Both the position numbers and the translations under genes were made by a program. Below, piece after piece: positions 1-55,239 of a stretch of 55,239 nt of DNA. The stretch comes from Candidatus Methylomirabilota bacterium. GTDB taxonomy: Bacteria > Methylomirabilota > Methylomirabilia > Rokubacteriales > CSP1-6. The stretch is from positions 1 to 55,239 of the forward strand of contig DATFVL010000062.1 of NCBI GenBank assembly GCA_035260325.1. Reading direction: 5' to 3'. The notes beneath the pieces were generated by a model. That model saw only the letters and a program-made list of their open reading frames with translations, was not told the origin of the DNA and did no database searches. How positions within the stretch are numbered: the stretch's first letter is position 1; each line of letters opens with the position of its first letter.

Positions 1-360
1 TACGTCGAGATGAACGGCGCGCACGAGGCCGAGCTCGGTGCGATCCGGCGCGCGATCCGCGACCGGTTCCGCGTGGCGACGTGCGTCGGCTTCGGCCCGC
101 GCTTCCTGCACTCGACGGGCCAGGCCTACAAGGGCGGGCCGAACTCCGGCGTGTTCCTCCAGCTCACCTGCGACGACGCGGCGGACGTGCCGGTGCCGGG
201 CGAGCGGTACACGTTCGGTGTGGTGAAGGCGGCCCAGGCGCAGGGCGATCTCCAGGTGCTCATCGAGCGTGGGCGCCGCGCGCTGCGGATCCACCTCGGC
301 AAGGACGTGAAGGGCGGGCTCGTGACGCTCAAGAACGCGGTCGTCCAGGCGACGACGTAG
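1..360 (+). CDS. pgi: glucose-6-phosphate isomerase, C-terminal fragment (5' end outside window; resembles the PGI half of bifunctional transaldolase/PGI proteins)
   Basis: Frame 1 is open from base 1 to TAG 358-360. The peptide VGFGPRFLHSTGQAYKGGP..GVFLQLT..YTFG..AQAQGD matches the conserved PGI C-terminal block as I remember it. Confidence 0.7.
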   Translation, partial: YVEMNGAHEAELGAIRRAIRDRFRVATCVGFGPRFLHSTGQAYKGGPNSGVFLQLTCDDAADVPVPGERYTFGVVKAAQAQGDLQVLIERGRRALRIHLGKDVKGGLVTLKNAVVQATT

Positions 361-396
361 CAGCGAATCCAGGGCCCCGACGGGAGGACGGCGAGC

Positions 397-1380
397 ATGC
401 AGATCGGGATGGTGGGTCTGGGACGAATGGGCGGCAACATGGCGCGGCGGCTCATGCGGGGCGGCCACGAGGTCGTCGCGTACGCGAGAAGCGCGAAGAC
501 CGTCCAGGAGGTCGCGGGCGAGGGCGCGGTCGGCACCGTGACGCTCGACGACTTTGTGGCGAAGCTCAAAGCGCCGCGCGTCGCGTGGGTGATGGTGCCG
601 GCGGGCGCGGCGACCGAGCAGGTCGTGATGGACCTCGCCCGGCGCATGGGGCCCGGCGACACGCTCATCGACGGCGGCAACTCGTACTTCAAGGACGACG
701 TGCGCCGGAGCCGGGCGCTCCGCGACAAGAAGATCAACTACCTGGACGTCGGCACGAGCGGCGGCGTCTGGGGGCTCGAGCGCGGCTACTGCCTGATGAT
801 CGGCGGCGAGAAGGCGGCGGTCGAGCGCCTCGACCCGATCTTCCGGACGCTCGCGCCCGGGATGGGGACCATCGCGCGTACGCCCGGGCGCGAGCAGCGC
901 GGCGGCACCGCCGAGCACGGCTACCTCCACTGCGGCCCGTCGGGCGCCGGCCACTTCGTCAAGATGGTCCACAACGGCATCGAGTACGGGCTCATGCAGG
1001 CGTACGCCGAGGGCCTCGACATCTTCAAGAACGCGAGCTCGAAGGATCTCGATGCCGACCTGCGCTACGACCTCGACCTCGCGGACATCACGGAGGTCTG
1101 GCGGCGCGGCTCCGTCGTCTCGTCCTGGCTCCTCGACCTCACCGCGCAGGCGCTCGTCGAGAACCCGACGCTCTCGAACTACACCGGGGTCGTCGCCGAC
1201 TCGGGCGAGGGGCGCTGGACGATCATGGCGGCGATCGAGGAGGGCGTTCCGGTGGACGTGCTCTCGGCCTCGCTCTACGTCCGCTTCCGCTCGCGTCAGG
1301 ACCACACGTTCGCGGAGAAGGTGCTCTCGGCGATGCGCCAGAAGTTCGGCGGCCACGTCGAGCGGCCGAGCGGGGGATAG
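397..1380 (+). CDS. gnd: 6-phosphogluconate dehydrogenase, decarboxylating (short YqeC-type)
   Basis: ATG 397 is preceded by GGGAGGA. N-terminal Rossmann motif [19 protein letters not shown]; conserved [16 protein letters not shown] block. Confidence 0.9.
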
Positions 1381-1381
1381 C

Positions 1382-2359
1382 GTGGGACCCGCCCCCGTGA
1401 CGGAGCCGGTCTCCCTCGACGCGCACCTCCGCGCCGCCGGCGGGCCCGCGGCCGCAGACCTGACCGTCCTGGTCGGAGCACTCGCGGTCGCCGGCAAGGT
1501 CATCGCGCGCGAGCTCGGGCGCGCCGCGCTCGCCGGCCAGCTCGGGGCGACGGGCGACACGAACGTCCAGGGCGAGAAGGTGAACAAGCTCGACGTCTGG
1601 GCGAACGACGTGGTCGTGCGGGCGTTGGAGGAGACGGGCCTCGTGGGCGCGCTCGTCTCCGAGGAGATGGCCGAGCCGCTGCGCCCGGCGAGAGCTCGCG
1701 GCCGCTACGTCGTGTGCTTCGACCCGATCGACGGATCATCCAACCTGGATGTGAACGGAACCGTCGGCACGATTTTTTCCATCCGCCCGGGCGTCGAGCC
1801 GACGCAGCCGGGGACGGCGCAGGCCGCGGCGGGCTACATCATGTACGGGCCCTCGACGCTCATGGTGCTGACGACGGGCGCCGGCGTCGACGGCTTCACG
1901 CTCGACCCGACGCTCGGCGAGTTCGTGCGCTCGCATCACAGGATCCGCATCCCCGCGCGGGGCCGCATCTATAGCGTCAACGAGGGCAACTTCTCGAAGT
2001 GGGCACGCGGCGTCCAGCGCTACATCGAGTACCTGCGCGGCGCGGAGGTGGCGACGGGCCGGCCCTACACGGCGCGCTACGTCGGCTCGCTGGTCGCCGA
2101 CGTCCACCGGACGCTCCTCGAGGGCGGGATCTACCTCTATCCGGCCGACGCCGGCAAGTCGGAGGGCAAGCTGCGTCTCCAGTACGAAGCGGCGCCGATG
2201 GGGATGATCGTCGAGCAGGCGGGCGGCAAGGCGTCCACGGGCCGCGAGCGCATCATGACGATCCAGCCGGCCGCGCTTCACCAGCGGGTGCCGCTCCTCA
2301 TCGGGAGCCCCGAGGACGTGACGCTTGGCGAAGACTTCATCGCAGGGAGGCGTCGATGA
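1382..2359 (+). CDS. fbp: class 1 fructose-1,6-bisphosphatase
   Basis: GTG 1382 is in frame, 2 nt after the gnd stop. Motifs FDPIDGSSNLD, YSVNEGN, ARYVGSLVADVHRTLL, GKLRLQYEAAPM. Confidence 0.9.
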   Translation: MGPAPVTEPVSLDAHLRAAGGPAAADLTVLVGALAVAGKVIARELGRAALAGQLGATGDTNVQGEKVNKLDVWANDVVVRALEETGLVGALVSEEMAEPLRPARARGRYVVCFDPIDGSSNLDVNGTVGTIFSIRPGVEPTQPGTAQAAAGYIMYGPSTLMVLTTGAGVDGFTLDPTLGEFVRSHHRIRIPARGRIYSVNEGNFSKWARGVQRYIEYLRGAEVATGRPYTARYVGSLVADVHRTLLEGGIYLYPADAGKSEGKLRLQYEAAPMGMIVEQAGGKASTGRERIMTIQPAALHQRVPLLIGSPEDVTLGEDFIAGRRR

Positions 2360-3279
2360 CGGAGCGGGTGCAGGAGATCCTGAGCTGGTACGGAAGCGAC
2401 AACCCGGGGACGCTGACGAACCTCGCGCGCCTCTTGAGCTGCGGCGCGCTCGCCGGCAGCGGCAAGCTCGTGATCCTGCCGGTGGACCAGGGCTTCGAGC
2501 ATGGCCCGGGGCGGTCGTTCGCGATGAACCCCGCCGCCTACGATCCGCGCTACCACTTCGAGCTCGCGATCGAGGCCGGCTGCAACGCCTACGCCGCGCC
2601 GCTCGGCTTCCTCGAGGCCGGCGCGCGCCAGTTCGCCGGCCGGGTGCCGCTGATCCTCAAGCTCAGCAACCACGACGTGCTCCTCGACGACAAGGACCCC
2701 GAGCAGGCGATGACGGGCAGCGTTGAGGACGCGGTGCGCCTCGGCTGCGTCGGCATCGGCTTCACGATCTATCCCGGCTCCGAGCACCGGCTCGCGATGT
2801 ACGGCCAGCTCCGAGGCCTCGCGGAGGAGGCGAAGCGGCGCGGCCTCGCCGTGGTCGTCTGGTCGTACCCGCGGGGCTCCGGCCTCTCCAAAGATGGCGA
2901 GACGGCGATCGACGTCACGGCGTACGCGGCACACATCGCCGCCCAGCTCGGCGCGCACGTCATCAAGGTGAAGCTTCCGTCGGCTCACCTCGAGCAAGCG
3001 GCGGCGAAGAAGGTCTACGAGAAGGAGGGCGTGCCCACCGGGACGCTCGCCGAGCGCGTCCGCCATGTCGTCCAGGCGACGTTCGACGGCCGGCGGATCG
3101 TGATCTTTTCGGGCGGCACCGCGGACACGGACGAGGCGATCTTCGAACAGGTGAGGGCGATCCGCGACGGCGGCGGCTTCGGCTCGATCATTGGGCGCAA
3201 CTCGTTCCAGCGGAAACGGCCCGACGCGCTCAGGTTCCTCCGGACGGTCATGGACATCTACGCGGGGGCCAGGAAGTAG
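2356..3279 (+). CDS. class I fructose-bisphosphate aldolase (DhnA/archaeal type)
   Basis: ATG 2356 overlaps the fbp stop (ATGA). Peptide LVILPVDQGFEHGP..AHVIKVKLP..GRNSFQR is typical of the DhnA-type aldolase family. Confidence 0.85.
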   Translation: MTERVQEILSWYGSDNPGTLTNLARLLSCGALAGSGKLVILPVDQGFEHGPGRSFAMNPAAYDPRYHFELAIEAGCNAYAAPLGFLEAGARQFAGRVPLILKLSNHDVLLDDKDPEQAMTGSVEDAVRLGCVGIGFTIYPGSEHRLAMYGQLRGLAEEAKRRGLAVVVWSYPRGSGLSKDGETAIDVTAYAAHIAAQLGAHVIKVKLPSAHLEQAAAKKVYEKEGVPTGTLAERVRHVVQATFDGRRIVIFSGGTADTDEAIFEQVRAIRDGGGFGSIIGRNSFQRKRPDALRFLRTVMDIYAGARK

Positions 3280-3283
3280 CGGC

Positions 3284-4261
3284 ATGATCCTCGCGGGCGA
3301 CGTCGGCGGCACCAAGACCGCGCTCGCCCTCTACGAGGCGCGGGGCGGCGGGCTCGCGCCGGCGCGCGAGGCCGCGCTGCCGAGCCGCGAGTTCCCGACG
3401 TTCGAGGACGCCGTGGCGAGCTTCCTCGCCGCCGCGCCGCGCGGCGCGGTCGAGGCGGCGTGCTTCGGCGTGGCCGGGCCCGTGGTGAACGGGCGCTGCA
3501 TCGCGACGAACCTTCCCTGGGTCCTCGACGAGGCGACGCTCGCGTCCAGCATCCCGGCGAAGCGCGTGAGGCTCCTCAACGACCTCGAGGCCATGGGCCA
3601 CGGCGTCCTCGCGCTCGAGCCCGCGTCGCTCGCCACCCTCCAGGAGGGCGCGGTCCGGAAGGGCAACATGGCGCTGCTCGCCGCCGGCACCGGGCTCGGC
3701 GAAGCCCTGCTGGTCTGGAGCGGCGAGCGCCATCTCGTCGTCCGCTCTGAGGGCGGGCACGCGGACTTCGCGCCCCGGACGGACCTCGAGGTGGAGCTGC
3801 TCAGGTTCCTCCGCAAGGAGTTCGGGCGCGTGAGCTACGAGCGCGTGCTCTCCGGGCCGGGGCTCGTCAACATCTACCGCTTCCTGCGCGACACGGGAGA
3901 CGCTCCGGAGCCCGCGTGGCTCCGCGAGCGCCTCGAGCGCGAGGACCCGAGCGCCGTCGTCTCCGAGGTCGCGCTCGCGGGCAGCCACCCGCTCTGCGTC
4001 AGAGCACTCGAGCTGTTCGCGTCGATCTACGGCGCCGAGGCGGGCAACCTCGCCCTCAAGGCGTTCGCGGTCGGCGGCGTCTACGTCGGCGGCGGCATCG
4101 CGCCGAAGATCAGGGCGAAGCTCGCCGACGGCACGTTCGTCGCCGCGTTCTGCGACAAGGGCCGGTTCGCCGCGCTGATGGCGTCGATCCGCGTCTCGCT
4201 CGTCCTCGAGCCGCGGGCGGCGCTCCTGGGCGCCGCGCGCGTGGCGCGGGACCTGGTCTAG
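3284..4261 (+). CDS. glk: glucokinase
   Basis: ATG 3284 lies 5 nt after the aldolase stop. N-terminus [18 protein letters not shown] and [13 protein letters not shown] are typical of bacterial Glk. Confidence 0.85.
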
Positions 4262-4265
4262 CGGG

Positions 4266-6917
<2,652 letters not shown>

Positions 6918-6941
6918 CGGTAGGCTCGATCACGCCCGCCG

Positions 6942-6962
6942 CGTCGTCCCCGCCCGGGGCGA
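6942..6962 (+). terminator. possible GC-rich hairpin terminator after the sugar operon (no U-tract)
   Basis: 8-bp stem GTCGTCCC/GGGGCGAC (one G-U pair) with a 5-nt loop, 25 nt after the GH63 stop. Confidence 0.25.
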
Positions 6963-7034
6963 CGGGTGAAGCCGCAGCGCCGCGGCCAGCGCGGGAAGTC
7001 GGGGATGCGCGCCCCCGAGCCGGCGCCGCGGATA

Positions 7035-7062
7035 GCCGCCGGGGTAACGCCCGGCCGGCGGC
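7035..7062 (-). terminator. possible hairpin terminator after the minus-strand membrane-protein gene
   Basis: GCCGCCGG (7035-7042) pairs with CCGGCGGC (7055-7062), just downstream of the stop at 7069-7071. No U-tract. Confidence 0.25.
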
Positions 7063-7068
7063 CTCAGC

Positions 7069-8016
7069 TCACCCCTTTTCGACCTTTACCTCGAGCCGCG
7101 GCTTTCCGGCGGTCCGCACCGCGTAGAACGCCCCGATCAGGCCGCCGCCGAGCGCGAACAGCGTGTCGCCGCCGAGATCCCAGAGGATCGCCGGGATCTT
7201 GCTGATGAAGATGTCCCAGTGCACCGAGCCGCCCCGCGCCTTCGCGTACTGCTGGACCCGGTAGGCGGCGAGGAGGACCTCGCCGAGGAGCACCGAGGCC
7301 ACCGTGAAGCCGGCGCCGACGACCTGGGGGATCAGGCCGCCGCGGCCCGCCGCCTTGGTGGTGCCCCAGCCGATCAGCGCGCCGCCGGCGATCGCGATGA
7401 CCCAGAACATGCGGTTGGTCGCGATGGCGACCCCGGCCCAGACGGCGGCCGCCACGATCGCCAGCACCGCCGCGGCCAGCACGGCCAGCGGCACGTTCGT
7501 CGGAAGCTCCTCGTAGCGCTGGGTCGCGACCTTGGCTTCGTGCTGGAGGCGCTCGATGCAGGCCGGGCAGACGCGGTCGATGACGCCGTTCACCAGAATC
7601 GGCTCGCTCGCGGCGGTGCCGCCGCAGAGGCGGCAGGCGGCCGCCGGCGGCGGGCTTCCGGTCTTGACGGCGGCGAGGAGCGCGTCGAGCTCCGCGGCGA
7701 TCCGCGCGGCATCGAGCGACCGGAACATGGGCCGGGCGTGCGTGTAGAGGGCGAGGCCGTCGGCGACCTTGACCTTCTTCGGGTGGACGCCCGCCGCCGC
7801 GAGCCCGGGCGAGCGCTGAACCGCCTCGCGGACCGCCGGGTCCCTGGCGGGATCGCCATAGCGGACGATCTCGACGATGGCGTTGTTGTCGTCGCCGCCC
7901 CTGGCCGCTTCGACGAGATAACCGTCCTTGACGCCGAAGACGATCGCGCTGCCCGCCGCGGGCTTGAGGCCGAGCCGCTTGCCCGTTTCGAGGACGGTCT
8001 TCACGAGGCTCGTCAT
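7069..8016 (-). CDS. hypothetical membrane protein with central zinc-ribbon (CxxC..CxxC) and about 4 C-terminal TM helices
   Basis: 315-aa ORF starting at ATG 8016. It contains ACRLCGG..RVCPACIERL followed by long hydrophobic segments. No family recognised. Confidence 0.6.
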   Translation of the reverse strand: MTSLVKTVLETGKRLGLKPAAGSAIVFGVKDGYLVEAARGGDDNNAIVEIVRYGDPARDPAVREAVQRSPGLAAAGVHPKKVKVADGLALYTHARPMFRSLDAARIAAELDALLAAVKTGSPPPAAACRLCGGTAASEPILVNGVIDRVCPACIERLQHEAKVATQRYEELPTNVPLAVLAAAVLAIVAAAVWAGVAIATNRMFWVIAIAGGALIGWGTTKAAGRGGLIPQVVGAGFTVASVLLGEVLLAAYRVQQYAKARGGSVHWDIFISKIPAILWDLGGDTLFALGGGLIGAFYAVRTAGKPRLEVKVEKG

Positions 8017-8029
8017 GTCCGGTTCCCTT

Positions 8030-9019
8030 TCACGCCTTGCCTTCGAGCGCGCGCTTGAGCTGGTCGAGATGGTTGTCGTCGTGCCACGCCCAGAGCGCGG
8101 CGACGGCGTCGAGGGTCATCGGGTTGGTCCCGATGGTCCCGGACCGCTTCCACTGCTCGGCGCTGAGCCCGCGCGCGACCCGGAGCGACTCCGCGCGGCG
8201 CCGGCGGAACTCGGCGAGCGCCTCCGCCGCGTCGGCCTTCGGGTACTGGCGCTCCGCGCCGATCTTGTCGGCGTCGGGGACGGGGAACTTGGCGCCGTCC
8301 TGCGTCGAGATCGTCTTGAGCACGAGGAGGAAGAGCTCCTCCGCGTCGCGGAGATGGCAGACGACTTCCTTCGCCGCCCAGTTCTTGCCGTCCGGCCGCT
8401 TCGAGAGGACGGCCTCGCTCTGATCGCGGAGGGCCGCGGCGAGCTCGTCGGGGGTGCGCTCGGAGCGCGCGAGGCGCGCGGCGATCGGCTGCTTGGCGTA
8501 CTCGGCCATCGTGGGCATCGCGTCGCTCCTTTCCGGCACGAGCTGGGCGAAGAGGCTCGACTCGCGCTTGTAGAAGCCTTCCGTGTGGAAGGAGTCCCGG
8601 AGCCGGAGGCCGGTGTAGTCCACGTGGTGGCCGACCTCGTGCAACAGCGTCCGGAGGTACGTTCGAAATGCTACCACGCGCCTCTGCTTCGCGGTGCGCA
8701 TCCAGAGCTGGATGCGGGGCGGCCGGCCGCGCTCGTTCGTGTAGAGGCCGTGGAGCTCGCCCCAGCGCGCGTGCGGCCGCGCGGCGAGCACCTCCACCCT
8801 GACCGGCGGCAACGCCATCGCCGCGCAGAGCCCGCCGGCCAGCGCCTGGCTCGCGCGCTGGACCGCGTCGCGGGCCTCGGACCGGAGCGCGCCCTCGAGC
8901 GCCTCGACGGCGGGGTGGAGCTCCGCCGGGCTCGCCAGGCGGATCTCGGTGAGGGCGTCGCTCTTCCGGTAGATCGCTTGCTGGGCGCGCGTGAGGCGCG
9001 CGTAGTACGCGAACGGCAA
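8030..9019 (-). CDS. HExxH (putative metallopeptidase-like) domain fused in frame to a DinB-family domain; the DinB part may also be made alone from ATG 8518
   Basis: One frame stays open from upstream of 9019 to the TGA at 8030-8032. The N-terminal part contains LRTLLHEVGHHVDY. The C-terminal 162 aa are DinB-like (KEVVCHLRDAEE..WAWHDDNHLDQL). TTG 9019 lies 5 nt after the upstream stop. An internal ATG at 8518 has AAAGGAG 7 nt upstream. Confidence 0.55.
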   Translation of the reverse strand: MPFAYYARLTRAQQAIYRKSDALTEIRLASPAELHPAVEALEGALRSEARDAVQRASQALAGGLCAAMALPPVRVEVLAARPHARWGELHGLYTNERGRPPRIQLWMRTAKQRRVVAFRTYLRTLLHEVGHHVDYTGLRLRDSFHTEGFYKRESSLFAQLVPERSDAMPTMAEYAKQPIAARLARSERTPDELAAALRDQSEAVLSKRPDGKNWAAKEVVCHLRDAEELFLLVLKTISTQDGAKFPVPDADKIGAERQYPKADAAEALAEFRRRRAESLRVARGLSAEQWKRSGTIGTNPMTLDAVAALWAWHDDNHLDQLKRALEGKA

Positions 9020-9024
9020 CGCGG

Positions 9025-9816
9025 CTACGTACCGGTGAAGCGGGGCTTGCGCTTCTCGAGGAAGGCCTTGGCGCCCTCGATCCGGTCCTCGGTCGTGCGC
9101 AGGAGCGTCGCCAGGTCGTTCTCGAGCCGGAGCCCGTCGGCGAGCGGCAGCTCGAGCCCCTTGACGACCGCCTCCTTGGCGTAACGGAGCGCCACCGGCG
9201 CCTTGGCGGCGAGCGTCCGCGCCAGCTCGAGCGCCGACGCCGTCAGCTCGGCCGCGGGCACGACGCGCTCGACGAGGCCGATCCGGAGCGCCTCGCGCGC
9301 GTCGATGCGCGCGCCCGTCAGGATCATCTCGAGCGCCTTGCCGCGGCCGACCAGCCGCGGCAGGCGCTGTGTGCCGCCGCCGCCGGGGATGATCGCCAGG
9401 TCGACCTCGGTGAGGCCGAGCCGCGCGTCGTCGCCCGCGATGCGGATGTCGCACGCGAGCGCCAGCTCGAGCCCGCCCCCGAAGGCGTAGCCGCGGATCG
9501 CGGCGATGATCGGCTGGGGGCAGCGGTCCATGGCCTGGCGGAAATCCACGCGGCGCCGGCTCTCGCGAAACTTCACGGGCACCTGCGGGGCGACGAACTC
9601 GCGGATGTCGGCGCCCGCCGAGAACGCGCGCCCGCCCGCCCCCGTGACGACGACCACGCGGACGTCCTCGCTGCCCGCGGCGCCGCCGAAGCAGTCCACG
9701 AGCTCGGTCCGCATCCTCTCGTTCATCGCGTTGTGGACGTCGGGACGGTTGAGCGTGAGCGTCGCGACGCCCTCGGCGACCTCCCAGACGATCGTTTGGT
9801 AGGTCATTGATCGGGT
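9025..9816 (-). CDS. enoyl-CoA hydratase/isomerase (crotonase family)
   Basis: ATG 9816. Peptide VATLTLNRPDVHNAMN..VVTGAGGRAFSAGADI..GYAFGGGLELALACD..EGAKAFLEKRKPRF. Confidence 0.9.
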   Translation of the reverse strand, partial: TRSMTYQTIVWEVAEGVATLTLNRPDVHNAMNERMRTELVDCFGGAAGSEDVRVVVVTGAGGRAFSAGADIREFVAPQVPVKFRESRRRVDFRQAMDRCPQPIIAAIRGYAFGGGLELALACDIRIAGDDARLGLTEVDLAIIPGGGGTQRLPRLVGRGKALEMILTGARIDAREALRIGLVERVVPAAELTASALELARTLAAKAPVALRYAKEAVVKGLELPLADGLRLENDLATLLRTTEDRIEGAKAFLEKRKPRFTGT

Positions 9817-10988
9817 GCTTCCAGGCCGGCTCCGGTCGTGGCCGGCCCGAGACAGATGCGCCGTTTCAAGAGGTCCGCGATCATGGCCGCGCTGTAGCCG
9901 AGCTCTCGGAGGACACCGTCGGTGTGCTCGCCGAGCGTCGGCGGCGGCCCGGGGTCGCGCGTGGGCGTGCCGGCGAAGACCAGCGGCTGGCCCATCATCC
10001 GGAGGCGCCCGACCTCGGGATGCTCGTACTCGTGGACCATGTCGTGGTGGCGCACCGCCGGGTGCCGCATGAACTCGTTCACCGTCTGCACGGGCCCGGC
10101 GGGGATATCGTGCTTCGCGAGGAGCTCGAGCCAGTGGGCGCGCGGCTCGGACTTGAACTTCGCCTCGAGGAGGGGCAGGAGGACCTGGTTGTTCTCGAGG
10201 CGCAGGAGCCAGGAGGCGAAGCGCGGGTCGTCGGCGAGGGGCGCGAGGCCGAGCGCCGTGCAGAGCTTGACCCAGAACGACTGGTTGCCACAGGCGAGGA
10301 AGAACCACGCGCCGTCGCCCGCCTGGTAGAGCCGGTACGTCGGGTTGTCGCGGATCAGCGTCGGCTTCGACGGGTACTCCACGGCGATGCCGGCCTGCAT
10401 CGCCATCACGCCCCTGAGCAGGGACGTCTCGACGCGCTGCCCCCGCCCGGTGCGCTCGCGCGCGAAGAGCGCCGCGAGGATCGCCTGGGCGGCGAGCGCC
10501 GCCGTGTAGTAGTCGGTCGGCGCCGTCCGGAGGTACTGGGGCGGGCCACCGAAGCCCTGGAGCGTCATCACGCCGCCGAGCGCCTGGAAGATCGGGTCGA
10601 AGCCGGGCCGCTCGTTCTCCGGGCCCGTCGAGCCGAACGCGGTGACCGAGCAGTAGACGAGCCGCGGGTTGAGCGTCGCGAGGCGCGACCAGCCGACGCC
10701 GAGCCGCTCGGCGACGCCCGGCCGCATGTTCTCCATGAACACGTCGCCGCGCGCGGCGAGCGTGTCGACGATCTGGAGCCCCTCCGGGGTCTTCAGATTG
10801 ACCGCGATCGAGCGCTTGCCGCGGTTCCAGCCGAAGAAGCCGGGCAGCTCGCGGAAGCTGTCGCCCTCGAGGGACTCGACCTTCACGACGTCGGCGCCCA
10901 GGTCGGCGAGCTGCATCGCGGCGTAGGAGCCCGCGATGTAGCTCGTGAGGTCAACGACGCGGATGCCGTCGAGCGGCGGCGCGGCCAC
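9804..10988 (-). CDS. family III CoA-transferase (CaiB/BaiF type)
   Basis: GTG 10988. N-terminus PLDGIRVVDLTSYIAGSYAAMQLADLGADVVKVE. It overlaps the downstream hydratase start by 13 nt. Confidence 0.9.
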   Translation of the reverse strand: MAAPPLDGIRVVDLTSYIAGSYAAMQLADLGADVVKVESLEGDSFRELPGFFGWNRGKRSIAVNLKTPEGLQIVDTLAARGDVFMENMRPGVAERLGVGWSRLATLNPRLVYCSVTAFGSTGPENERPGFDPIFQALGGVMTLQGFGGPPQYLRTAPTDYYTAALAAQAILAALFARERTGRGQRVETSLLRGVMAMQAGIAVEYPSKPTLIRDNPTYRLYQAGDGAWFFLACGNQSFWVKLCTALGLAPLADDPRFASWLLRLENNQVLLPLLEAKFKSEPRAHWLELLAKHDIPAGPVQTVNEFMRHPAVRHHDMVHEYEHPEVGRLRMMGQPLVFAGTPTRDPGPPPTLGEHTDGVLRELGYSAAMIADLLKRRICLGPATTGAGLEAPDQ

Positions 10989-11004
10989 GGCGCGGGCGGG
11001 GCGG

Positions 11005-12123
11005 CTAGGCCGCCACGCGGCGCAGGATCAGCTCGCGGTGGTAGTCGCCGTCCCCGTACATCGGCTCGAGCGCCTTGGCGCGCTTCATGTAGAGGTGGAG
11101 GTCGTACTCCCAGGTGAAGCCGATGCCGCCGTGGACCTGGATCGCGTTGTCGGCCACATGCCAGCCGGCGTCGGAGGCATACGCCTTCGCCATCGATGCC
11201 GCGTGCTGCAGAGTCTCCGGCTCGGCGTCGGCGGTCCAGGCGGCGTAGTAGACGGCGGAGTGCGAGTTCTCGACCTCGAGGAGCATCTCGGCGCACTTGT
11301 GGCGGATCGCCTGGAAGGAGCCGATCGGCTGGCCGAACTGCTCGCGCACCTTGGCGTAGCCGACCGCCATGTCGAGGCAGCGGCGCGCCGCGCCGAGCAT
11401 CTCCGCCGCGGCGCCAACCGCGCCGCGCCGCAGCAGCGCGGCGAGCAGCGGTCCGCCGTGGCCCGGCGCGCCGAGCACCGCGTCGGCGGCGACGGGCGTC
11501 TTGTCGAGCGTGACGTTGACGAGGCGCGTGGCGAGGTCCATCACCGGCACGGGCTCGAGGGTGAGCCCGGCGGCCGAGGGGTCCACCATGAAGAGCGTGA
11601 GCCCGTCCGGCCCCTGCGCCGGCACGAGGAGGACGTCGGCGACGTGGGCCCAGGGCACGAACCGCTTCTGGCCCGAGAGCGCCCAGCCCTTGCCGGTCTT
11701 CTCCGCGCGCGTCCGCGCGGCCTCCGGGCGCCAGTCGAGCTCGGCGTCGAGGAAGGCGATCGTCGCGCGGGCGTCCCCCGTGGCGAAGGCGGCGAGCCAG
11801 CGCTTCTTGTGGACCTCGCTGCCGCCGAGCTCGATCGCCGTCGCCGCGAGCGCGGTGGGCCAGTAGGGGCCGGGGTACGCGGCGCGCCCCATCTCCTCGA
11901 GGAGCAGCGCGGTCTCGACCATGCCGAGGCCGCTGCCGCCGTACGCCTCGGGGAGCGAGAGGCCGAGCCAGCCGAGCTGGGCGATCTCCTTCCACATCGT
12001 GTCGCTCTCGCCGCGCGGGTCGTCCCAGAGCAGGCGCACCGTGGCGGGCTTGCAGTGCTCGTCGAGGAAGGCCCGCGCCGAGTTCCGGAGGAGCTGCTGG
12101 TCGGAGGTGAAGGCGAAGTCCAT
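11005..12123 (-). CDS. acyl-CoA dehydrogenase family protein
   Basis: 372-aa ORF. MDFAFTSDQQLL..EAYGGSGLG..IQVHGGIGFTWEYDLHLYMKRAK. Confidence 0.9.
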   Translation of the reverse strand: MDFAFTSDQQLLRNSARAFLDEHCKPATVRLLWDDPRGESDTMWKEIAQLGWLGLSLPEAYGGSGLGMVETALLLEEMGRAAYPGPYWPTALAATAIELGGSEVHKKRWLAAFATGDARATIAFLDAELDWRPEAARTRAEKTGKGWALSGQKRFVPWAHVADVLLVPAQGPDGLTLFMVDPSAAGLTLEPVPVMDLATRLVNVTLDKTPVAADAVLGAPGHGGPLLAALLRRGAVGAAAEMLGAARRCLDMAVGYAKVREQFGQPIGSFQAIRHKCAEMLLEVENSHSAVYYAAWTADAEPETLQHAASMAKAYASDAGWHVADNAIQVHGGIGFTWEYDLHLYMKRAKALEPMYGDGDYHRELILRRVAA

Positions 12124-12127
12124 GGCG

Positions 12128-13333
12128 TCAGGCCTTCAGCCGGTCGGCGCGCACTTCCTTGGGCAGGCCGAGCACGCGCTCGCCGATGATGTTCTTCTGG
12201 ATCTCGGAGGAGCCGGAGTAGATCGTGCCGGCGCGCGACCAGAGGAACGCCGTCGCCCAGGTGCCGGGCTCGCCCGAGGAGGTGTCGATCTCCTCGAACT
12301 CCTCGCGCGCGGAGATGAGCTGGCCGTACGGCCCGAGGATCTCCAGCGCGAGCTCGAAGTAGCGCTTCTCGAACTCCGTGTAGGAGAGCTTGGTGATGGA
12401 CGACGCGGCGCCCGGCGAGTCGCTGTTCTGCAGCGCCGACAGCACGCGCAGCGCCGCGTAGCGCTGGACCTCCAGCTCGGCGTAGGCCTTCCCCAGCTTC
12501 GCGCGGACGGCCGGGTCCTCGAGGAGCGGCTTGCCGCCGCGCCGGAGCTCCTTCGTGGCCCGGACGAGCTGGTTGAACGCGATGGCGTAGCGCGTGACGC
12601 GCCCGAGCGAGTTGGCGCCGCGCTCCCAGCCGAGCGTGGTCTGCGCGATCTCCCAGCCGCGGTTCAGGCCGCCGATGAGGTCGCGCGGCTCCGCCCGCGC
12701 GTCGGTCATGAAGACTTCCGAGAAAAGCGAGGAGCCCGTGATCTGCTTGAGTGGCCGTACCTCGACGCCGGGCTGGCGCATGTTGAGGAGCAGGCACGAG
12801 ATCCCCTTGTGCTTGGCGACCTTCGGGTCCGTCCGCGCGAGGAGGATCCCCCAGTCGGCGATGGGCCCGCTCGACGTCCAGATCTTCTGGCCGTTGACGA
12901 GGAAGTGGTCGCCCTGGTCCTCGGCGCGCGTCTTGAGGCTCGCGAGGTCGGAGCCCGCGTTCGGCTCCGAGTAGAGCTGGCACCAGATCTCCTCGGCGGT
13001 CAGCATCTTCCGGAGGTAGCGCTGCTTCTGCCAGTCGGTGCCGTGGACGATGATCGTCGGGCCGATGAACCCGATGCCGAGGCCGTTGATGGGCGGCGGG
13101 GCGGAGAGGCGCGCCATCTCGTCCTGGACGATGGCTTGCTGCATCGGCGCGCGCCCCCAGCCGCCGTACTCCGTGGGCCACAGCATCCCGACGTACCCCG
13201 CCTCGTAGAGCTTCCGGTGCCAGGCCTTACGCTCGTCGAGCGTCTTCAGGTCGTCCCGGGGGACGTTGGCCCCGAGCCAGCGCCGGACGTCGGCACGGAA
13301 GGCGCGCTCTTCAGCGGTGGGAGTCAGGTCCAT
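12128..13333 (-). CDS. acyl-CoA dehydrogenase family protein
   Basis: 401-aa ORF with GAGGAGG upstream of ATG 13333. WPTEYGGWG..QLYSEPNAGSDLASL..IYSGSSEIQKNIIGERVLGLP. Confidence 0.9.
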   Translation of the reverse strand: MDLTPTAEERAFRADVRRWLGANVPRDDLKTLDERKAWHRKLYEAGYVGMLWPTEYGGWGRAPMQQAIVQDEMARLSAPPPINGLGIGFIGPTIIVHGTDWQKQRYLRKMLTAEEIWCQLYSEPNAGSDLASLKTRAEDQGDHFLVNGQKIWTSSGPIADWGILLARTDPKVAKHKGISCLLLNMRQPGVEVRPLKQITGSSLFSEVFMTDARAEPRDLIGGLNRGWEIAQTTLGWERGANSLGRVTRYAIAFNQLVRATKELRRGGKPLLEDPAVRAKLGKAYAELEVQRYAALRVLSALQNSDSPGAASSITKLSYTEFEKRYFELALEILGPYGQLISAREEFEEIDTSSGEPGTWATAFLWSRAGTIYSGSSEIQKNIIGERVLGLPKEVRADRLKA

Positions 13334-13360
13334 CGTCCGCCTCCTCGCGGGGAATGAGCG

Positions 13361-13389
13361 TTTCTAGCACGCAGGCCGAGGCGAATCAA
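13361..13389 (-). promoter_or_regulatory. putative sigma70-like promoter for acyl-CoA module A
   Basis: Minus strand reads TTGATT (13389-13384), 17-nt spacer, TAGAAA (13366-13361), about 28 nt upstream of ATG 13333. Confidence 0.3.
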
Positions 13390-13409
13390 TGGGCGCGCCC
13401 GCGGCGCGT

Positions 13410-14240
13410 CTAGCCGGCCGCGGGCGGCGGGAGCTTGTAGATCGCCGTGTGAAGGATGTGGGCGACGGGACGCGGCCGGTCGCCCGCGACGATGAGCAGG
13501 TCCGCCTCGACGAACTCGCGGCCCTTCTTCTCGAACAGCGAGCGCACGCGGCCGCGCGTCTCGAGCGTGGCGCCGACGCGCGCGCCGCCGAGGTGGCGCA
13601 CCACGCTGCCGACGTGGAGCCACGGGTCCATCCGCACGTTCCTGTCGAGGGCGCGGTTGGCCTGGTCGAGGAAGAACCCCGGGTGGACGAAGCCGTCGGC
13701 GCCCCGGTAGAGGTCGAGCGCGTCGCCGACCTTCTCGAGGTACTCGCCGGCGCGCGCCGCGTCGTAGGCGTTGACGGGCGTGCCGAGGGTGGCGAGCGCA
13801 TCGAGGTGTGCGCGCGTGGCGGCCGGGCGCTCCGCGGGCAGCGGCGCCCGGGGATAGCGCGCTACGTTCACCTGCGTCGGCGTGCCGGCGGGGATGGTCG
13901 CCGTCATCGCCGCGCACTCGCCGGCGCTCGCGGTGGACGCCGTGAGCGAGGCGGTCACGCCGCGCTCGTCGCGCGCCGTGACCGTCCCCGACACCGTGAG
14001 CTCCTCGCCGTCGAGGACCGGCTTCACGAACCTGACGCTGGCCGTGCCGCGCTCCAGCCATCCCGTCCCGAACGCCTCGGCGAGCGGATGGGTCATGTAG
14101 GCGTACACGGTCACGCCCGGGACCAGGCCGCCGCGGAAGCCGTACCGGCGCGCGACCGCGTCGTCGTGGATCTTGTTCTCCGAGCTCGTCGCGGTGTTGC
14201 GCGCCTTGACGCGGTACTCGGGCAGGGCGTCGCCGCTCAC
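13410..14240 (-). CDS. MaoC-like (double hotdog fold) dehydratase family protein
   Basis: GTG 14240 overlaps the GYD stop (GTGA). Contains SSENKIHDDAVARRYGFRGGLVPGV and a second hotdog-like half. Confidence 0.75.
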   Translation of the reverse strand: MSGDALPEYRVKARNTATSSENKIHDDAVARRYGFRGGLVPGVTVYAYMTHPLAEAFGTGWLERGTASVRFVKPVLDGEELTVSGTVTARDERGVTASLTASTASAGECAAMTATIPAGTPTQVNVARYPRAPLPAERPAATRAHLDALATLGTPVNAYDAARAGEYLEKVGDALDLYRGADGFVHPGFFLDQANRALDRNVRMDPWLHVGSVVRHLGGARVGATLETRGRVRSLFEKKGREFVEADLLIVAGDRPRPVAHILHTAIYKLPPPAAG

Positions 14241-14530
14241 GGCAGTGAGGCGATGAGCTTCCGGTACTCGGCCTCGGTGAACGCCTTCATCGTGAGGGTG
14301 CGGACGTTCCCGCCCGCCGCGAGCGCGAGGACGAACTTCGCCATCGCCTCGTCGTTCGGCGCCTCGGCCACCGTGACGATGTCGTGGGCGCCCATCGTCA
14401 GGTAGAACGCCTTCAGCTCGCCGCCCAGGTCCTTGATGAGCTTCTTGGCGGCGTCGAGACGCTTGGGGCTGTCCTTCACGTTCTTGACGCCTTGGTCGGT
14501 GTAGTTGACGAGGGCGATGTAGGTCGCCAT
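14237..14530 (-). CDS. GYD domain protein
   Basis: ATG 14530 with AAGGAGG upstream. MATYIALVNYTDQG..FYLTMGAHDIV is typical of the GYD family. Confidence 0.85.
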   Translation of the reverse strand: MATYIALVNYTDQGVKNVKDSPKRLDAAKKLIKDLGGELKAFYLTMGAHDIVTVAEAPNDEAMAKFVLALAAGGNVRTLTMKAFTEAEYRKLIASLP

Positions 14531-14542
14531 GGGGGGCCTCCT

Positions 14543-14572
14543 TTGGTTGCGCCGGGTGGACAAGTATATAAT
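14543..14572 (+). promoter_or_regulatory. putative promoter for the lemA operon
   Basis: TTGGTT (14543-14548), 18-nt spacer, TATAAT (14567-14572). ATG 14584 lies only 11 nt beyond the -10 box. Confidence 0.3.
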
Positions 14573-14583
14573 CGGAGCCGGTC

Positions 14584-15180
14584 ATGGTGCGCGGCCTCCT
14601 GATCGCCCTCGCCGTCGTCGTCCTCGTCGTGGGCGGCATCGTCGCGTGGGCGATCTCGGTCAACAACCAGCTCGTCCGTCTCGAGCAGGACGTCAACGAG
14701 AAGTGGGCCCAGGTGCAGAACGTCTACCAGCGCCGGGCCGACCTCGTCCCGAACCTCGTCGAGACCGTGAAAGGCTTCGCCGCGCAAGAGAAGACGGTCC
14801 TGGAGGAGGTCACGAAGGCGCGCGCGAGCGCGACCTCGATCCAGCTCACCCCCCAGGCCCTGAACGACCCGAAGGCGCTCGAGCGCTTCCAGGCGGCGCA
14901 GGGTCAGCTCTCGGGCGCGCTGAGCCGCCTGCTCGTCACGGTCGAGCGCTACCCCGACCTGAAATCGAACCAGAACTTCCTCGCGCTCCAGTCCCAGCTC
15001 GAGGGGACCGAGAACCGGATCGCCGTGGAGCGGCGGAAGTTCAACGAGTCCGTGCGCGAGTACAACACGCGCGTGCGGCTCTTCCCCGGCTCCGTCGTCG
15101 CGGGGCTCGCCGGGTACCAGCAAAAGGCGTTCTTCGAAGCGGCGCAGGACGCGCAGGGCGCGCCCAAAGTGAAGTTCTAG
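14584..15180 (+). CDS. lemA: LemA family protein
   Basis: N-terminal TM helix, then NQLVRLEQDVNEKWAQVQNVYQRRADLVPNLVETVKG..ERYPDLKSNQNF..RKFNESVREYN. Confidence 0.9.
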   Translation: MVRGLLIALAVVVLVVGGIVAWAISVNNQLVRLEQDVNEKWAQVQNVYQRRADLVPNLVETVKGFAAQEKTVLEEVTKARASATSIQLTPQALNDPKALERFQAAQGQLSGALSRLLVTVERYPDLKSNQNFLALQSQLEGTENRIAVERRKFNESVREYNTRVRLFPGSVVAGLAGYQQKAFFEAAQDAQGAPKVKF

Positions 15181-15241
15181 ACCGCTGCTCCCGCTCCTCC
15201 TCGCCGCCGCCCTCGTCCTCCCCCCGGCTCCGAGCGCCCGC

Positions 15242-15964
15242 GTGAACGACTATGCCGGGCTCCTGGCGCCCGCGGCGCGCGAGCGGCTCGAGCGGACGCT
15301 CGCCGAGCGCGAGCGCGCGACGGGAGCCCAGATGGCGATCGCGATCTTCCCGTCGCTCGAGGGCGAGGACGTCGCCGACGTCGCCAACCGGCTCTTCCAG
15401 AAGTGGAGACTCGGCCGGAAAGGCCTCGACAACGGCATCCTGCTCGCGGTGTTCGTGAAGGACCGCAAGCTGCGCCTCGAGGTGGGCTACGGCCTCGAGT
15501 CCGTCGTGACCGACGCGGTCGCGAGCCAGGTCAACCAGGCGGTCGCGGCGCGGTTCCGCGAGGGCCGCTGGGCCGACGGCCTCGCCGCGGCGGTGGACGC
15601 GGTGTACGCGCGGATCGGCGCGGCGAGCGCCGACCGGATGCGCGGCGAGGCGGAGGGGTTCCGGCGGAGCCAGCGGCGCCACGAGGAGAGCGCCGACCTC
15701 TACCTGATCCTCTTCCTCGCGCTGTTCGGCGGGATCGTCGCGAGCCTCGTGTGGGAGGCGTCGCGCCAGCGTCACGGCCTGACGGCCAGCCGTCGCGGCG
15801 TCGACCGGACGAGCGGCGGATGGGGCGGCTGGTACATCGGCGGCGGGGGCTGGTCCGGGGGAGGCTCGGGGGGCGGCGGCTGGTCCGGCGGTGGTGGAGG
15901 CGGCGGAGGATTCTCGGGTGGCGGCGGCGGGTCCGGCGGCGGCGGCGCGAGCGGGGATTGGTGA
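15242..15964 (+). CDS. TPM domain protein (YgcG-like) with TM segment and Gly/Trp-rich tail; the true N-terminus is probably upstream (see findings)
   Basis: VNDYAGLL..QMAIAIFPSLEGEDV..NGILLAVFVKDRKLRLEVGYGLE. First canonical start is GTG 15242, but the same frame encodes a signal-peptide-like stretch from 15179. Confidence 0.8.
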   Translation: MNDYAGLLAPAARERLERTLAERERATGAQMAIAIFPSLEGEDVADVANRLFQKWRLGRKGLDNGILLAVFVKDRKLRLEVGYGLESVVTDAVASQVNQAVAARFREGRWADGLAAAVDAVYARIGAASADRMRGEAEGFRRSQRRHEESADLYLILFLALFGGIVASLVWEASRQRHGLTASRRGVDRTSGGWGGWYIGGGGWSGGGSGGGGWSGGGGGGGGFSGGGGGSGGGGASGDW

Positions 15965-16392
15965 TGGCGCGCCACCCGCGATGGGCGCGGCGGTTCCTCT
16001 CCGAGGCGGACTTCGTCGCGATCACCGACGCGATCGTGCGGGCCGAAGCTCGGACGTCGGCGGAGATCCGCGTCCACGTCGAGCGCCGCGTCCCGCGCCG
16101 GCTCTTCCGGCGCACCCCCGACCCGCTCACCCGGGCCCGGCACGTCTTCGTGAAGCTCGGCATGCACCGGGCCGCCGAGCGTCACGGCGTCCTGATCTAC
16201 TTAGCACTCGGGGACCGGAAGCTCGCCGTCGTCGGCGACGGCGGGATCCACGCGCGCGTCGGCCCGGGCCACTGGCACGGCGTCCGCGACCGCATGGTGG
16301 ACAAGCTCCGCGCGGGAGCGCCGCGCGAGGCGATCCGCGGCGCGATCGAGGAGGTCGGGGCGGCGCTCGCGGCGCACTATCCCCGGGTGTAG
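15964..16392 (+). CDS. TPM domain protein (second, cytoplasmic type)
   Basis: ATG 15964 shares its A with the upstream TGA. FLSEADFVAITDAIVRAEARTSAEIRVHV..HGVLIYLALGDRKLAVVGD. Confidence 0.8.
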   Translation: MARHPRWARRFLSEADFVAITDAIVRAEARTSAEIRVHVERRVPRRLFRRTPDPLTRARHVFVKLGMHRAAERHGVLIYLALGDRKLAVVGDGGIHARVGPGHWHGVRDRMVDKLRAGAPREAIRGAIEEVGAALAAHYPRV

Positions 16393-16409
16393 GCTCTGAG
16401 TATCCGAGC

Positions 16410-16751
16410 ATGAGACGGACCGCCGGCGCGCTCCTCGTCCTCCTGGCGCTGCCCGCGCTCGCGGCGGCGCAGAGCGATCCCGCGCGCGAGCCCGGCCGCG
16501 TGCCCGTCGAGATCCGGCGTGGCGAGGTGTCCCCCGAGGCGAAGGTCGGCCGCCCGATCGTTCCGCCGCCCGCGCAGGACCCCGCGAGCGTGAGCGAGGC
16601 CGAGCGCGCCGCCGCCGCGTTCGAGCTGGTCCGGCGCGGCCAGCAGTTCATCCGCGGCGAGACCCGGCCGATGCCGCGCCGCCCCGACCTCGGCTACGAC
16701 GTGTACGGCGGCATCCAGCAGAAGAACCTGCAGCGGTCGCCGCCGCGCTAG
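16410..16751 (+). CDS. hypothetical secreted protein
   Basis: ATG 16410. Signal peptide MRRTAGALLVLLALPALAAAQS. No family recognised. Confidence 0.5.
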   Translation: MRRTAGALLVLLALPALAAAQSDPAREPGRVPVEIRRGEVSPEAKVGRPIVPPPAQDPASVSEAERAAAAFELVRRGQQFIRGETRPMPRRPDLGYDVYGGIQQKNLQRSPPR

Positions 16752-17911
16752 CGGCCGAGCAGGAACTCCTGGGCGGCGCCGAGCCCGGCGCCGAGCTTCA
16801 CCGGCACACCGAGCTCCTTCAGCATCATCTCCACGCCCGCGAGGCCTCCGAGCAGGTCGAGCTCGTTGAGGCTCCCGAGGTGGCCGATGCGGAAGACCTT
16901 GCCCTTGACGGCGCCGAGGCCGACGCCGAGCGAGAGCTCGAGCCTCCGGTAGGCGAGACGGATCAGCTCGTCGGAATCGAAGCCCTTCGGCATGACGACC
17001 GCGGTCAGCGTGTTCGAGTATTCCGCGGGGTTCCGGCAGAGGAGCTCGAGCCCGAGCGCCTTCATCGCGCGGCGGCAGGCTTCGGCGAGCCGCGCGTGGC
17101 GCTTGAAGACCTTCTCGAGCCCTTCCTCGTTCAGCATGCGGAGCGCCTCCTCGAGGCCGAAGAGGAGCGCGGTCGCCGGCGTGTAGGGATACTCGCCGCG
17201 CTTGTTCCGCTCGAGGACGGGTTTCCAGTCCCAATAGGCGCGCGGGCAGCGCGCCTTCTCGGCGGCGCTGATCGCCTTCTCGCTGGCCGCGAGGATCGCC
17301 ATGCCGGGCGGCAGCATGAGGCCCTTCTGCGGCCCCGTGAGCGCGACGTCCACGCCCCACTCGTCGAAGCGGAAGTCGATCGACGCGAGCGAGGAGACGG
17401 TGTCCACGAGGAGGAGCGCCGGATGCTTCGCGCGGTTCAGCGCGGCCCGGACGGCGGCGATGTTCGACGTGACACCCGTCGAGGTCTCGTTGTGGACGAC
17501 GAGGAGGGCCCTCAGCTGGTGAGCCGCGTCCGCCTTGAGGCGCCGCTCGACCTCGTCGACCGGCACGCCCGCGCCGTAGTCCACCTCGACGCGCTCGACG
17601 TCGATCCCGTACGCCTCGGCGGTGCGGGCGAAGCCCGTCGAGAAGTGACCGTTGACGACGGCGAGCACGCGGTCGCCCGGCGACAGCGTGTTGACGAGCG
17701 CCGCTTCCCACGCGCCGGTGCCCGAGCCCGGGTAGAGGATGACGTGGCCGCTCCGCGTCTTGAAGACGCCCTGGAGCCCCTCGAGGCACGCCTCGACGAG
17801 CGCGGCGAACTTCGGTCCGCGGTGGTCGATGATCGGCTGCGACATCGCGCGGACGATCCGCTCGGGCACGAGCGTCGGGCCGGGGATCTGGAGGAACGTG
17901 CGTCCGGGCAT
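16748..17911 (-). CDS. class V aminotransferase (serine-glyoxylate / alanine-glyoxylate aminotransferase type)
   Basis: 387-aa ORF. FLQIPGPTLVPERIVRAM..PIIDHRGPKF..VVHNETSTGV..TGPQKGLMLPPG. Confidence 0.9.
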   Translation of the reverse strand: MPGRTFLQIPGPTLVPERIVRAMSQPIIDHRGPKFAALVEACLEGLQGVFKTRSGHVILYPGSGTGAWEAALVNTLSPGDRVLAVVNGHFSTGFARTAEAYGIDVERVEVDYGAGVPVDEVERRLKADAAHQLRALLVVHNETSTGVTSNIAAVRAALNRAKHPALLLVDTVSSLASIDFRFDEWGVDVALTGPQKGLMLPPGMAILAASEKAISAAEKARCPRAYWDWKPVLERNKRGEYPYTPATALLFGLEEALRMLNEEGLEKVFKRHARLAEACRRAMKALGLELLCRNPAEYSNTLTAVVMPKGFDSDELIRLAYRRLELSLGVGLGAVKGKVFRIGHLGSLNELDLLGGLAGVEMMLKELGVPVKLGAGLGAAQEFLLGR

Positions 17912-17919
17912 GCGTCGAG

Positions 17920-17933
17920 TCTAGCATGCTAGA
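17920..17933. promoter_or_regulatory. perfect 14-bp palindrome TCTAGCATGCTAGA (candidate operator) in a 36-bp divergent intergenic region
   Basis: Read directly from the sequence. It equals its own reverse complement and lies between the starts at 17911 (-) and 17948 (+). Confidence 0.4.
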
Positions 17934-17947
17934 TTAGGCGCGCCGCC

Positions 17948-19048
17948 ATGACGCGTGACGAGATCCCGACCCCCGCGCTCCTGCTCGACCTCGACCGCTT
18001 CGAGCGAAATCTCGCGACGATGGCCGCCCACGTGCGGAGCGCGGGCAAGGCGATCCGCCCCCACGCGAAGACCCACAAGTGCCCCGAGATCGCGAAGCGC
18101 CAGATCGCGGCGGGGGCGCGCGGCGTCGCCTGCGCAAAGCTCGGCGAGGCCGAGGTGATGGCGCGCGCGGGCGTCCGGGGCCTCCTGATCACGACCGAAG
18201 TCGTGACGGCGACGGGGCTCGGGCGCCTCACGCGGCTCGTCGCCGAGGCGCCCGACACGATGGTCGTCGTTGACAACGCGGAGAACGTGGCCACGCTCGC
18301 CCGCGCCGCGGCGGACGCCGGCATCGTGGTGAGCGTCCTCGTGGACGTCGACGTCGGCAACCGGCGCACCGGGATCGCGCCGGGCGAGCCGGCGCTCGCG
18401 CTCGCCCGCGCGGTCGTCGCCCAGCGCTCGCTCCGCCTCCGCGGGCTCCAGGGTTACGCGGGCCAGTGCGCCCACGTCATCGGCTGGGAGAAGCGGCGCG
18501 AGGCGTCGCTGGCCGCCATGCGCCCGCTCATGGAGACACGGGCGCTCCTCGTGCGCGCTGGGCTCCCCGTCGAGATCGTCGCGGGCGGGTCGAGTGGCAC
18601 CTGGGACATCGACGTCGAGCTCGGCGGGCTCACCGAGCTCCAGTCCGGCTCCTACTGCGTCATGGACCTCGACTACCGCCGCATCGGGGGACGGGGCGGG
18701 CCGCTCCTCACCGACTTCGAGATGGCGCTGACGGTCGTCGCGACGGTCGTCAGCGTCACGCCGGGCGACCGCGCCATGGTGGACGCAGGGCTCAAGGCCT
18801 TCTCGACCGACAAGCCGTTTCCCCCGGAGTCGGTCGAGCGCCCGGGAATCGCGTACGGCTTCGCGGGTGACGAGCACGGCCGGCTCGCGATCACCGACCC
18901 CTCGCGCGCGCCGCGTCTCGGCGAGCGTATCGAGTTCTTCCCGCCCCACTGCGACCCGACGATCAACCTCTACGACTGGATCCACGCCGTGCGCGGCCCG
19001 AAGGTCGAGGCCGTCTGGGAGATCGCCGCGCGCGGGCGGTCGGACTGA
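17948..19048 (+). CDS. DSD1-family PLP enzyme (D-serine deaminase / D-threonine aldolase-like, alanine racemase N-terminal fold)
   Basis: TPALLLDLDRFERNLATM..IRPHAKTHKCPEIAKRQ..ACAKLGEAEVMA, with C-terminal FFPPHCDPTINLYD. Confidence 0.85.
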   Translation: MTRDEIPTPALLLDLDRFERNLATMAAHVRSAGKAIRPHAKTHKCPEIAKRQIAAGARGVACAKLGEAEVMARAGVRGLLITTEVVTATGLGRLTRLVAEAPDTMVVVDNAENVATLARAAADAGIVVSVLVDVDVGNRRTGIAPGEPALALARAVVAQRSLRLRGLQGYAGQCAHVIGWEKRREASLAAMRPLMETRALLVRAGLPVEIVAGGSSGTWDIDVELGGLTELQSGSYCVMDLDYRRIGGRGGPLLTDFEMALTVVATVVSVTPGDRAMVDAGLKAFSTDKPFPPESVERPGIAYGFAGDEHGRLAITDPSRAPRLGERIEFFPPHCDPTINLYDWIHAVRGPKVEAVWEIAARGRSD

Positions 19049-19093
19049 CTCGTGCTGTGTTGCGGTGACACTCTGACTTGGAGGGCTCGCCCT

Positions 19094-19345
19094 ATGACCA
19101 CCCAAGGCCTCATCGTTTTCCTCGTCATCGGCCTCTGTGCGGGCTGGCTCGCGGGGAGGATCATGAAGGGCAGCGGCTTCGGTCTCGTCGGTGATCTTGT
19201 GGTCGGGGTTGTCGGTGCGTTACTCGGGGGCTGGGTCTTCGGCTTGCTGGGTATCGTCGCCTACGGCCTGCTCGGCTCCCTGATCACGGCGCTGACGGGT
19301 GCCCTGTTGCTCCTCTTCCTCCTGCGCCTGGTCAAATCCGCCTAA
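19094..19345 (+). CDS. GlsB/YeaQ/YmgE family small membrane (transglycosylase-associated) protein
   Basis: ATG 19094 follows GGAGGG. GLIVFLVIGLCAGWLAGRIMKGSGFGLVGDLVVGVVGALLGGW. Confidence 0.8.
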   Translation: MTTQGLIVFLVIGLCAGWLAGRIMKGSGFGLVGDLVVGVVGALLGGWVFGLLGIVAYGLLGSLITALTGALLLLFLLRLVKSA

Positions 19346-19406
19346 ATACTCGAGGCGAGGACGCAGACGACGCCTGGCGCTGGCCACGGAGTGAGAGGGT
19401 GTCACT

Positions 19407-20048
19407 CTAGGCGAGGAGCTGAAGCAGCTCCGGGAGCGTAGCCAGCCTGAAGTCGGCCTCGCTGAAGTCCTCGTGGCGCGTGGCGGGGCAGGGGACCGCC
19501 GCGCACGCCATGCCCGCCGCCTTCGCGGCGAGGAGACCGTTGCGCGAGTCCTCGACGACGAGACAGTCGCGCGGCGGCAGGGCGAGCCGGCGCGCGGTCT
19601 CGAGGAAGACGTCGGGCGCGGGCTTGCCGCGCCCCACCTCGAGCCCGGAGACGAGCGCCTCGAAGACAGGCGCGAGCCCGAGCACCTCCACCGTGGCCTC
19701 GATCACCTCGACCGCCGACGAGGACGCGACGGCGAGACGGTAGCCGAGGGCCCGGAGCCGCCGCGGCACCTCCGGGATCCCGCGCATCGGCACCGTGCGC
19801 TCGCGCGTCTGCCGGACCAGGAGCTCGGCGCGACGGTGGGCCAGCTCGCGCGCGTCGGGCAGGCGGCCGTGACGCTCGCGCAGGATGCGGAACACCTCGA
19901 GGTCGGTGAAGCCGAAGAACTGCTCGTTCTCCTCGTCGGTGTAGGGGACGCTGTACGGCCGCAGGACCTCGCGCATCGCGTCCAGGTGCATGGGCTCGGA
20001 GTCCACGAGGACGCCGTCCATGTCGAAGATGACGGCCGCGAACCTCAC
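19407..20048 (-). CDS. HAD-IA family hydrolase (beta-phosphoglucomutase-like)
   Basis: AVIFDMDGVLVDSEP motif I; VASSS; GKPAPDVF; VVEDSRNG. Confidence 0.85.
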   Translation of the reverse strand: MRFAAVIFDMDGVLVDSEPMHLDAMREVLRPYSVPYTDEENEQFFGFTDLEVFRILRERHGRLPDARELAHRRAELLVRQTRERTVPMRGIPEVPRRLRALGYRLAVASSSAVEVIEATVEVLGLAPVFEALVSGLEVGRGKPAPDVFLETARRLALPPRDCLVVEDSRNGLLAAKAAGMACAAVPCPATRHEDFSEADFRLATLPELLQLLA

Positions 20049-20491
20049 GCGGCCGGCCGGTAGGCGATCAGGTACCTGTGCTCGCCCTCCAGCACGGTCT
20101 CGCCACGCTGGTTCGTGAGCGCGACGCGCAGCGTGAGGAGCCCGGCCGAGCGCTTGCGCTCGAGGCCGACCACCGCGTGCTCCGGGTGGATCGTGTCGCC
20201 GATGAAGGCGGGGGCGAGGAAGCGCGTCCGCTGCTCCACGAACGCGACGATGGAGTCCACGATGAGGGGCGCCAGGGTCGACGCCCCGACCGCGGTCATC
20301 GATGTGAGCAGGAGGCCGTGAGCGAGCCGCCGGCCGAAGCGCGTCTTCTTCGCGTACGCGTCGTCATAGTGGATCGGGTGCGCGTCGCCGGTCAGGCCCG
20401 CGAAGGAGAGGAAGTGGGCGTCGCTGAGCGTCTTCGACGGGCTCTGGAACCGGTCGCCGACGGCGAAGTCCTCGAACCAGCGCTGGGTCAC
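20045..20491 (-). CDS. MaoC family dehydratase (single hotdog)
   Basis: GTG 20491 overlaps the Dus stop (GTGA). FAGLTGDAHPIHYDDAYAKKTRFGRRLAHGLL. Confidence 0.8.
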   Translation of the reverse strand: MTQRWFEDFAVGDRFQSPSKTLSDAHFLSFAGLTGDAHPIHYDDAYAKKTRFGRRLAHGLLLTSMTAVGASTLAPLIVDSIVAFVEQRTRFLAPAFIGDTIHPEHAVVGLERKRSAGLLTLRVALTNQRGETVLEGEHRYLIAYRPAA

Positions 20492-21405
20492 CAGATCCGC
20501 CAGAACAGCTCGCGAGCCTCCGCCGCGCTCCGGGCGCGGAAGAGCGCCTCCCGCATCAGCGCGGCGCCGGGGAGCCCATGGCCGTACCACGCGAGGTGCT
20601 TCTTCACCTGGACCAGCGCCGTGCGCGGCAGGAGATGCGTCTCGATCAGGTCGCAGTGCCGGCCGATGATCCGCGCCTTCTCCTCGCGGGCGACGTCCGC
20701 GCCGCGGAAGATCCAGGGCGCACCGAGGGCGCCACGGCCGATCATGACCGCGGCGCAGCCCGTGGCGGCGAGCATCGCGCGCGCGTCGGCGAGGCTGCGG
20801 ACGTCGCCGTTGCCCGTGACCGGGATCCGTACCGCGTCCACGACGGCCGCGATGATCTCGCGGGGCGCCAGGCCGGCGAACTGCTGGGAGCGCGTGCGCG
20901 GGTGCACGGTGATCGCGCTCACGCCCTCGCCTTCGGCGATCCGCGCGATCTCGACTGCGTTCAGCGTCCGGTCGTCCCAGCCGCCACGGATCTTGACCGT
21001 GAGCGGCACGTCGATCGCCTTCCGCATGGTGCGGAGCACGAGCGCGGCGGTCAGCGGGTCGCGCATGAGCGCCGCGCCCTGACCCTTGGCGACGATCTTC
21101 GCCACCGGGCAGCCCATGTTCAGGTCCACCGCGTCGGCGCCCGCCGCCTCGAGCCGGCGCGCGGCCTCGGCGAGGGCGTCGGGGTCCGCGCCGAGCAGCT
21201 GCATCGCGATCGCGTGCTCCTCGGGGAGGTAGCGGGCCAGCTCGAGCGTGCGCGCGCTGCCCTCGACCAGGCCGCGCGCGTCGATCTCCTCGCTCGTGAG
21301 GAGGCCCGCGCCGCACTCGCGCGCGACGAGCCTGAAGGGCGCGTTCGTCACCGCCGCCATGGGCGCCAAACGGAGCTCGAGCGTCATGACAGGCCAGTCT
21401 ACCAT
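20488..21405 (-). CDS. tRNA-dihydrouridine synthase
   Basis: LRLAPMAAVTNAPFRLVARECGAGL..VDLNMGCPVAKI..ITVHPRTR. Start taken as ATG 21405 (GGAG upstream); ATG 21387 is an alternative. Confidence 0.85.
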   Translation of the reverse strand: MVDWPVMTLELRLAPMAAVTNAPFRLVARECGAGLLTSEEIDARGLVEGSARTLELARYLPEEHAIAMQLLGADPDALAEAARRLEAAGADAVDLNMGCPVAKIVAKGQGAALMRDPLTAALVLRTMRKAIDVPLTVKIRGGWDDRTLNAVEIARIAEGEGVSAITVHPRTRSQQFAGLAPREIIAAVVDAVRIPVTGNGDVRSLADARAMLAATGCAAVMIGRGALGAPWIFRGADVAREEKARIIGRHCDLIETHLLPRTALVQVKKHLAWYGHGLPGAALMREALFRARSAAEARELFWRIW

Positions 21406-21418
21406 CGGCGCTCCGCGC

Positions 21419-22198
21419 TCAGGCGCGCGTGGCGGCGAGGACGGCGACGGGGTAGCCGTAGCGGATCGAGGCACCGTCGCGCCGCGCGTGGATGTCGGGG
21501 CGGTCGTCGTCGACCGCCTCGGCGAAGATGCGGCGGATCTCCGGCACGTCCTCGGGACGGGGGAACGACCGCGCGAGGAGGCTGTCGAGGTCGCTCTCGA
21601 GCCTGTAGCCGGTGATGCGCGGCGCGGGGAGCCGCGCCTGGTCGTAGAGGCGTGTCAGCTCGGTGAGCGGCATCGCGCGCACGTGCGAGGGGTCGCGGAG
21701 CTTCTCCAGGCGGTTGAACGCGTCGGCCTTGTCCGGCGCCGGCGCGCTGTCGACGACCACGACCCGGCCGCCCGGCGCGCAGACGCGCGTCATCTCGCGG
21801 AGGACGGCGCCCGGATCGAGGAAGTGGTGGAACGCGAAGCGGGACGTCACGATCGAGAACGCGCCGTCCGGGTAGGGCAGGGGCAGCACGTCGCCCTGCT
21901 TCCAGGAGACGTTCCTGTGCCCCCGCTCCGCGGCGAGCGCCCGCGCACGCTCGAGCATCGCGGGCGTGATGTCGATCCCCGTCGCGTGGCGCACGACGGG
22001 GGCGAAGGCGCAGACGACGAGACCCCCGCCGCAGGCGACGTCGAGCACCGTGTCGTCGGGACCGGCGCCGGAGAAGTCGACGACCAGCCGGAGCACCGCC
22101 TCGTCCTTGATGCCCGGCGCCGTCGAGAACGGCACGGCCTGGCGCGTGAACTGGTCGAGGATCTCGTCGCGGTGCTCAGAGGGTCTGCTTGTAGACAT
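21419..22198 (-). CDS. class I SAM-dependent methyltransferase
   Basis: VLDVACGGG motif I; FSIVTSRFAFHHF; GGRVVVVD. Confidence 0.85.
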   Translation of the reverse strand: MSTSRPSEHRDEILDQFTRQAVPFSTAPGIKDEAVLRLVVDFSGAGPDDTVLDVACGGGLVVCAFAPVVRHATGIDITPAMLERARALAAERGHRNVSWKQGDVLPLPYPDGAFSIVTSRFAFHHFLDPGAVLREMTRVCAPGGRVVVVDSAPAPDKADAFNRLEKLRDPSHVRAMPLTELTRLYDQARLPAPRITGYRLESDLDSLLARSFPRPEDVPEIRRIFAEAVDDDRPDIHARRDGASIRYGYPVAVLAATRA

Positions 22199-23411
22199 GG
22201 CCGCCCTTCATGATGAGCTTCAGGTTGTCCTGGATCTGGAACAGGCGCAGGTTCTTCAGCGGGTTGCCCGCGACGACGATCAGGTCGGCGTACTTGCCCG
22301 GCTCGACGCCGCCGATCCGGTCCGACATCCGGAAGAGCTCGGCGTTCACCTTCGTCGCCGAGAGCAGCACCTCCATCGGCTTCATCACCTGGCCCTTCAG
22401 CTCGAACTCGACGGCGCGCTGGACCATCATGTCGCCCAGGAGGTCGGAGCCCGAGCCGATCTTGCAGCCCGCCTTGTACGCATACGTGAGCCCCTGCACC
22501 GACTGCTCGCGCGCCAGATTGATCTTCTGGATCTGGTGGTCGCCGATCCCGTAGCGCTTGCCCTCGCGGTAGATCGCCTCGTAGGTGACCATCGTCGGCA
22601 CGAGGAACGCGCCCGCATCCTTGATCGCCTTGGCGGCGGCCTCGCGGATCAGGTTCCCGTGCTCGATCGACCGCACCCCGGCCTCGATCGCCTTCCGCAC
22701 CGCCGCGTCGGAGTACGCGTGAGAGAGGACGTACTTCCCGACCGCCTGAGCTTCCTCGACGGCGGCGCGCATCTCGCCGACGGTGAACTGCGTGGTGTCG
22801 AGCTCGTCGGAGGGCGACATGGCGCCGCCCGACGCCATGATCTTGATCTGGTCCACGTCCCGTCGGATCTGCTCGCGCACGGCCTTGCGCACCTCGGCCT
22901 CGCCGTCGGCGATGGAGCCCACCATGCCGGCGCAGCAGCCGATCGGCTCGATCCACTCGGCGCGCCGGCGCTTGTCGCCGTGGCCGCCCGTCTGGGAGAT
23001 GTAGTTGCCCGAGACGAGGAGCCGCGGGCCCGGGAAGTGGCCTTCCTCCAGGACGAGCCTGAAGCCGTAGTCCGCGCCGCCCGCGTCGCGCACCGTCGTG
23101 AACCCCTGCAGCAGGCACTCCTCGGCGCGGCGCATCGCCCGTGTGGCGATGTAGGACGGCGGGTACAGGCGGTGCTGGTCGGTGATGTTCTCGGTGACGG
23201 CGCAGATGTGGACGTGCGCGTCGGTGAGCCCGGGCATGAGCGTCGCGCCCTTGCAGTCGAGCGTGGTCACCGGGCCCGGCAGCGGGCCGACCTTGCCGCC
23301 CGGGAGGACGTCCCTGATGCGGTCGTCCTCGACGACGACCGCGGCACCCTCCTTCGGGTCGGCGCCCGTGCAGTCGATGAGGAACGCGTTGGTGAAGACG
23401 GTGAGGCTCAT
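22176..23411 (-). CDS. metal-dependent amidohydrolase (imidazolonepropionase/prolidase-related superfamily)
   Basis: ATG 23411 overlaps the SBP stop (ATGA). LMPGLTDAHVHI..SHAYS..IEHG..GSDL. Confidence 0.85.
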   Translation of the reverse strand: MSLTVFTNAFLIDCTGADPKEGAAVVVEDDRIRDVLPGGKVGPLPGPVTTLDCKGATLMPGLTDAHVHICAVTENITDQHRLYPPSYIATRAMRRAEECLLQGFTTVRDAGGADYGFRLVLEEGHFPGPRLLVSGNYISQTGGHGDKRRRAEWIEPIGCCAGMVGSIADGEAEVRKAVREQIRRDVDQIKIMASGGAMSPSDELDTTQFTVGEMRAAVEEAQAVGKYVLSHAYSDAAVRKAIEAGVRSIEHGNLIREAAAKAIKDAGAFLVPTMVTYEAIYREGKRYGIGDHQIQKINLAREQSVQGLTYAYKAGCKIGSGSDLLGDMMVQRAVEFELKGQVMKPMEVLLSATKVNAELFRMSDRIGGVEPGKYADLIVVAGNPLKNLRLFQIQDNLKLIMKGGHVYKQTL

Positions 23412-24943
23412 CGCGCGACGATCTTGGCCTCGTACATCCACACCTTCTCGTCGGCGCGCGGCGTCCACTCGACCGTCTGCGCCACGCCGTAGAGGTCGTG
23501 CTGCTGCCAGAGGAACACCCACGGCGCCTCGTCGTGGACCAGCCGCTGCAGCTCGGCGTACGCGTCGGCGCGCGCCCTGGGGTCGAGCAGGGTCGAGGCC
23601 CGCGCGATCTTTTCATTCAGGACCGGGTTGTTGCCGTAGGACGAGTAGGTCTGGTCGGCGAGGAACAGGGGCTGCATCGTGCCCTGCCCGTGCAGCGCCG
23701 GGCCCCAGCCCAGGAAGAACATGTCGCCGGTGTTCCGGTTCTTGATCTTGTCCAGGTGCGTACCCCACTCGTTGACGACGACGCTGACCTTGATCCCGAG
23801 CCGCTGGAGCTGCGCGGCGATGGCGAGCGAGACGTCCTTGTCGAGCGGGTAGCGGCCCGACGGGGAGTCGAGCGTGAGGGCGAGCCTGGTCGGGTCCACG
23901 CCCGCCTCCTTGAAGAGGGCCAGAGCCCGCGCGGGGTCGTGCTTGGAGCATTCCACCGGCGCGTAGTCGACGTTCGCGGGCGACAGCGGACCGCACATGC
24001 GCGTGGCGCGACCCTTGAGCACCTGCTTGATCAGCTCCTCCACGTCCACGGCGTGGTTCATGGCCCGCCGCACGCGCACGTCCTGCATCGGGCCGGGCTT
24101 GAGGTTCACCAGCGCGAGGTAGTTGATGCGCGAGGACACCGTCGCGCGGAGCCGCGCGCGCCCGCTCCGCTCGATCGCCTCGACGGCGTGGGGCGGCACG
24201 TCCTTCATGATGTCGATCTCGCCGGACAGCAGGGCGGCCATGCGGGCGCTGAACTCGGGGATGAACCGGAACGTGACGCGGCTCACGTCGGCCGGTCCCT
24301 GCCAGTAGTCGGGGTTGCGCTCGAGCACCAGCCGCTCGTCGCGCTTCCACTCGACGAATCGGAACGGGCCCGTGCCGACCGGCCGCTCGGCCAGCTTGGC
24401 CGGCCCGAGCTCCTTCAGCGCCTTGGCCGGCATGATGAGGGAATTGGTCAGCGAGGCGCTGTCGATGAGATTCGGCCACGGCTGCTTGGTGAGGAACCGC
24501 ACCGTGTAGTCGTCGACGACCTGCACCTCCTTGACGAGGCCCCAGTACGCGCCGGCCGCGAAGTGGCTCTTGGTCGCCGGGTCGAGCGCGTAGTCGATCG
24601 TGGCCTTCACCGAGGCCGCCGTGAACGGCTCGCCGTTGTGGAACTTCACGCCCTTGCGGAGCTTGAACTCCCAGGTCGTGTCGTTGACGATCTTCCACTC
24701 CGTGGCCAGCATCGGCTTGGGCTTGAACGTCTTGGGGTCGCGGTCGAGCAGGCGGTCGTAGATGTGCTCGAGCATGTTGTTCGTCGTCCAGTCCACGATC
24801 GTGGCGGCGAGCATCGTCCGCGGCTCGGCGCCGAGGCCGACGACGACCTCCTTGGTGCGGGCGCGGTCCTGGGCGTGGGCCGCGGCCGCGCCGACGAGGC
24901 AGAGGGCCAGCGACAGGGCGAGCAGCGCGTTCATGCGGCGCAT
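23408..24943 (-). CDS. ABC transporter substrate-binding protein, family 5 (peptide/nickel type)
   Basis: ATG 24943 follows GAGGAGAA. Signal peptide MRRMNALLALSLALCLVGAAAAHA; ATEWKIVNDTTWEFKLRKGVKFHNGEPF. Confidence 0.9.
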   Translation of the reverse strand: MRRMNALLALSLALCLVGAAAAHAQDRARTKEVVVGLGAEPRTMLAATIVDWTTNNMLEHIYDRLLDRDPKTFKPKPMLATEWKIVNDTTWEFKLRKGVKFHNGEPFTAASVKATIDYALDPATKSHFAAGAYWGLVKEVQVVDDYTVRFLTKQPWPNLIDSASLTNSLIMPAKALKELGPAKLAERPVGTGPFRFVEWKRDERLVLERNPDYWQGPADVSRVTFRFIPEFSARMAALLSGEIDIMKDVPPHAVEAIERSGRARLRATVSSRINYLALVNLKPGPMQDVRVRRAMNHAVDVEELIKQVLKGRATRMCGPLSPANVDYAPVECSKHDPARALALFKEAGVDPTRLALTLDSPSGRYPLDKDVSLAIAAQLQRLGIKVSVVVNEWGTHLDKIKNRNTGDMFFLGWGPALHGQGTMQPLFLADQTYSSYGNNPVLNEKIARASTLLDPRARADAYAELQRLVHDEAPWVFLWQQHDLYGVAQTVEWTPRADEKVWMYEAKIVAR

Positions 24944-25028
24944 ACGGTTCTCCTCTCGTCCGTGACGGACCGGGCGGCTCACTCGGGCACTGGAGGGGTC
25001 AAGGATACAACGAGGGGGCCCGGCCGCG

Positions 25029-25607
25029 TCAGCCGAGCTCGTCCAGCGTCAGCCTGAAGCTCGGGACGAAGGTCTCGAGGAAGTAGCGGACCTCGGGGAG
25101 GTCGATGCGCTCGACGCTCCGGCGCAGGGCCTTCTCGGCCTGCGCGAACTCCGGGTTGCCGGCGCTCACCTCCTCGAGGCATTTGAGGTGCGCGCAGAGC
25201 TTGTCGGCGGCCCGCACCAGCTCGCGGTGCGCGCGGTCGCCGTCGTGGGGGAGAAAGAACGGGCGGTAGTCCCCCCGGAGCGCGTCCGGGATCATCTCGA
25301 GGAGCTTTTCCCGCGACGCGGCCTCGATCGCGTGATACGCGCGCTTGATCTCCGGGTTGAACTCCTTGACGGGCGAGGGGAGATCGCCCGTCAGCACCTC
25401 GCTCACGTCGTGGTAGAGCGCCAGCGCCACGGTCCGCTCCGGGTCCACGGTGCCGCCGAACATCCGATTGCGGATGATGGCCAGGGCATGGGCGATCTGC
25501 GCGACGCGCAGGCTGTGCTCCTGGATGTTCTCGGGGTACGTGCTGTGCATGAGGCCCCAGCGGCGGATGAACTTCATCCGCGACAGGTACGCGAAGAAGT
25601 GGCTCAT
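25029..25607 (-). CDS. yfbR: HD-domain 5'-deoxynucleotidase (YfbR-like)
   Basis: LSRMKFIRRWGLMHSTYPENIQEHSLRVAQIAHALA..ALYHDVSEVLTGDLPSPVK. Confidence 0.85.
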   Translation of the reverse strand: MSHFFAYLSRMKFIRRWGLMHSTYPENIQEHSLRVAQIAHALAIIRNRMFGGTVDPERTVALALYHDVSEVLTGDLPSPVKEFNPEIKRAYHAIEAASREKLLEMIPDALRGDYRPFFLPHDGDRAHRELVRAADKLCAHLKCLEEVSAGNPEFAQAEKALRRSVERIDLPEVRYFLETFVPSFRLTLDELG

Positions 25608-25640
25608 CGGCGCCTCCCGCGAGCGGCGGCCGGCGTCACC

Positions 25641-25668
25641 GGCCCGGCCGGCACTCGCCGGCCGGGCC
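25641..25668 (-). terminator. perfect 12-bp GC hairpin (terminator after the transglutaminase gene, or a leader structure of yfbR)
   Basis: GGCCCGGCCGGC actc GCCGGCCGGGCC read directly. It lies between the stop at 25678 and the start at 25607. No U-tract. Confidence 0.4.
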
Positions 25669-25677
25669 TACTCTAGA

Positions 25678-26775
25678 TCAGACGCCGAGCTCGCGGGAGG
25701 TGATCTTGTAACGGAACGAGTCGGGGTCGAGGCTGTCGAGCCGGCCCTCGGCCGTCTCGGCCTGCGGGTACATGAAGAACGCGATCGGCTCGCCGGTCGA
25801 GTTCGGCAGCTTCACGTCGTGCGCGTAGTTGTAGGCGAGATAGTTCATCTCCCAGGCGCCGAACAGCTTCGCGCGCGCCCGGCGGACGATCGGGTCGCCG
25901 AGCGGCAGGCCGCCCTTCTCCTCGAGCACGACCTTGCGGACGTCGGCCGGATCGACGGGCACCCAGCCGCGCGCCGGCAGGTAGAACTCCGCGCGGCAGT
26001 GCTGGGCCTTGGTGATGTCGCCGCTCCTGCCCAGGCTCTTGAATTCCCCCGAGTCCGCGACGCGCACGCCGTAGACGTCGCGCGCCGGGATCCCGACGGC
26101 GCGCGCGAGCCCCACGAAGAGCGCGTTGAGGTCGGCGCACTTGCCGCCGAGGTTGCGGGTCTCGAGCATCCAGCCGATGTCGCCGACGCCGCAGCCGCGC
26201 ACCTTCGGATCGCGGAAGGTGTTGTCGACGATCCACTCGTAGATCGCCCGCGCCTTGTCCAGGTCGGTCTTGGCGCCCTGCGTGATCTCGAGCGCCGTCG
26301 CGCGGACGATGCCGTCGGTCCGGATCAGCTTGGTGGCCGCGAGGTACCGGGCGAGGGTGCGCTTGTCCTCGGGCATGACCGTTACCGGCTCCCTGGGGTC
26401 CACGGCGCGGTCGCGCGTCGCGTGGCGCGTCGTCACCTCGACGACGGGCGCCTTCTCGGTTTCCGGCCACTCCGCGTAGAGGATCCCGGCGTTGTACTTC
26501 TCGTCGCGATAGACGCGCATGACCGTGGCGTTGCCCGTCCACGTCTGCCCGAGGCCCTTCTGGTAGTCCGTGTCCGCCGTGAGCGGGAGGGGCACCCAGG
26601 CGCGCGCGACGCCGGCCGGGCTCGCGATCTCCACTCGCGCCGTCACCTCGAACGCGCGCCACTTCGCCGTATCCTGCCCCGCCGCGCCACGCGCGGCATC
26701 GGGCCACCCGAGCCCGCCGAGGGCGAGCGCGGCCGACGCGCCGACTCCCGTCCCGAGAAATTGTCGCCGGTCCAT
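25678..26775 (-). CDS. Tat-exported transglutaminase-like cysteine protease domain protein
   Basis: ATG 26775 follows GAGGAGAA. Twin-arginine motif MDRRQFLGTG. Core residues GKCADLNALFVGLARAVGIPAR..QHCRAEFY..WVPVDPAD (Cys/His/Asp). Confidence 0.8.
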   Translation of the reverse strand: MDRRQFLGTGVGASAALALGGLGWPDAARGAAGQDTAKWRAFEVTARVEIASPAGVARAWVPLPLTADTDYQKGLGQTWTGNATVMRVYRDEKYNAGILYAEWPETEKAPVVEVTTRHATRDRAVDPREPVTVMPEDKRTLARYLAATKLIRTDGIVRATALEITQGAKTDLDKARAIYEWIVDNTFRDPKVRGCGVGDIGWMLETRNLGGKCADLNALFVGLARAVGIPARDVYGVRVADSGEFKSLGRSGDITKAQHCRAEFYLPARGWVPVDPADVRKVVLEEKGGLPLGDPIVRRARAKLFGAWEMNYLAYNYAHDVKLPNSTGEPIAFFMYPQAETAEGRLDSLDPDSFRYKITSRELGV

Positions 26776-26850
26776 CGTGTGTTCTCCTCGTCCAGCGTTT
26801 GTCGCATCCCGTGTGAGATGCGAATCGGCTGTCGTTCGATTCGAGCGCAC

Positions 26851-26878
26851 ATAGTAGGGGTGCGCGGGACGACGTCAA
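26851..26878 (-). promoter_or_regulatory. putative promoter for the transglutaminase gene, followed by a structured leader
   Basis: Minus strand reads TTGACG (26878-26873), 16-nt spacer, TACTAT (26856-26851). Confidence 0.3.
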
Positions 26879-26937
26879 GGGGTTAGGGCATGACGATGGA
26901 TGCGGCGCGCGCGGATAGAGCGCTCCTATGGGAGCGG

Positions 26938-27738
26938 TCAGACGCGGAGTCGGGGATCGAGCGTGTCGCGGAGCCAGTCGCCGAGCAGGTTGACGCCGAG
27001 CGCCGTGAGGGCGAGCGCCGCGCCCGGGAAGGCGGCGAGCCACCAGGCGACGTAGAGGAAGTCGCGGCTCTCGGAGAGCATGCTCCCCCACGCGGGCGTC
27101 GGCGGCTGGATGCCGAAGCCGAGGAAGCTGATCGCCGCCTCCGCGACGATGAACGAGGAGAACTGGAGGCTCGCGACGACGATGATGGACGGCGCGACGT
27201 TGGGCAGGACGTGGCGGAACAGGATCCGCGCCCGGCCCGTCCCGAGCGCCGCGGCGGCCTGCACGTAGTCGCGCTGCTTCACGGAGAGCACCTCGCCGCG
27301 CACGACCCGCGCGTAGACGACCCAGCCGGCCGCCGACAGGCTCAGGATGATGTTGCGGAGGCCCAGGCCGACGATCGCGTTGATCGTCAGCGCGAGCAGG
27401 ATGAACGGGAACGAGAGCTGGACGTCGGCGATCCGCATGATGACGGCCGAGGGCCAGCGCTCGACGAAGCCCGCGACGAGGCCGAGGAGCCCGCCCACCA
27501 CGGCGGTGAGCAGGACCGTGCACGCGCCGATGAAGAGCGCGAGCCGCGCGCCGTAGAGCACCCGCGCCAGGAGGTCGCGGCCGAGCTGGTCCGTGCCGAG
27601 CGGATGCGCGCGCGTCCCCGGCGGCCGGAGGCTCTGGACGAAGTCGGTCGTGAGCGGATCCTCCGGCGCGAGCCAGGGCGCGAGCACGGCGGCGGCGAAC
27701 GCGGTCGCGGTCAGGCCGATCCCGAGCCATTTCTTCAT
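26938..27738 (-). CDS. ABC transporter permease (DppC/OppC-like)
   Basis: LGTDQLGRDLLARVLYGARLAL..EAAISFLGFGIQPPTPAWG. Start ATG 27738; an in-frame alternative lies upstream at 27792. Confidence 0.85.
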   Translation of the reverse strand: MKKWLGIGLTATAFAAAVLAPWLAPEDPLTTDFVQSLRPPGTRAHPLGTDQLGRDLLARVLYGARLALFIGACTVLLTAVVGGLLGLVAGFVERWPSAVIMRIADVQLSFPFILLALTINAIVGLGLRNIILSLSAAGWVVYARVVRGEVLSVKQRDYVQAAAALGTGRARILFRHVLPNVAPSIIVVASLQFSSFIVAEAAISFLGFGIQPPTPAWGSMLSESRDFLYVAWWLAAFPGAALALTALGVNLLGDWLRDTLDPRLRV

Positions 27739-27841
27739 GGAACCGGGCACAGGCGCCCGGGCTTCGCCACGCCCGTGCCCCGGCGCAGCCACCCACGAGG
27801 GCCGGCCATTCGCCCGATCCGAGCCCGCGCCACCGTCGGCG

Positions 27842-28759
27842 TCACCGTAAGCGCACGCGCGGGTCGAGCCAGCCGTAGGCGAGATCCACCAGGAGATTGA
27901 TCAGCGTGTACATGACCGAGATCAGGAAGACCGCGGCGAGGACGACCGGGAAGTCGCGGTTCAGGAGCGCCTGTACGGTGAGCCGCCCGAGGCCGGGCCA
28001 GGCGAAGATCGTCTCGGTGATGACGGCGCCGCCGAGGAGCTGCCCCGCCTCCAGACCCGCGAGCGTCACGATCGGGATCGCCGAGTTCCGGAGCGTGTGC
28101 TTGCCGATGACGCGCCCCTCGCCGAGCCCCTTCGCGCGCGCCGTGAGGATGTACTCCTCGCCGAGCACGTCGAGGACCGCGGAGCGCGTGAGCCGCGCGA
28201 TGCGCGCGGCGAAGAACGCGGCGAGCACGACGGAGGGCATGACGAGGTGCGCGATCGATCCCGTCCCGCCTGTCGGGAGCCAGCCGAGCCTGACCGAGAA
28301 GAGGTAGATCAGCATGAGCCCGAGCCAGAACCCCGGCGTCGCCTGCCCGAGGACGGTCGCGACGGTGCCGACGTGGTCGAGCACGCTGTTGCGGCGCACC
28401 GCCGAGAGGACGCCGACCGGGAGCGCGATGCAGACGGTGAGGAGGAGCGAGGCGCCCCCGAGCAGGAGCGTCGCGGGCAGGCGCTGGAGGGCCAGGCCCA
28501 GCGCGTCCTGCTTGTAGCGCAGCGACTCGCCGAAGTCGCCGCGCACGGCGCCGGCGACGAAACGCGCGTACTGGACGGGGAGGGGGTCGTTGAAGCCCAG
28601 GCGCTGGCGGAACTCGTTCACGTCCTTGGCCTGGATGTCCATCGGTATGAAGAGCAGCACCGGGTCGCCCGCGAGGCGCATCATCCCGAAGACCGCGGTC
28701 AGCGAGAGGAAGACGACGAGCGCCGTCTGCGCGAGGCGCGACAGGACGTAGGCCCGCAT
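27842..28759 (-). CDS. ABC transporter permease (DppB/OppB-like)
   Basis: MRAYVLSRLAQTALVVFLSLTAVFGMMRLAGDP..ARAKGLGEGRVIGKHTLRNS..ETIFAWPGLGRL. Confidence 0.9.
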   Translation of the reverse strand: MRAYVLSRLAQTALVVFLSLTAVFGMMRLAGDPVLLFIPMDIQAKDVNEFRQRLGFNDPLPVQYARFVAGAVRGDFGESLRYKQDALGLALQRLPATLLLGGASLLLTVCIALPVGVLSAVRRNSVLDHVGTVATVLGQATPGFWLGLMLIYLFSVRLGWLPTGGTGSIAHLVMPSVVLAAFFAARIARLTRSAVLDVLGEEYILTARAKGLGEGRVIGKHTLRNSAIPIVTLAGLEAGQLLGGAVITETIFAWPGLGRLTVQALLNRDFPVVLAAVFLISVMYTLINLLVDLAYGWLDPRVRLR

Positions 28760-28798
28760 CGGCCTACAGTTGTATCACGCCGCCAGGCGTGGTCCCGC

Positions 28799-29263
28799 TC
28801 AGCAGTCGGTCGCGCGCTCGGGGACCCAGTAGGGCAGATAGTAGCCCCCGGTCTGGACGCGCGGCTCGAAGTGGCCGGCGACCCAGAGCGCGTCGCTGTC
28901 GTAGTGGCTCTCCACCCAGACGTCGTCGGTGTACTGCTGCGGGAGCCAGGTGTAGGCCCAGTAGCCGGGGACGACACAGCGGCGCGGCTGGTACACGTAC
29001 ACGGGCGCCGGGAAGCAGCACACGGGCGGTGCGCCGACGAAGATCCGGCTCGGCGCGTTCACGGTGATCCGGCTCGGCGGCGCGACGAAGACACGGCTGG
29101 GCGCGTTGATCGTGACCTGGCTGCCGGAGGGCACGAAGACCTGCCGCCGGGGCGCCGGCGCGCCCACGCCGACGGAGATGCGCACGTCGCCCGCGGCGGC
29201 CGGGGCGGGCCCGGCGGCGACCGCCGCGACGAGCACCATGACGAGCGCCATACGAGTGGGCAT
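28799..29263 (-). CDS. hypothetical secreted protein with three NAPSR repeats and a Cys/Trp/Tyr-rich C-terminus
   Basis: Signal peptide MPTRMALVMVLVAAVAAGPAPAAAG. Repeats VTINAPSRVFVAPP / SRITVNAPSRIFVGAPP. No family recognised. Confidence 0.55.
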   Translation of the reverse strand: MPTRMALVMVLVAAVAAGPAPAAAGDVRISVGVGAPAPRRQVFVPSGSQVTINAPSRVFVAPPSRITVNAPSRIFVGAPPVCCFPAPVYVYQPRRCVVPGYWAYTWLPQQYTDDVWVESHYDSDALWVAGHFEPRVQTGGYYLPYWVPERATDC

Positions 29264-29315
29264 CCTGCCTCCTTGGACGCGGAAGCGCGCCCCGGTGTTC
29301 AGTGGTCGCGGGTTT

Positions 29316-30017
29316 TCAGCGGGGCGCGATCCGGGCCTCGATGCCCTCCCACAGGAGCTCGGCCCAGCGCGCGTAGCCTGCGTCCGACGGGTGGTAGCCG
29401 TCGGACCAGACGAGCTCCGGTCGCTGCGGGAGCTCGCGCCGGCTCGCCGCGTACAGGTCGACGAGCTGGACGCCGTGCGCCCGGGCTCGGCGCGCGAGGA
29501 CGTCGTTGAAGCCGATCGTGAGCGCGGCGACCGCGTCCCGCTCGCGGCGCCGGTTGAAGCGGGGCGTCAGCGCGAGATCGGGGATCAGGTTCGCGACGAC
29601 GACCGCCGTCGTTTCGCGAGCGAGCCGCCCCAGGATCGTCTCGAGGTTCTTCTCGTAGGTTTCGACGCGCACGCCCGTGGTGATGTCGTTGGGTCCGACC
29701 GAGAGCGTGACGAGGTGGGGGCGACGCTCGATCGCTCGGTCGAGCTGACGCGCGAGCACGTCGCCGGAGGTGGCGCCGCCGACGCCGAGGTTGGTGAGGC
29801 GGGCGCTCGGGTACACGGCGCGCAGGCGCGCATGGATCCGGCTCACGTAGTTCAGCTCGGGGCGCGACGCGCCGACGCCCTCGACGGTGCTGTCGCCGAG
29901 GGCTACGTACGAGACCACGGGGCTCCGGTCGGCGGGCAGGAGGCGCGCCCCGTCCTGCTGGGCGCACGCGGCGGCGAGCGCCGCGAGCGCGGGGAGCGCC
30001 CACCGAGTCGCGTTCAC
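29316..30017 (-). CDS. SGNH/GDSL hydrolase family lipoprotein
   Basis: GTG 30017 overlaps the upstream stop (GTGA). Lipobox-like LAALAAACAQ; block I VALGDSTVEG; block III GPNDI; C-terminal DGYHPS. Confidence 0.8.
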   Translation of the reverse strand: MNATRWALPALAALAAACAQQDGARLLPADRSPVVSYVALGDSTVEGVGASRPELNYVSRIHARLRAVYPSARLTNLGVGGATSGDVLARQLDRAIERRPHLVTLSVGPNDITTGVRVETYEKNLETILGRLARETTAVVVANLIPDLALTPRFNRRRERDAVAALTIGFNDVLARRARAHGVQLVDLYAASRRELPQRPELVWSDGYHPSDAGYARWAELLWEGIEARIAPR

Positions 30018-30976
30018 AGGCTCGCCGCCGCCTCGAGCGTCGGGCCGTACCACGGCGCGTCGGGAAAGGTGATCGGGCGGATGGCGGGGAGCGTCACGCC
30101 CGCCGCGCGGTAGGCCGCGACGTAGGCCCGCGCGCGCGCCGCGTCGCCGACGGCGCCGAGCGCGTCGGCGAGCGCGTCGGGGACGGCGCGGTCGCGGTCG
30201 AAGGCCCGGACGCCCTCGCCGAGGCCGCTCGCCTCGAGCATCGCGCGGTAGAACGGCAGGGCGAGATAGCGCGCGAGCTCGCCCGTGAACGCCCGGCGGG
30301 CGGCCGCGGGGTCGCCGGTGACCGCGAGGGGGACCGCGGCGACGATCTCGAAGCCGTCCATGCTCTTGCCCGCGCGCCTCCGCCCGCGGCCGAGGGCGGG
30401 GATCGCCACGTCGCGCACGTAGGCCGGCGGGCAGAGCCAGAGGATCGCGCCGTCGGCGAGCTCGCCGGCGAGCTCGAGCATCCGGCGCGAGAGCGCCGCG
30501 AGGTACACCCGCGGCGGCGCGGGGCGGCGGGGCAGCGCCGCGCTCCAGCGGACGCGGTAGTGCGCGCCCGTGAAGTCCGCGCCCTCCGCGAGCGCGCCGC
30601 GCAGCACGGCGACGTACTCGCGCATCGTGGCGAGCGGCGCCCGGAGCTCGAGGCCGAGCATCTGCTCCATGCTCTCGCGGTGGCTCACGCCGATGCCGAG
30701 GATGAAGCGTTCGCCCGTCAGCTCCGCGAGCGTGAGCGCCGCCTGGGCCATCGCGACGGGATGGCGCGGGAAGATCGGGACGACCCCGTTGCCGAGCCCG
30801 AGGCGCGTGGTGGCGGCGCCGTAGGCCGCGAGGACGAGGAACGAGTCGCGGCCGAGGCCGTGGGTGACCCAGACGCTCTCGTAACCGAGCGCCTCGGCGC
30901 GCCGGGCGAGCTCGACCGCGGCGCCGAGGTCCTGCCCGGGGGAGATGTAGGCCGCGCGCCTCAGTCGCGGATCCAC
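30014..30976 (-). CDS. luciferase-like (LLM class) flavin/F420-dependent oxidoreductase
   Basis: ELARRAEALGYESVWVTHGLGRDSF..LGLGNGVVPIFPRHP..FILGIGVSH. GTG 30976 is the nearest canonical start. Confidence 0.8.
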   Translation of the reverse strand: MDPRLRRAAYISPGQDLGAAVELARRAEALGYESVWVTHGLGRDSFLVLAAYGAATTRLGLGNGVVPIFPRHPVAMAQAALTLAELTGERFILGIGVSHRESMEQMLGLELRAPLATMREYVAVLRGALAEGADFTGAHYRVRWSAALPRRPAPPRVYLAALSRRMLELAGELADGAILWLCPPAYVRDVAIPALGRGRRRAGKSMDGFEIVAAVPLAVTGDPAAARRAFTGELARYLALPFYRAMLEASGLGEGVRAFDRDRAVPDALADALGAVGDAARARAYVAAYRAAGVTLPAIRPITFPDAPWYGPTLEAAASL

Positions 30977-31245
30977 GACTCGGCGAGCGGGATCGGCGGG
31001 GCGCTCCGCCGCCGCGCGGCCCGCAGCGGGATCACCTTGGCGCTCCGGCCGGCGCTCGGGGCCAGGCGGAGCAGCGCCTCGACCTCCGCGCGGCGGTAGA
31101 GCCGCTGGCGCTTGATCCCCTGACGGTAGCTGCGGAGCACGCCGCGGCTCACGTAGGCGTAGAGCGTCGCGGGCTTCACGCCCAGGAGGCGCGCCGCCTC
31201 CTTCACCGTCAGGTACTCCTCGCCCTCGAGCACGACCATGCCCAT
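30961..31245 (-). CDS. small helix-turn-helix DNA-binding protein (excisionase/MerR-type HTH_17)
   Basis: EYLTVKEAARLLGVKPATLYAYVSRGVLRSYR. Divergent from the citrate synthase gene. Confidence 0.7.
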   Translation of the reverse strand: MGMVVLEGEEYLTVKEAARLLGVKPATLYAYVSRGVLRSYRQGIKRQRLYRRAEVEALLRLAPSAGRSAKVIPLRAARRRSAPPIPLAESWIRD

Positions 31246-31291
31246 CCCCGACGCTAGCAGGCTTGCCGGGCCCCGTCCAGCCGACGCGTGC

Positions 31292-31332
31292 TGAATAAAT
31301 ATAAATCATGTATAATCAACTATTATAGAATC
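31292..31332. promoter_or_regulatory. AT-rich island with -10-like boxes in the divergent HTH / citrate synthase intergenic region
   Basis: tgaataaatataaatcatgTATAATcaactattaTAGAATc, set in otherwise very GC-rich DNA. TATAAT 31311-31316, TAGAAT 31326-31331, SD AGGAGG 31335-31340, ATG 31346. Confidence 0.5.
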
Positions 31333-31345
31333 TCAGGAGGGCTCC

Positions 31346-32500
31346 ATGGACGACACGGCGTGGAAGGCGGGGCTCGAGGACGTGATCGCGGCGCGCTCCG
31401 CGATCTGTCGGGTGGACGGCGCGGCGGGGCGCCTCTTCTATCGCGGCTACGAGATCGGCGAGCTGGCCGGCGTGGTGCCGTTCGAGGAGGTGACGGCGCT
31501 GCTCTGGTCCGGCGAGCTGCCGGCGCCGGCGGAGGCCGCGGCGTTCGGGGCCCGGCTCGCGGCGGCGCGGGGCCTGCCCGGGCCCGTCCTGGCGCTCCTC
31601 GAGCGGCTGCCGCGCGACGCGCATCCGCTCGACGCGCTGCGGACGGCGGTGTCGCTCGCCGCCACGCACGATCCCGACGGCCGGCGCGGTGACCCGGACG
31701 CGAACGTGCGCAAGGCGGTCCGGCTCATGACCCTCGTGCCGGAGGTCGTCGCGGCGTGGCAGCGGATCCGGACCGGCGAGGCACCGGCCGCGGCGCCGCG
31801 GGCGCCCTCGCACGCCGCGTACTTCCTCGAGCTGCTGGCGGGCGGGGCGCCGTCGCCCGAGGTCGCGCGCGTCCTCGACGTGGTGCTGACCCTCCATGCG
31901 GACCACGAGTTCAACGCCTCGACGTTCGCCGCGCGCGTCGCGGTGGCGACGCTCGCCGACATCCACGCGGCCGTGACGGCGGCCGTGGCGACGCTCAAGG
32001 GGCCCCGGCACGGCGGCGCCAACGAGGACGTGCTCGCGATGCTGCTGGAGATCGGCGACCCCGCGCGGGCCGAGGCGTACGTCGAGCGGCGGCTCGGCGC
32101 GCGCGCGGCGCTCTCGAAGCGGGAGCGCGGCGACCCGAAGGCGCGCGTGCCCGGCTTCGGGCACCGCGTCTACAAGGTGGACGACGCGCGGGCGCGCGTG
32201 CTGCGGGCGATGGCGAAGACGATGGCGGAGGCGACGGGCAAGCGGCGGCTCTTCGAGGTCGCGGAGCGCGTCGACGACGCCATGCGGGCGCGGACGGCGC
32301 TCCCGGTGAACGTGGACTTCTTCTCCGCGGTGGTCTACGACGCGCTCGGGATCCCGCCCGATTTCTGCACCTCGATCTTCGCCGTCGGACGGATCGCGGG
32401 CTGGTGCGCCCACGTCCTCGAGCAGTACGCCGACAACCGGCTCATCCGACCGCGCGCCGAGTACACGGGCCCGGCGCCGCGCCCGGTGCCGGCGCGCTAG
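31346..32500 (+). CDS. citrate synthase family protein (citrate or 2-methylcitrate synthase, short type)
   Basis: LFYRGYEIGEL..GPRHGGANEDV..VPGFGHRVYKVDDARA..NVDFFSAV, so the catalytic His/His/Asp blocks are present. Confidence 0.9.
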   Translation: MDDTAWKAGLEDVIAARSAICRVDGAAGRLFYRGYEIGELAGVVPFEEVTALLWSGELPAPAEAAAFGARLAAARGLPGPVLALLERLPRDAHPLDALRTAVSLAATHDPDGRRGDPDANVRKAVRLMTLVPEVVAAWQRIRTGEAPAAAPRAPSHAAYFLELLAGGAPSPEVARVLDVVLTLHADHEFNASTFAARVAVATLADIHAAVTAAVATLKGPRHGGANEDVLAMLLEIGDPARAEAYVERRLGARAALSKRERGDPKARVPGFGHRVYKVDDARARVLRAMAKTMAEATGKRRLFEVAERVDDAMRARTALPVNVDFFSAVVYDALGIPPDFCTSIFAVGRIAGWCAHVLEQYADNRLIRPRAEYTGPAPRPVPAR

Positions 32501-33057
32501 CGGCGGAGGACCGAGACCTCCATCGCGTCGTCGTCGAACGCGTACTCGCGCGAGTCGTACCGGCCGTTGGCATCGCGCACGTACTCGAGGTACGGGCCGA
32601 CGTCGCGCCGGTAGACGCCCGTGTTGTCCGCGACGACGACCGCGCCCACCAGCAGCTTCGGCTCGAGCTGCCGGAGGTAGTCGAGGTAGTCCTCCTTGGC
32701 GGCGTCGAGCAGGACGAAGTCGAACCGGCCGGGGAGGAGCGGCACCACGCGGAGCGCGTCGCCGACGACCACCTTCACGCGGCGGCCGAGGCCCGCGCGC
32801 GCGGCGTTGCTCTTCACGAACTTCGCCAGGTACGGGTTCGCCTCGACGCACATGAGCCGGCCGCGCGGCGGCAACGAGGCCGCGACGAGGATGGCCGAGT
32901 AGCCGAGGAGCGAGCCGATCTCGATGCCGCGCGTGGGGCGGTAGCGGTCGAGCAGGCGGCGGATGACGCGGCCCTTGGCGCGCCCGATGTTCGGGATGTG
33001 CCAGACGGCCGTGGCGCGGTCCATGACCGCCAGCATGCGGCGCGCGCGCGCGTTCAC
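32497..33057 (-). CDS. class I SAM-dependent O-methyltransferase (caffeoyl-CoA OMT-like)
   Basis: GIEIGSLLGYSAILVA..FDFVLLDAAKEDYLDYL..VVVADN. GTG 33057 overlaps the upstream stop (GTGA); ATG 33036 is an alternative. Confidence 0.8.
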   Translation of the reverse strand: MNARARRMLAVMDRATAVWHIPNIGRAKGRVIRRLLDRYRPTRGIEIGSLLGYSAILVAASLPPRGRLMCVEANPYLAKFVKSNAARAGLGRRVKVVVGDALRVVPLLPGRFDFVLLDAAKEDYLDYLRQLEPKLLVGAVVVADNTGVYRRDVGPYLEYVRDANGRYDSREYAFDDDAMEVSVLRR

Positions 33058-33998
33058 TTCGGCAGGCGCGCGGCGACGCCGTCGGGGACGGGGTACCGGC
33101 GCGTGAACGGGCCCGCCTTGACGATCTGGCCGGGCAGCGCGCGCCCGACGATCTCCTGCACGCGCTTCGAGACCGCGATGAGCCGTTCGAGATCGATCCC
33201 GGTCTCGACGCCCATCGCGTGGAAGCAGTGGACCAGGTCCTCGCTGCAGACGTTGCCGGAGGCGCCCGGTGCGAAGGGGCAGCCGCCGAGGCCACCGATC
33301 GAGCTGTCGAAGTTCGTGACGCCGCGCTCCAGCGCGGCCAGGATGTTCGGGATCGCCATCGCGCGCGTGTCGTGCGTGTGCAGGGTCCACTCGATGCCCG
33401 GGAAGCGCGCCGTCAGGTGCTCGAGCACCCGGCCGACCTGGCGGGGGTTCGCCACGCCGGTCGTGTCGGCGAGGCCGATCGCGCGCGCGCCCGCGTCCAC
33501 GAGCCCGCGGACGACGCGCTCGAGCCGGTCGAGCGGCACGTCGCCCTCGAACGGGCAGCCGAAGGAGGTCGAGATGCCGCAGGCGACGGGGACCCGCGCG
33601 CGCTCGGCGACGCGCAGGACGACGGCGAGCTTCTCGAGGGACTCGGCGATCGTCATGTTGACGTTCGCCAGGTTGTGGCTCTCGCTCGCGGACAGGACCG
33701 TGTGGATCGCGTCCACGCCCGCGTCCACGGCGCGGACGGCGCCCTTCTCGTTCGGCACCAGCGCCGCGTAGCGCGTGCCGGGCCGCCGGCGGATCGTCGC
33801 CATGACGGCCTCGGCGTCGCGGAGCTGCGGGACCGCCTTGGGGTGGACGAACGAGGTCACCTCGATGCGCGACAGGCCGGCGTCGGAGAGGCGGTTCACC
33901 ACCTCGACCTTCAGCTCGGTCGGGATGAAGTCGGGCTCGATCTGGAACCCGTCCCGGGTTCCCACCTCGCAGATCGTCGCGCGCGCCGGCAGCGTCAT
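33054..33998 (-). CDS. hydroxymethylglutaryl-CoA lyase family protein
   Basis: ATG 33998 follows GAGGAGGAGG. ICEVGTRDGFQ..IEVTSFVHPKAVPQL..LHTHDTRAMA..FDSSIGGLGGCPFAPGASGNV. Confidence 0.9.
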   Translation of the reverse strand: MTLPARATICEVGTRDGFQIEPDFIPTELKVEVVNRLSDAGLSRIEVTSFVHPKAVPQLRDAEAVMATIRRRPGTRYAALVPNEKGAVRAVDAGVDAIHTVLSASESHNLANVNMTIAESLEKLAVVLRVAERARVPVACGISTSFGCPFEGDVPLDRLERVVRGLVDAGARAIGLADTTGVANPRQVGRVLEHLTARFPGIEWTLHTHDTRAMAIPNILAALERGVTNFDSSIGGLGGCPFAPGASGNVCSEDLVHCFHAMGVETGIDLERLIAVSKRVQEIVGRALPGQIVKAGPFTRRYPVPDGVAARLPK

Positions 33999-34021
33999 GG
34001 CCTCCTCCTCGGCGGCTCTCG

Positions 34022-35194
34022 CTAGTAGGAGCGGGGCATCCCGAGCACGTGCTCGCCGACGTAGGCGAGCACGAGGTTGTTGTTGATCGGCGCCGTCTTG
34101 TAGAGGCGGCACTCGCGGAACTTGCGCTCCACGTCGTATTCCTCGGCGTAGCCGTACCCGCCGTGGCAATCGATGCAGGCGTTCCCGGCGTCCCACGCCG
34201 CCTCGGCCCCGAGGTACTTCGCCATGTTGGCCTCGCCGCCGCAGGGCTCGCCGGCGTCGAAGAGCGCCGCGGCCTTGTCGCGCATGAGCTGCGCCGCCTC
34301 GATGGCGACGTGGGCCTTGGCGATCGCGAACTGCACGCCCTGGTTCGCGCCGATGGGCCTGCCGAAGATGACCCGCTGGTTCGAGTACGCCACGGCCTTC
34401 TCGATGAACCAGCGCGAGTCGCCGAGCGAGTCGGAGGCCACGAGGATCCGCTCGGCGTTCATGCCGTCGAGGATGTACGCGAAGCCCTTGCCCTCCTCGC
34501 CGATGAGGCTGTCGGCGGGGATCTCCATGTTGTCGAAGAAGAGCGCGTTCGTCGAGTGGTTCATCATCATCCGGAGTGGCCGCACCTCGAGCCCTTTCAG
34601 GCCGCGGATGTCGATGAGGAAGACGGATAGGCCGTCCGTCTTCCGCTTCACCCGGTCCACGGGCGTCGTCCGCGCGAGCAGAAGCATGAGGTCGGACTGG
34701 AGGACGCGGGAGATGAACATCTTCTGGCCGTTGACGACGTAACGATCGCCGCCGCGGACCGCGGTGGTCTGCAGCTTCGTCGTGTCCGAGCCCGAGTTCG
34801 GCTCCGTCACGCCGAAGGCCTGGAGCCTGAGCTCGCCCGTCGCGATCTTCGGCAGGTATTGCCGCTTCTGCGCCTCGCTGCCGTGACGGAGCACCGTGCC
34901 CATGATGTACATCTGGGCGTGGCACGCCGCCGCGTTCCCGCCCGAGTAGTTGATCGTCTCGAGGATCAGGCCGCCCTCGCGGATGCCGAGCCCCGCGCCA
35001 CCGTATTCCTGGGGGATCAGCGCCGCGAGATAGCCCGCCTGTGTCAGCTCGGCGACGAACTTCTCCGGGTACTCGCGCTTGGCGTCGAGCTCGCGCCAGT
35101 ACTCGCCGGGGTACCGCTTGCAGATCTCGAGGACGCCCGCCCGGAGCGCGCGCTGCTCGTCGCTGAGCGCGAGGTCGATGCTGGCCACCGTCAT
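34022..35194 (-). CDS. acyl-CoA dehydrogenase
   Basis: 390-aa ORF. ATG 35194 overlaps the hydratase stop (ATGA). PQEYGGAGLG..AFGVTEPNSGSDT..CHGGYGYAEEYDVERKFRE. Confidence 0.9.
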   Translation of the reverse strand: MTVASIDLALSDEQRALRAGVLEICKRYPGEYWRELDAKREYPEKFVAELTQAGYLAALIPQEYGGAGLGIREGGLILETINYSGGNAAACHAQMYIMGTVLRHGSEAQKRQYLPKIATGELRLQAFGVTEPNSGSDTTKLQTTAVRGGDRYVVNGQKMFISRVLQSDLMLLLARTTPVDRVKRKTDGLSVFLIDIRGLKGLEVRPLRMMMNHSTNALFFDNMEIPADSLIGEEGKGFAYILDGMNAERILVASDSLGDSRWFIEKAVAYSNQRVIFGRPIGANQGVQFAIAKAHVAIEAAQLMRDKAAALFDAGEPCGGEANMAKYLGAEAAWDAGNACIDCHGGYGYAEEYDVERKFRECRLYKTAPINNNLVLAYVGEHVLGMPRSY

Positions 35195-35982
35195 TTCCCT
35201 CTGAACCGCGGCGTCCGCTTCTCGTTGAAGGCCCGGACGCCCTCGAGACGGTCCTCCGTGACCACGGTGGCATTGTACGCCTCGATCGCGAGGACCATCG
35301 CCGTGTCGAGGTCGGTCTCGAGGCCGTACGCGATCGCCTTCTTCGCCTGGCGGACGGCGACCGGCGCGTTGCGGGCGATCGTCTGCGCGAGCTCCTGCGC
35401 CTTCGCGCGCGCCTGGCCCGCGGGGACGAGGTGGTTGACGAGCCCGGCGGCCTTCGCCTCGTCGGCCTTCATGCGCCGGCCCGTGAAGATCAGCTCCTTC
35501 GCGAGCGGCGCCCCGAGGATGCGCGGCAGGAGCTGGGTGCCGCCGATCCCGGGGAAGATCCCGAGGGTCGTCTCCGGCACGCCGAAGACCGCGGTCTCGC
35601 TCGCGACGATGAAGTCCGACAGCACGGCGAGCTCACAGCCGCCGGCCAGCGCGAAGCCCTCGACGGCGGCGAGCACCGGCACCGGGCAGCGGAGGAGGGC
35701 AAACGCGCCGCGCTCGAAGATGACATGCTGGGCGCGCCACGCCTCGTCCGTCATCTCGTTGCGTTCCTTCAGGTCGCCGCCCGCGCAGAACGCGCGGTCG
35801 CCGGCGCCGGTGAGCACGACCGCGCGCGCGCCCGGGTCGCGCGCGAGGCCCTCGAAGCAGGCGAGCAGGTCCTCGCCCATCGCCGTGTTCATCGCGTTCA
35901 TCTGCTCGGGGCGGTTCAGCGTGACGGTCACGACGTGGCCCTCGTCGGCGCGCGTGACGAGGAGGTGCCGGTACCCGCTCAC
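35191..35982 (-). CDS. enoyl-CoA hydratase (methylglutaconyl-CoA hydratase-like crotonase)
   Basis: GTG 35982 overlaps the CoA-transferase stop (GTGA). VTLNRPEQMNAMN..LTGAGDRAFCAGGDLKE..GFALAGGCELA..EGVRAFNEKRTPRF. Confidence 0.9.
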   Translation of the reverse strand: MSGYRHLLVTRADEGHVVTVTLNRPEQMNAMNTAMGEDLLACFEGLARDPGARAVVLTGAGDRAFCAGGDLKERNEMTDEAWRAQHVIFERGAFALLRCPVPVLAAVEGFALAGGCELAVLSDFIVASETAVFGVPETTLGIFPGIGGTQLLPRILGAPLAKELIFTGRRMKADEAKAAGLVNHLVPAGQARAKAQELAQTIARNAPVAVRQAKKAIAYGLETDLDTAMVLAIEAYNATVVTEDRLEGVRAFNEKRTPRFRGK

Positions 35983-37169
35983 TGGACGACGCCCTGGGCC
36001 CGGAGGCCGCGCACGTCGTCGAGCGTGTACCCGAGCGTCGTGAGCACGTCCGCGCTGTGCTCGCCGAGCAGCGGCGGGACGCGCCGCACCTCGGGCCTGA
36101 CGCCGTCCCAGAGGAGGGGCAGCCCCACGGACCGGTACCCGGGGATCCGCGGGTGGGGTGCCTGCACGAGCATGCCGCTCGCGCGCGTCTGCGGCTCCTC
36201 CACGACCGCGTCGATCGTCAGGATCGGTGCCGCCGGCACGCCGGCGGCGCGCAGCCGCTCGAGGAGCTCGGCCGTCTTGAGGCCGCGCGTCAGCGCGGCG
36301 AGGGCCTCGCCGAGCGCCGCGCGGTTCCGCACGCGCGCGGGGTTGTCGGCGAAGCGCGCGTCGTGCGCGAGGGCCGGCGCCGCCAGCCCCTCGCACAGGC
36401 GCTGGAACAGCACGTCGGAGCCCGCCCCGACCATCGCGTAGCCGTCGGCCGTCGGGAACGCCTGGTAGGGCGCGATCATCGCCGTCCCCGAGCCGTGCGG
36501 CCGCGGAACCTCGCCGTCGCCGAGGTAGCCCATCGCGTGATACGAGACCCACATGAGCGCGGTCTCGAAGAGCGCGGTCGTCACCTCGACGGCGCGCCCC
36601 GTCGCGTCGCGCCGGCGGAGCGCCGCGACGACGCCGAGCGCGGCCCACATCCCGGTGCCCATGTCGACGATCGAGGTGCCGACCCGCGCCGGCTCCTGGC
36701 CCGGGTGGCCGTTGACCGACATGAGGCCGCCGTAGGCCTGCATCAGCGGGTCGTAGCCGGGCAGGTCGGCGAGCGGGCCGCGCGCGCCGTAGGCGGTGAT
36801 CGAGCAATACACGAGGCGCGGGTTGAGCCGGGTCGCGCCGGCGAAGTCGACCCCGAGCTCGGCGACCGCGCCGGCGCGGAGGCTCTGCACGAAGACGTCG
36901 GCGCGCGCGACCAGGCGCCGGAGCACCTCGAGCCCGCCGTCCTTCTTCAGGTCGAGCGCGAGGCTCTTCTTGTTGCGATTCATCGCCATGAAGGCCGCGC
37001 TCTCCCCGCCCCACCAGGGCGGGGCCCAGGCGCGCGCGTCGTCGCCGCGGCCCGGGCGCTCGACCTTGACGACCTCGGCGCCCATGTCGCCGAGGATCTG
37101 GGTGCAGAACGGACCCGCGACGTTCTGGGTGAGGTCAGCGACGAGAACGCCGTCCAGGGGTAGCGCCAC
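35979..37169 (-). CDS. family III CoA-transferase (CaiB/BaiF type)
   Basis: VALPLDGVLVADLTQNVAGPFCTQILGDMGAEVVKVE parallels the N-terminus of the paralog at 9804-10988. GTG 37202 is an alternative start. Confidence 0.85.
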   Translation of the reverse strand: MALPLDGVLVADLTQNVAGPFCTQILGDMGAEVVKVERPGRGDDARAWAPPWWGGESAAFMAMNRNKKSLALDLKKDGGLEVLRRLVARADVFVQSLRAGAVAELGVDFAGATRLNPRLVYCSITAYGARGPLADLPGYDPLMQAYGGLMSVNGHPGQEPARVGTSIVDMGTGMWAALGVVAALRRRDATGRAVEVTTALFETALMWVSYHAMGYLGDGEVPRPHGSGTAMIAPYQAFPTADGYAMVGAGSDVLFQRLCEGLAAPALAHDARFADNPARVRNRAALGEALAALTRGLKTAELLERLRAAGVPAAPILTIDAVVEEPQTRASGMLVQAPHPRIPGYRSVGLPLLWDGVRPEVRRVPPLLGEHSADVLTTLGYTLDDVRGLRAQGVVQ

Positions 37170-37300
37170 GGGGTAGGAGTCTACCAGAACGAAACTGGCC
37201 ACCCTGTAGCGAAACTGGTCGCCCGGAGCGCGAGACCAACCGCGGCTCAGCCACGACCCGACCCGATTTTCCCGAGAGTTACGGATCGGGCGGCCGAAAC

Positions 37301-37329
37301 TTACCACTGGCATCGAGCTTGCCTATCAT
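37301..37329 (+). promoter_or_regulatory. putative promoter for the PilB/MshE-like ATPase gene
   Basis: TTACCA (37301-37306), 17-nt spacer, TATCAT (37324-37329). If this promoter is used, the start codon would be ATG 37343 rather than 37328. Confidence 0.3.
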
Positions 37330-39157
37330 GGGATTCGCGACCATGAAGACGGCGCGGAAGGGCGACATCACGCAGCTGTTCGAGCTCGGGCGCTCCGAGG
37401 GGGACGGGAAGGCCTCCGCCGCTCCCCAGGGCCGCAACGGGAGCCAGAGCGCGGTGGGCCGCCGCTTCGGCGACCTGATCCTGGCGGATGGCCTCGTCAC
37501 GCAGGAACAGTTCGAGCAGGCGCTCGCCGAGCAGAAGAAGACCAACGAGAAGCTGGGCGAGATCCTCGTGCGCCTGGGGCTCATCACCGAGGAGCAGCTC
37601 GTCCACTTCCTGTCGCGCCAGTACGGCGTCCCCGAGGTCGCGTTCCCGGAGAAGATCGCGCCCGAGATCATCAAGCTGATCCCGGCGCGCATCGCGCGGA
37701 AGTACGGCGTCGCGCCCATCGGGCGGACGCTCGGCTCCGTCACCCTCGCCGTCGCCGACCCGACGAACCTCTCGGCGCTCGACGACGTCGCGTTCATGAC
37801 GGGCCTCAAGGTCGTGCCGGCGATCGCGTTGCCGTCCATCATCCGCCAGGCGATCGAGCACTACTACGAGAAGGCGCCGTCGACGATCGCCGACGCGCTC
37901 TCGGACGTCGAGGCGGAGGCGGCCGAGATCGAGCTCATCGAGGGTCAGCAGACCAACGCGAGCGTCGACCTCAACGCGCTGCGGTCGTCGGCCGACGAGG
38001 TGCCCGTCGTCCGGCTGGTGAACTCGATCCTCCTCGATGCGATGAGGCGGGACGCCTCCGACGTCCACATCGATCCGGGCGACGGGACCCTGACGATCAG
38101 GTACCGGATCGACGGCATCCTGCACGAGGTGATGGCGCCGCCCAAGCGCGTGGAGGCGGCGCTCGTGTCGCGGCTCAAGATCATGGCGAACCTCGACATC
38201 GCCGAACGGCGGCTCCCGCAGGACGGGCGCATCAAGCTCCGCCAGCATGGCCGCGAGATCGACTTCCGCGTCTCGATGGTGCCGTCGATCTTCGGTGAGA
38301 GCGTCGTGCTCCGGATCCTCGACAAGCAGGCGCTGAAGGCCGATCTGAGCCAGCTCGGATTCGAGCCCGCCGCGCTGGGCGAGTTCCAGAAGGCGGTCAA
38401 CGCCCCGCACGGCCTGATCGTCATCACCGGACCGACCGGCTCGGGCAAGACCACCACGCTCTACTCGGCGCTCAACACGATCAACGCGAAGGAACGGAAC
38501 ATCGTGACCGTCGAGGACCCCGTGGAGTACGAGCTGGCGGGCGCGACGCAGGTCCAGGTCTGCGACGAGATCGGCCGCACCTTCGGCGCCGCGCTCCGCT
38601 CGTTCCTCCGTCACGACCCCGACGTCATCCTCGTCGGCGAGATGCGCGACCAGGAGACGGCGCAGATCGCGGTGCGGGCGGCGCTGACGGGCCATCTCGT
38701 GCTGAGCACGCTCCACACGAACAGCGCCGGCGAGAGCATCTCGCGGCTGACGGACATGGGCGTCCCGCCCTTCCTCCTCTCCTCCTCGCTCCGCCTCGTC
38801 GTGGCGCAGCGGCTCGCGCGCAAGGTGTGCTACGAGTGCCGGGAGCCCTACGAGCTGGACGAGGAGAGCCTCATCCAGTACGGCCACACGCCCCTGGGCC
38901 TGGGTCGGCGCACCGTCTACAAGGGGAAGGGCTGCGCGACCTGCCACGAGACCGGGATGAAGGGGCGGGTCGCCCTCTACGAGGTGCTTCCGGTCACGCC
39001 GGAGATCCGCGGCCTCGTCCTCAACAGCACGTTCGCGGGTGAGATCCAGGACGTGGCGGCCAAGCAGGGCATGAAGACGCTGCGCGAGGCCGGCCTGCTC
39101 AAGGTGCTCCAGGGCGTCACGACGGTCGAGGAGGTCCTGCGCGTCACGAGCGAGTAG
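37328..39157 (+). CDS. GspE/PilB/MshE-family secretion ATPase with an N-terminal MshEN (T2SSE_N) domain
   Basis: Walker A GPTGSGKTTTLYSALN; Asp/His boxes LRHDPDVILVGEMRD..TGHLVLSTLHTN; C-terminal tetracysteine CYEC..CATC. In-frame ATGs at 37328 and 37343. Confidence 0.9.
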   Translation: MGFATMKTARKGDITQLFELGRSEGDGKASAAPQGRNGSQSAVGRRFGDLILADGLVTQEQFEQALAEQKKTNEKLGEILVRLGLITEEQLVHFLSRQYGVPEVAFPEKIAPEIIKLIPARIARKYGVAPIGRTLGSVTLAVADPTNLSALDDVAFMTGLKVVPAIALPSIIRQAIEHYYEKAPSTIADALSDVEAEAAEIELIEGQQTNASVDLNALRSSADEVPVVRLVNSILLDAMRRDASDVHIDPGDGTLTIRYRIDGILHEVMAPPKRVEAALVSRLKIMANLDIAERRLPQDGRIKLRQHGREIDFRVSMVPSIFGESVVLRILDKQALKADLSQLGFEPAALGEFQKAVNAPHGLIVITGPTGSGKTTTLYSALNTINAKERNIVTVEDPVEYELAGATQVQVCDEIGRTFGAALRSFLRHDPDVILVGEMRDQETAQIAVRAALTGHLVLSTLHTNSAGESISRLTDMGVPPFLLSSSLRLVVAQRLARKVCYECREPYELDEESLIQYGHTPLGLGRRTVYKGKGCATCHETGMKGRVALYEVLPVTPEIRGLVLNSTFAGEIQDVAAKQGMKTLREAGLLKVLQGVTTVEEVLRVTSE

Positions 39158-39180
39158 CGGGGGACCGCGCCAGCGCGTGT

Positions 39181-39209
39181 TTGACACATCCCGGCGGCAC
39201 GCCTAGAAT
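39181..39209 (+). promoter_or_regulatory. near-consensus sigma70-type promoter for the 565-aa gene
   Basis: TTGACA (39181-39186), exact 17-nt spacer, TAGAAT (39204-39209). ATG 39222 is 12 nt beyond the -10 box and has no Shine-Dalgarno sequence. Confidence 0.5.
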
Positions 39210-39221
39210 CGCAAGCACCTC

Positions 39222-40919
39222 ATGACGTCGAACGCGGACGACCTCGCCCGGCATCTCGCCGAAATCACGGAGCGATTCGGGACGCTGGCGGCCGTGCTCG
39301 GCCAGGCGGCGCGCGAGCTGCAAGTCTCGGGGACGCTGCCGCCCGAGGCGCTGGCCGAGGCGCTCGGCGCCGCGCGCCGCGAGTTCCTCGAAATGCGCGC
39401 GGGCATCCTCGAGGCCGCGCGCGCGCTCTCGATCAACGCGCCGAGCGCGGCCGAGCTCGACAGCATCAAGAAGCTCGAGCCCCTGATCCGGGCGGTCATC
39501 GGCGCCATCGCCGTGGAGGAGACGCGGCAAGCGGCCGGGGAGGCCAGGAAGCGCGCCCTGGCCGTGCTCGACCGTGTCCTCGCGGTCACCCACACCGACG
39601 ATCCCGGCTTCGCTCCCCTGGTGCAGTGTCAGGCGAAGGCGAAAGAGCTCCGGCAGATCGTGAACGACCCGAAGACGCTCGAGACGGCCAACCCCGCGGC
39701 CATCGCCGAAGGCGCCGCGCCCTTCGCGAACCTGCTCACGCTGATCGAGGGCCGCGAGCAGCTCGATGACGAGCGCTTCGCCGCGCTCGAGGACAGCGTC
39801 AGTCACGCGTTCGGGCGCCAGATCGCCGTCGTCGCCACGCGCGGCAAGCTCGTGGTCGCGGGCGCCGCCACGGCCGCGCCCGCGCCGCCCCCCGCCGGGC
39901 GACCCGCGCCGCCGCCCAGGGCGGTCGCGGAGGCCCCGCGCCCGGCGGCGTCGCCCGCCGCTCCGGCTCCGCCGCCGCCCCCGCTCGTCGTCCAGGAGGT
40001 CGCGGTCACGCCGCGGCCTGTCAAGGAGGACGCGGGCGCCGCGCGGGCGGTGGAGCAGGCCGCCCAGGACGAAGCGGCGCAGTGGTGGGTCTCCGCGTGG
40101 GCCCGCTGGACGAGCTGGAAGAGCTCGATCTCGTTCAACGACGCGGTGAAGCAGGAGCTGCAGAAGTACTCCTACATCCTGAGCGTGCCGATCCAGAAGA
40201 GCACCGACTACGAGGAGGGGCTTCTCGCGTACGGCTACTCGATCCTGCTCGAGTTCGCCGAGAAGCAGAACCCGGGGCTCGTTAACAAGGCGCTCAACAG
40301 CCTGAAGACGTTCGCGCCCGGCCCGGGGAAGTCCGTCGGCACGCACCTCTACGACTTCCTCGTCACCGAGGGAAGGCTCGTCGAGCTCTACCCGGAGTTC
40401 GTGAAGAACGTGCTGGTCGCCGCGGTGCCGGAGCCCGGGCTGTGGACGCAGGCCCGCATCCTCGAGTCCACCGTCGAGACCCGCGTGTTCACGCATCCGA
40501 CCCCGCGGATCGGCGACACCGAGCACAACTCACAGCGCCTGACGCAGGACCGGCAGCGCTTCACCGACCACCGGTTCCAGGTCGCGATGGCGCCGCTGAC
40601 CGCGCGCTTCTTCGCGATCGCCGGCGACCTGCGCGAGCCGCGCTCGATCGACGTGAAGCTCGTGGACGGACGCAGCGACTCCGACCAGGCATGGCTCCTC
40701 ACCATGCCGCCCGCCGGACGCGCCGACCTCAAGTCGGAGCTCCTCCGGCTGGCGCCGGAGGGCACCTCGGTCCCCGGTCTCGGGAGGGACTACGCGACGC
40801 TCTGGGTCGCCGTGTTCAACACGGAGACCGCCGCCGAGAAGAAGTACGAGCTGGCGCTCGGGCTGCGGAAGGAAGGGGCGGCGAAGCCCGCCGCGACGTT
40901 CAGGTCCGCTCGGGCGTAA
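39222..40919 (+). CDS. hypothetical protein: helical N-domain, Pro/Ala-rich linker, unknown C-terminal domain
   Basis: 565-aa ORF with protein-like composition. Linker AAPAPPPAGRPAPPPRAVAEAPRPAASPAAPAPPPPP. The C-domain (WWVSAWARWTSWKSS..YSYILSVPIQKSTDYEEG..) matches no family I recognise. Confidence 0.7.
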   Translation: MTSNADDLARHLAEITERFGTLAAVLGQAARELQVSGTLPPEALAEALGAARREFLEMRAGILEAARALSINAPSAAELDSIKKLEPLIRAVIGAIAVEETRQAAGEARKRALAVLDRVLAVTHTDDPGFAPLVQCQAKAKELRQIVNDPKTLETANPAAIAEGAAPFANLLTLIEGREQLDDERFAALEDSVSHAFGRQIAVVATRGKLVVAGAATAAPAPPPAGRPAPPPRAVAEAPRPAASPAAPAPPPPPLVVQEVAVTPRPVKEDAGAARAVEQAAQDEAAQWWVSAWARWTSWKSSISFNDAVKQELQKYSYILSVPIQKSTDYEEGLLAYGYSILLEFAEKQNPGLVNKALNSLKTFAPGPGKSVGTHLYDFLVTEGRLVELYPEFVKNVLVAAVPEPGLWTQARILESTVETRVFTHPTPRIGDTEHNSQRLTQDRQRFTDHRFQVAMAPLTARFFAIAGDLREPRSIDVKLVDGRSDSDQAWLLTMPPAGRADLKSELLRLAPEGTSVPGLGRDYATLWVAVFNTETAAEKKYELALGLRKEGAAKPAATFRSARA

Positions 40920-40922
40920 CCC

Positions 40923-41297
40923 TCAGGCCTTCGGGCGCTCGGCGGCCTTCGGCGGCTCCCCCGCCTTCGCCGGCTCGGCGGCCTTCGGGGGCTCGCCGGG
41001 CCTCGCCGGGTGATCGCCGCCGGGGGTGCGCTCGAAGGGGCTCTTGCGCGGCGCGATGCCGAGCTTCGCGGCGACCTGGCCCATCGCCTGGGTGATGTCG
41101 TCCTTTTCGACGCGAAGCTGGTGGTTCTCCCGCCTGAGCTCCTCGACCTCTTTCTTCAGCTTCTCGACTTCCCTCTCGGCCGCGGCCGCCCGCTCGTTGA
41201 CGTGCGTCTCGCTGGCGAAGAGCTCGGGCAGGAGGGTAAAGAGCTGCCTGGTCTCCTCGATCCACTTGGTCACTCGCTCACGGGCTTCGGCAGCCAT
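40923..41297 (-). CDS. hypothetical coiled-coil protein with a PKAAE repeat tail
   Basis: ATG 41297 follows GAGGAG. Heptad-like AAAEREVEKLKKEVEELRRENHQLRVEKDD. Tail GEPPKAAEPAKAGEPPKAAERPKA. Its stop lies 3 nt from the convergent stop at 40919. Confidence 0.6.
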   Translation of the reverse strand: MAAEARERVTKWIEETRQLFTLLPELFASETHVNERAAAAEREVEKLKKEVEELRRENHQLRVEKDDITQAMGQVAAKLGIAPRKSPFERTPGGDHPARPGEPPKAAEPAKAGEPPKAAERPKA

Positions 41298-41380
41298 TGT
41301 CGCGTCCAGGCTCCTCGCTTGCCCCTCGGGGCTCGTGCAAGGAGACTAGCACCGAGGTTCCGCTCTTGGCAACCTTTGGG

Positions 41381-41737
41381 TCACCGCCGATAGCGCGTCT
41401 CGAAGAGCAGCACCCCGTGCGGCGAGCGGTACGGGCCGTGGCGCATGCCGGGCGGCCGGCAGGCGTACATCCCCGCGCTGAACGTCCGGCCCTTGCCGAG
41501 ATCGATCACGGAGCCCTCGAGGATCCAGACCTCCTCCCAGAAGTCGTGGGCGATCGTGTCCGGGGTTTCCGTGCCTGGCGCCATGCGGAGGAGGCGTGTG
41601 ACGTCGCCGGACAGTGGGTCACGGCTCAGGATTTTCTCCTCGATCCCCGGGCCCCCGGCGCCCGTGTCGGGCGAGCCCGCGACGGGCCGCCACGGCAGGT
41701 CGTCGGGGCGGAAGAACTCGAGCTCGGGCTTCGGCAC
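41381..41737 (-). CDS. cupin domain protein (ChrR-like cupin_7 by resemblance)
   Basis: GTG 41737 lies 2 nt after the redoxin stop. HDFWEEVWILEGSVIDLGKGRTFSAGMYACRPPGMRHGP. Confidence 0.7.
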   Translation of the reverse strand: MPKPELEFFRPDDLPWRPVAGSPDTGAGGPGIEEKILSRDPLSGDVTRLLRMAPGTETPDTIAHDFWEEVWILEGSVIDLGKGRTFSAGMYACRPPGMRHGPYRSPHGVLLFETRYRR

Positions 41738-41739
41738 CC

Positions 41740-42282
41740 TCAGGGCTTCTTGGGGAGCGCCAGCAGGTCCTGGACGAGCTTGCGGGCCGCCGGCTTGTCC
41801 CAGTCCCGCGGGCCCACCATGCGGGCGATCAGACGCCCCTGGCGGTCGACGAGGTACGCGGTCGGCGGGCCGAAGACGCCATAGGCCTTGCCGGTCACGT
41901 CACCCCTCTCGTCCAGCAGCACGGGCGCGACGTAGCCGCGCTCGGCGACCGTGCGCCTGACGAGCGCCGGATCCTCACGGAAGCTGATCAGCCGCACCTC
42001 GAGCCCCTGCTTCCTGAGCTCCCCGTATAGCCGGTTGACGGAAGGTAACTCCTCCCGGCAGTCCGGTCACCACGTGGTCCAGAAGACGAGGAGCACCACC
42101 TTGCCGCGCAGGTCGGCGAGGGTGACGGTTTTCCCTTGGAGGTCCGGCAGGGCGAAGTCCGGCGCGGGCTTCGGCGGGTCGTAGCGCTGGATGCCGAGGC
42201 TCGCAAAGTCCGCCGCCGCGGCGCCGGCGGCGAACGCCAGGAGCGCCAGGACGAGTGCGCCCGCGCCGAGGCGCCGCGCCAT
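41740..42282 (-). CDS. exported TlpA/ResA-like thiol:disulfide oxidoreductase, predicted selenoprotein (UxxC; TGA 42067-42069 read as Sec)
   Basis: ORFs 42067-42282 and 41740-41997 are in the same frame. Hand translation across the gap gives [45 protein letters not shown]. The family motif is FWxxWCxxC. Signal peptide [24 protein letters not shown]. Confidence 0.75.
42031..42066 (-). promoter_or_regulatory. SECIS-like stem-loop immediately 3' of the redoxin UGA
   Basis: RNA CCGG-AC-UG-C-CGGGAGG-AGUUA-CCUUCCG-U-CA-A-CCGG. There is a 7-bp apical stem (one G-U pair), loop AGUUA starting 19 nt after the U of UGA, plus 2-bp and 4-bp lower stems. Confidence 0.45.
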
Positions 42283-42833
42283 CAGGCGCCCGATGCCTTG
42301 AAGGCCGCCAGGACCTCCTCAGGGTTCAGGAGATCGAGCGCGTTGTCCTGGATCTTGATGTACTTGACGATGCCGTTCCGATCGATGATGAAATAGGTGC
42401 GCTTCGCGTACCGGAAGATCGGGCTCTTCTCGTCCGTGACCATCGCGCCCCACACCGGCAGCATCTGGCGGCGGAAGTCGGACAGGAGGAGGTGCTTGAT
42501 CGGGTTCTGCTTGGCCCACCCGGCGAGCGTCGCCTGGTGGTCAGCGCTCACGCCCACGACCTGGGCGCCCGCGGCCTCGAACTGCGCGTGGAGCGCGTCG
42601 AAGCCGAGGATCTCCTTCGTTCAGGTGGGGGTGAAGGCCTGGATCACGGTGTACAGGACGACCGGGCCCTTGGCCGTGAGCTCGGAGAGCTTGACGGGCT
42701 TGCCGTCCACGCCGAGCAGCGCGAAGTCGGGCGCCTTCTGGCCCACCTCGAGCGCGCTCGCGGCGCCGGCGGAGACCAGGACGACGAGCAGGCCCCAGAG
42801 CAGGGCGTGCACGACTGAACGCTTGGATCGCAT
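42282..42833 (-). CDS. exported peroxiredoxin (AhpC/TSA-BCP type), predicted selenoprotein (TGA 42621-42623 read as Sec at the peroxidatic position)
   Basis: ORFs 42621-42833 and 42282-42557 are in the same frame. Hand translation gives [43 protein letters not shown], where the family has (F)TP(T/G)C(T/S)xE. Signal peptide [34 protein letters not shown] precedes ATG 42833. Confidence 0.75.
42573..42605 (-). promoter_or_regulatory. SECIS-candidate stem-loop 3' of the peroxiredoxin UGA
   Basis: RNA GGCUUCGA-C-GCGC-UCCAC-GCGC-AGU-UCGAGGCC. There is an 8-bp lower stem (one G-U pair), a 4-bp upper stem, and an apical loop 31 nt after the U of UGA. The loop lacks the usual G, so confidence is lower. 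Confidence 0.35.
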
Positions 42834-42896
42834 GGGAGGCCTCCTTGGGCTGACTACGGGATGAACGGCCGGCGCCGTCGCCGGGTTCCCCTCACA

Positions 42897-43922
42897 TCAT
42901 CGCTTGCCGGTCAATTCGCGCCGCACGAGCGCGGCGCCCGCGGCCAGCCCCGCGAGCTTCTGGTTGCACATGTACCGCGGCGACCAGCCGAAGCCGCAGT
43001 CGGGGTTGACCGTGAGCTTCTCCGGCGGGCAGACCTGGAGCACCCTGCGGACGCGGCGCGCCACGTCCTCGGCCGTGTCCTGCGCGAAGCCCTTGACGTC
43101 CACGACGCCGGCGCCGAGCTCGCGCCCCTCGCCGTACCGCTTCCAGAGATCGAGCTCGGCCAGCTCGCGGCTCGCGAACTCCAGCACGAACTGGTGGGCG
43201 CGCGATTTCAGGATCCCCGGGAAGTAGGGCTCGTAGGTCCGCTGGAAGCGCGAGCGACCGAACCGGTTGCCGAAGCAAACGTGGAAGGCGAGCTTCACGT
43301 CGATCCCCGCCGTGGCGAGGTTGAACAGGCGCGCCATCTCCTCCCCGGAGACGTTGCCGCGCGCCGGCTCATCGATCTGGATGAGGTCGGCGCCCGCGGC
43401 CACGAGACCGTGGAGCTCCTGATTGATGACCTCGGCGAAGCGCTCGGCCACGTCCACGACACCCGTGTAGACCTTGCCCGGATGGATCCGCGAGCCGAAC
43501 GTCAACGGGCCCGCGCACGTCGCCTTGGTGTGCCGCGTCGTGTGCTTCTTGAGGTACTCGAACTCGCGCACGATGCCGAGCCCGGCGGGGGGCGTCTCGA
43601 TGCGCCCGACCGCCTCGTAGCGCGTCTGCTGGTCGTACCCCCAGGGACCCGCCTTGCGCCGCACGGGGAGCGGCTCGATGCCCTTGATGATCGCGTAGTA
43701 CGAGTCAACGTAGCCGTCGAGCCGGCGGACCTCGCCGTCGGTGAGGATGTCGATGCCGGCGGTCTCCATGTCGCGGACCGCCGTGTGCACGGCGTCGTCG
43801 AGCATCTCGTCGAGGTCGCCGGGCCCGAGCTCCCCCTGTTCCCAGGCCTTGACGGCGGCGAACCACCAGCCCGGCCTGCCGTGGGAGCCCACGACGGCGG
43901 TCGGGATCAGCGGCAGCGTCAT
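42897..43922 (-). CDS. cobalamin-independent methionine synthase (MetE C-terminal domain-like / methionine synthase II family)
   Basis: LIPTAVVGSHGRPGWW..DILTDGEVRR..ADLIQIDEPA..AFHVCFGN..VNPDCGFG. Confidence 0.8.
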   Translation of the reverse strand: MTLPLIPTAVVGSHGRPGWWFAAVKAWEQGELGPGDLDEMLDDAVHTAVRDMETAGIDILTDGEVRRLDGYVDSYYAIIKGIEPLPVRRKAGPWGYDQQTRYEAVGRIETPPAGLGIVREFEYLKKHTTRHTKATCAGPLTFGSRIHPGKVYTGVVDVAERFAEVINQELHGLVAAGADLIQIDEPARGNVSGEEMARLFNLATAGIDVKLAFHVCFGNRFGRSRFQRTYEPYFPGILKSRAHQFVLEFASRELAELDLWKRYGEGRELGAGVVDVKGFAQDTAEDVARRVRRVLQVCPPEKLTVNPDCGFGWSPRYMCNQKLAGLAAGAALVRRELTGKR

Positions 43923-44013
43923 TGGAGCGGGGCCCGCGAGGCCGGTGGCACTCGGGGCGTGCCCTGTTCCAGACGCGTGGCGGCTCCGTTCAGCATGGCG
44001 CGTCTCATTCCAT

Positions 44014-44739
44014 TCATCGTGGCGCGCCCCCGATTATCCGCAAAACGGTCGGGTCGCGCCAGGCGTCGTCGCGCGAGCCCGCGAAGACGATCTCGCCGCG
44101 CTCGATGACGTAGAGGCGGCTGCCGTACTCCGGCACGTGGTGGATGTTCGACTCGGCGATCAGGATCGAGCGGCCGAGGCGCGTGATCTCGGCGATGCCC
44201 TCGGCGACGGCGGGAATGATCGCCGGGGAGAGCCCCTCGAACGGCTCGTCGAGCACGAGCATCTCCGGGTCGAGCGCGAGCGCCCGCGCGATCGAGAGCA
44301 TCTTGCGCTCGCCGCCGCTCATCTCGGGGCCCCGGCGGGCGGCGTAGCGCCGGAGCCCGGGGAAGACGCGGTACGCGAGCTCGATGCGCTCCGCGGCGGG
44401 CCGCCCGGCCGGCCGCGTCCACGTCGAGATCTCGACGTTCTCCGCGACCGTGAGGGCGGGGAAGATGGCGGAGTCCTCGGGCGCCCAGCCGAGGCCGCGC
44501 CGCGCGATCTCGTGCGGCGGCCGGCCGTGGATCGGCTCGCCCCGGAACGTGATGCGGCCGCCGCGCGGGGCCAGGAAGCCCATGATGGTGCGGAGCGTCG
44601 TGGTCTTGCCCGCACCGTTCCGGCCGACGAGGCAGACGACCTCGCGCGGGCCCACCTCGAGCGAGACGCGCCGGAGGATGTGGCTCGTCTGGATGAAGAC
44701 GTCGATCCCCTCGACGGCCAGCATCGCGGCGGCGCTCAC
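44014..44739 (-). CDS. livF: branched-chain amino acid ABC transporter ATP-binding protein
   Basis: GTG 44739 overlaps the livG stop (GTGA). GRNGAGKTTTLRTIMG; LSGGERKMLSIARAL; LVLDEPFEGLSP. Confidence 0.9.
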   Translation of the reverse strand: MSAAAMLAVEGIDVFIQTSHILRRVSLEVGPREVVCLVGRNGAGKTTTLRTIMGFLAPRGGRITFRGEPIHGRPPHEIARRGLGWAPEDSAIFPALTVAENVEISTWTRPAGRPAAERIELAYRVFPGLRRYAARRGPEMSGGERKMLSIARALALDPEMLVLDEPFEGLSPAIIPAVAEGIAEITRLGRSILIAESNIHHVPEYGSRLYVIERGEIVFAGSRDDAWRDPTVLRIIGGAPR

Positions 44740-45494
44740 CGGGCGCCCGTGCGGCGTCCGATCACCGTGTCCACGACGCGCCGGTCGGCCTGGATCGCCG
44801 CGGGCGTGCCCTCGGCCAGCACGCGGCCCTCGTGGAGCGCGATGATGCGGTCGGAGTAGCCGAACACGATGTCCATGTCGTGCTCGACCTGGAGGATCGC
44901 CGAGAGCCCGACGCGCTGCGAGGCCGAGACCAGGATCTCCATGATCGCCGTCTTGTCCGCGGTGCTGACGCCGGAGGTCGGCTCGTCGAGCAGGATCATC
45001 TCGGGCCGCAGCGCGAACGCCGACGCCACGTCGAGGAGCTTCTTGTCCCCCTGCGGGAGCTGCCGCGCCGGCGTGTGGCGGCTTGCCGCCAGGCCGAACA
45101 GCTCGGCCACTTCGAGCGCGCCCTCCTGCACTTCGCGGTCGTCCGCGAGGGAGGCCCAGAAGCGGCCGCCGCGGCGGAGCCGCGCGACGACGGCGGCCTG
45201 GAGCGTCTCGAGCACGGTGAGCTCGGGGAAGACGTGGACGAGCTGGAAGCTGCGGGCCATGCCGAGGCGCGCGAGTCGCACGGGGCCGAGGCCGGTCACG
45301 TCGCGGCCCTTGAAGGTGACCGTGCCCGCGGTCGGCGCGACGACGCCCGTCAGCACGTTGAGGAGCGTGGACTTGCCGGCGCCGTTCGGCCCGATGACCG
45401 AGACGAACTCGCCCGCGTCGATCGCGAGGCTCACGCCGTCGAGCGCGCAGAACCCGCCGTAGAGCTTCCGGATCCCCTCGGCGCGGAGGATCAT
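44736..45494 (-). CDS. livG: branched-chain amino acid ABC transporter ATP-binding protein
   Basis: ATG 45494 overlaps the livM stop (ATGA). GPNGAGKSTLLNVLTG; ARSFQLVHVFPELTVLE; ILLDEPTSGV. Confidence 0.9.
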   Translation of the reverse strand: MILRAEGIRKLYGGFCALDGVSLAIDAGEFVSVIGPNGAGKSTLLNVLTGVVAPTAGTVTFKGRDVTGLGPVRLARLGMARSFQLVHVFPELTVLETLQAAVVARLRRGGRFWASLADDREVQEGALEVAELFGLAASRHTPARQLPQGDKKLLDVASAFALRPEMILLDEPTSGVSTADKTAIMEILVSASQRVGLSAILQVEHDMDIVFGYSDRIIALHEGRVLAEGTPAAIQADRRVVDTVIGRRTGAR

Positions 45495-46447
45495 GCGCGC
45501 GCCGCCTCGATCGGCCGGCGCCGGGCGAAGAGCCCCATGAGGCCGCCCGGCGCCCGGATCACGATGACCGCGAGCAACGCGCCGAAGATCAGCCGCCAGT
45601 ACGGGACGACCGACATGACGAAGTCCTGGAGGTAGATGAAGACGAACGCGCCCAGCACCGGCCCGAAGAAGCTCGAGAAGCCGCCCAGCAGCGTCATGAA
45701 CACGAGGTTACCCGAGTGCGTCCAGTAGGCGAGCGTCGGGTCCACGTTCCCCGTCGGCGGGCCGAGGAGTGCGCCGCCGACGGCCCCGTACACCGCCGAG
45801 ATCATGAAGGCGAGCCAGCGGTAGCGCGTGACGCCGAGGCCGAGGGTCTCGGCCTTCGCCGGGTTGTCGCGGATGGCCCGGAGCGCGAGGCCGAACGGCG
45901 AGTGGACGACGCGCCACATCGCGAGGGCCGCCAGCACGAGCACCGCGAGCGCGTAGTAGTAGTACGGGCCCACGAGGTAGTCGGTCTTCGAGATCGCGTC
46001 GAGCCGCTGGCCGAGGAGGGCGGGTCGGAGGAACGGCATCCCCTCGTCGCCGCCGGTCAGCCGGTAGAACTTGAGCACGAAGGTGTAGAAGACCATGCCG
46101 AAGGCGAGCGTGAGCATGCCGAAGTAGATCTTCACGTAGCGGACGCAGAGGGCCCCGACGGGGGCGGCGACCGCGGCGCCGAGCACCGCGGCGGCCAGGA
46201 GGATCGCCTCCATCGAGCGGATCTTGACGACGCTCGTGAGGAACGCGCCCACGTACGCGCCGATCCCGACGAACAGGGCGTGGCCGAACGAGACGAGACC
46301 CGTGTAGCCGAAGAGGAGGTTCAGGCCGAGCAGGATGACGGCGTAGGCCATGAACGGCAGCATCAGCAGCGCGTAGTAGGTCGGGACCAGGAGCGGCGCC
46401 GCCGCCACGCCCGCGAGCGCCAGCGCGACGGCCAGCGGGCGCCTCAC
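45491..46447 (-). CDS. livM: branched-chain amino acid ABC transporter permease
   Basis: GTG 46447 overlaps the livH stop (GTGA). LLGLNLLFGYTGLVSFGHALFVGIGAY..LRAIRDNPAKAETLG. Confidence 0.85.
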   Translation of the reverse strand: MRRPLAVALALAGVAAAPLLVPTYYALLMLPFMAYAVILLGLNLLFGYTGLVSFGHALFVGIGAYVGAFLTSVVKIRSMEAILLAAAVLGAAVAAPVGALCVRYVKIYFGMLTLAFGMVFYTFVLKFYRLTGGDEGMPFLRPALLGQRLDAISKTDYLVGPYYYYALAVLVLAALAMWRVVHSPFGLALRAIRDNPAKAETLGLGVTRYRWLAFMISAVYGAVGGALLGPPTGNVDPTLAYWTHSGNLVFMTLLGGFSSFFGPVLGAFVFIYLQDFVMSVVPYWRLIFGALLAVIVIRAPGGLMGLFARRRPIEAARA

Positions 46448-47331
46448 GCCTCGGCCCGCCCGAAGAGCCCGCGCGGCCGGAGGACGAGGACGCCGATCAC
46501 GATCAGGTAGATCAGCAGCATCTCGAGCTCCGGGTAGACGGAGATCGCGATCGCGCGCAGGACGCCGACGACCAGCGCGCCGACGAACGCGCCCCGCATG
46601 GAGCCGAGGCCCCCGATGACGACGACGGCGAACGCCTCGACGATCAGCTCGACGCCCATCTCGCTCATCGCGGCCGTGGCGGGGATGACGAGGGCCCCGC
46701 CGAGCGTGCCGAGCGCCGTGCCGAGCGTGAACACCGTGGCGTAGAGCCGACGCATGTCCACGCCGAGCGCCGCGGCCATCTCGCGGTTGTCGGCGGCCGC
46801 GCGGATGATGCGGCCGAACGCCGTCCGCGTGAGGAGCCAGCCGATGCCCAGCGCGATCGCGAGGCTCGCCGCGATGACGACGAGATTGTAGACGGGCACG
46901 GTCGCGCCCAGGACGCTCACGCGCCCGTAGGCGAGGTAGAGCCCGGACGTCGAGCGCGGTGAGGGACCCCACGTCATGCGGATCGCGTCCTCCATCATGA
47001 GGACGACGGCGAACGTGAGCAGGAGCTGGAAGGTCTCGTCGCGGTCGTACACGAAGCTCAGGAGCCCGCGCTCCACCACCAGCCCGACGGCGCCCACCGC
47101 GGCGCCCGCGAGCGTGAGCGGCACGATGAAGAGTCCGGGGGGCCCGCCCGCGTCCGCGTACCAGCCCACCGCGGAGACGCCGACGTAGGCGCCGAGCGCG
47201 TAGAAGGAGCCGCAGGCGAGGTTGAAGATCTTCTGGACGCCGAAGACGACCTGCAGCCCCGCCGCCACGAGGAAGAGGATGCTCGCGTGGAAGACCCCGC
47301 CGAGCAGAACGCTGACGACGTGCGCGGTCAG
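46444..47331 (-). CDS. livH: branched-chain amino acid ABC transporter permease
   Basis: GLQVVFGVQKIFNLACGSFYALGAY..IRAAADNREMAAALG. The expected N-terminus (LTAHVVSVLLGG..) has no ATG/GTG/TTG. I place the start at CTG 47331, overlapping the SBP stop (CTGA). The first canonical start, GTG 47268, would truncate TM1. Confidence 0.75.
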   Translation of the reverse strand: MTAHVVSVLLGGVFHASILFLVAAGLQVVFGVQKIFNLACGSFYALGAYVGVSAVGWYADAGGPPGLFIVPLTLAGAAVGAVGLVVERGLLSFVYDRDETFQLLLTFAVVLMMEDAIRMTWGPSPRSTSGLYLAYGRVSVLGATVPVYNLVVIAASLAIALGIGWLLTRTAFGRIIRAAADNREMAAALGVDMRRLYATVFTLGTALGTLGGALVIPATAAMSEMGVELIVEAFAVVVIGGLGSMRGAFVGALVVGVLRAIAISVYPELEMLLIYLIVIGVLVLRPRGLFGRAEA

Positions 47332-48593
47332 AGCTTCCAGGAGTTGATCCAGTCGAACAGCTTGGCCCCGGCGGGCTTCATGGCCCGCTTCGTGGACACG
47401 ACCTCGACCGGGCTGATCGTCACGAAGTCGTAGGCGTTCTTGTGCGTCGTGATCCCCTGGTAGAAGTTGCACATCTGGACGTGGTCCTCGCGCCAGCTCC
47501 GGCGGCCCGAGAGCGACTCGATCTCGATGCCCTCGAGCGCCTTGACGACCTGCGCGCTCGCAGGCCACTGCCTGGCCTGGCCCGCGGCCTTCTCGACGGC
47601 CGCCTTGTACGACTCGGCGCAAAAGTAGGCGTGGTCGCACTCGTAGGGTGGGTACTCGTTGTACTTCGCCTTGTACTCGCGCACGAACTGCTTGAGGAGC
47701 GCGGAGCCCTTCGGGTCGTCGAAGTACATCGTGTTGTAGCCGAGGAGCAGCCCCTCGGGGGTGAACTCCTTCTTGAGCGAGTCGTGCACGCCGCCGGCCG
47801 TGGTGAAGACACCCTTCATGGTCCTGAACAGGCCGACCGCGGTCGCCTGCTTCATGATGATCGTGGCGTCGCCCGACCAGAACGAGCACATCAGGAGGTC
47901 GGGCTTGGCCTGCTGGATCGCGGCGATGTGCGAGGTGAAGTCGGTCACCCCGAGCTTGGGGAAGAGCTCCAGGACGAACTTCACGTCGGGGATGTAGCGC
48001 CGCAGAACGGCCTGGTAGGACTCCCAGCAGTCGTGGCCGTACGAGTAGTCGTTGCCGATCCCCGCCACGGTCTTGATCCCCTTGAAGTACTTCGGCGTCA
48101 GGAGCCCGGCGACGATCGCCTCGACCTCGTTGTCCACGCTCTTGAACGCCCACTTCGGGCTGGGCATGGTCTCGTCCACGCCCTTCTGCGTCGTGCCGTC
48201 CCACGAGAGCCACGGGGTCGCGAGGTCCTCGGCCACCGGGCCGACCGCCAGCGTGACGCCGGTGGAGATGCCGCCCAGCACGACCTCGACCTTGTCCTGG
48301 AGGACGAGCTTCCGGTAGCGCTCCACGGTGTCCTTGGGGTTCGACTCCTCCTCGACCACGAGCTGCACGGGCCGCCCCAGGATCCCGCCGGCCGCGTTGA
48401 CGCGCGCGGCCCACCACTCGGTCGCCCGGAGCCCCGCGGCGCCCACGGGCGCGGCGATGCCCGCGCGGATGGCGAGGACGCCGAGCTTCACGGGCGCGCC
48501 TTGGGCGCGCGCGCGGCCCGGGTCGAGACCGGCGCCGGCCGCGACCGCGGCGCCGCCCACGAGCTTCACGAAGTTCCGCCGTGTGGTGATCAT
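47328..48593 (-). CDS. branched-chain amino acid-type ABC substrate-binding protein with a Tat-like signal
   Basis: MITTRRNFVKLVGGAAVAAGAG; VKLGVLAIRAGIAAPVG..RPVQLVVEEESNPKD..VVLGGISTGV. Confidence 0.9.
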   Translation of the reverse strand: MITTRRNFVKLVGGAAVAAGAGLDPGRARAQGAPVKLGVLAIRAGIAAPVGAAGLRATEWWAARVNAAGGILGRPVQLVVEEESNPKDTVERYRKLVLQDKVEVVLGGISTGVTLAVGPVAEDLATPWLSWDGTTQKGVDETMPSPKWAFKSVDNEVEAIVAGLLTPKYFKGIKTVAGIGNDYSYGHDCWESYQAVLRRYIPDVKFVLELFPKLGVTDFTSHIAAIQQAKPDLLMCSFWSGDATIIMKQATAVGLFRTMKGVFTTAGGVHDSLKKEFTPEGLLLGYNTMYFDDPKGSALLKQFVREYKAKYNEYPPYECDHAYFCAESYKAAVEKAAGQARQWPASAQVVKALEGIEIESLSGRRSWREDHVQMCNFYQGITTHKNAYDFVTISPVEVVSTKRAMKPAGAKLFDWINSWKL

Positions 48594-48666
48594 CGTTGGC
48601 CTCCCGTTGGGCTGAGCGACGCGCGCATTCTAATGCGTTCGGGCCGGCGGCCGCTAGGGGCAGGAG

Positions 48667-48695
48667 TTCGCGGCCCCTTCCGTATATGATAGAAA
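48667..48695 (+). promoter_or_regulatory. putative promoter giving a leaderless transcript for the GGDEF signalling gene
   Basis: TTCGCG (48667-48672), 17-nt spacer, TAGAAA (48690-48695). ATG 48704 lies 8 nt beyond the -10 box. Confidence 0.3.
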
Positions 48696-48703
48696 TGTCC
48701 TCC

Positions 48704-50956
48704 ATGCATGTACGCTTCTGGGGAACACGTGGGTCCATCGCCGCGCCCGGTCCGAAGACGGCCGTGTACGGCGGCAACACGTCCTGCGTCGAGGTCCGGG
48801 CCTCCGACGGCACCGTGATCGTCCTCGACTGCGGCACGGGCGCGCGTGAGCTCGGCCTGCACCTCGCCCGGACGCTGCCCCATCCCATCCGGCTCCACCT
48901 CTTCATCGGCCACACGCACTGGGACCACATCCAGGGCTTCCCCTTCTTCGTGCCCGCGTTCCTCCCGGGCGCCGAGCTGAACATCTACGCGCCGCTCGGC
49001 TTCCAGCGGAGCCTCGAGGAGGCGATGGCCGGGCAGATGGAGTACTCGTACTTCCCGGTGAAGCTCCGCGAGCTGCGGAGCCGCATCCACTTCACGGAGC
49101 TCGACGAGGGGTTCTTCCGCGTGGGCGACGTGCTGGTCGAGACGCAGTACCTGAACCACACCGCGCCGACGATCGGCTACCGCATGTCGTGCGGCGGCGC
49201 CACGCTGGCGTACGTGACCGACCACGAGCCCTTCTGGAGCGCGTCGGGCTCCGTCGCGCAGCACCCCGGGGACGAGCGTCACGTCGCGTTCATGCGCGGC
49301 GCCGACCTCGTCATCCATGACGCCCAGTACACGGAGGAGGAGTACCGCGGCAAGGTCGGCTGGGGGCACGCGTCCATCGATTACGCCGTGGACGTCGCGC
49401 TCGCGGCCGACGTGGGGCGCCTCGTGCTCTTCCATCACGACCCGACGCACGACGACGCGATGCTCGAGCGCATGGAGACGGCGGCCCGCGCCCGGGCCGC
49501 GGTGGGCGGCGGCCGGCTCGAGGTGCTCGCGGCGCGCGAGGGGCTCGAGCTCGAGGTGCGGGGCGGCGCCGCCGCGCCCTCCGTGGCGGAGGCCTCGGCG
49601 CTCCAGCACCGGCAGATCACGGGCGGCCGCGTCCTCGTCGTGAGCGCGAACGAGAACGAGGTCGCAGCGATCGAGGAGGTCCTGACCGAGGACGGGCTCG
49701 TGCTCCTGCGTCTGCCCGACATGCGCGGCGCCCTCCAGCGCGGTCGTGAGCTCATGCCGGACCTCGCGATCGTGGACCGTGAGCTCATGGGTGAGGACGG
49801 CGACGCGGCGGTCGAGACGCTGCGCGAGCGCCTCGGACGGCGGAACTTCCCCGTGGTCGTGCTCGCCGACGGCTCGTTCGCGTCGGACGCGATCTATCGC
49901 GGGGAGGCCGCGTCCGCCGACTACCTCGCGAAGCCCTTCAGCCCGCCGATGCTGCGCGCCCGCGTCCGCGCGTGGCTCGCCCGGACGCTCATGGCCTTCG
50001 ACGTCGCGGACGCCGCGCGCCGGACCACGGAGGCGGCGGGCGCGCCGGGCGGCCGCGGCGACGCGCGCGCGCGCTACGCGAGCCTGCTCGCCGCGGTGCC
50101 GCTCTTCCGTCCGCTCCCGGCGGAGCAGCGCGAGCTGCTGGCCGCCCAGGCGTCGGAGCAGGTCTTCCCCGCGGGGCACGTGATCATCCAGGAGAACGCG
50201 CCGCCCGACCGCCTCTTCGTCGTCCTCGAGGGGCGCGTGCGGATCCTCGAGACCGCACCCGACAATCCCCTCGACGTCATCCTCGGCGAGCTCGGGGAGG
50301 GCGAGCTCTTCGGGGAGCTCGGCGTCCTGCGGAACCAGGCGCGCTCGGCGTCGGTCGTCGCGATCGAGCGGACGCACTGTCTCGTGCTCCAGCAGGCCGA
50401 CTTCCTGCGCGCGCTCCAGGGCTCGACGGAGCTCGCGGTCTCGCTGCTCCGGCTGCTGGCGGGGCGCCTCTACGAGACCGACCGCCGGCTCTCGCGCTAC
50501 GCGCCGGACGGCGTCACCGGCCTCGCGGGCCGTCGCGCGTTCCACGACCAGTACCGGCGGCTGGCGGCCGTCGCGCGGCGGCGCGGCACCGGCGCGCTGC
50601 TGCTCGTGATGGACGTGACGCGGCTCAAGACGATCAACGACCGTCACGGGTACGGCGTGGGCGACGACGTGCTCCGCTGCGTCGCCGACGCGCTCATCGA
50701 GGCGACGCGCACGACGGACCTCGTGACGCGGCACGGCGGCGATGAGTTCGTGGTGTTCTTCCCCGACGCCGGGCCGAACGACGAGGCCAACGTGGTGGGC
50801 CGCGTTCGCGAGAAGATCGCCGCGCTCGTCGCCAAGCGCGGGATCCCGACCCCCATCCAGGTGAGCGTCGGCGTCGCGTACCGCCAGTCGCCCCCCGAGT
50901 CGGCGGACGAGATGCTGCGCGAGGCCGACCAGGACATGCACCGCCGGCGGGCCTAG
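48704..50956 (+). CDS. multidomain signalling protein: MBL-fold hydrolase + receiver-like domain + cNMP-binding domain + GGDEF diguanylate cyclase
   Basis: MHVRFWGTRGS..GHTHWDHIQG (MBL fold); PDLAIVD..YLAKPF (REC); FGELGVLRNQARSASVVA (cNMP-binding); RTTDLVTRHGGDEFVVFF (RxxD I-site plus GGDEF). Alternative in-frame ATGs at 48686 and 48695. Confidence 0.85.
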   Translation: MHVRFWGTRGSIAAPGPKTAVYGGNTSCVEVRASDGTVIVLDCGTGARELGLHLARTLPHPIRLHLFIGHTHWDHIQGFPFFVPAFLPGAELNIYAPLGFQRSLEEAMAGQMEYSYFPVKLRELRSRIHFTELDEGFFRVGDVLVETQYLNHTAPTIGYRMSCGGATLAYVTDHEPFWSASGSVAQHPGDERHVAFMRGADLVIHDAQYTEEEYRGKVGWGHASIDYAVDVALAADVGRLVLFHHDPTHDDAMLERMETAARARAAVGGGRLEVLAAREGLELEVRGGAAAPSVAEASALQHRQITGGRVLVVSANENEVAAIEEVLTEDGLVLLRLPDMRGALQRGRELMPDLAIVDRELMGEDGDAAVETLRERLGRRNFPVVVLADGSFASDAIYRGEAASADYLAKPFSPPMLRARVRAWLARTLMAFDVADAARRTTEAAGAPGGRGDARARYASLLAAVPLFRPLPAEQRELLAAQASEQVFPAGHVIIQENAPPDRLFVVLEGRVRILETAPDNPLDVILGELGEGELFGELGVLRNQARSASVVAIERTHCLVLQQADFLRALQGSTELAVSLLRLLAGRLYETDRRLSRYAPDGVTGLAGRRAFHDQYRRLAAVARRRGTGALLLVMDVTRLKTINDRHGYGVGDDVLRCVADALIEATRTTDLVTRHGGDEFVVFFPDAGPNDEANVVGRVREKIAALVAKRGIPTPIQVSVGVAYRQSPPESADEMLREADQDMHRRRA

Positions 50957-50974
50957 CCGGCGCGCCGCTCGCCG

Positions 50975-51715
50975 CTACTTCCGCTTCCGCTCGACGAAGG
51001 CCCGGATCCGCGCGCGCGCCTCGGGGCTCGTCCGGAGGGCCGCGCCGTAGGCCTCCGGCTCCCGTCCCCGCTCGCCCTTGCGGATCGCCGCGACGATCTC
51101 CTTGGTCGCCGCGAGCCCCGCGCGCGGGGCTCGCGCGACGTCGGCCGCGAGCGCGGCGACGCTCGCGTCGAGCGTCGCCGGGGCGACGACGCGGTTGACG
51201 AGCCCCATCCGGAGCGCCTCGCTCGCGTGGACGGTGCGGCCCGTCAGCAGGAGCTCGCGCGCCCAGCCGCCGGGCACGACGTCGAGCAGCCGCTCGATGC
51301 CGTAGCCGGGGTTGAAGCCGAGCGTGACCTCGGGGAGGCCGAAGCGCGCGCGGTCGGAGGCGATGCGGAGATCCTGGGCCACGGCCAGCATGAGGCCGCC
51401 GCCGAGGGCGTGGCCGTCGATCGCCGCGATCGTCACCTGGGGGAGCCGGCCGAAGCGCGCCATGAGGCGCGCCTGGCGGGTCGCCAGCGCCTCGGCGTCG
51501 TCGCCCGAGAGCCCGGCCATCTCGGCGATGTCGTTGCCGGCGCAGAAGGCGCGGCCGCGCGCGGCGACGACGAGGACGCGCGCCTCGTCCATCGCGGCGA
51601 CGCGCTCGAGCGCCTCCTCGAGCGCCGCGGTGAGCGCCCGATTGAGCGCGTTGAGTGCCTCCGGCCGGTCGAGCGTGAGCCGGGCGACGCCGTCCGCGGC
51701 CTCGAGCGCGATCAC
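50975..51715 (-). CDS. enoyl-CoA hydratase/isomerase family protein
   Basis: GTG 51715 overlaps the creatininase stop (GTGA). ARLTLDRPEALNALN..ARGRAFCAGNDI..GHALGGGLMLAVAQD. Confidence 0.85.
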   Translation of the reverse strand: MIALEAADGVARLTLDRPEALNALNRALTAALEEALERVAAMDEARVLVVAARGRAFCAGNDIAEMAGLSGDDAEALATRQARLMARFGRLPQVTIAAIDGHALGGGLMLAVAQDLRIASDRARFGLPEVTLGFNPGYGIERLLDVVPGGWARELLLTGRTVHASEALRMGLVNRVVAPATLDASVAALAADVARAPRAGLAATKEIVAAIRKGERGREPEAYGAALRTSPEARARIRAFVERKRK

Positions 51716-52644
51716 CTGTCCGACCGTCGCGCGAGCAACGCGAGCGCGCCGACCGCGACCAGCGCCATCGCCGCGGCCGCCGCCGGCCAGAAGCCGGTGC
51801 GGAAGAACGGGATCGCGAAGAAGGGCGAGCGCGGCGCGGCCGGCGCGACGCGCCCGTCGAGCAGGCCGTCCACGAGCTCCATCGTCTCGGCGAGGAGGAC
51901 CTCGGACGCCGCCTTGGCGAACGCGGGGTCGGCGAGCGCGGGATGGCCGACGTAGCCCCGGCCGCCGCCCCGCAGCGGATAGTTCGGCACGAGGCGCTCG
52001 GGCCACGAGTAGCGCGCGGGCGGGAGCGTGCGATAGCCGTCGTCCACCAGGTCGGGCCGGAGCATCAGCATCAGCGACGTCTCCCACCAGCCGCCGTGCG
52101 CGTCCTCGGCGAACGCGCGCCGCTCCTCGGCGGAGAGCGTCCGGCCGAGCTCGGCCTCGATCCGGTCGAGGTACCGGCCGCGCAGGAACTCCCACGCGAG
52201 CCGCCCCGTGAACGACGCCATGACGATCCCGTGGCGCCGCGAGACCGCGCCGGCGGCCTCCTCGAGCGCGGTCAGGTGACCGGGGCCCCCGTGGCCGTTT
52301 GCGACCAGGACGTAGCGGAAGCCGGAGCGCGCGAGCGCGTCGCCGTAGTCGAGCACCACGTCACGCACGACGCGCTGGCGCACCCCGACGGTGCCGACCG
52401 AGTCGAAGGTGAACGAGCCGAGGTGGAGGGTGGGCGCGAGCACGACGCTCCAGCCCGGGCGCGCGGCCACGAGCCGCTCGCCGACGCGCTGGGCGATGTG
52501 CCGCGCGGCGATCGCGTCCACGCCGACCGGCAGGTGCGGGCCGTGCGTCTCGAGCGGGCTCACCGGCAGGATGACGACCGTGCGCGCGCGGTCGAGCGCG
52601 TCGAGCGCCGGCGTGGACATCTCGTCGAGCAGGTAGAGGCTCAA
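51712..52644 (-). CDS. creatininase (creatinine amidohydrolase) family protein with a C-terminal TM helix
   Basis: VVILPVSPLETHGPHLPVGVD..VLVANGHGGPGH..DAHGGWWETS. TTG 52644 overlaps the upstream stop (TTGA) and restores the family-typical LLDEMS N-terminus. ATG 52620 is an alternative. Confidence 0.8.
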   Translation of the reverse strand: MSLYLLDEMSTPALDALDRARTVVILPVSPLETHGPHLPVGVDAIAARHIAQRVGERLVAARPGWSVVLAPTLHLGSFTFDSVGTVGVRQRVVRDVVLDYGDALARSGFRYVLVANGHGGPGHLTALEEAAGAVSRRHGIVMASFTGRLAWEFLRGRYLDRIEAELGRTLSAEERRAFAEDAHGGWWETSLMLMLRPDLVDDGYRTLPPARYSWPERLVPNYPLRGGGRGYVGHPALADPAFAKAASEVLLAETMELVDGLLDGRVAPAAPRSPFFAIPFFRTGFWPAAAAAMALVAVGALALLARRSDR

Positions 52645-54047
52645 AAGGAGCTCCCCTTCGTGGCCGTGAGGTAGTCGGTCTTGGCGCGTTCGAGCTCGGC
52701 GACGAGCGCCTGCCGCTCGGCGACGAGCCGCCGCGCCGCGTGCTCGCGGGTGAGCGCGAGCGCCGCGAAGCGGAGCCGGCTCCGCAGGCGCCCCGCCCCC
52801 ACCCAGTAGCGATACGCGAGGACGCCCGAGACCGGGAGCGAGGCGGCGAACGCCGCCGCCCAGCGCGCCCCCGCGAGGGCCCAGACGAGCCAGATCTCGA
52901 GGCCCCAGAAGAGGGGGTACGCGACGATCGAGGCGAGGAAGCGCCACGTCGCGTAGTCCGTCTCCTTGCGCGCCATGCGGCGCGCCACCCAGCGCGGCAC
53001 CCAGTAGACGAGGAAGTTCACACCGGCGCCGTACACGAAGAACGGGAGGCCGGCGACCGCCTCCCAGCCCCGGCGGATCCGCTGGCGCGGCGCGCGCGGC
53101 TCGAGGCGCGCCCGCACCGCCTCGTCCTTCACCCGGTAGACGGCGAGGAGCGCGCGGTAGCTCTGGATCCGCTGCCAGAGGCGCTCGACGCGCTCCGGGT
53201 CCCGCGCCTTGAAGTGGTTCACCGCGTCCACGATTGCTCGCGAGAGGCGGACGAGGTCGATCTGCCCCGGCGCGAGCCCGCGCTCCTGCATGAGCTCGCG
53301 CGCGAGATCGGTGCGGTAGAGATCCTCGACGGCGCGGACGAGGTCGGCCGCCTCGATGCGCTCGACGTGGACGACCTCGGCCTCCATCGCCCACTGGATC
53401 GCGGTCGTCAGCGCTTCGACGGCCTTCACGGGGTCCGCGCGGTACGCGTCGAGATAGGGCGTGACGGGCATGGGCGGGCCGAACGACACGAGCACGCGCC
53501 CGCGGAACGACTTGCGCGCCTCGAAGCTCAACCCCACCGGCACGACGCGGAGCGCGCCGGGGTGCGCGGCCTCGAACCCGAGCGCCAGGCGCGCGGCGCC
53601 GGTCTTGATGCGCACGACGCGCGCCTCGGCGTGGGTCGTGCCCTCCGGGTAGATGGCGACGAGGCGGCCGCGCTCGAAGGCCGCGTGGCACGCCTCGAAC
53701 GTCCCCGCGTTCTTCTCCATCTTGTCCGGGTCGTCCTGCTTCCGATAGACCGGGATCGCGCCGCACGCGCCCAGGAAGCGCGCGAGGAGCGCGTTCCGGA
53801 AGAGCGCCGCCGTCGCGAGGTAGTGGACCTTGCGCCCGAGCGCGGCGCCGACGAGCAGCGAGTCGATGAAGTTGTTCGGGTGGTTGATGCAGAGGAGCAC
53901 GGGGCCACCCTCCGGCACGCGCTCCGGCCGGCGCACGTCCACCGACTTGAAGAAGAACCAGAGCCAGAAGCGGGCGACGGCGCGCACGGTCCGGTAGAAC
54001 CGGTCGGTGTGGTCCCGGGCGGGGGCGGTGTCGAGCGCGATGGTCAT
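52641..54047 (-). CDS. lysophospholipid (PlsC-like) acyltransferase with a long membrane-anchored C-terminal extension
   Basis: HX4D motif LCINHPNNFIDS; IYPEGTTH. The C-terminal 200 aa or so contain helical and TM segments (FFVYGAGVNFLVYWV.., AYPLFWGLEIWLVWALAG). Confidence 0.8.
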   Translation of the reverse strand: MTIALDTAPARDHTDRFYRTVRAVARFWLWFFFKSVDVRRPERVPEGGPVLLCINHPNNFIDSLLVGAALGRKVHYLATAALFRNALLARFLGACGAIPVYRKQDDPDKMEKNAGTFEACHAAFERGRLVAIYPEGTTHAEARVVRIKTGAARLALGFEAAHPGALRVVPVGLSFEARKSFRGRVLVSFGPPMPVTPYLDAYRADPVKAVEALTTAIQWAMEAEVVHVERIEAADLVRAVEDLYRTDLARELMQERGLAPGQIDLVRLSRAIVDAVNHFKARDPERVERLWQRIQSYRALLAVYRVKDEAVRARLEPRAPRQRIRRGWEAVAGLPFFVYGAGVNFLVYWVPRWVARRMARKETDYATWRFLASIVAYPLFWGLEIWLVWALAGARWAAAFAASLPVSGVLAYRYWVGAGRLRSRLRFAALALTREHAARRLVAERQALVAELERAKTDYLTATKGSSF

Positions 54048-54074
54048 GGAGCCGGGCGCTACTCTAGCATCCCG

Positions 54075-54842
54075 TCACATGCTGTAGAGGCGCCAGACGC
54101 CGTCGTCGTCGATGACGAAGCGGACCTCGTAGGACATGGTGCGGCCCTCCTGGCTCCGCAGCATTTCGTAGATCGCGATCCCGGAGTACTGCTCGACGAA
54201 GCGGATCGAGGTCAGCGTCGTGTCCACGTCGAGCGCCCCGGCGAGGGTGCGGAAGACGCCCTCGTATTTCCGGCGCGCGCCGCTGTGGACGCAGTCGAGG
54301 GCGCCGGCGACGTCGCCGCGGCGCAGCGCGTCCTTGAGGTCGTTCCAGCGCGTGTCGAGGTCGCGCTCGAACTGCGCCCGCGAGAAGACCTCGACGCGAG
54401 CGCTGAGGCTGGTCACGCGCCCGCCCGACTCGTGGATGCGGACGGTGAAGTCGTAGCGGCCCGGCTGCGGGTACGTGTGGTCCCTCAGTACGCCGCCGTA
54501 CGTGGTCTCCGTCCATTCGGCGGTGCCGTCGCCGTCGGCGTCGAACTCGATACGGACGGGATTCTCCACGGGGGAAAAGAGCCACTTCAGCCGCACCCGG
54601 AGCGGCGCCGGACCGGTGGACGGCTGGACCTGGAACGGCGGGATGTTCTCGCGCTTGAAGAACTCGATGAGCTCGGCGTCGCTCGGCGGTCCCTTGGCGC
54701 TCTGGCGCGCGGCGGCGAGCCGCTCGAGCCACGAGGCCGGCCCGCTGAACGTCGGGCAGGCCGCCGCGGCGCTCGTCGCGCCGGCGAGCGTGAGGGCGAG
54801 CGCGGCGACGGCCCACAGGGCGGCGAGGCGCGTCGGCGTCAC
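54075..54842 (-). CDS. secreted/lipoprotein with a PKD-like domain and a C-terminal NTF2-like region
   Basis: GTG 54842 overlaps the upstream stop (GTGA). Signal LAALWAVAALALTLAGATSAAAAC. PKD-like PAPLRVRL..FDADGDGT..HTYPQPGRYDFTVRI. Confidence 0.6.
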   Translation of the reverse strand: MTPTRLAALWAVAALALTLAGATSAAAACPTFSGPASWLERLAAARQSAKGPPSDAELIEFFKRENIPPFQVQPSTGPAPLRVRLKWLFSPVENPVRIEFDADGDGTAEWTETTYGGVLRDHTYPQPGRYDFTVRIHESGGRVTSLSARVEVFSRAQFERDLDTRWNDLKDALRRGDVAGALDCVHSGARRKYEGVFRTLAGALDVDTTLTSIRFVEQYSGIAIYEMLRSQEGRTMSYEVRFVIDDDGVWRLYSM

Positions 54843-55239
54843 GGCGCCTTCTGGGCGTAGCGCTTCAACAGCTCCTCGAAGTCGGCCACGGCGAGGCCAC
54901 GCGCCCACTCGATCCCCTCGGACTCCCGCCCGTACGCCTCGCCCATGTACGTGACCGCCTCGCCGCGCGTCCTGAAGAGACGCCAGAGGTGGCCGGCGCC
55001 GCCGCCCACCAGGCGGAGGTGAAAGACGGGATCGGCGGGTGACGAGGGCGCGTACGTGGCGCGCTGGCCGAAGCGGTCGAGCGTGATCCAGGCCACCGCG
55101 ATCCCGTGCGCCGACACCACCCGCGCCCTGAGCGACTCCTCGCGCGGGAGCGATTCGAGGTCGGAGAGCTGCGGACCGTAGTAGACCGCGACGCGCTCGG
55201 CGGGGAGCACGAGCTCCGTCTTGAGCGGCTCGCCGACCG
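54839..55239 (-). CDS. hypothetical protein (reading frame open to the window edge, so the 5' end may lie outside)
   Basis: ORF 54839-55210, with the frame still open through 55239. No family recognised. Confidence 0.4.
   Translation of the reverse strand, partial: VGEPLKTELVLPAERVAVYYGPQLSDLESLPREESLRARVVSAHGIAVAWITLDRFGQRATYAPSSPADPVFHLRLVGGGAGHLWRLFRTRGEAVTYMGEAYGRESEGIEWARGLAVADFEELLKRYAQKAP

Follow-up and report, generated by a model that had tools for sequence, protein, structure and literature searches.

The window, by which we mean the whole stretch of 55,239 nucleotides that was analysed, carries on its minus strand two adjoining redox genes, one encoding a peroxiredoxin-like (Prx) protein and the other a TlpA/ResA-like redoxin, each with an in-frame TGA at its predicted active site, and both flanked by genes for a MetE-like protein and a ChrR-type cupin (Table 1). 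The Prx stop codon (TGA, 42284..42282) and the redoxin ATG (42282..42280) have one base in common, and the cupin GTG (41737) is placed 2 nt past the redoxin stop (41742..41740). This coupling, the shared base, the 2-nt gap and the AAGGAGG-ATG start of the unit had all been described in the original prediction, and were borne out on re-reading of the sequence. A strong Shine-Dalgarno sequence occupies the matching position in nearly all Prx orthologs. The cupin domain is recognized by Pfam (Cupin_7, E=4.5e-11), and in this window its gene is probably co-transcribed with the redox pair. The 63-nt gap between the MetE-like gene and the Prx gene contains a promoter-like motif of the ECF-sigma type; a scan for sigma-70 promoters and intrinsic terminators yielded nothing useful.

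Table 1. Genes, predicted signals and candidate RNA elements at the locus (window coordinates).
Feature	Position	Strand	Details
MetE-like (Meth_synt_2) gene	42897..43922	minus	upstream neighbour of Prx gene
ECF-sigma-type promoter-like motif	42864..42889	minus	GGAACC-N17-GTT (i.e. GGAAC-N18-GTT); ends 30 nt upstream of Prx ATG
Shine-Dalgarno sequence	42840..42846	minus	AAGGAGG; 6 nt 5' of Prx ATG at 42833; direct reading
Prx-like gene	42833..42282	minus	in-frame TGA 42623..42621; 183 residues, U71
Prx signal peptide (predicted)	42753..42833	minus	residues 1-27; predicted cleavage between ASA and LEVGQ
UGA, putative Sec71	42621..42623	minus	peroxidatic position of Prx; motif FTPT-U-TKE
SECIS-like hairpin, Prx mRNA	42574..42604	minus	7-bp lower and 4-5-bp upper stem; begins 17 nt past UGA
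TlpA/ResA-like redoxin gene	42282..41740	minus	in-frame TGA 42069..42067; 180 residues, active site W-U72-P-D-C75
Redoxin signal peptide (predicted)	42211..42282	minus	about residues 1-22/24; AxA site AAA before DF
UGA, putative Sec72	42067..42069	minus	N-terminal nucleophile position of redoxin CxxC motif; motif W-U-PDC
SECIS-like hairpin, redoxin mRNA	42036..42060	minus	core CGGGAGG-AGUUA-CCUUCCG
Cupin_7 (ChrR-type cupin domain) gene	41737..41381	minus	Pfam; cytoplasmic, adjoins redoxin gene

In-frame UGA codons and downstream hairpins

Both in-frame TGAs appear to be genuine selenocysteine (Sec) codons, and both redox genes very probably selenoprotein genes: the TGA is kept in every ortholog examined, aligns with the catalytic Cys of homologs, and is followed by a conserved and covarying hairpin; the same evidence upholds the earlier claim that both proteins use Sec. 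At the Prx site, TGA was present in 71/71 distinct orthologous sequences and at 62 further loci, and the codon aligns with Cys in the homologs P0014, P0019, P0020 and P0022 as well as in PDB peroxiredoxins. The redoxin site is likewise TGA in all 83 of the 83 distinct orthologs, and at 15 loci of a proteobacterial-type clade. Overall, more than 150 orthologous genes hold TGA exactly at the catalytic position, past which the frame, coding bias and domain run on, and no other in-frame TGA in the window has high coding potential both before and after it. Methylomirabilota are reported to be Sec-decoding and rich in selenoproteins, with 63 predicted in one metagenome-assembled genome (MAG; PMC13188914).

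The opposing interpretation, in which each TGA is a plain stop codon (or the gene a pseudogene, or TGA a reassigned codon in this organism) and the fragments are separate or truncated products, merits next to no credence. It can draw on gene callers having split each redox gene in two, on some JGI gene calls in which TGA is read as Trp, and on the window itself, where a tRNA search across the 55 kb detected none of any kind, tRNA-Sec included, and tblastn with E. coli SelA, SelB and SelD returned no match at E<=1e-3, as expected from the earlier statement that no sel genes lie here. Against it stand the retention of the catalytic-position TGA with continuing frame, coding bias and domain, and the covarying hairpins 3' of both codons. 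Global reassignment was ruled out, as TGA is the main true stop in the window and terminates 28/43 called genes. The JGI 'full-length' homologs were rejected as Trp variants, because proteins with W at the Sec site also run through their own true stops and are therefore code-4 miscalls. Since routine annotation either splits both genes or miscalls them under code 4, the system is invisible in MAG annotations (Methylomirabilota; MAGs labelled Burkholderiales).

Support for the Prx hairpin comes from pairs counted on one explicit structure across orthologs, by which 88.7-94.8% of cells are paired, 4-5 pairs show compensatory changes, and the covariation score is matched by 0/500 shuffles; RNAalifold returned no consensus structure from 72 Prx sequences. 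The proteobacterial clade has a hairpin of different sequence at the equivalent place in Prx. In the redoxin hairpin, with GU in the apical loop 20-23 nt past the UGA, 96.6% of cells are paired (84 sequences), and the 6-bp core has zero broken pairs and three covarying positions. The Leu codon within its loop is TTR in 84/84 sequences, when TTR makes up only 1.5% of Leu codons in window genes. Compensatory changes occur in the hairpins of both genes and in both clades. By folding energy alone the window hairpins do not stand out (z = -1.6 and -0.2), and Rfam, searched with gathering thresholds and again at permissive E-values, produced no match to SECIS or any other family.

Protein families, active sites and export

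The Prx domain is matched by Pfam (AhpC-TSA/Redoxin, E=1.2e-29) and, among PDB sequences, best by the BCP of A. pernix (2cx3, E=1.5e-21). Its fold was modelled on the Cys homolog P0014, taken as a proxy for the family (AF2, pLDDT 88), for which Foldseek ranks Bcp4, PrxQ and AhpE at the top (TM-scores 0.81-0.90, normalised to the target). Sequence searches against Pfam and the PDB and the Foldseek comparison all group the window protein with PrxQ/BCP/AhpE. Residues T68-P-T-U71 align with S-P-V-C of 2cx3, and TxxU is conserved in orthologs of both clades (P0014 has Ala at the Thr68 position). The active-site Arg (R145, in AKRTYFIID) falls opposite the Arg in AKRAVFIV of 2cx3 and does not vary across the family alignment. 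The position -7 from Sec is occupied by Ile64 rather than the motif Pro (ungapped against FFPAAFSPVC of 2cx3), and is Ile, Val, Leu or Met in all Sec and Cys members of the family. The Pro of PxxxTxxC is described as absolutely conserved in peroxiredoxins (PMC3322552), and the motif for Sec-Prx as PxxxTxxU (PMC13188914). With this Pro missing, the protein is best filed as a divergent Prx-fold subfamily and not as a canonical Prx, and given its replacement across the family, catalysis may differ. The window Prx contains no Cys at all, leaving Sec71 as its single redox residue, and no family member has a second Cys. The NCBIfam equivalog cut-off is reached by neither Prx nor redoxin. Taken together, these features predict an exported, PrxQ/BCP-like, 1-Sec peroxiredoxin-like protein, for which we infer peroxidase activity.

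The redoxin is similarly assigned by Pfam (AhpC-TSA/Redoxin, E=2e-26), and its best PDB matches, 3kcm (1e-29), ResA 4nmu and TlpA 1jfu, span E-values from 1e-29 to 6e-20. Its W71-U72-P-D-C75 aligns with WCPPC (3kcm) and WCKPC (ResA 4nmu), such that Sec takes the place of the first Cys, and its cis-Pro loop, FGPPTAY, aligns with TGVPETF. These alignments place the protein, by sequence, with TlpA/ResA/DsbE.

Signal peptides were judged purely by heuristic tripartite analysis (n-region, Kyte-Doolittle hydrophobicity, AxA), which recognized in both redox proteins a basic n-region, a hydrophobic peak of ~3.0 over 10 residues (Kyte-Doolittle) and an AxA site, and none of these features in the cupin and MetE-like proteins. 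The same architecture was seen in 21/21 Prx N-termini examined, and of 77 distinct redoxin N-termini listed, nearly all combine a hydrophobic core with a basic n-region and with small residues ahead of a conserved PDF. The predicted Prx signal peptide extends the protein N-terminally beyond the cytoplasmic BCP structures, and the corresponding part of the P0014 model has low pLDDT. As the features are conserved for both proteins and in both clades, the original description of classic N-terminal signal peptides is sustained at the level of this heuristic, and both products look to be exported via Sec-type signal peptides. Tat export of the redoxin, which in the window starts MARR, was dismissed for want of conservation of the RR pair (23/77 signal peptides).

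Conservation of the gene pair and its putative promoter

The two genes are found together at ~75% of Methylomirabilota (Rokubacteria) loci: a Prx(U) gene lies immediately upstream of redoxin(U) in 61 of 81 assessable cases, and, counted from the other side, 61 Prx(U) genes are paired, 11 are unpaired and 1 is at a contig edge. An independent sample gave 46/60 assessable loci. With the gene order reversed, the pair recurs at 15/15 assessable loci in MAGs labelled Beta-/Gammaproteobacteria, Planctomycetota and Entotheonellaceae, and it is present at more than 100 uncultured-bacterium genome loci; all relatives are MAGs. By these counts, the pair is conserved and translationally coupled in each of two clades that are phylogenetically apart, and in two gene orders, which would fit a peroxidase and its extracytoplasmic reductant. 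The earlier proposal, of a peroxidase with a dedicated reductant, is to that extent supported; the word 'dedicated' was an overstatement, given that 20/83 redoxin(U) genes have no adjacent Prx, and that the ECF-type promoter is found only on the Prx gene. As this quarter of redoxin(U) genes are apart from Prx and lack the ECF motif, the redoxin probably serves other clients too.

Exceptions to the pairing are themselves structured. The unpaired Prx genes belong mostly to one derived clade, whose genomes retain redoxin(U) elsewhere; the small lipoprotein-like gene 3' of these Prx genes has no Pfam match and no redox motif. At locus L176, a Cys-type Prx homolog is followed, with a 4-nt overlap, by a member of the same redoxin family, and at L178 another Cys-type homolog is followed by an exported classical thioredoxin, i.e., the partner redoxin is replaced by an analogue.

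The motif GGAAC-N17-19-GTT was identified in 43 of 68 distinct 150-nt regions upstream of Prx(U) orthologs, compared with an expectation of 0.375 (maximum 3) from dinucleotide shuffles, and it equals the sigmaE/sigmaH consensus, GGAAC-N18-19-GTT (PMC10012870). A single occurrence is not significant alone (3 matches in the window vs 1.4 expected); it is the recurrence upstream of orthologs which suggests that the operon may be induced by stress through an ECF-type promoter.

The original prediction had grouped the cupin with the redox genes in a triad, and a three-component system of Prx, redoxin and ChrR-like cupin has some points in its favor: the window cupin closely follows the redoxin gene, and the same gene order is seen at L001/L098, L099, L014, L116, L142, L157 and L162. 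The ChrR-type cupin domain is one that occurs in an ECF anti-sigma factor, which would accord with the ECF-type promoter ahead of the operon. The neighbourhood survey nevertheless revealed no such co-conservation, as the cupin lies directly 3' of the redoxin at only 7/77 assessable loci, occurs at 5/62 loci in the independent sample (about 8-9% over the samples), and is absent from the proteobacterial-type clade. It occurs only where a MetE-like gene is present (8/18 vs 0/77, p=3.6e-7), and at L108 directly follows that gene, apart from the redox pair. Further, a cupin lacking a signal peptide would be in a different compartment from the redox proteins. The triad is accordingly highly improbable, and the cupin was ruled out as a system component; it is only a neighbour, outside the conserved module, and we propose that it and the MetE-like gene both encode cytoplasmic proteins with no part in a relay.

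A candidate selenium-based relay in the cell envelope

We consider it moderately probable that the two-gene operon, behind its ECF-sigma-type stress promoter, encodes a selenium-based relay for peroxide reduction in the cell envelope. In this scheme, Sec would be inserted at the UGA in both proteins, directed by the hairpin just 3' of each, and both proteins would then be exported by their Sec-type signal peptides. Sec71, as the sole redox residue of the PrxQ-like protein, would attack peroxide and be converted to a selenenic acid. Because the Prx has no resolving Cys, resolution would fall to the partner redoxin, whose Sec72 (in W-U-P-D-C) would attack the selenenic acid to give a mixed Se-Se intermediate, which Cys75 would in turn resolve, so that the redoxin would end up with an intramolecular Se-S bond. 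The redoxin would be re-reduced by a DsbD/CcdA/ScsB-type electron transporter in the membrane, whose gene would lie in another part of the genome. We infer the direction and chemistry of this relay, and its electron donor. By Pfam, there is no DsbD/CcdA-type donor within ±10 kb, and an E. coli DsbD query run with tblastn over the window and every family locus (~1.4 Mb in total) had no hit, although such a search could miss a distant CcdA.

The lack of a linked reductant gene in those related loci is one of two points in favor of a relay running in the oxidative direction, in which the Prx takes peroxide and passes the oxidizing equivalent via the redoxin into envelope proteins, forming disulfides, such that no DsbD-type reductant is needed; the other is that a 1-Sec Prx and a UxxC partner are chemically compatible with that direction. 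Passage of oxidizing equivalents from Prx4 or GPx7 to PDI in the ER is an analogous relay. However, TlpA/ResA-type proteins characterized so far are reductants, an ECF stress promoter better fits defence than housekeeping protein folding, and nothing in the data directly supports oxidative transfer, which we judge improbable.

The preferred reading, of peroxide reduction, has a precedent in Caulobacter crescentus, in which electrons pass from ScsB to TlpA and on to the PrxQ-type PprX for cell-envelope peroxide reduction (Cho et al., mBio 2012, PMC3322552). As proposed here, the two systems would share a signal-peptide-bearing PrxQ/BCP-type Prx and, as its direct reductant, an exported thioredoxin-like protein of the TlpA family, both at work in the oxidizing cell envelope. 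They differ in that both nucleophiles would be Sec in the present pair, and in that PprX, by its published description, has two distant Cys which form an intramolecular disulfide, and retains the Pro of PxxxTxxC, whereas the window Prx has one redox residue, no Cys, and lacks this Pro. The present genes also form one operon, in two alternative gene orders and with an ECF-type promoter ahead, and no ScsB/DsbD gene was found near the window pair.

Caulobacter also provides an argument for a different function. PrxL, which is also ScsB-dependent, has no detectable peroxidase activity (PMC3322552), and the window pair might similarly be an extracytoplasmic selenol/thiol-disulfide oxidoreductase couple acting on proteins and not on peroxides, with a 'Prx' that is no peroxidase. 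Such a couple might reduce sulfenylated or disulfide-trapped envelope proteins, or contribute to copper or cytochrome maturation as do TlpA/ResA/CcmG. The family-wide loss of the motif Pro, the several clients of TlpA-family proteins, the frequent occurrence of the redoxin alone, and the failure of either protein to reach a curated equivalog cut-off are all consistent with this alternative. On the other hand, the window Prx retains Thr68, Sec in the peroxidatic position and Arg145, residues that PrxL is without (PMC3322552); its nearest matches by sequence and by structure are true peroxidases without exception, the 1-Cys AhpE among them; and having only one redox-active residue is characteristic of 1-Cys peroxidases and not of disulfide reductases. 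On balance, we regard a couple acting on proteins as fairly unlikely.

AhpE requires an external resolving partner, namely mycoredoxin-1/mycothiol. The M. tuberculosis enzyme (1-Cys; PDB 1xxu, 4x0x) matches the P0014 model with a target-normalised TM-score of 0.90 and shares the single redox residue; unlike the window Prx, it is a cytoplasmic enzyme that relies on Cys, keeps the canonical Pro, and lacks an operonic redoxin partner. A Sec-containing peroxiredoxin (the TxxU family; PrxU of Eubacterium acidaminophilum) is already catalogued, with the motif PxxxTxxU (PMC9312934, PMC13188914). The window protein resembles PrxU in its AhpC-TSA fold and in having Sec at the peroxidatic position within TxxU, and is set apart by its predicted export and by the absence of Pro and Cys. 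Of the Sec-PrxQ genes from Binatia, Brocadiaceae and Acidobacteria MAGs (L036, L055, L062), all retain the Pro and none encodes a signal peptide; the one at L036 has a resolving Cys in UxxxxC. The redoxin fits two catalogued selenoprotein classes, 'Prx-like thiol:disulfide oxidoreductase' (UxxC/UxxU, pfam00578) and 'Redoxin family' (Kryukov and Gladyshev, 2004, as listed in PMC9312934), by virtue of its AhpC-TSA/Redoxin domain, UxxC motif and TlpA/ResA likeness. These classes are known from bioinformatic catalogues only, and in the literature searched, neither conserved pairing with an exported Sec-Prx nor an envelope location is described for them.

Operons with several selenoprotein genes are also known, including grdAB, prdBC, frhAD-hdrA, Prx/SelW, Prx-like/AhpD-like, SAO and Tso (PMC13188914, PMC2398784), and the present operon resembles these in joining two selenoprotein genes of a presumed single redox pathway. 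One GOS sequence read was noted with 'Prx/Prx-like 2' neighbours. An exported Prx(U) and TlpA-like(U) module, with multi-phylum spread and two gene orders, is not described in PMC13188914 or PMC2398784. The novelty originally attached to an exported Sec/Sec relay was nonetheless too great, as the route from TlpA to Prx is known (PMC3322552), both protein families are catalogued (PMC9312934), and exported selenoproteins with signal peptides have already been described (bioRxiv 10.1101/2022.07.06.499078).

If our interpretation is right, the pair would be the selenium counterpart of the only characterized periplasmic peroxide-reduction pathway, encoded by a compact two-gene module at more than 100 genome loci from soil and groundwater lineages. 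With Sec and Cys forms of one fold, one redox residue per peroxidase and a defined partner, it offers a natural system in which to ask why Sec is used over Cys. It would also permit study of how Sec-containing proteins pass through the Sec translocon and, perhaps, of a diselenide intermediate linking two proteins. A bolder claim, which we consider doubtful at present, is that the pair is the first example of an all-selenium redox relay in the bacterial cell envelope, in which a 1-Sec peroxidase is resolved via an intermolecular diselenide with a Sec-redoxin. Were this true, Sec might have been selected because its selenenic acid resists irreversible over-oxidation in a compartment without ATP or repair enzymes, and the relay may run without a DsbD-type donor, feeding peroxide-derived oxidizing equivalents into envelope folding. 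The module would then represent a widespread, ECF-controlled and selenium-dependent defence against envelope stress in soil bacteria.

Selenocysteine codons and their hairpins

The original prediction placed three minus-strand genes in one operon, encoding an exported peroxiredoxin, Prx(U), an exported TlpA-type redoxin(U) and a cupin. Frames, stops and the base shared between the Prx stop (its last) and the redoxin ATG (its first) confirm that layout; in Pfam, both redox proteins match AhpC-TSA/Redoxin and the cupin matches Cupin_7 (ChrR cupin-like domain). The window, at ~71% GC, resembles Methylomirabilota/Rokubacteria MAGs, with best relatives at 60-79% protein identity. A six-frame scan of the window for TGA codons with at least 40 codons of gene-like GC3 and GC2 on each side returned the Prx and redoxin TGAs as its sole sites. 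Reassignment of the codon is rejected, since 28 of the window's 43 called genes end in TGA. The Prx site is TGA in every ortholog (71 distinct sequences, and 62 from an independent scan) and aligns with the peroxidatic Cys of homologs, true Cys forms being known at 51-55% identity (P0014, P0019, P0020, P0022); the redoxin TGA occupies the first position of W-C-x-x-C in every ortholog (83 distinct sequences).

A conserved hairpin lies downstream of each UGA, and its support comes from comparison between sequences rather than from folding energy, unremarkable by itself for both window hairpins, or from Rfam, which matches neither. In the Prx hairpin, 88.7-94.8% of cells are paired, compensatory changes occur at 4-5 pairs, and the covariation score was reached by 0/500 shuffles. 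The 6-bp core of the redoxin hairpin has zero broken pairs across 84 sequences, an invariant AGUUR loop and three covarying positions (G-U/G-C/A-U, G-C↔A-U, A-U↔G-C). Its loop Leu codon is TTA or TTG in 84/84 genes, against a TTR share of 1.5% among the Leu codons of window genes, which argues strongly for constraint at the RNA level. On this comparative evidence both TGAs can be assigned to selenocysteine (Sec); that they are ordinary stop codons, as TGA is elsewhere in the window, is scarcely conceivable. As predicted, sel genes are missing from the window, in which a tRNA search found no tRNA and tblastn found no SelA/B/D. PMC13188914 reports 63 predicted selenoproteins in a Methylomirabilota MAG, and further redox genes with in-frame TGA, candidate selenoprotein genes, occur in Rokubacteria-like and other related loci (Table). 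In public annotations both genes appear either as separate fragments of 70-110 residues or with TGA translated as Trp and the true stop overrun (JGI proteins P0001-P0006 and P0010; loci L081-L086), and the family is therefore mis-annotated throughout databases. 'Trp' forms at the Sec site in JGI data were rejected as variants: they are code-4 miscalls, because real stop codons are also read through.

Table. Coordinates of features in the window and in related loci (L numbers)
Feature	Location	Coordinates	Strand	Details
Shine-Dalgarno	window	42846..42840	minus	AAGGAGG; precedes Prx ATG at 42833
Prx frame	window	ATG 42833 to TGA 42284..42282	minus	183 codons; single in-frame TGA 42623..42621
Prx Ile64 codon	window	42642-42644	minus	
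Prx hairpin	window	42604..42574	minus	
Redoxin frame	window	ends 41742..41740	minus	180 codons; single in-frame TGA 42069..42067
Redoxin hairpin core	window	42057..42039	minus	CGGGAGG-AGUUA-CCUUCCG
Cupin gene	window	GTG 41737 to 41381	minus	118 codons; opens two bases past redoxin stop
Promoter motif	window	42889..42864	minus	GGAACC-N17-GTT; in 63-nt gap upstream of Prx gene
Spacer inverted repeat	window	42868-42883	minus	CCGGCG-ACGG-CGCCGG
Coiled-coil gene	window	40923-41297	minus	124 residues
565-residue gene; T2SSE/MshEN ATPase	window	39222-40919; 37319-39157	plus; plus	
Gene after unpaired Prx(U)	L002, L003, L010, L011, L013, L017, L019	about 4560-4990		~137 residues
Candidate selenoprotein genes	L004; L061; L046 and L078	7376..6840 (minus); 3857-4531, 3875..3330 (minus), 4528-5034; ~4000-4500		second TlpA-like redoxin (FWHST-U), cytoplasmic Prx-like (GRW-U), two OsmC-like genes, membrane-anchored Prx-like (YW-U-PFC)
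MetE-like (Meth_synt_2) gene	window	42897-43922	minus	upstream of Prx gene
MetE-like and cupin genes	L108	851-2299		
SelD homolog and Cys-type Prx/redoxin-like gene	L068	2935-3951		
DsbD homolog and Cys-type TlpA-like redoxin	L094	2097-4402		

Fold, redox residues and predicted export

The closest PDB match of Prx is a PrxQ/BCP peroxiredoxin (A. pernix 2cx3, E=1.5e-21), and an AlphaFold model of the Cys homolog P0014 (pLDDT 88) matches Bcp4, PrxQ and 1-Cys AhpE with target-normalised TM-scores of 0.81-0.90. Conserved residues include Thr68, the peroxidatic U71 and Arg145. In place of the Pro of PxxxTxxC, Prx has Ile64, and this position is Ile, Val, Leu or Met in the whole exported family, in Sec and Cys forms and in both clades; the motif Pro has been described as absolutely conserved in peroxiredoxins (PMC3322552), and the Sec-Prx motif is written PxxxTxxU (PMC13188914). 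Ordinary Sec-PrxQ genes of Binatia, Brocadiaceae and Acidobacteria MAGs have the motif Pro and no signal peptide. Prx may nonetheless be a peroxidase, a reading weakened by the missing Pro; with the other three residues retained and the Pro lost, a selenol/disulfide oxidoreductase couple acting on proteins, without peroxidase activity, is an unlikely alternative but one to be weighed. As no family member has any further Cys in the mature protein, Prx is of the 1-Sec (or 1-Cys) type and as a peroxidase would need an outside resolving partner. A PDB sequence search places the redoxin in the TlpA/ResA/DsbE group (3kcm, 1e-29; ResA 4nmu; TlpA 1jfu); its active site is W-U72-P-D-C75, and C75 is its sole Cys. 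Both proteins fall short of every NCBIfam equivalog cut-off.

Both N-termini show, by heuristic analysis, a basic n-region, a strongly hydrophobic core and AxA-type sites, with cleavage predicted between ASA and LEVGQ in Prx and between AAA and DF, or AGA and A, in the redoxin; the same analysis found no such architecture in the cupin or in the MetE-like protein encoded upstream of Prx. It recurs in 21/21 Prx N-termini examined, in nearly all of 77 distinct redoxin N-termini listed and in the proteobacterial-type clade, and the mature Prx domain starts where cytoplasmic BCP structures start. Heuristics and conservation together thus support the predicted signal peptides. Tat export of the redoxin was set aside despite its MARR start: among 77 orthologs, just 23 have RR and 8 have a Tat-like motif, so that a Sec-type signal is the better reading for its export.

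Conserved pairing and neighbouring genes

In a redoxin-centred sample (80 loci of GTDB species representatives, deduplicated jointly with the first scan), Prx(U) directly precedes 61 redoxin(U) genes, in many cases with stop and start overlapping, and is missing from that place in 20, while 2 more lie at contig ends; of the Prx(U) genes, 61 stand in pairs, 11 are unpaired and 1 lies at an edge. An independent Prx-centred sample gave 46 paired, 14 unpaired and 2 at edges. The majority of unpaired Prx genes group in a single derived clade that branches from within the paired ones, and its genomes (AR14, AR31, AR28, AR22 and others) retain redoxin(U) at the window's syntenic position, adjoining a coiled-coil gene and a 565-residue gene. 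In a second clade (L244-L260), with MAGs labelled Betaproteobacteria/Burkholderiales, Gammaproteobacteria, Planctomycetota and Entotheonellaceae, the order is reversed to redoxin(U)→Prx(U) in 15/15 assessable loci; both genes carry TGA and signal peptides, Prx has Ile at -7 and no Cys, and hairpins of other sequence lie at the same position with their own compensatory changes. One Cys-type Prx relative precedes a member of the same redoxin family with a 4-nt overlap (L176), and another precedes an exported classical thioredoxin (L178). Recurring across samples, clades and Cys-type relatives, the pair is thus, on gene-order evidence, a conserved functional module, and this part of the predicted co-conservation holds.

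Several observations accompany these loci. The coiled-coil gene and the gene for the 565-residue protein, which has no Pfam match, lie beside a T2SSE/MshEN ATPase gene in the window and are syntenic with redoxin(U) in many genomes, also where Prx is elsewhere. Downstream of unpaired Prx(U) genes comes a conserved gene; the N-terminus of its product is lipoprotein-like, and the protein matches no Pfam family and lacks a redox motif. One contig labelled Chitinophaga pinensis, and several Rokubacteria-like contigs labelled Binatia, Nitrosotalea, Verrucomicrobiia or Acidoferrum, are probably misbinned.

The cupin fared otherwise. It follows the redoxin in 7/77 assessable loci and occurs in 5/62 loci of the second sample, and Cupin_7 is confined to loci with the MetE-like gene (8/18 versus 0/77, Fisher p=3.6e-7); in L108 it follows that gene at a distance of 4 nt, and a different gene separates it from the redox pair. 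The predicted triad, with all three proteins working as one system, is accordingly very improbable despite the compact layout in the window, and the cupin was rejected as a component. Its distribution and its place in L108 suggest that the cupin and MetE-like genes belong together and flank the Prx-redoxin cassette.

Promoter motif, electron supply and the proposed relay

The motif GGAAC-N17-19-GTT occurs in 43 of 68 distinct Prx(U) upstream regions, paired or not (L001-L020, L098-L175), 20-60 nt before the start, where shuffles expect 0.375. It travels with the Prx gene, being present in just 2 of 18 unpaired redoxin genes; in the proteobacterial-type clade it is mostly absent and TAGAAT-like -10 boxes are seen. 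Its match to GGAAC-N18-19-GTT, the sigmaE/sigmaH-type ECF consensus of cell-surface and heat/oxidative stress in Corynebacterium and Mycobacterium (PMC10012870), supports a putative stress-type promoter of the operon's own. The spacer of the window motif is an inverted repeat directly past the MetE-like stop, which could be a terminator of the upstream gene or an operator.

The ±10 kb around the pair hold no gene for a DsbD/CcdA-type transporter, and with E. coli DsbD as query tblastn gave no hit in the window or the family's related loci. A Gammaproteobacteria MAG (L094) has a DsbD homolog directly followed by a Cys-type TlpA-like redoxin, the classical donor-acceptor arrangement that is missing beside the pair; an Armatimonadota MAG (L068) has a SelD homolog directly upstream of a Cys-type Prx/redoxin-like gene. 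We propose an ECF-induced envelope peroxide-reduction relay, in which Sec71-Se⁻ would react with ROOH to give Sec71-SeOH, redoxin Sec72 would attack this to give a mixed Se-Se species, Cys75 would resolve the latter to an intramolecular Se-S bond in the redoxin, and a membrane transporter encoded elsewhere would re-reduce the redoxin. With no transporter gene linked, electrons might conversely flow as in an oxidative, Prx4/PDI-like relay, which we hold improbable; the reductive direction is preferred.

Among characterised systems the nearest is Caulobacter ScsB→TlpA→PprX, the earliest peroxide-reduction pathway to be discovered in a bacterial envelope (PMC3322552), and on paper the pair works alike. 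Here, however, both proteins use Sec, Prx is 1-Sec and lacks the motif Pro and second Cys of PprX, the two genes are fused in an operon in two alternative orders under an ECF-type promoter, and no ScsB/DsbD is linked. Sec-Prx (TxxU) and 'Prx-like thiol:disulfide oxidoreductase' (UxxC) already figure as families in selenoprotein catalogues (PMC9312934, PMC13188914), a single mention of adjacent Prx/Prx-like selenoprotein genes comes from ocean metagenome reads, and selenoproteins exported by way of signal peptides have been predicted or described before, as in the MccSep preprint. The claim that such a relay is uncharacterised therefore stands in part: the literature searched holds no description of an exported Prx(U)+redoxin(U) module or its distribution, but the similar Caulobacter pathway is characterised, and with both families and a TlpA→Prx envelope pathway already known the module is not categorically new. 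Rather, Prx(U)+redoxin(U) is an envelope system of two selenoproteins that is widespread, is systematically mis-annotated and offers a clear route to experiment.

Follow-up and report, generated by a model that had tools for sequence, protein, structure and literature searches.

A predicted UxxC selenoprotein redoxin of the TlpA-like family in Methylomirabilota, encoded across an in-frame UGA beside a gene for a peroxiredoxin-like selenoprotein

The minus-strand interval 41740-42282 of the window, a term that denotes here the whole analysed stretch of 55,239 nucleotides from a contig of Candidatus Methylomirabilota bacterium, is best read as one intact selenoprotein gene, neither two open reading frames nor a pseudogene, with a probability of about 0.9. 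The original prediction of a real selenoprotein is strongly supported by the conservation of its in-frame TGA, the coding constraint downstream of it, the hairpin that follows it, and the presence of selenocysteine (Sec) machinery in related MAGs. Catalogues of selenoproteins have listed UxxC redoxins since 2004-2008 (PMC13188914, PMC1794560), including the peroxiredoxin (Prx)-like thiol:disulfide oxidoreductase, Redoxin, and thiol-disulfide isomerase-like families (PMC13188914, Table 1), and a passage in PMC13188914 credits Deng et al. 2026 with a Methylomirabilota MAG carrying 63 predicted selenoproteins. The kind is thus already known, both as UxxC redoxins and as selenoprotein-rich Methylomirabilota, and current understanding is not overturned. 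The features of the gene are as follows.

41740-42282, minus strand: complete coding sequence of the TlpA-like predicted selenoprotein, which on read-through gives 180 residues, residue 72 being Sec
42208-42282, minus strand: predicted export signal, residues about 1-25, read from the sequence, with an approximate cleavage site
42067-42069, minus strand: UGA predicted to encode Sec, the N-terminal nucleophile of U-P-D-C, placed by orthologues, homologues, and structures
42058-42060, minus strand: codon of Cys75, resolving residue of UxxC and sole Cys of the mature protein
41740-41742, minus strand: true stop TGA of the gene

The two minus-strand open reading frames from which the reading started, 42067-42282 and 41740-41997, are both present and share one frame, and the long open frame described beyond the TGA comprises 108 sense codons before the stop. 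A single Pfam domain, AhpC-TSA, crosses the TGA (residues 38-152, E 1.7e-26) and ranks first among the Pfam matches, which also include Redoxin over the read-through protein (E 3.6e-22), Thioredoxin_8, likewise spanning the TGA, and SCO1-SenC. The proposal that the TGA stands for the N-terminal catalytic Cys is borne out by an aligned Cys in full-length homologues, whose active site is WC(P/S)(D/A/P)C, and in TlpA/ResA-type structures. In the alignment with 3kcm, the nearest relative among solved structures (a 'thioredoxin family protein' with WCxxC, E 1.5e-29), the TGA falls opposite the first Cys of WCxxC, as it does in the alignments with 4nmu (ResA) and with 1jfu; TlpA is likewise among the PDB matches, the alignments span residues 38-169, and P140 and T141, invariant or nearly so among the orthologues, lie opposite the Pro-Thr of ResA. 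Because sequence matches in the PDB reach E 1e-29, the fold can be regarded as settled, and the mature redoxin is predicted to adopt, over about 155 residues, a TlpA/ResA/CcmG-type thioredoxin fold with the centre U72-P-D-C75. The product would be made as a pre-protein, about 180 residues long, whose predicted N-terminal export signal was judged by eye from a charged start, a hydrophobic core, and Ala-x-Ala; the N-termini of the orthologues are variable yet hydrophobic and are followed by a conserved PDFAxL.

The name TlpA-like holds at the family level and fails as an equivalog assignment, since no TlpA or ResA cut-off was reached. The best NCBIfam similarities are to ResA (97 against a cut-off of 170), TlpA (85.5 against 230), StoA (71 against 210), and DsbE (59 against 123), and the model for a WAxxUGC ResA-like selenoprotein gives 63 against 300. 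Compared with Bradyrhizobium TlpA, Bacillus ResA, and CcmG/DsbE, the redoxin belongs to the same fold family and has in common the context FW(A/T)TW-[C/U]-xx-C-(R)-E-E, the cis-Pro position (G-P-P-T), and an N-terminal export or anchor segment, predicted here, whereas its nucleophile would be Sec rather than Cys, its scores lie far under the equivalog cut-offs, and its gene does not stand beside genes for cytochrome c or copper-site maturation. With the catalogued UxxC redoxins it has in common AhpC-TSA/Redoxin domains (PF00578/PF08534-type), the UxxC motif, Sec in place of the N-terminal Cys, and a SECIS element directly downstream, and the prediction follows the same comparative logic; the catalogued type members come from Deltaproteobacteria, Clostridia, and marine metagenomes, whereas the present clade belongs to Rokubacteria/Methylomirabilota of soil and groundwater. 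The likeness was drawn from the family definitions; relative to the type members WP_010940744.1, HEU0032618.1, and MGB1650493.1, the clade may represent the same family or a parallel conversion of Cys to Sec.

The comparative evidence comes from 83 orthologous sites: besides the window, they lie on a few metagenome contigs and in loci of a collection with one genome per species. A few of the sites are identical or near-identical, and 81 are distinct sequences. Their hosts are almost all Rokubacteria/Methylomirabilota MAGs. The codon at the Sec site is TGA in 82 of the 83 and TGC in one, with no TAA or TAG, and the orthologues, instead of ending there, keep the downstream half under coding constraint: differences per codon position among the 81 distinct sequences amount to 0.225/0.227/0.454 downstream of the TGA and 0.222/0.161/0.439 upstream, a substitution pattern that indicates translation of the downstream half. 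Cys75 is unchanged in the 81 sequences, and the redoxin contains exactly one Cys in all 83 orthologues. An assembly error had been named as a risk, and it is contradicted by the reproduction of the TGA in two independent assemblies, as the contigs of JGI 3300026551 and GCA_009772395.1, 99.4-99.9% identical, retain both this TGA and that of the gene upstream. Gene callers split the gene, as had been anticipated, giving fragments of 71 and 85 aa in the window and of about 68 and 101 aa in other sequences, and hundreds of database proteins of 99-105 aa that start just past the Sec site are such split calls; every gene caller seen breaks the redoxin and Prx genes into four fragments.

The idea of a pseudogene, a nonsense allele, or a sequencing or assembly error, with the downstream half dead or separately expressed, could appeal to this universal splitting and to a few database entries with TTA or GGA at the site, on low-coverage contigs of about 1 kb, which indicate that errors or rare alleles do occur there, but it is effectively refuted by the comparative data and keeps next to no probability, given the 82 retained TGA codons, the same codon-position constraint in both halves, the agreement of the assemblies, a split that would cut the thioredoxin fold through its active site, and downstream 'start' codons that vary (M or L at PSVN, a later GTG in the window). 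A suspicion that database proteins showing Gly, Trp, or Leu there reflect TGA read under another genetic code was dropped, as the two that were checked have real GGA and TTA codons.

The hairpin after the redoxin UGA consists of the following parts.

42031-42066, minus strand: extended 36-nt stem-loop, -16.9 kcal/mol, z -2.4
42036-42060, minus strand: predicted bSECIS core hairpin, MFE -10.4 kcal/mol, z -2.6
42051-42057 paired with 42039-42045, minus strand: core stem of 7 bp
42046-42050, minus strand: apical loop AGUUA
42059-42060 paired with 42036-42037, minus strand: flanking U-A and G-C pairs, part of the conserved core

Bacterial SECIS elements work by recruiting SelB; the hairpin core 42060-42036, with its loop AGUUA, would bring SelB with Sec-tRNA(Sec) to the ribosome, and the UGA at 42069-42067 would be read as selenocysteine during translation. 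The 36-nt composite stem-loop first described folds as claimed, but its lower CCGG/CCGG stem is not conserved (56% of cells paired) and is peculiar to the window sequence and some others. Conservation is confined to the upper 7-bp stem and the UG/CA pairs (42036-42060), where pairing holds for 96.6% of cells in 79 sequences, six core stem pairs being paired in all 79 and one varying among GU (32), GC (28), and AU (19), with three compensatory double changes in the upper stem. The covariation of this TlpA-type stem, which lies within conserved coding sequence, is modest (score 0.104 versus 0.082). Codon entropy across the 81 sequences is 0.26 bits in the hairpin versus 1.18 elsewhere; Leu at +7 is encoded by TTG or TTA in 81 of 81, codons used for only 53 of the 1391 other Leu residues, and Pro at +8 is CCT in 79 of 81. 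The hairpin holds down synonymous variation and imposes rare TTR-Leu and CCT-Pro codons, and the SECIS of the lineage can be written as the stem CGGGAGG/CCUUCCG with the loop AGUUR.

The bSECIS rules call for a loop of 3-9 nt, an upper stem of 4-16 bp, a G within the first two loop positions, a distance of 16-37 nt from the UGA, and an MFE of -7.5 kcal/mol or lower (PMC13188914). The core hairpin agrees with all of them, having a loop of 5 nt with G as its second letter and U next to it, a stem of 7 bp, and -10.4 kcal/mol; the loop does begin 19 nt from the U of the UGA, as originally counted, which equals a 16-nt spacer, the shortest that the rule allows. Folded alone in a 66-nt context, the single sequence does not stand out from shuffles (z -0.55), and the evidential weight of the hairpin comes solely from the comparison of orthologues. 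Searches of Rfam with the whole window at gathering thresholds, and with the locus at E values up to 10, returned no SECIS or meaningful family.

For the decoding machinery, ARAGORN identified a tRNA-Sec in the MAG SMAG_U8709, which also hosts an orthologue (L051); it scores 69.1 bits against the Rfam family RF01852, whose cut-off is 47. The same type of tRNA-Sec was found by a sequence-pattern search in at least 18 ortholog-bearing MAGs, and ARAGORN calls tRNA-SeC in 116 of 120 scanned loci. Both selA and selB adjoin the tRNA-Sec in at least seven MAGs (AR31, AR27, SMAG_U3913, GS_EKS_MAG_00053, SMAG_U789, MAG159, and nzgw243), and one of the two is listed beside it in five further MAGs; identity to E. 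coli is 46-49% for SelA (E about 1e-105 to 1e-118) and 31-36% for SelB (E about 1e-72 to 1e-81). These genes were seen in MAGs related to the window's own genome, and MAG membership can be wrong. The recommended check of the machinery came out in favour of selC, selA, and selB in related MAGs bearing orthologues, while selD was not located: no match turned up in the window, the orthologue loci, or the 8-kb surroundings of selC in Rokubacterial loci. When E. coli SelA, SelB, and SelD served as tblastn queries, neither the window nor any orthologue locus yielded a match, ARAGORN found no tRNA in the window, and no sel genes or DsbD occur among 20 further Pfam-labelled window genes and the labels for 32.9-53.9 kb. 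The labelled window genes belong to ordinary metabolism and transport.

A decoding of the UGA other than as Sec, whether by near-cognate Trp, by lineage-wide reassignment of UGA, or as Cys through a tRNA(UCA) with SelB, is very improbable. The inserted residue is not deducible from sequence alone, the examined loci yielded no selD, and there is a precedent in the recoding of Sec-UGA to Cys by a non-canonical tRNA-Cys with SelB, listed as Vargas-Rodriguez et al. 2018 among the references of PMC13582414. Against this, among ordinary stops in the window TGA is the most frequent, which excludes reassignment; it ends 24 of 35 predicted window genes, a count that includes the Sec-TGA of the Prx gene and is based on open reading frames delimited from stop to stop, as well as both read-through genes. 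A CxxC enzyme would be inactive if its nucleophile position were taken by Trp or Gly, and simple read-through needs no conserved SelB-type hairpin. The tRNA found in these MAGs scores as canonical tRNA-Sec and adjoins selA, whose sole role, to our knowledge, is to make Sec-tRNA(Sec).

The genes on either side of the redoxin have the following features.

42282-42833, minus strand: predicted exported Prx-like (BCP/PrxQ-type) selenoprotein, 183 residues, Pfam AhpC-TSA E 1.2e-29
upstream of 42833, minus strand: Shine-Dalgarno AAGGAGG ahead of the Prx ATG at 42833
42621-42623, minus strand: predicted Sec-encoding UGA of the Prx-like gene (AFTPT-U-TKE)
42573-42605, minus strand: conserved hairpin after the Prx UGA, MFE -18.5 kcal/mol, z -4.1
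42282-42284, minus strand: Prx stop TGA, overlapping the redoxin ATG
41381-41737, minus strand: Cupin_7 (ChrR-like cupin) open reading frame, 118 aa, starting 2 nt past the redoxin stop

The Prx-like gene directly upstream, to which the redoxin gene is translationally coupled, was missed as a selenoprotein gene in the first reading. Its product is predicted to be a second selenoprotein with Sec at the peroxidatic position, as its TGA falls opposite the peroxidatic Cys in the alignment with the BCP structure 2cx3 (E 9.8e-22), and, of 64 loci in which this gene could be found, 58 have TGA at the site, the other six being partially aligned or cut short. The hairpin has an 8-bp outer stem, an inner stem of 4-5 bp, a 3' AGU bulge, and a loop that begins 29 nt past the UGA; 87.9% of its cells are paired, with 29 double-change cells versus 9.4 in shuffles, and its apical loop has no G, which departs from one rule of the bSECIS consensus. 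Compared with the catalogued Sec-Prx (TxxU; PMC13188914), the neighbour has in common the AhpC-TSA domain, a peroxidatic Sec, Thr at -3, and the Arg of SDFRR, and differs in lacking both that loop G and a resolving Cys (no Cys at all in 61 of 63 orthologues), in its predicted signal peptide, and in the -7 position, where the Pro of PxxxTxxU and PxxxTxxC is replaced by Ile in the window sequence and, in the contexts common among orthologues, by Ile or Leu. Peroxidase activity is accordingly plausible, although not assured. The cupin gene, labelled from Pfam on the identical gene in two loci (L095 and L096), is possibly a third gene of the operon. A GC3-based scan of the window for other in-frame TGAs with a two-sided coding signal returned only the redoxin and Prx sites, and further candidates at 72% G+C were judged by eye to be off-frame artefacts or ordinary stops.

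Of 68 loci of this redoxin subfamily, 59 have the Prx gene directly upstream of the redoxin gene, and the pair is kept across dozens of Rokubacterial species; a U(P/T)TC sister subfamily of the redoxin, represented by 13 loci, has no Prx neighbour. The lone TGC site among the 83, in L037, is without the hairpin, and in the TGC forms of L099 and L100 the hairpin is degraded with the Sec-Prx still upstream. Because such Cys-form redoxins coexist with Sec-Prx, Sec is not required in the redoxin.

The gene order raises the proposal that the two proteins form a periplasmic peroxide-reducing relay in which the redoxin reduces the Prx, a proposal that is given roughly even odds and is modelled on the envelope peroxide-reduction pathway ScsB -> TlpA -> PprX of Caulobacter crescentus (PMC3322552), a precedent for an exported TlpA that reduces an exported PrxQ-type peroxiredoxin. 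Peroxide would oxidise the Prx-like peroxidase to the selenenic acid; the selenolate of the TlpA-like redoxin would attack the oxidised Prx to form a mixed Se-Se intermediate; C75 would resolve it, so that the redoxin ends up with an internal Se-S bond; and a putative membrane electron transporter of the DsbD/CcdA/ScsB kind would re-reduce the redoxin. In effect, the relay would be the Caulobacter pathway built on selenium. Both include an exported TlpA-like protein and an exported BCP/PrxQ-type Prx, and the dependence of the Caulobacter peroxiredoxin on a thioredoxin-like donor is likened to the present pair; here, in contrast, Sec would occur in both co-transcribed partners, the pairing is drawn from gene order, the Prx-like protein is without Cys or the canonical Pro, and no ScsB/DsbD is nearby, tblastn with E. 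coli DsbD having found no homologue in the window or the flanks of Rokubacterial loci. The narrower idea of a dedicated all-selenium envelope relay, in which a Cys-free 1-Sec Prx is served by a UxxC reductant through a transient diselenide, is more tentative.

A genuine selenoprotein with another job, such as the reduction of apocytochrome c, of Sco/CoxB copper sites, or of other envelope proteins, or a Prx-like peroxidase activity of its own, is a real possibility, on the lesser side of even. The models for such jobs are Bradyrhizobium TlpA, Bacillus ResA, and CcmG, in line with the best NCBIfam similarities; the first rank of AhpC-TSA and the SCO1-SenC match in Pfam point the same way, as do the sister subfamily found without a Prx and the catalogued 'Prx-like thiol:disulfide oxidoreductase' selenoproteins, which have no assigned function (PMC13188914). 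Set against it are the tight adjacency of Prx and redoxin with overlapping stop and start in most loci, the missing resolving Cys of the Prx, which implies the need for an external reductant, the predicted export signals on both proteins, and the lack of cytochrome c maturation or cytochrome oxidase genes among the labelled genes, which cover part of the window.

Reading the gene as a selenoprotein gene repairs the annotation of a family widespread in Rokubacteria/Methylomirabilota and adds a well-supported case to the evidence for heavy selenium use in a soil and groundwater phylum. The natural Sec/Cys pairs, with a decaying hairpin in the TGC forms, offer a view of the conversion of Sec to Cys, and the operon of Sec-Prx and Sec-redoxin provides a testable hypothesis for selenium-based peroxide defence in the envelope. 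If the all-selenium relay is true, it would be the first envelope peroxidase system with Sec in both the peroxidase and its reductant, and would point to a selenium-dependent defence against oxidative stress in an abundant soil phylum.

The TlpA-like redoxin gene of the window is a well-supported selenoprotein gene, as correctly proposed by the original prediction, given the conservation of its in-frame TGA, the constraint on the downstream half, an RNA hairpin, and the tRNA-Sec, selA, and selB genes of related MAGs. The features concerned are as follows:

41740-42282, minus strand: TlpA-like redoxin gene with a 180-residue read-through product, interrupted solely by the TGA at 42069-42067
42036-42060, minus strand: core hairpin of the redoxin, MFE -10.4 kcal/mol, z -2.6
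42282-42833, minus strand: peroxiredoxin (Prx)-like gene, split by an in-frame TGA at 42621-42623
42573-42605, minus strand: hairpin 3' of the Prx UGA, -18.5 kcal/mol, z -4.1
41381-41737, minus strand: Cupin_7 (ChrR-like cupin) ORF, beginning 2 nt past the redoxin stop

Translation from 42282 to 41740 confirmed that the minus-strand ORFs 42067-42282 and 41740-41997 share one frame, which stays open beyond the TGA (...[26 protein letters not shown]...) for 108 sense codons before the true stop. In a Pfam search with Cys substituted for the TGA, an AhpC-TSA domain crosses this codon (residues 38-152, E 1.7e-26), accompanied by matches to Redoxin (E 3.6e-22) and Thioredoxin_8 (E 5.9e-9). The proposed location of the TGA at the first Cys of a CxxC motif is borne out by solved structures, including 3kcm (E 1.5e-29), ResA, TlpA, and DsbE/CcmG, the WCxxC of which aligns to W-[TGA]-PDC; the active-site context is FW(A/T)TW-U-xx-C-R-E-E, and the cis-Pro position is conserved. 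The redoxin contains a single Cys in 83/83 orthologs, and its N-terminus is a predicted export signal. Since the score stays below every NCBIfam equivalog cut-off, including those of ResA (97 vs 170) and TlpA (85.5 vs 230), "TlpA-like" is a family-level label only. The in-frame TGA is a real observation, far beyond chance.

Among the best 120 of 1,019 protein matches, approximately 100 entries of 99-105 residues begin directly past this codon with (M/L)P(S/P)VN, the hallmark of automated gene calls that break the gene at the TGA, as had been anticipated. The matches listed also include 16 full-length homologs of about 180 residues with 62-72% identity to the query, most of which carry WC(P/S)(D/A/P)C. 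An alignment-driven scan of a collection with one genome per species yielded 80 loci, nearly all in Candidatus Rokubacteria/Methylomirabilota MAGs. With the window and a small number of metagenome contigs added, these provide 83 sites (81 distinct sequences), at which the aligned codon is TGA in 82/83, TGC in 1/83, and TAA or TAG in 0/83, in line with the expectation of TGA or TGC in relatives. Compared with the window, the three codon positions differ by 0.225/0.227/0.454 on the 3' side of the TGA and 0.222/0.161/0.439 on the 5' side, the former pattern indicating that the downstream half is translated and under purifying selection.

An assembly error is excluded, as the TGA is kept in contigs of two other assemblies, JGI 3300026551 and GCA_009772395.1, which are 99.4-99.9% identical to the window. 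A reassigned genetic code is likewise ruled out because TGA is the usual stop codon here, ending 24/35 predicted genes of the window (a count with ORFs delimited stop to stop, which takes in the Prx Sec-TGA) and likewise both genes discussed.

The nucleotides 3' of the UGA are conserved far beyond the requirement of the protein in 79 distinct sequences, with the consensus UGA-CCGGAC-UG-C-CGGGAGG-AGUU(G/A)-CCUUCCG-U-CA. Across these sequences, 96.6% of cells in the 7-bp stem and at the UG/CA positions hold paired bases; one stem pair varies among GU (32), GC (28), and AU (19), and two others exhibit compensatory double changes, such as CGGAGGG/CCCUCCG (L016, L024) and CGAGAGG/CCUCUCG (L080). 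None of 500 shuffles and no slid control reaches the covariation score of the stem. Codons +3 to +10 have an entropy of 0.26 bits, compared with 1.18 for the rest of the gene; Leu+7 is encoded by TTG or TTA in 81/81 sequences, TTR accounting for only 53/1391 of the other Leu codons in these genes, and Pro+8 is CCT in 79/81. These synonymous-site data are the strongest argument for an RNA element. The check for a bacterial SECIS (bSECIS) was positive, as the core hairpin agrees with all four rules of the published model (PMC13188914), having a 5-nt loop with G at position 2 followed by U, a 7-bp stem, a 16-nt spacing, and an MFE within the limit of at most -7.5. The 36-nt stem-loop originally described does fold (-16.9 kcal/mol), but only 56% of cells pair in its lower CCGG/CCGG stem, which is not conserved. 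At the TGC sites (L099, L100, L037), the hairpin is degraded or absent, as expected if it is maintained only for Sec insertion.

These natural TGC redoxins are located at L099 3213, L100 3210, and L037 3189. The first two retain Sec-Prx upstream with a partly decayed hairpin, while L037 encodes WCSPC, has no hairpin, and shares its contig with a Sec form (L040); they look like snapshots of Sec/Cys interconversion. Two database "full-length" homologs have Leu or Gly in place of Sec (L340, ~371-904; L341, ~235-765), and their interpretation as other-code translations of TGA is rejected, since real TTA and GGA codons are present, each one base from TGA. Their hairpins are intact, the contigs measure about 1 kb, and coverage of L341 is about 2; sequencing error or a rare allele probably accounts for each of these codons.

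Within the 55,239-nt window, neither a tRNA nor a sel gene was found. A scan with a pattern of the anticodon and T arms of tRNA-Sec matched a contig of MAG SMAG_U8709, also holding ortholog L051, on which the tRNA is called tRNA-SeC by ARAGORN and scores 69.1 bits against Rfam RF01852 (cut-off 47). A narrower pattern built on this tRNA matched many Rokubacterial MAGs; ortholog and tRNA-Sec pattern occur together in at least 18 MAGs, and ARAGORN called tRNA-SeC in 116/120 loci.

MAGs with ortholog locus/tRNA-Sec locus (examples)
AR31: L029/L231
AR27: L028/L234
SMAG_U3913: L062/L238
MAG159: L040/L279
nzgw243: L019/L288
AR23: L030/L284
MFD09212.bin.1.136: L066/L285

In Rokubacterial loci, tRNA-Sec adjoins selA (46-49% identity to full-length E. 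coli SelA, E ~1e-105 to 1e-118) and selB (31-36% identity, E ~1e-72 to 1e-81). Both are listed in at least 7 ortholog-holding MAGs, and one of the two in 5 more. The search for sel genes suggested earlier thus recovered tRNA-Sec, selA, and selB in MAGs with orthologs, but selD was absent from the 8-kb neighborhoods of the tRNA-Sec genes in Rokubacterial MAGs. Clusters of the three genes lie among L221-L339 (e.g., L231, L234, L238, L240, L247, L279, L288). The literature agrees that the phylum Methylomirabilota uses Sec: the statement in PMC13188914 citing Deng et al. 2026 gives 63 predicted selenoprotein genes for a Methylomirabilota MAG, and Sec-type group 4 hydrogenases occur in the phylum (PMC13582414).

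The upstream Prx-like gene is preceded by a strong Shine-Dalgarno sequence, and its stop overlaps the redoxin start (TGATG), indicating translational coupling. Its product (...[20 protein letters not shown]... around the TGA) has an AhpC-TSA domain (E 1.2e-29) and a predicted signal peptide; among solved structures it is closest to BCP/PrxQ-type peroxiredoxins; the TGA, present in 58/64 loci where the gene was found, aligns to the peroxidatic Cys of 2cx3 (E 9.8e-22). The Prx hairpin is conserved and covaries well, being paired in 87.9% of cells, with 29 double-change cells vs 9.4 in shuffles, but departs from one consensus bSECIS rule, as its apical loop lacks G (UCCAC in the window, CCU in most orthologs). 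A 3'-side AGU bulge holds an AGUU string, as in the TlpA-type loop. Among the window and orthologs in L012-L096, the active-site Thr and Arg of peroxiredoxins are kept, whereas Ile or Leu replaces the invariant Pro of PxxxTxxC, and 61/63 orthologs contain zero cysteine. Such a protein would count as a "1-Sec" enzyme with uncertain peroxidase activity.

The Cupin_7 ORF could belong to the operon as its third gene; cupins of the ChrR type are tied to oxidative-stress signaling. Sister-subfamily loci L042, L035, and L089 (~2900-5900) encode a U(P/T)TC...LPPVQK redoxin with no Prx upstream, following in L042 and L089 an approximately 786-residue ORF that looks, on visual inspection, like a CoxL-type molybdenum hydroxylase subunit. 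These loci and the window (39222-41297) have in common downstream proteins of ~124 aa (coiled-coil) and ~565 aa. Rokubacterial-type redoxins, most with a Prx gene upstream, also occur in L041/L249 (SMAG_U15472, which has a Rokubacterial-type tRNA-Sec as well), L076, L077, L057, and L083, from MAGs labeled Verrucomicrobiia, Binatia, Tepidiformaceae, or Deferrimicrobiaceae, for which misbinning or mislabeling is a likelier explanation than gene transfer. Near one Rokubacterial ortholog locus, ARAGORN lists a tRNA that it cannot classify ("tRNA-???"), its anticodon being called as two bases (L034 3506-3593).

Sec-Prx lies directly upstream in 59/68 loci of the window's redoxin subfamily (...LP(S/P)VN..., mostly UPDC) and in 0/13 loci of the sister subfamily (...LPPVQK..., U(P/T)TC). 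The redoxin may mature other envelope proteins rather than serve the relay proposed below; Cys-form redoxins coexist with Sec-Prx, and a neighborhood search found no DsbD/CcdA homolog near the operon. A Prx-like protein without Cys implies that the peroxidatic selenoprotein needs an external reductant, and in Caulobacter, as a precedent, electrons from ScsB pass through an exported TlpA to the exported PrxQ-type PprX (PMC3322552). On these grounds, a periplasmic relay is favored, in which peroxide would oxidize Prx-Sec, redoxin U72/C75 would reduce the oxidized Prx-Sec, and a putative membrane donor would re-reduce U72/C75.

For a specialist, the redoxin selenoprotein is of moderate-to-low surprise, and UxxC redoxin families (Prx-like thiol:disulfide oxidoreductase, Redoxin family, thiol-disulfide isomerase-like) as well as Sec-peroxiredoxin are already among the cataloged selenoproteins (PMC13188914, PMC1794560); the most interesting aspect is the conserved operon of two selenoproteins.

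Follow-up and report, generated by a model that had tools for sequence, protein, structure and literature searches.

Why does a gene for a peroxiredoxin-like (Prx-like) protein carry a stop codon exactly where its catalytic residue is expected? The window analysed here, meaning the whole stretch of 55,239 nucleotides, comes from a soil Rokubacteria/Methylomirabilota genome, and the most likely answer is that the TGA in question specifies selenocysteine (Sec) as the catalytic residue of a Prx-like protein destined for export. We hold it very probable that the UGA at 42623-42621 is decoded as Sec by SelB and tRNA-Sec through RNA structure downstream of it, yielding an exported product of the AhpC/TSA family. 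A first-pass annotation had put this reading forward as the economical explanation, and it is now supported by the TGA in 160/160 related loci, a covarying and constrained hairpin, and Cys forms without a comparable hairpin.

Table 1. Features of the locus, in window coordinates
Feature	Position	Strand	Basis or remark
Prx-fold selenoprotein gene (putative), complete	42282..42833	-	183 codons, Sec = codon 71, ATG at 42833; PF00578 and BCP/PrxQ structures
Shine-Dalgarno-like AAGGAGG	42840..42846	-	6 nt 5' of the ATG; read from the sequence, function presumed
Predicted Sec-type signal peptide	42753..42833	-	[27 protein letters not shown] / LEVGQ
In-frame TGA, probably read as Sec, at the peroxidatic position F-T-P-T-U-T-K-E	42621..42623	-	TGA in 160/160 loci; TGC/TGT in seven Cys-type homologues
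Hairpin 1 (first-pass hairpin plus one pair)	42572..42606	-	columns 18-26/44-52 = 9 bp, 28-31/37-40 = 4 bp
Hairpin 2	42550..42568	-	7-bp stem, columns 56-62/68-74; loop GGUCG, columns 63-67
Exported TlpA/ResA-like redoxin (predicted), W-U-P-D-C	41740..42282	-	downstream, translationally coupled, TGATG overlap
Redoxin in-frame TGA (probable Sec), first position of UxxC	42067..42069	-	six-frame scan and conservation in loci
Redoxin bSECIS-like hairpin CGGGAGG-AGUUA-CCUUCCG	42039..42057	-	fold; loop from 16 nt after the UGA, G-U at loop positions 2-3

A single frame interrupted at its presumed catalytic codon

Two open reading frames, 42621-42833 and 42282-42557, had been assigned to one frame, and the ORF list and the translation of window positions 42833..42279 bear this out. 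The minus strand from 42833 to 42282 is a single frame, MRSK...[37 protein letters not shown]...KASGA*, whose terminal TGA lies at 42284-42282 and whose sole internal stop is the TGA at 42623-42621; the frame stays open across it down to the stop at 42282, as first described. The predicted signal peptide combines a basic N-region and a hydrophobic core with an A-S-A cleavage site; a twin-arginine motif is lacking. The same N-terminal layout is found in the homologues, suggesting that the protein is exported by a Sec-type signal peptide.

A search run with Cys substituted for the in-frame stop matched Pfam AhpC-TSA (PF00578) at residues 30-159 (E 1.2e-29; 103 bits versus a cutoff of 26), and since the match covers the full model (1-124 of 124) the domain extends across the TGA. 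The top PDB matches are the BCP proteins 2cx3, 3hjp and 2ywn. In the best of these, A. pernix BCP (2cx3), AFSPVCTKE aligns with AFTPT[TGA]TKE, placing the peroxidatic Cys (Cp) at the TGA. Together with the Cys-type homologues, these matches support the original placement of the TGA at the peroxidatic Cys of an AhpC/TSA peroxiredoxin. Judged by such matches, the family appears closest to the BCP/PrxQ branch of AhpC/TSA. No NCBIfam model reached its cutoff for the Prx-like protein, PrxU (NF040737) scoring 31.4 versus 270 bits and Prx-SUH (NF045827) 35.8 versus 298 bits.

The TGA occupies the aligned codon in every one of the 160 related loci fetched, 80 of them from species-representative genomes and the other 80 from metagenome contigs, and is followed by 110-115 open codons, ~112 of them conserved. 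The first-pass annotation had let its proposal stand or fall with conservation of the frame beyond the TGA in related genomes, and TGA and open frame alike are found in 160/160. The protein past the TGA is under purifying selection: many invariant residues, such as Asp+27 and Arg+51 (scored in the 80-sequence genome set), use several synonymous codons. Seven Cys-type homologues (P0014, P0019, P0020, P0022 and P0121-P0123) have TGC or TGT at the aligned codon, within motifs FAALC, KDC, TTPC, KTC and TTC. A metagenome scan seeded with Cys-type proteins gave 80 further Sec forms rather than Cys orthologues. The family is almost entirely of the Sec type, with TGA in all 160 fetched loci versus a handful of Cys forms.

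Among 161 sequences, the catalytic Arg+74, in a KR-A/T-YF motif, is present in all, and Glu+3 is likewise invariant. The residue at −3 of TxxC is Thr in 138 (the window included) and Ser in 7, with G, A or N in the other 16. To our knowledge, the Pro of PxxxTxxC is regarded as universally conserved; at this position (−7), which aligns with the Pro of 2cx3, the family has Ile in 149 and Val in 12 of the 161 sequences, and the Cys forms have Leu, Met, Val or Gln, likewise not Pro. Because Pro is replaced by Ile or Val in 161/161 and the Thr or Ser at −3 is missing in 16/161, peroxidase chemistry is not assured. The name peroxiredoxin is accordingly used here for fold and family, as read from the sequence, and peroxidase activity is a presumed property rather than part of the definition; some Prx-like proteins, for example Caulobacter PrxL, have no detectable peroxidase activity (PMC3322552).

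Among the closest described counterparts is PrxU of Eubacterium acidaminophilum (Sohling et al. 2001), a Sec peroxiredoxin with PF00578 and TxxU (PMC13188914). The two share the AhpC/TSA fold, the T-x-x-U at the peroxidatic position and an in-gene stem-loop after the UGA. The present gene is not a PrxU orthologue, its NF040737 score lying far below the cutoff, and is nearer to BCP/PrxQ; its product differs further in having a predicted signal peptide, no resolving Cys, and Ile or Val for the Pro of PxxxTxxC.

Hairpins downstream of the UGA

The first-pass annotation described a hairpin of 8 bp plus 4 bp at 42605-42573. It is present, its loop falling some 29-33 nt downstream of the UGA, and an extra covarying pair extends it to 42606-42572. 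This extended form, hairpin 1, has its stem base 14 nt downstream of the UGA; the apical loop, which starts ~28-30 nt past the UGA, is variable, and a 3' bulge A-G-U is conserved. The 67-nt region folded alone gives −31.4 kcal/mol (z = −2.2 versus shuffles), a modest value, and the weight of the evidence lies in comparison across genomes, not in the fold of a single sequence. Pairing in the noted structure reaches 94%, versus 29-54% when the partners are slid, and none of 500 shuffles matched the observed covariation score. The covariation in orthologues that had been suggested as a check was found as compensatory pairs at three places: 18-52 is C-G in 101 sequences and G-C in 24, 29-39 is C-G in 79 and G-C in 26, and 22-48 is U-A, U-G, C-G or A-U. 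Across the two hairpins described here, four-fold codons whose third base falls in a stem show a synonymous entropy of 0.43 bits, versus 1.21 bits elsewhere (Mann-Whitney p = 3.7e-6). Part of the lower stem comes free with the protein, since the codons of two conserved Phe-Glu/Asp dipeptides contain the palindromic TTCGA.

Whether Cys-containing orthologues lack the hairpin had been raised as a further check, and the Cys forms have no comparable one. In all seven the upper stem is gone, with 0-2 of its 4 pairs kept, and the fold is far weaker: columns 16-55 average −24.1 kcal/mol in the Sec forms (77 genome-set sequences) versus −5.7 to −15.9 in the Cys forms. The lower stem does not follow so cleanly, one Cys form (L081) keeping 8/9 of its pairs. 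Three loci, L166, L167 and L168, encode a Cys-type Prx without the upper stem of hairpin 1 next to a redoxin that keeps both its W-TGA-xxC and its AGUU-loop hairpin, and they serve as an internal control tying the hairpin to the TGA.

A second conserved hairpin, absent from the earlier annotation, follows directly. All 7 pairs of hairpin 2 form in 130/143 unique sequences, and pair 57-73 is C-G in 125 and U-A in 6. G64 and U65 of its loop, which begins 59 nt after the UGA, are invariant, and codon choice within the hairpin is fixed at GCC for Ala+19 and nearly fixed at GTG for Val+22. The stem of hairpin 2 is retained in two Cys forms that are close relatives. The bSECIS of E. coli fdhF has the loop GGUC, which is contained in the GGUCG of hairpin 2. 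The hairpin 2 loop is a candidate SelB-binding loop.

In their general arrangement, as stem-loops directly after the UGA inside the open reading frame, these elements resemble fdhF and the consensus bSECIS, in which a loop of 3-9 nt lies 16-37 nt from the UGA and has G in its first two positions (PMC13188914). They differ in being two adjacent conserved hairpins, of which the proximal one has a variable loop, usually without the G, and the one with a canonical loop does not begin until 59 nt downstream of the UGA. Each hairpin fits the published model in part: hairpin 1 lies at a suitable distance but carries the G of the first two loop positions in only 39/143 unique sequences, and hairpin 2 has the G-G-U loop at a distance outside the range. 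An Rfam gathering scan of the window returned no family match. A minority of orthologues appear to have a single proximal hairpin instead, CUCCUCG-GCUU-CGAGGAG, with its loop from 16 nt after the UGA, and in these hairpins 1 and 2 are partly decayed.

It is possible, if on balance doubtful, that the two hairpins make up a bipartite recoding element beyond the current bSECIS model, that SECIS turnover has occurred in the family, and that the operon encodes a selenium-based envelope pathway of the TlpA/PprX kind. On such a scheme hairpin 1 would stand at the mRNA entrance with the UGA in the A site and act as a spacer or adaptor, presenting hairpin 2, whose invariant G-G-U loop would be the real SelB contact despite its linear distance of 59 nt. 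The minority with the proximal GCUU-loop hairpin would then have replaced the two-hairpin layout, a case of SECIS turnover within one gene family.

What the UGA encodes

The signals described above demonstrate read-through of the UGA without identifying the residue put in, and tRNA-ReC systems with SECIS-dependent UGA recoding have been described (PMC13582414). The codon might be recoded as Cys, through a SelB-like factor and a tRNA of the tRNA-ReC (selC*) type, or as Trp, by near-cognate read-through promoted by the hairpins, and we consider this highly improbable. The site is that of a redox nucleophile, where Sec is known to replace Cys, and Prx with TxxU and Prx-like proteins with UxxC are already established selenoprotein families (PMC13188914). 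For insertion of Cys a TGC would suffice, as in the rare Cys forms, and retention of the TGA in 160/160 loci although TGC could encode Cys argues that it is advantageous. Trp at the catalytic site, for its part, would inactivate the enzyme.

Explanations that do without recoding of this one codon seem less probable still. Automated gene calls break the frame into pieces of 70 aa and 89 aa and no Sec machinery was found in the window, as might be expected of a pseudogene, or of an assembly or sequencing error, in which the TGA would be a genuine stop in a non-functional gene; yet the identical TGA is shared by 160 independent loci that come from many samples and were built with many assemblers, the protein past it is strongly constrained amid abundant synonymous change, and the RNA helices covary. 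The 160-locus conservation and the protein constraint effectively refute this reading, to which we assign next to no probability. Genome-wide reassignment of TGA to sense (Trp or Gly; code 4 or 25) is suggested by some JGI gene calls that give W at the TGA (P0001-P0006, P0010). These translations overrun the real stop, however (KASW...), and the W at both TGAs indicates that TGA was read under code 4. The same gene ends at TGA in 144/159 loci, so TGA is not reassigned genome-wide, and a six-frame scan of the 55 kb found three TGA codons in coding-like context, the two that are in-frame in coding sequence being those of the Prx-like and redoxin genes, both at redox Cys positions. Reassignment is effectively refuted by the TGA terminators and the scan, and its likelihood is vanishingly small. 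The third site, at 54075-54077, proved to be an ordinary stop, the next gene beginning in frame 9 codons on.

The databases also hold hundreds of 102-113-aa "proteins" that start just past the TGA, as they would if translation stopped at the UGA and restarted downstream to produce a 70-residue peptide for export plus a fragment of 91-112 residues left in the cytoplasm. Such starts are choices of the gene callers and vary in position, the first possible start past the TGA in the window is a GTG 22 codons downstream, and neither piece would contain the catalytic nucleophile. Moreover, PF00578 spans the TGA, so the Prx fold needs both halves. Two separate polypeptides are accordingly extremely unlikely.

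The machinery required for Sec decoding was sought near the locus. The window and ~1 Mb of related loci yielded no selA, selB, selD or tRNA-Sec: ARAGORN and Rfam returned nothing on the window, ARAGORN on 164 loci plus the window found 4 tRNAs, none of them tRNA-Sec, and tblastn with E. coli SelA, SelB and SelD (NC_000913.3) gave no matches in the window and loci. Given the lack of ARAGORN and tblastn matches there, the Sec machinery is not linked to the operon. Indirect support comes from the phylum at large, for which use of Sec is reported: one Methylomirabilota MAG is predicted to have 63 selenoprotein genes (PMC13188914), and Sec-type hydrogenases have been reported (PMC13582414).

Sec peroxiredoxins, UxxC redoxins and a selenoprotein-rich phylum are already known, and a Sec-containing Prx-like gene does not overturn current understanding. 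The gene type is known, and public annotations routinely cut this family in two: most database relatives are C-terminal fragments of 102-113 aa beginning just past the TGA, and public calls give either ~109-aa "redoxin domain-containing protein" fragments or a TGA mistranslated as Trp. This is a widespread Rokubacteria/Methylomirabilota gene family that public gene calls handle poorly, and a dedicated model for it would repair hundreds of annotations. The two constrained hairpins, with the Cys-type relatives and the apparent alternative-hairpin subgroup, form a clean natural data set on SelB recognition outside E. coli.

The neighbouring redoxin gene

The adjacent gene had been said to carry a TGA at its own catalytic site too; it does, in the context FWTTW-[TGA]-PDC. 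Its product matches PF00578/Redoxin, and its best NCBIfam matches are ResA and TlpA, both below cutoff. Read from the sequence, both proteins have at their N-termini a basic N-region followed by a hydrophobic core and an AxA site. The redoxin hairpin loop is AGUU plus a purine across the loci, with one exception (L168), and compensatory stem changes occur in L051, L057 and L064. Because the MFE z-score of the region alone (+0.26) is not significant, this hairpin rests on conservation and on the compensatory changes. The redoxin resembles the UxxC Prx-like thiol:disulfide oxidoreductase and thiol:disulfide interchange selenoproteins of the Zhang and Gladyshev families (PMC13188914) in its W-U-x-x-C, its PF00578/Redoxin and ResA/TlpA matches and its canonical bSECIS, with a G-U loop 16 nt after the UGA. 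The fit concerns the neighbouring redoxin, not the Prx-like gene, and is tempered by the ResA and TlpA NCBIfam scores below cutoff.

The Prx-redoxin pair, with ~551 nt between the two TGAs, occurs in 54/80 genome loci and is seen in Cys-type loci too. In Caulobacter crescentus, envelope peroxide reduction runs from ScsB through TlpA to PprX, with TlpA reducing the exported PrxQ-type PprX (PMC3322552), and the pairing with a TlpA-like W-U-x-x-C redoxin in 54/80 loci suggests a comparable envelope peroxide-reduction pair. Like that pathway, the present pair combines a PrxQ-type Prx with a TlpA-like putative reductant, both of them predicted to be exported; here the genes are adjacent and translationally coupled, and both nucleophiles would be Sec, in contrast to Cys in Caulobacter. 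PprX also keeps Pro, Thr, Cys and Arg and a resolving Cys, whereas the present protein lacks the Pro and the resolving Cys, and ScsB/DsbD/CcdA is not within 10 kb here. Gene order suggests a partnership between the two proteins.

A catalytic cycle can be proposed on this basis. The 183-residue precursor would lose its signal peptide to become an envelope or periplasmic enzyme of thioredoxin fold. Residue 71, the presumed Sec, is its sole redox residue, so that the protein has one Sec and no resolving Cys. Its selenolate would attack the peroxide to give a selenenic acid, which the co-transcribed, coupled and exported TlpA-like redoxin (U-x-x-C) would recycle. Reduction of the redoxin would in turn fall to a DsbD/CcdA/ScsB-type electron transporter in the membrane, whose gene would lie elsewhere; the called genes out to 10 kb in both directions include none. 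The pairing with a presumably Sec-containing redoxin points to an envelope defence against peroxides that depends on selenium, in soil bacteria that are abundant.

A scan of ~1 Mb of loci for other in-frame TGAs, aimed at a lineage-wide SECIS consensus, yielded only one further case, a UxxC redoxin paralogue (L008) that is not independent evidence and whose hairpin has an AGUUG loop.

A conserved in-frame TGA at the peroxidatic position

Translation of 42833..42279 (-) yields a single frame ending in KASGA*, with the TGA at 42623-42621 as its sole internal stop and a terminal TGA at 42284-42282 (-); the two open reading frames that the first-pass annotation had assigned to one frame across the internal TGA are the two halves of this gene, here called Prx. 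With Cys in place of the stop, the Pfam AhpC-TSA model PF00578 matches from position 1 to 124 of 124 (E-value 1.2e-29), indicating that the domain runs across the TGA. BCP/PrxQ-type peroxiredoxins are the top solved structures matching Prx, and the TGA of AFTPT[TGA]TKE falls opposite the peroxidatic Cys (Cp) of AFSPVCTKE in A. pernix BCP, in agreement with the earlier placement of this codon at Cp. The G+C content is 69-76% across the whole window. A six-frame scan of the 55 kb for TGA codons with coding-like codon composition on both flanks returned three sites: the Prx TGA, the TGA of the downstream redoxin gene, and one at 54075-54077 (-). The last, with coding-like composition on both sides, was rejected as a recoding site; it is an ordinary stop, and the ATG of the following gene (54047) happens to lie in the same frame nine codons on.

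A protein search with Prx retrieved 894 relatives, the best of which are mostly 102-113-aa fragments starting a few residues past the TGA position, the mark of gene callers stopping at the same codon everywhere. TGA occupies the aligned codon in 80/80 species-representative genome loci, nearly all from Rokubacteria/Methylomirabilota MAGs and with 110-115 open codons beyond it, and in 80/80 metagenome-scan loci; retention of the frame past the TGA in related genomes, a check proposed earlier, is thereby established. Across 161 Prx sequences Arg+74 and Glu+3 are invariant and 160 lack any other Cys, while many invariant residues in the genome-locus set are written with several synonymous codons. 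Prx itself ends in TGA in 144/159 loci. A pseudogene is ruled out by the conservation of the TGA, the residue constraint coupled with synonymous codon change, and the TGA terminators, taken together. The same combined evidence across the 161 sequences rules out an assembly error and, with TGA still terminating the gene in most loci, a genome-wide reassignment of TGA. Homologues of the Cys form (TGC/TGT) are rare (P0014, P0019, P0020, P0022, P0121-P0123) and share 40-60% identity with the selenocysteine (Sec) forms.

RNA hairpins downstream of the TGA

Alignment columns are counted from the T of the TGA (column 1), so that subtracting the column number from 42624 gives the window position. Hairpin 1 is the structure described by the first-pass annotation, which had not noticed hairpin 2.

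Features of the Prx locus (bSECIS, bacterial selenocysteine insertion hairpin)
Feature	Position	Strand	Remarks
MetE-like gene	42897-43922	-	short, Meth_synt_2; upstream of Prx
Hairpin 1	columns 19-26/44-51 and 28-31/37-40	-	
Hairpin 2	columns 56-62/68-74; 42568-42550	-	3 nt past hairpin 1
Redoxin gene	41740-42282	-	TlpA/ResA-like; TGA 42067-42069, FWTTW-TGA-PDC
Redoxin bSECIS-like hairpin	42039-42057	-	CGGGAGG-AGUUA-CCUUCCG in window; CGGRAGG-AGUUR-CCUUCCG among loci
Cupin_7 protein gene	41381-41737	-	downstream of redoxin

In 77 sequences, 94% of hairpin 1 cells pair, versus 29-54% with the partners slid, and the observed covariation score was reached by 0/500 shuffles. RNAalifold extends the stem by pair 18-52. 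The covariation in orthologs that had been named as a check on this hairpin takes the form of pair exchanges, counted in 143 unique sequences, at 18-52 (C-G 101, G-C 24), 29-39 (C-G 79, G-C 26), 22-48 (U-A 79, U-G 49, C-G 3, A-U 3) and 19-51 (G-C 128, A-U 6). Several pair changes shift the encoded amino acids jointly, as in E-A-A-L-P-Q versus E-G-M-L-A-Q and F-E…F-E versus I-E…F-N, and two conserved Phe-Glu/Asp dipeptides, through their palindromic TTCGA, yield part of the lower stem for free. Hairpin 2 forms 7/7 pairs in 130/143 unique sequences, with pair 57-73 as C-G in 125 and U-A in 6; its loop is GGUCG in 114/143, with G64 and U65 invariant. The MFE fold holds both hairpins in 121/143 sequences.

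Synonymous variation drops in the stems. The usual synonymous entropy of four-fold codons in the genome-locus set is 1.0-1.7 bits; stem codons there fall to 0.27 (Gly+6), 0.19 (Ala+9 and Ala+16), 0 (Ala+19 and Val+22) and 0.23 bits (Gly+23), and loop or linker codons show 1.37 (Ala+10), 1.02 (Leu+11) and 1.47 bits (Ala+17). The hairpin 2 stem is almost without synonymous variation, Ala GCC and Val GTG being fixed. Over 158 sequences, stem codons average 0.43 bits versus 1.21 elsewhere (Mann-Whitney p = 3.7e-6).

The rare Cys forms serve as controls. Over columns 16-55 the mean folding energy of 77 genome-set Sec forms is -24.1 kcal/mol (range -16.8 to -30.2), and that of the seven Cys forms runs from -5.7 to -15.9 kcal/mol. 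The Cys forms keep 0-2 of the 4 upper-stem pairs of hairpin 1, although one of them, L081, retains 8/9 lower-stem pairs; the comparison with Cys-containing homologues, a check proposed by the first-pass annotation, comes out in favour of Sec decoding. Hairpin 2 is intact in only two Cys forms, close relatives whose GCUCG loop lacks the G-U, and has 5/7 pairs in the other five.

The published bSECIS model calls for an apical loop of 3-9 nt with a G within its first two positions, and for a UGA-to-loop distance of 16-37 nt (PMC13188914). Hairpin 1 lies within this distance range; its loop varies (CCU, GCU, ACC, CAU, UCCAC and others) and carries the specified G in 39/143 sequences. Hairpin 2 satisfies the loop rule in every sequence and is 59 nt from the UGA. 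The two-hairpin region thus does not fit the consensus model cleanly. Were hairpin 1 to fold compactly at the mRNA entrance, the path from the UGA to the hairpin 2 loop would measure some 25 nt, and for this reason hairpin 2 may be the better candidate for contact with SelB, with hairpin 1 as a putative conserved adaptor. About 20 unique sequences have an alternative proximal hairpin (CUCCUCG-GCUU-CGAGGAG, columns 13-19/24-30) with its loop 16 nt past the UGA; in these hairpin 1 is weakened and hairpin 2 sometimes degraded too. Sec-type orthologues with this arrangement (L085, L089, L099, L108, L111, L112, L121, L128, L131, L134, L137, L148) may reflect SECIS turnover inside the family.

The redoxin operon and probable selenocysteine decoding

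The Prx stop overlaps the redoxin start (TGATG), and the neighbouring catalytic-site TGA reported earlier is indeed present in the redoxin as W-[TGA]-P-D-C. The pair of Prx and U-x-x-C redoxin is kept in 54/80 genome loci. The redoxin hairpin fits the bSECIS model fully, with its loop 16 nt past the UGA and G-U at loop positions 2-3, and is kept in the 54 pair-carrying loci, with compensatory changes in L051, L057 and L064. In L166 (TGA at 1676), L167 (4765) and L168 (3773), Prx is of the Cys type, yet the redoxin keeps W-TGA-xxC and an AGUU-loop hairpin; these organisms evidently read UGA in the redoxin. Their Prx genes lack the hairpin 1 upper stem, so the strong fold tracks the UGA rather than the genome or operon. 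With the redoxin TGA retained beside a Cys-type Prx, Sec-to-Cys exchange has proceeded gene by gene within one operon.

Searches of the window and of about 1 Mb of related loci turned up no Sec machinery, and no sel gene lies within 10 kb of Prx. Indirect support for such machinery comes from a Methylomirabilota MAG, cited in a review, predicted to hold 63 selenoprotein genes (PMC13188914), from Sec-type group 4 hydrogenases reported in the phylum (PMC13582414) and from the conservation of two SECIS-bearing catalytic-site UGAs across 160 loci. The proposal that the Prx TGA is decoded as Sec is supported by TGA conservation, hairpin covariation and the contrast with Cys forms, and the evidence supports Prx as a probably exported, Sec-containing, BCP/PrxQ-like peroxiredoxin-fold protein that shares its operon with a TlpA-like redoxin also containing Sec. 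Both Prx (TxxU) and Prx-like (UxxC) proteins count among the established selenoprotein families, and this phylum's richness in selenoproteins was known before. The nearest functional precedent is the Caulobacter ScsB -> TlpA -> PprX pathway, in which TlpA reduces an exported PrxQ-type peroxiredoxin (PMC3322552); no DsbD/CcdA/ScsB gene was found within 10 kb of Prx. The operon would imply that the cell envelope has a peroxide defence based on selenium.

A branched-chain amino-acid ABC transporter is also encoded upstream of Prx, and the Cupin_7/MetE-like flank order is repeated in two other contigs with the exact region (JGI 3300026551, WNFH01001985.1). Another TlpA-like paralogue (FWHST-[TGA]-PYC) is encoded on the (-) strand of L008, at roughly 2.8 kb from where the reverse-complemented locus ends, and carries a hairpin of the same kind, CUCGAGGG-AGUUG-CCCUCGA. 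Near-identical operon copies occur in contigs (L006, L054, L061, L064, L074, L080) binned, by record title, to Solibacteraceae, Acidoferrum, Verrucomicrobiia, Binatia, Dormiibacterota and the archaeon Nitrosotalea; mis-binned Rokubacteria contigs are a more likely source of these than wide horizontal transfer.

Protein features and annotation of the family

The Prx N-terminus resembles a Sec-type signal peptide (basic N-region, hydrophobic core, A-S-A cleavage site, no twin arginine), and selenocysteine is the sole redox residue of the mature protein. Four residues (Pro, Thr, Cys, Arg) are held to be universal in peroxiredoxins (PMC3322552), and three are essentially kept in Prx: Thr/Ser at -3 in 145/161 sequences (missing in 16/161), the catalytic Arg in 161/161, and Cp, replaced by Sec. 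The Pro of PxxxTxxC (42642-42644 (-), codon -7 from Sec) is Ile in 149 and Val in 12 of 161, and Leu, Met, Val or Gln in the Cys forms. Peroxidase activity is a plausible prediction. No NCBIfam model reached its cutoff against Prx, the selenoprotein models PrxU (31 bits; cutoff 270) and Prx-SUH (36 bits; cutoff 298) included.

The family is almost wholly of the Sec type, yet systematically mis-annotated. Several JGI "full-length" proteins read FTPTWTKE and also overrun the real stop (…KASW…), indicating that TGA was read as Trp under an alternative code. Mis-called public entries are P0001-P0006, P0010, P0011 with about 100 further fragments, and the L170/L171 gene calls. NCBI and others call only a C-terminal "redoxin domain-containing protein" of roughly 109 aa, and both selenoprotein genes are called as two pieces (70+89 aa and 71+85 aa) in the contigs of the window itself.
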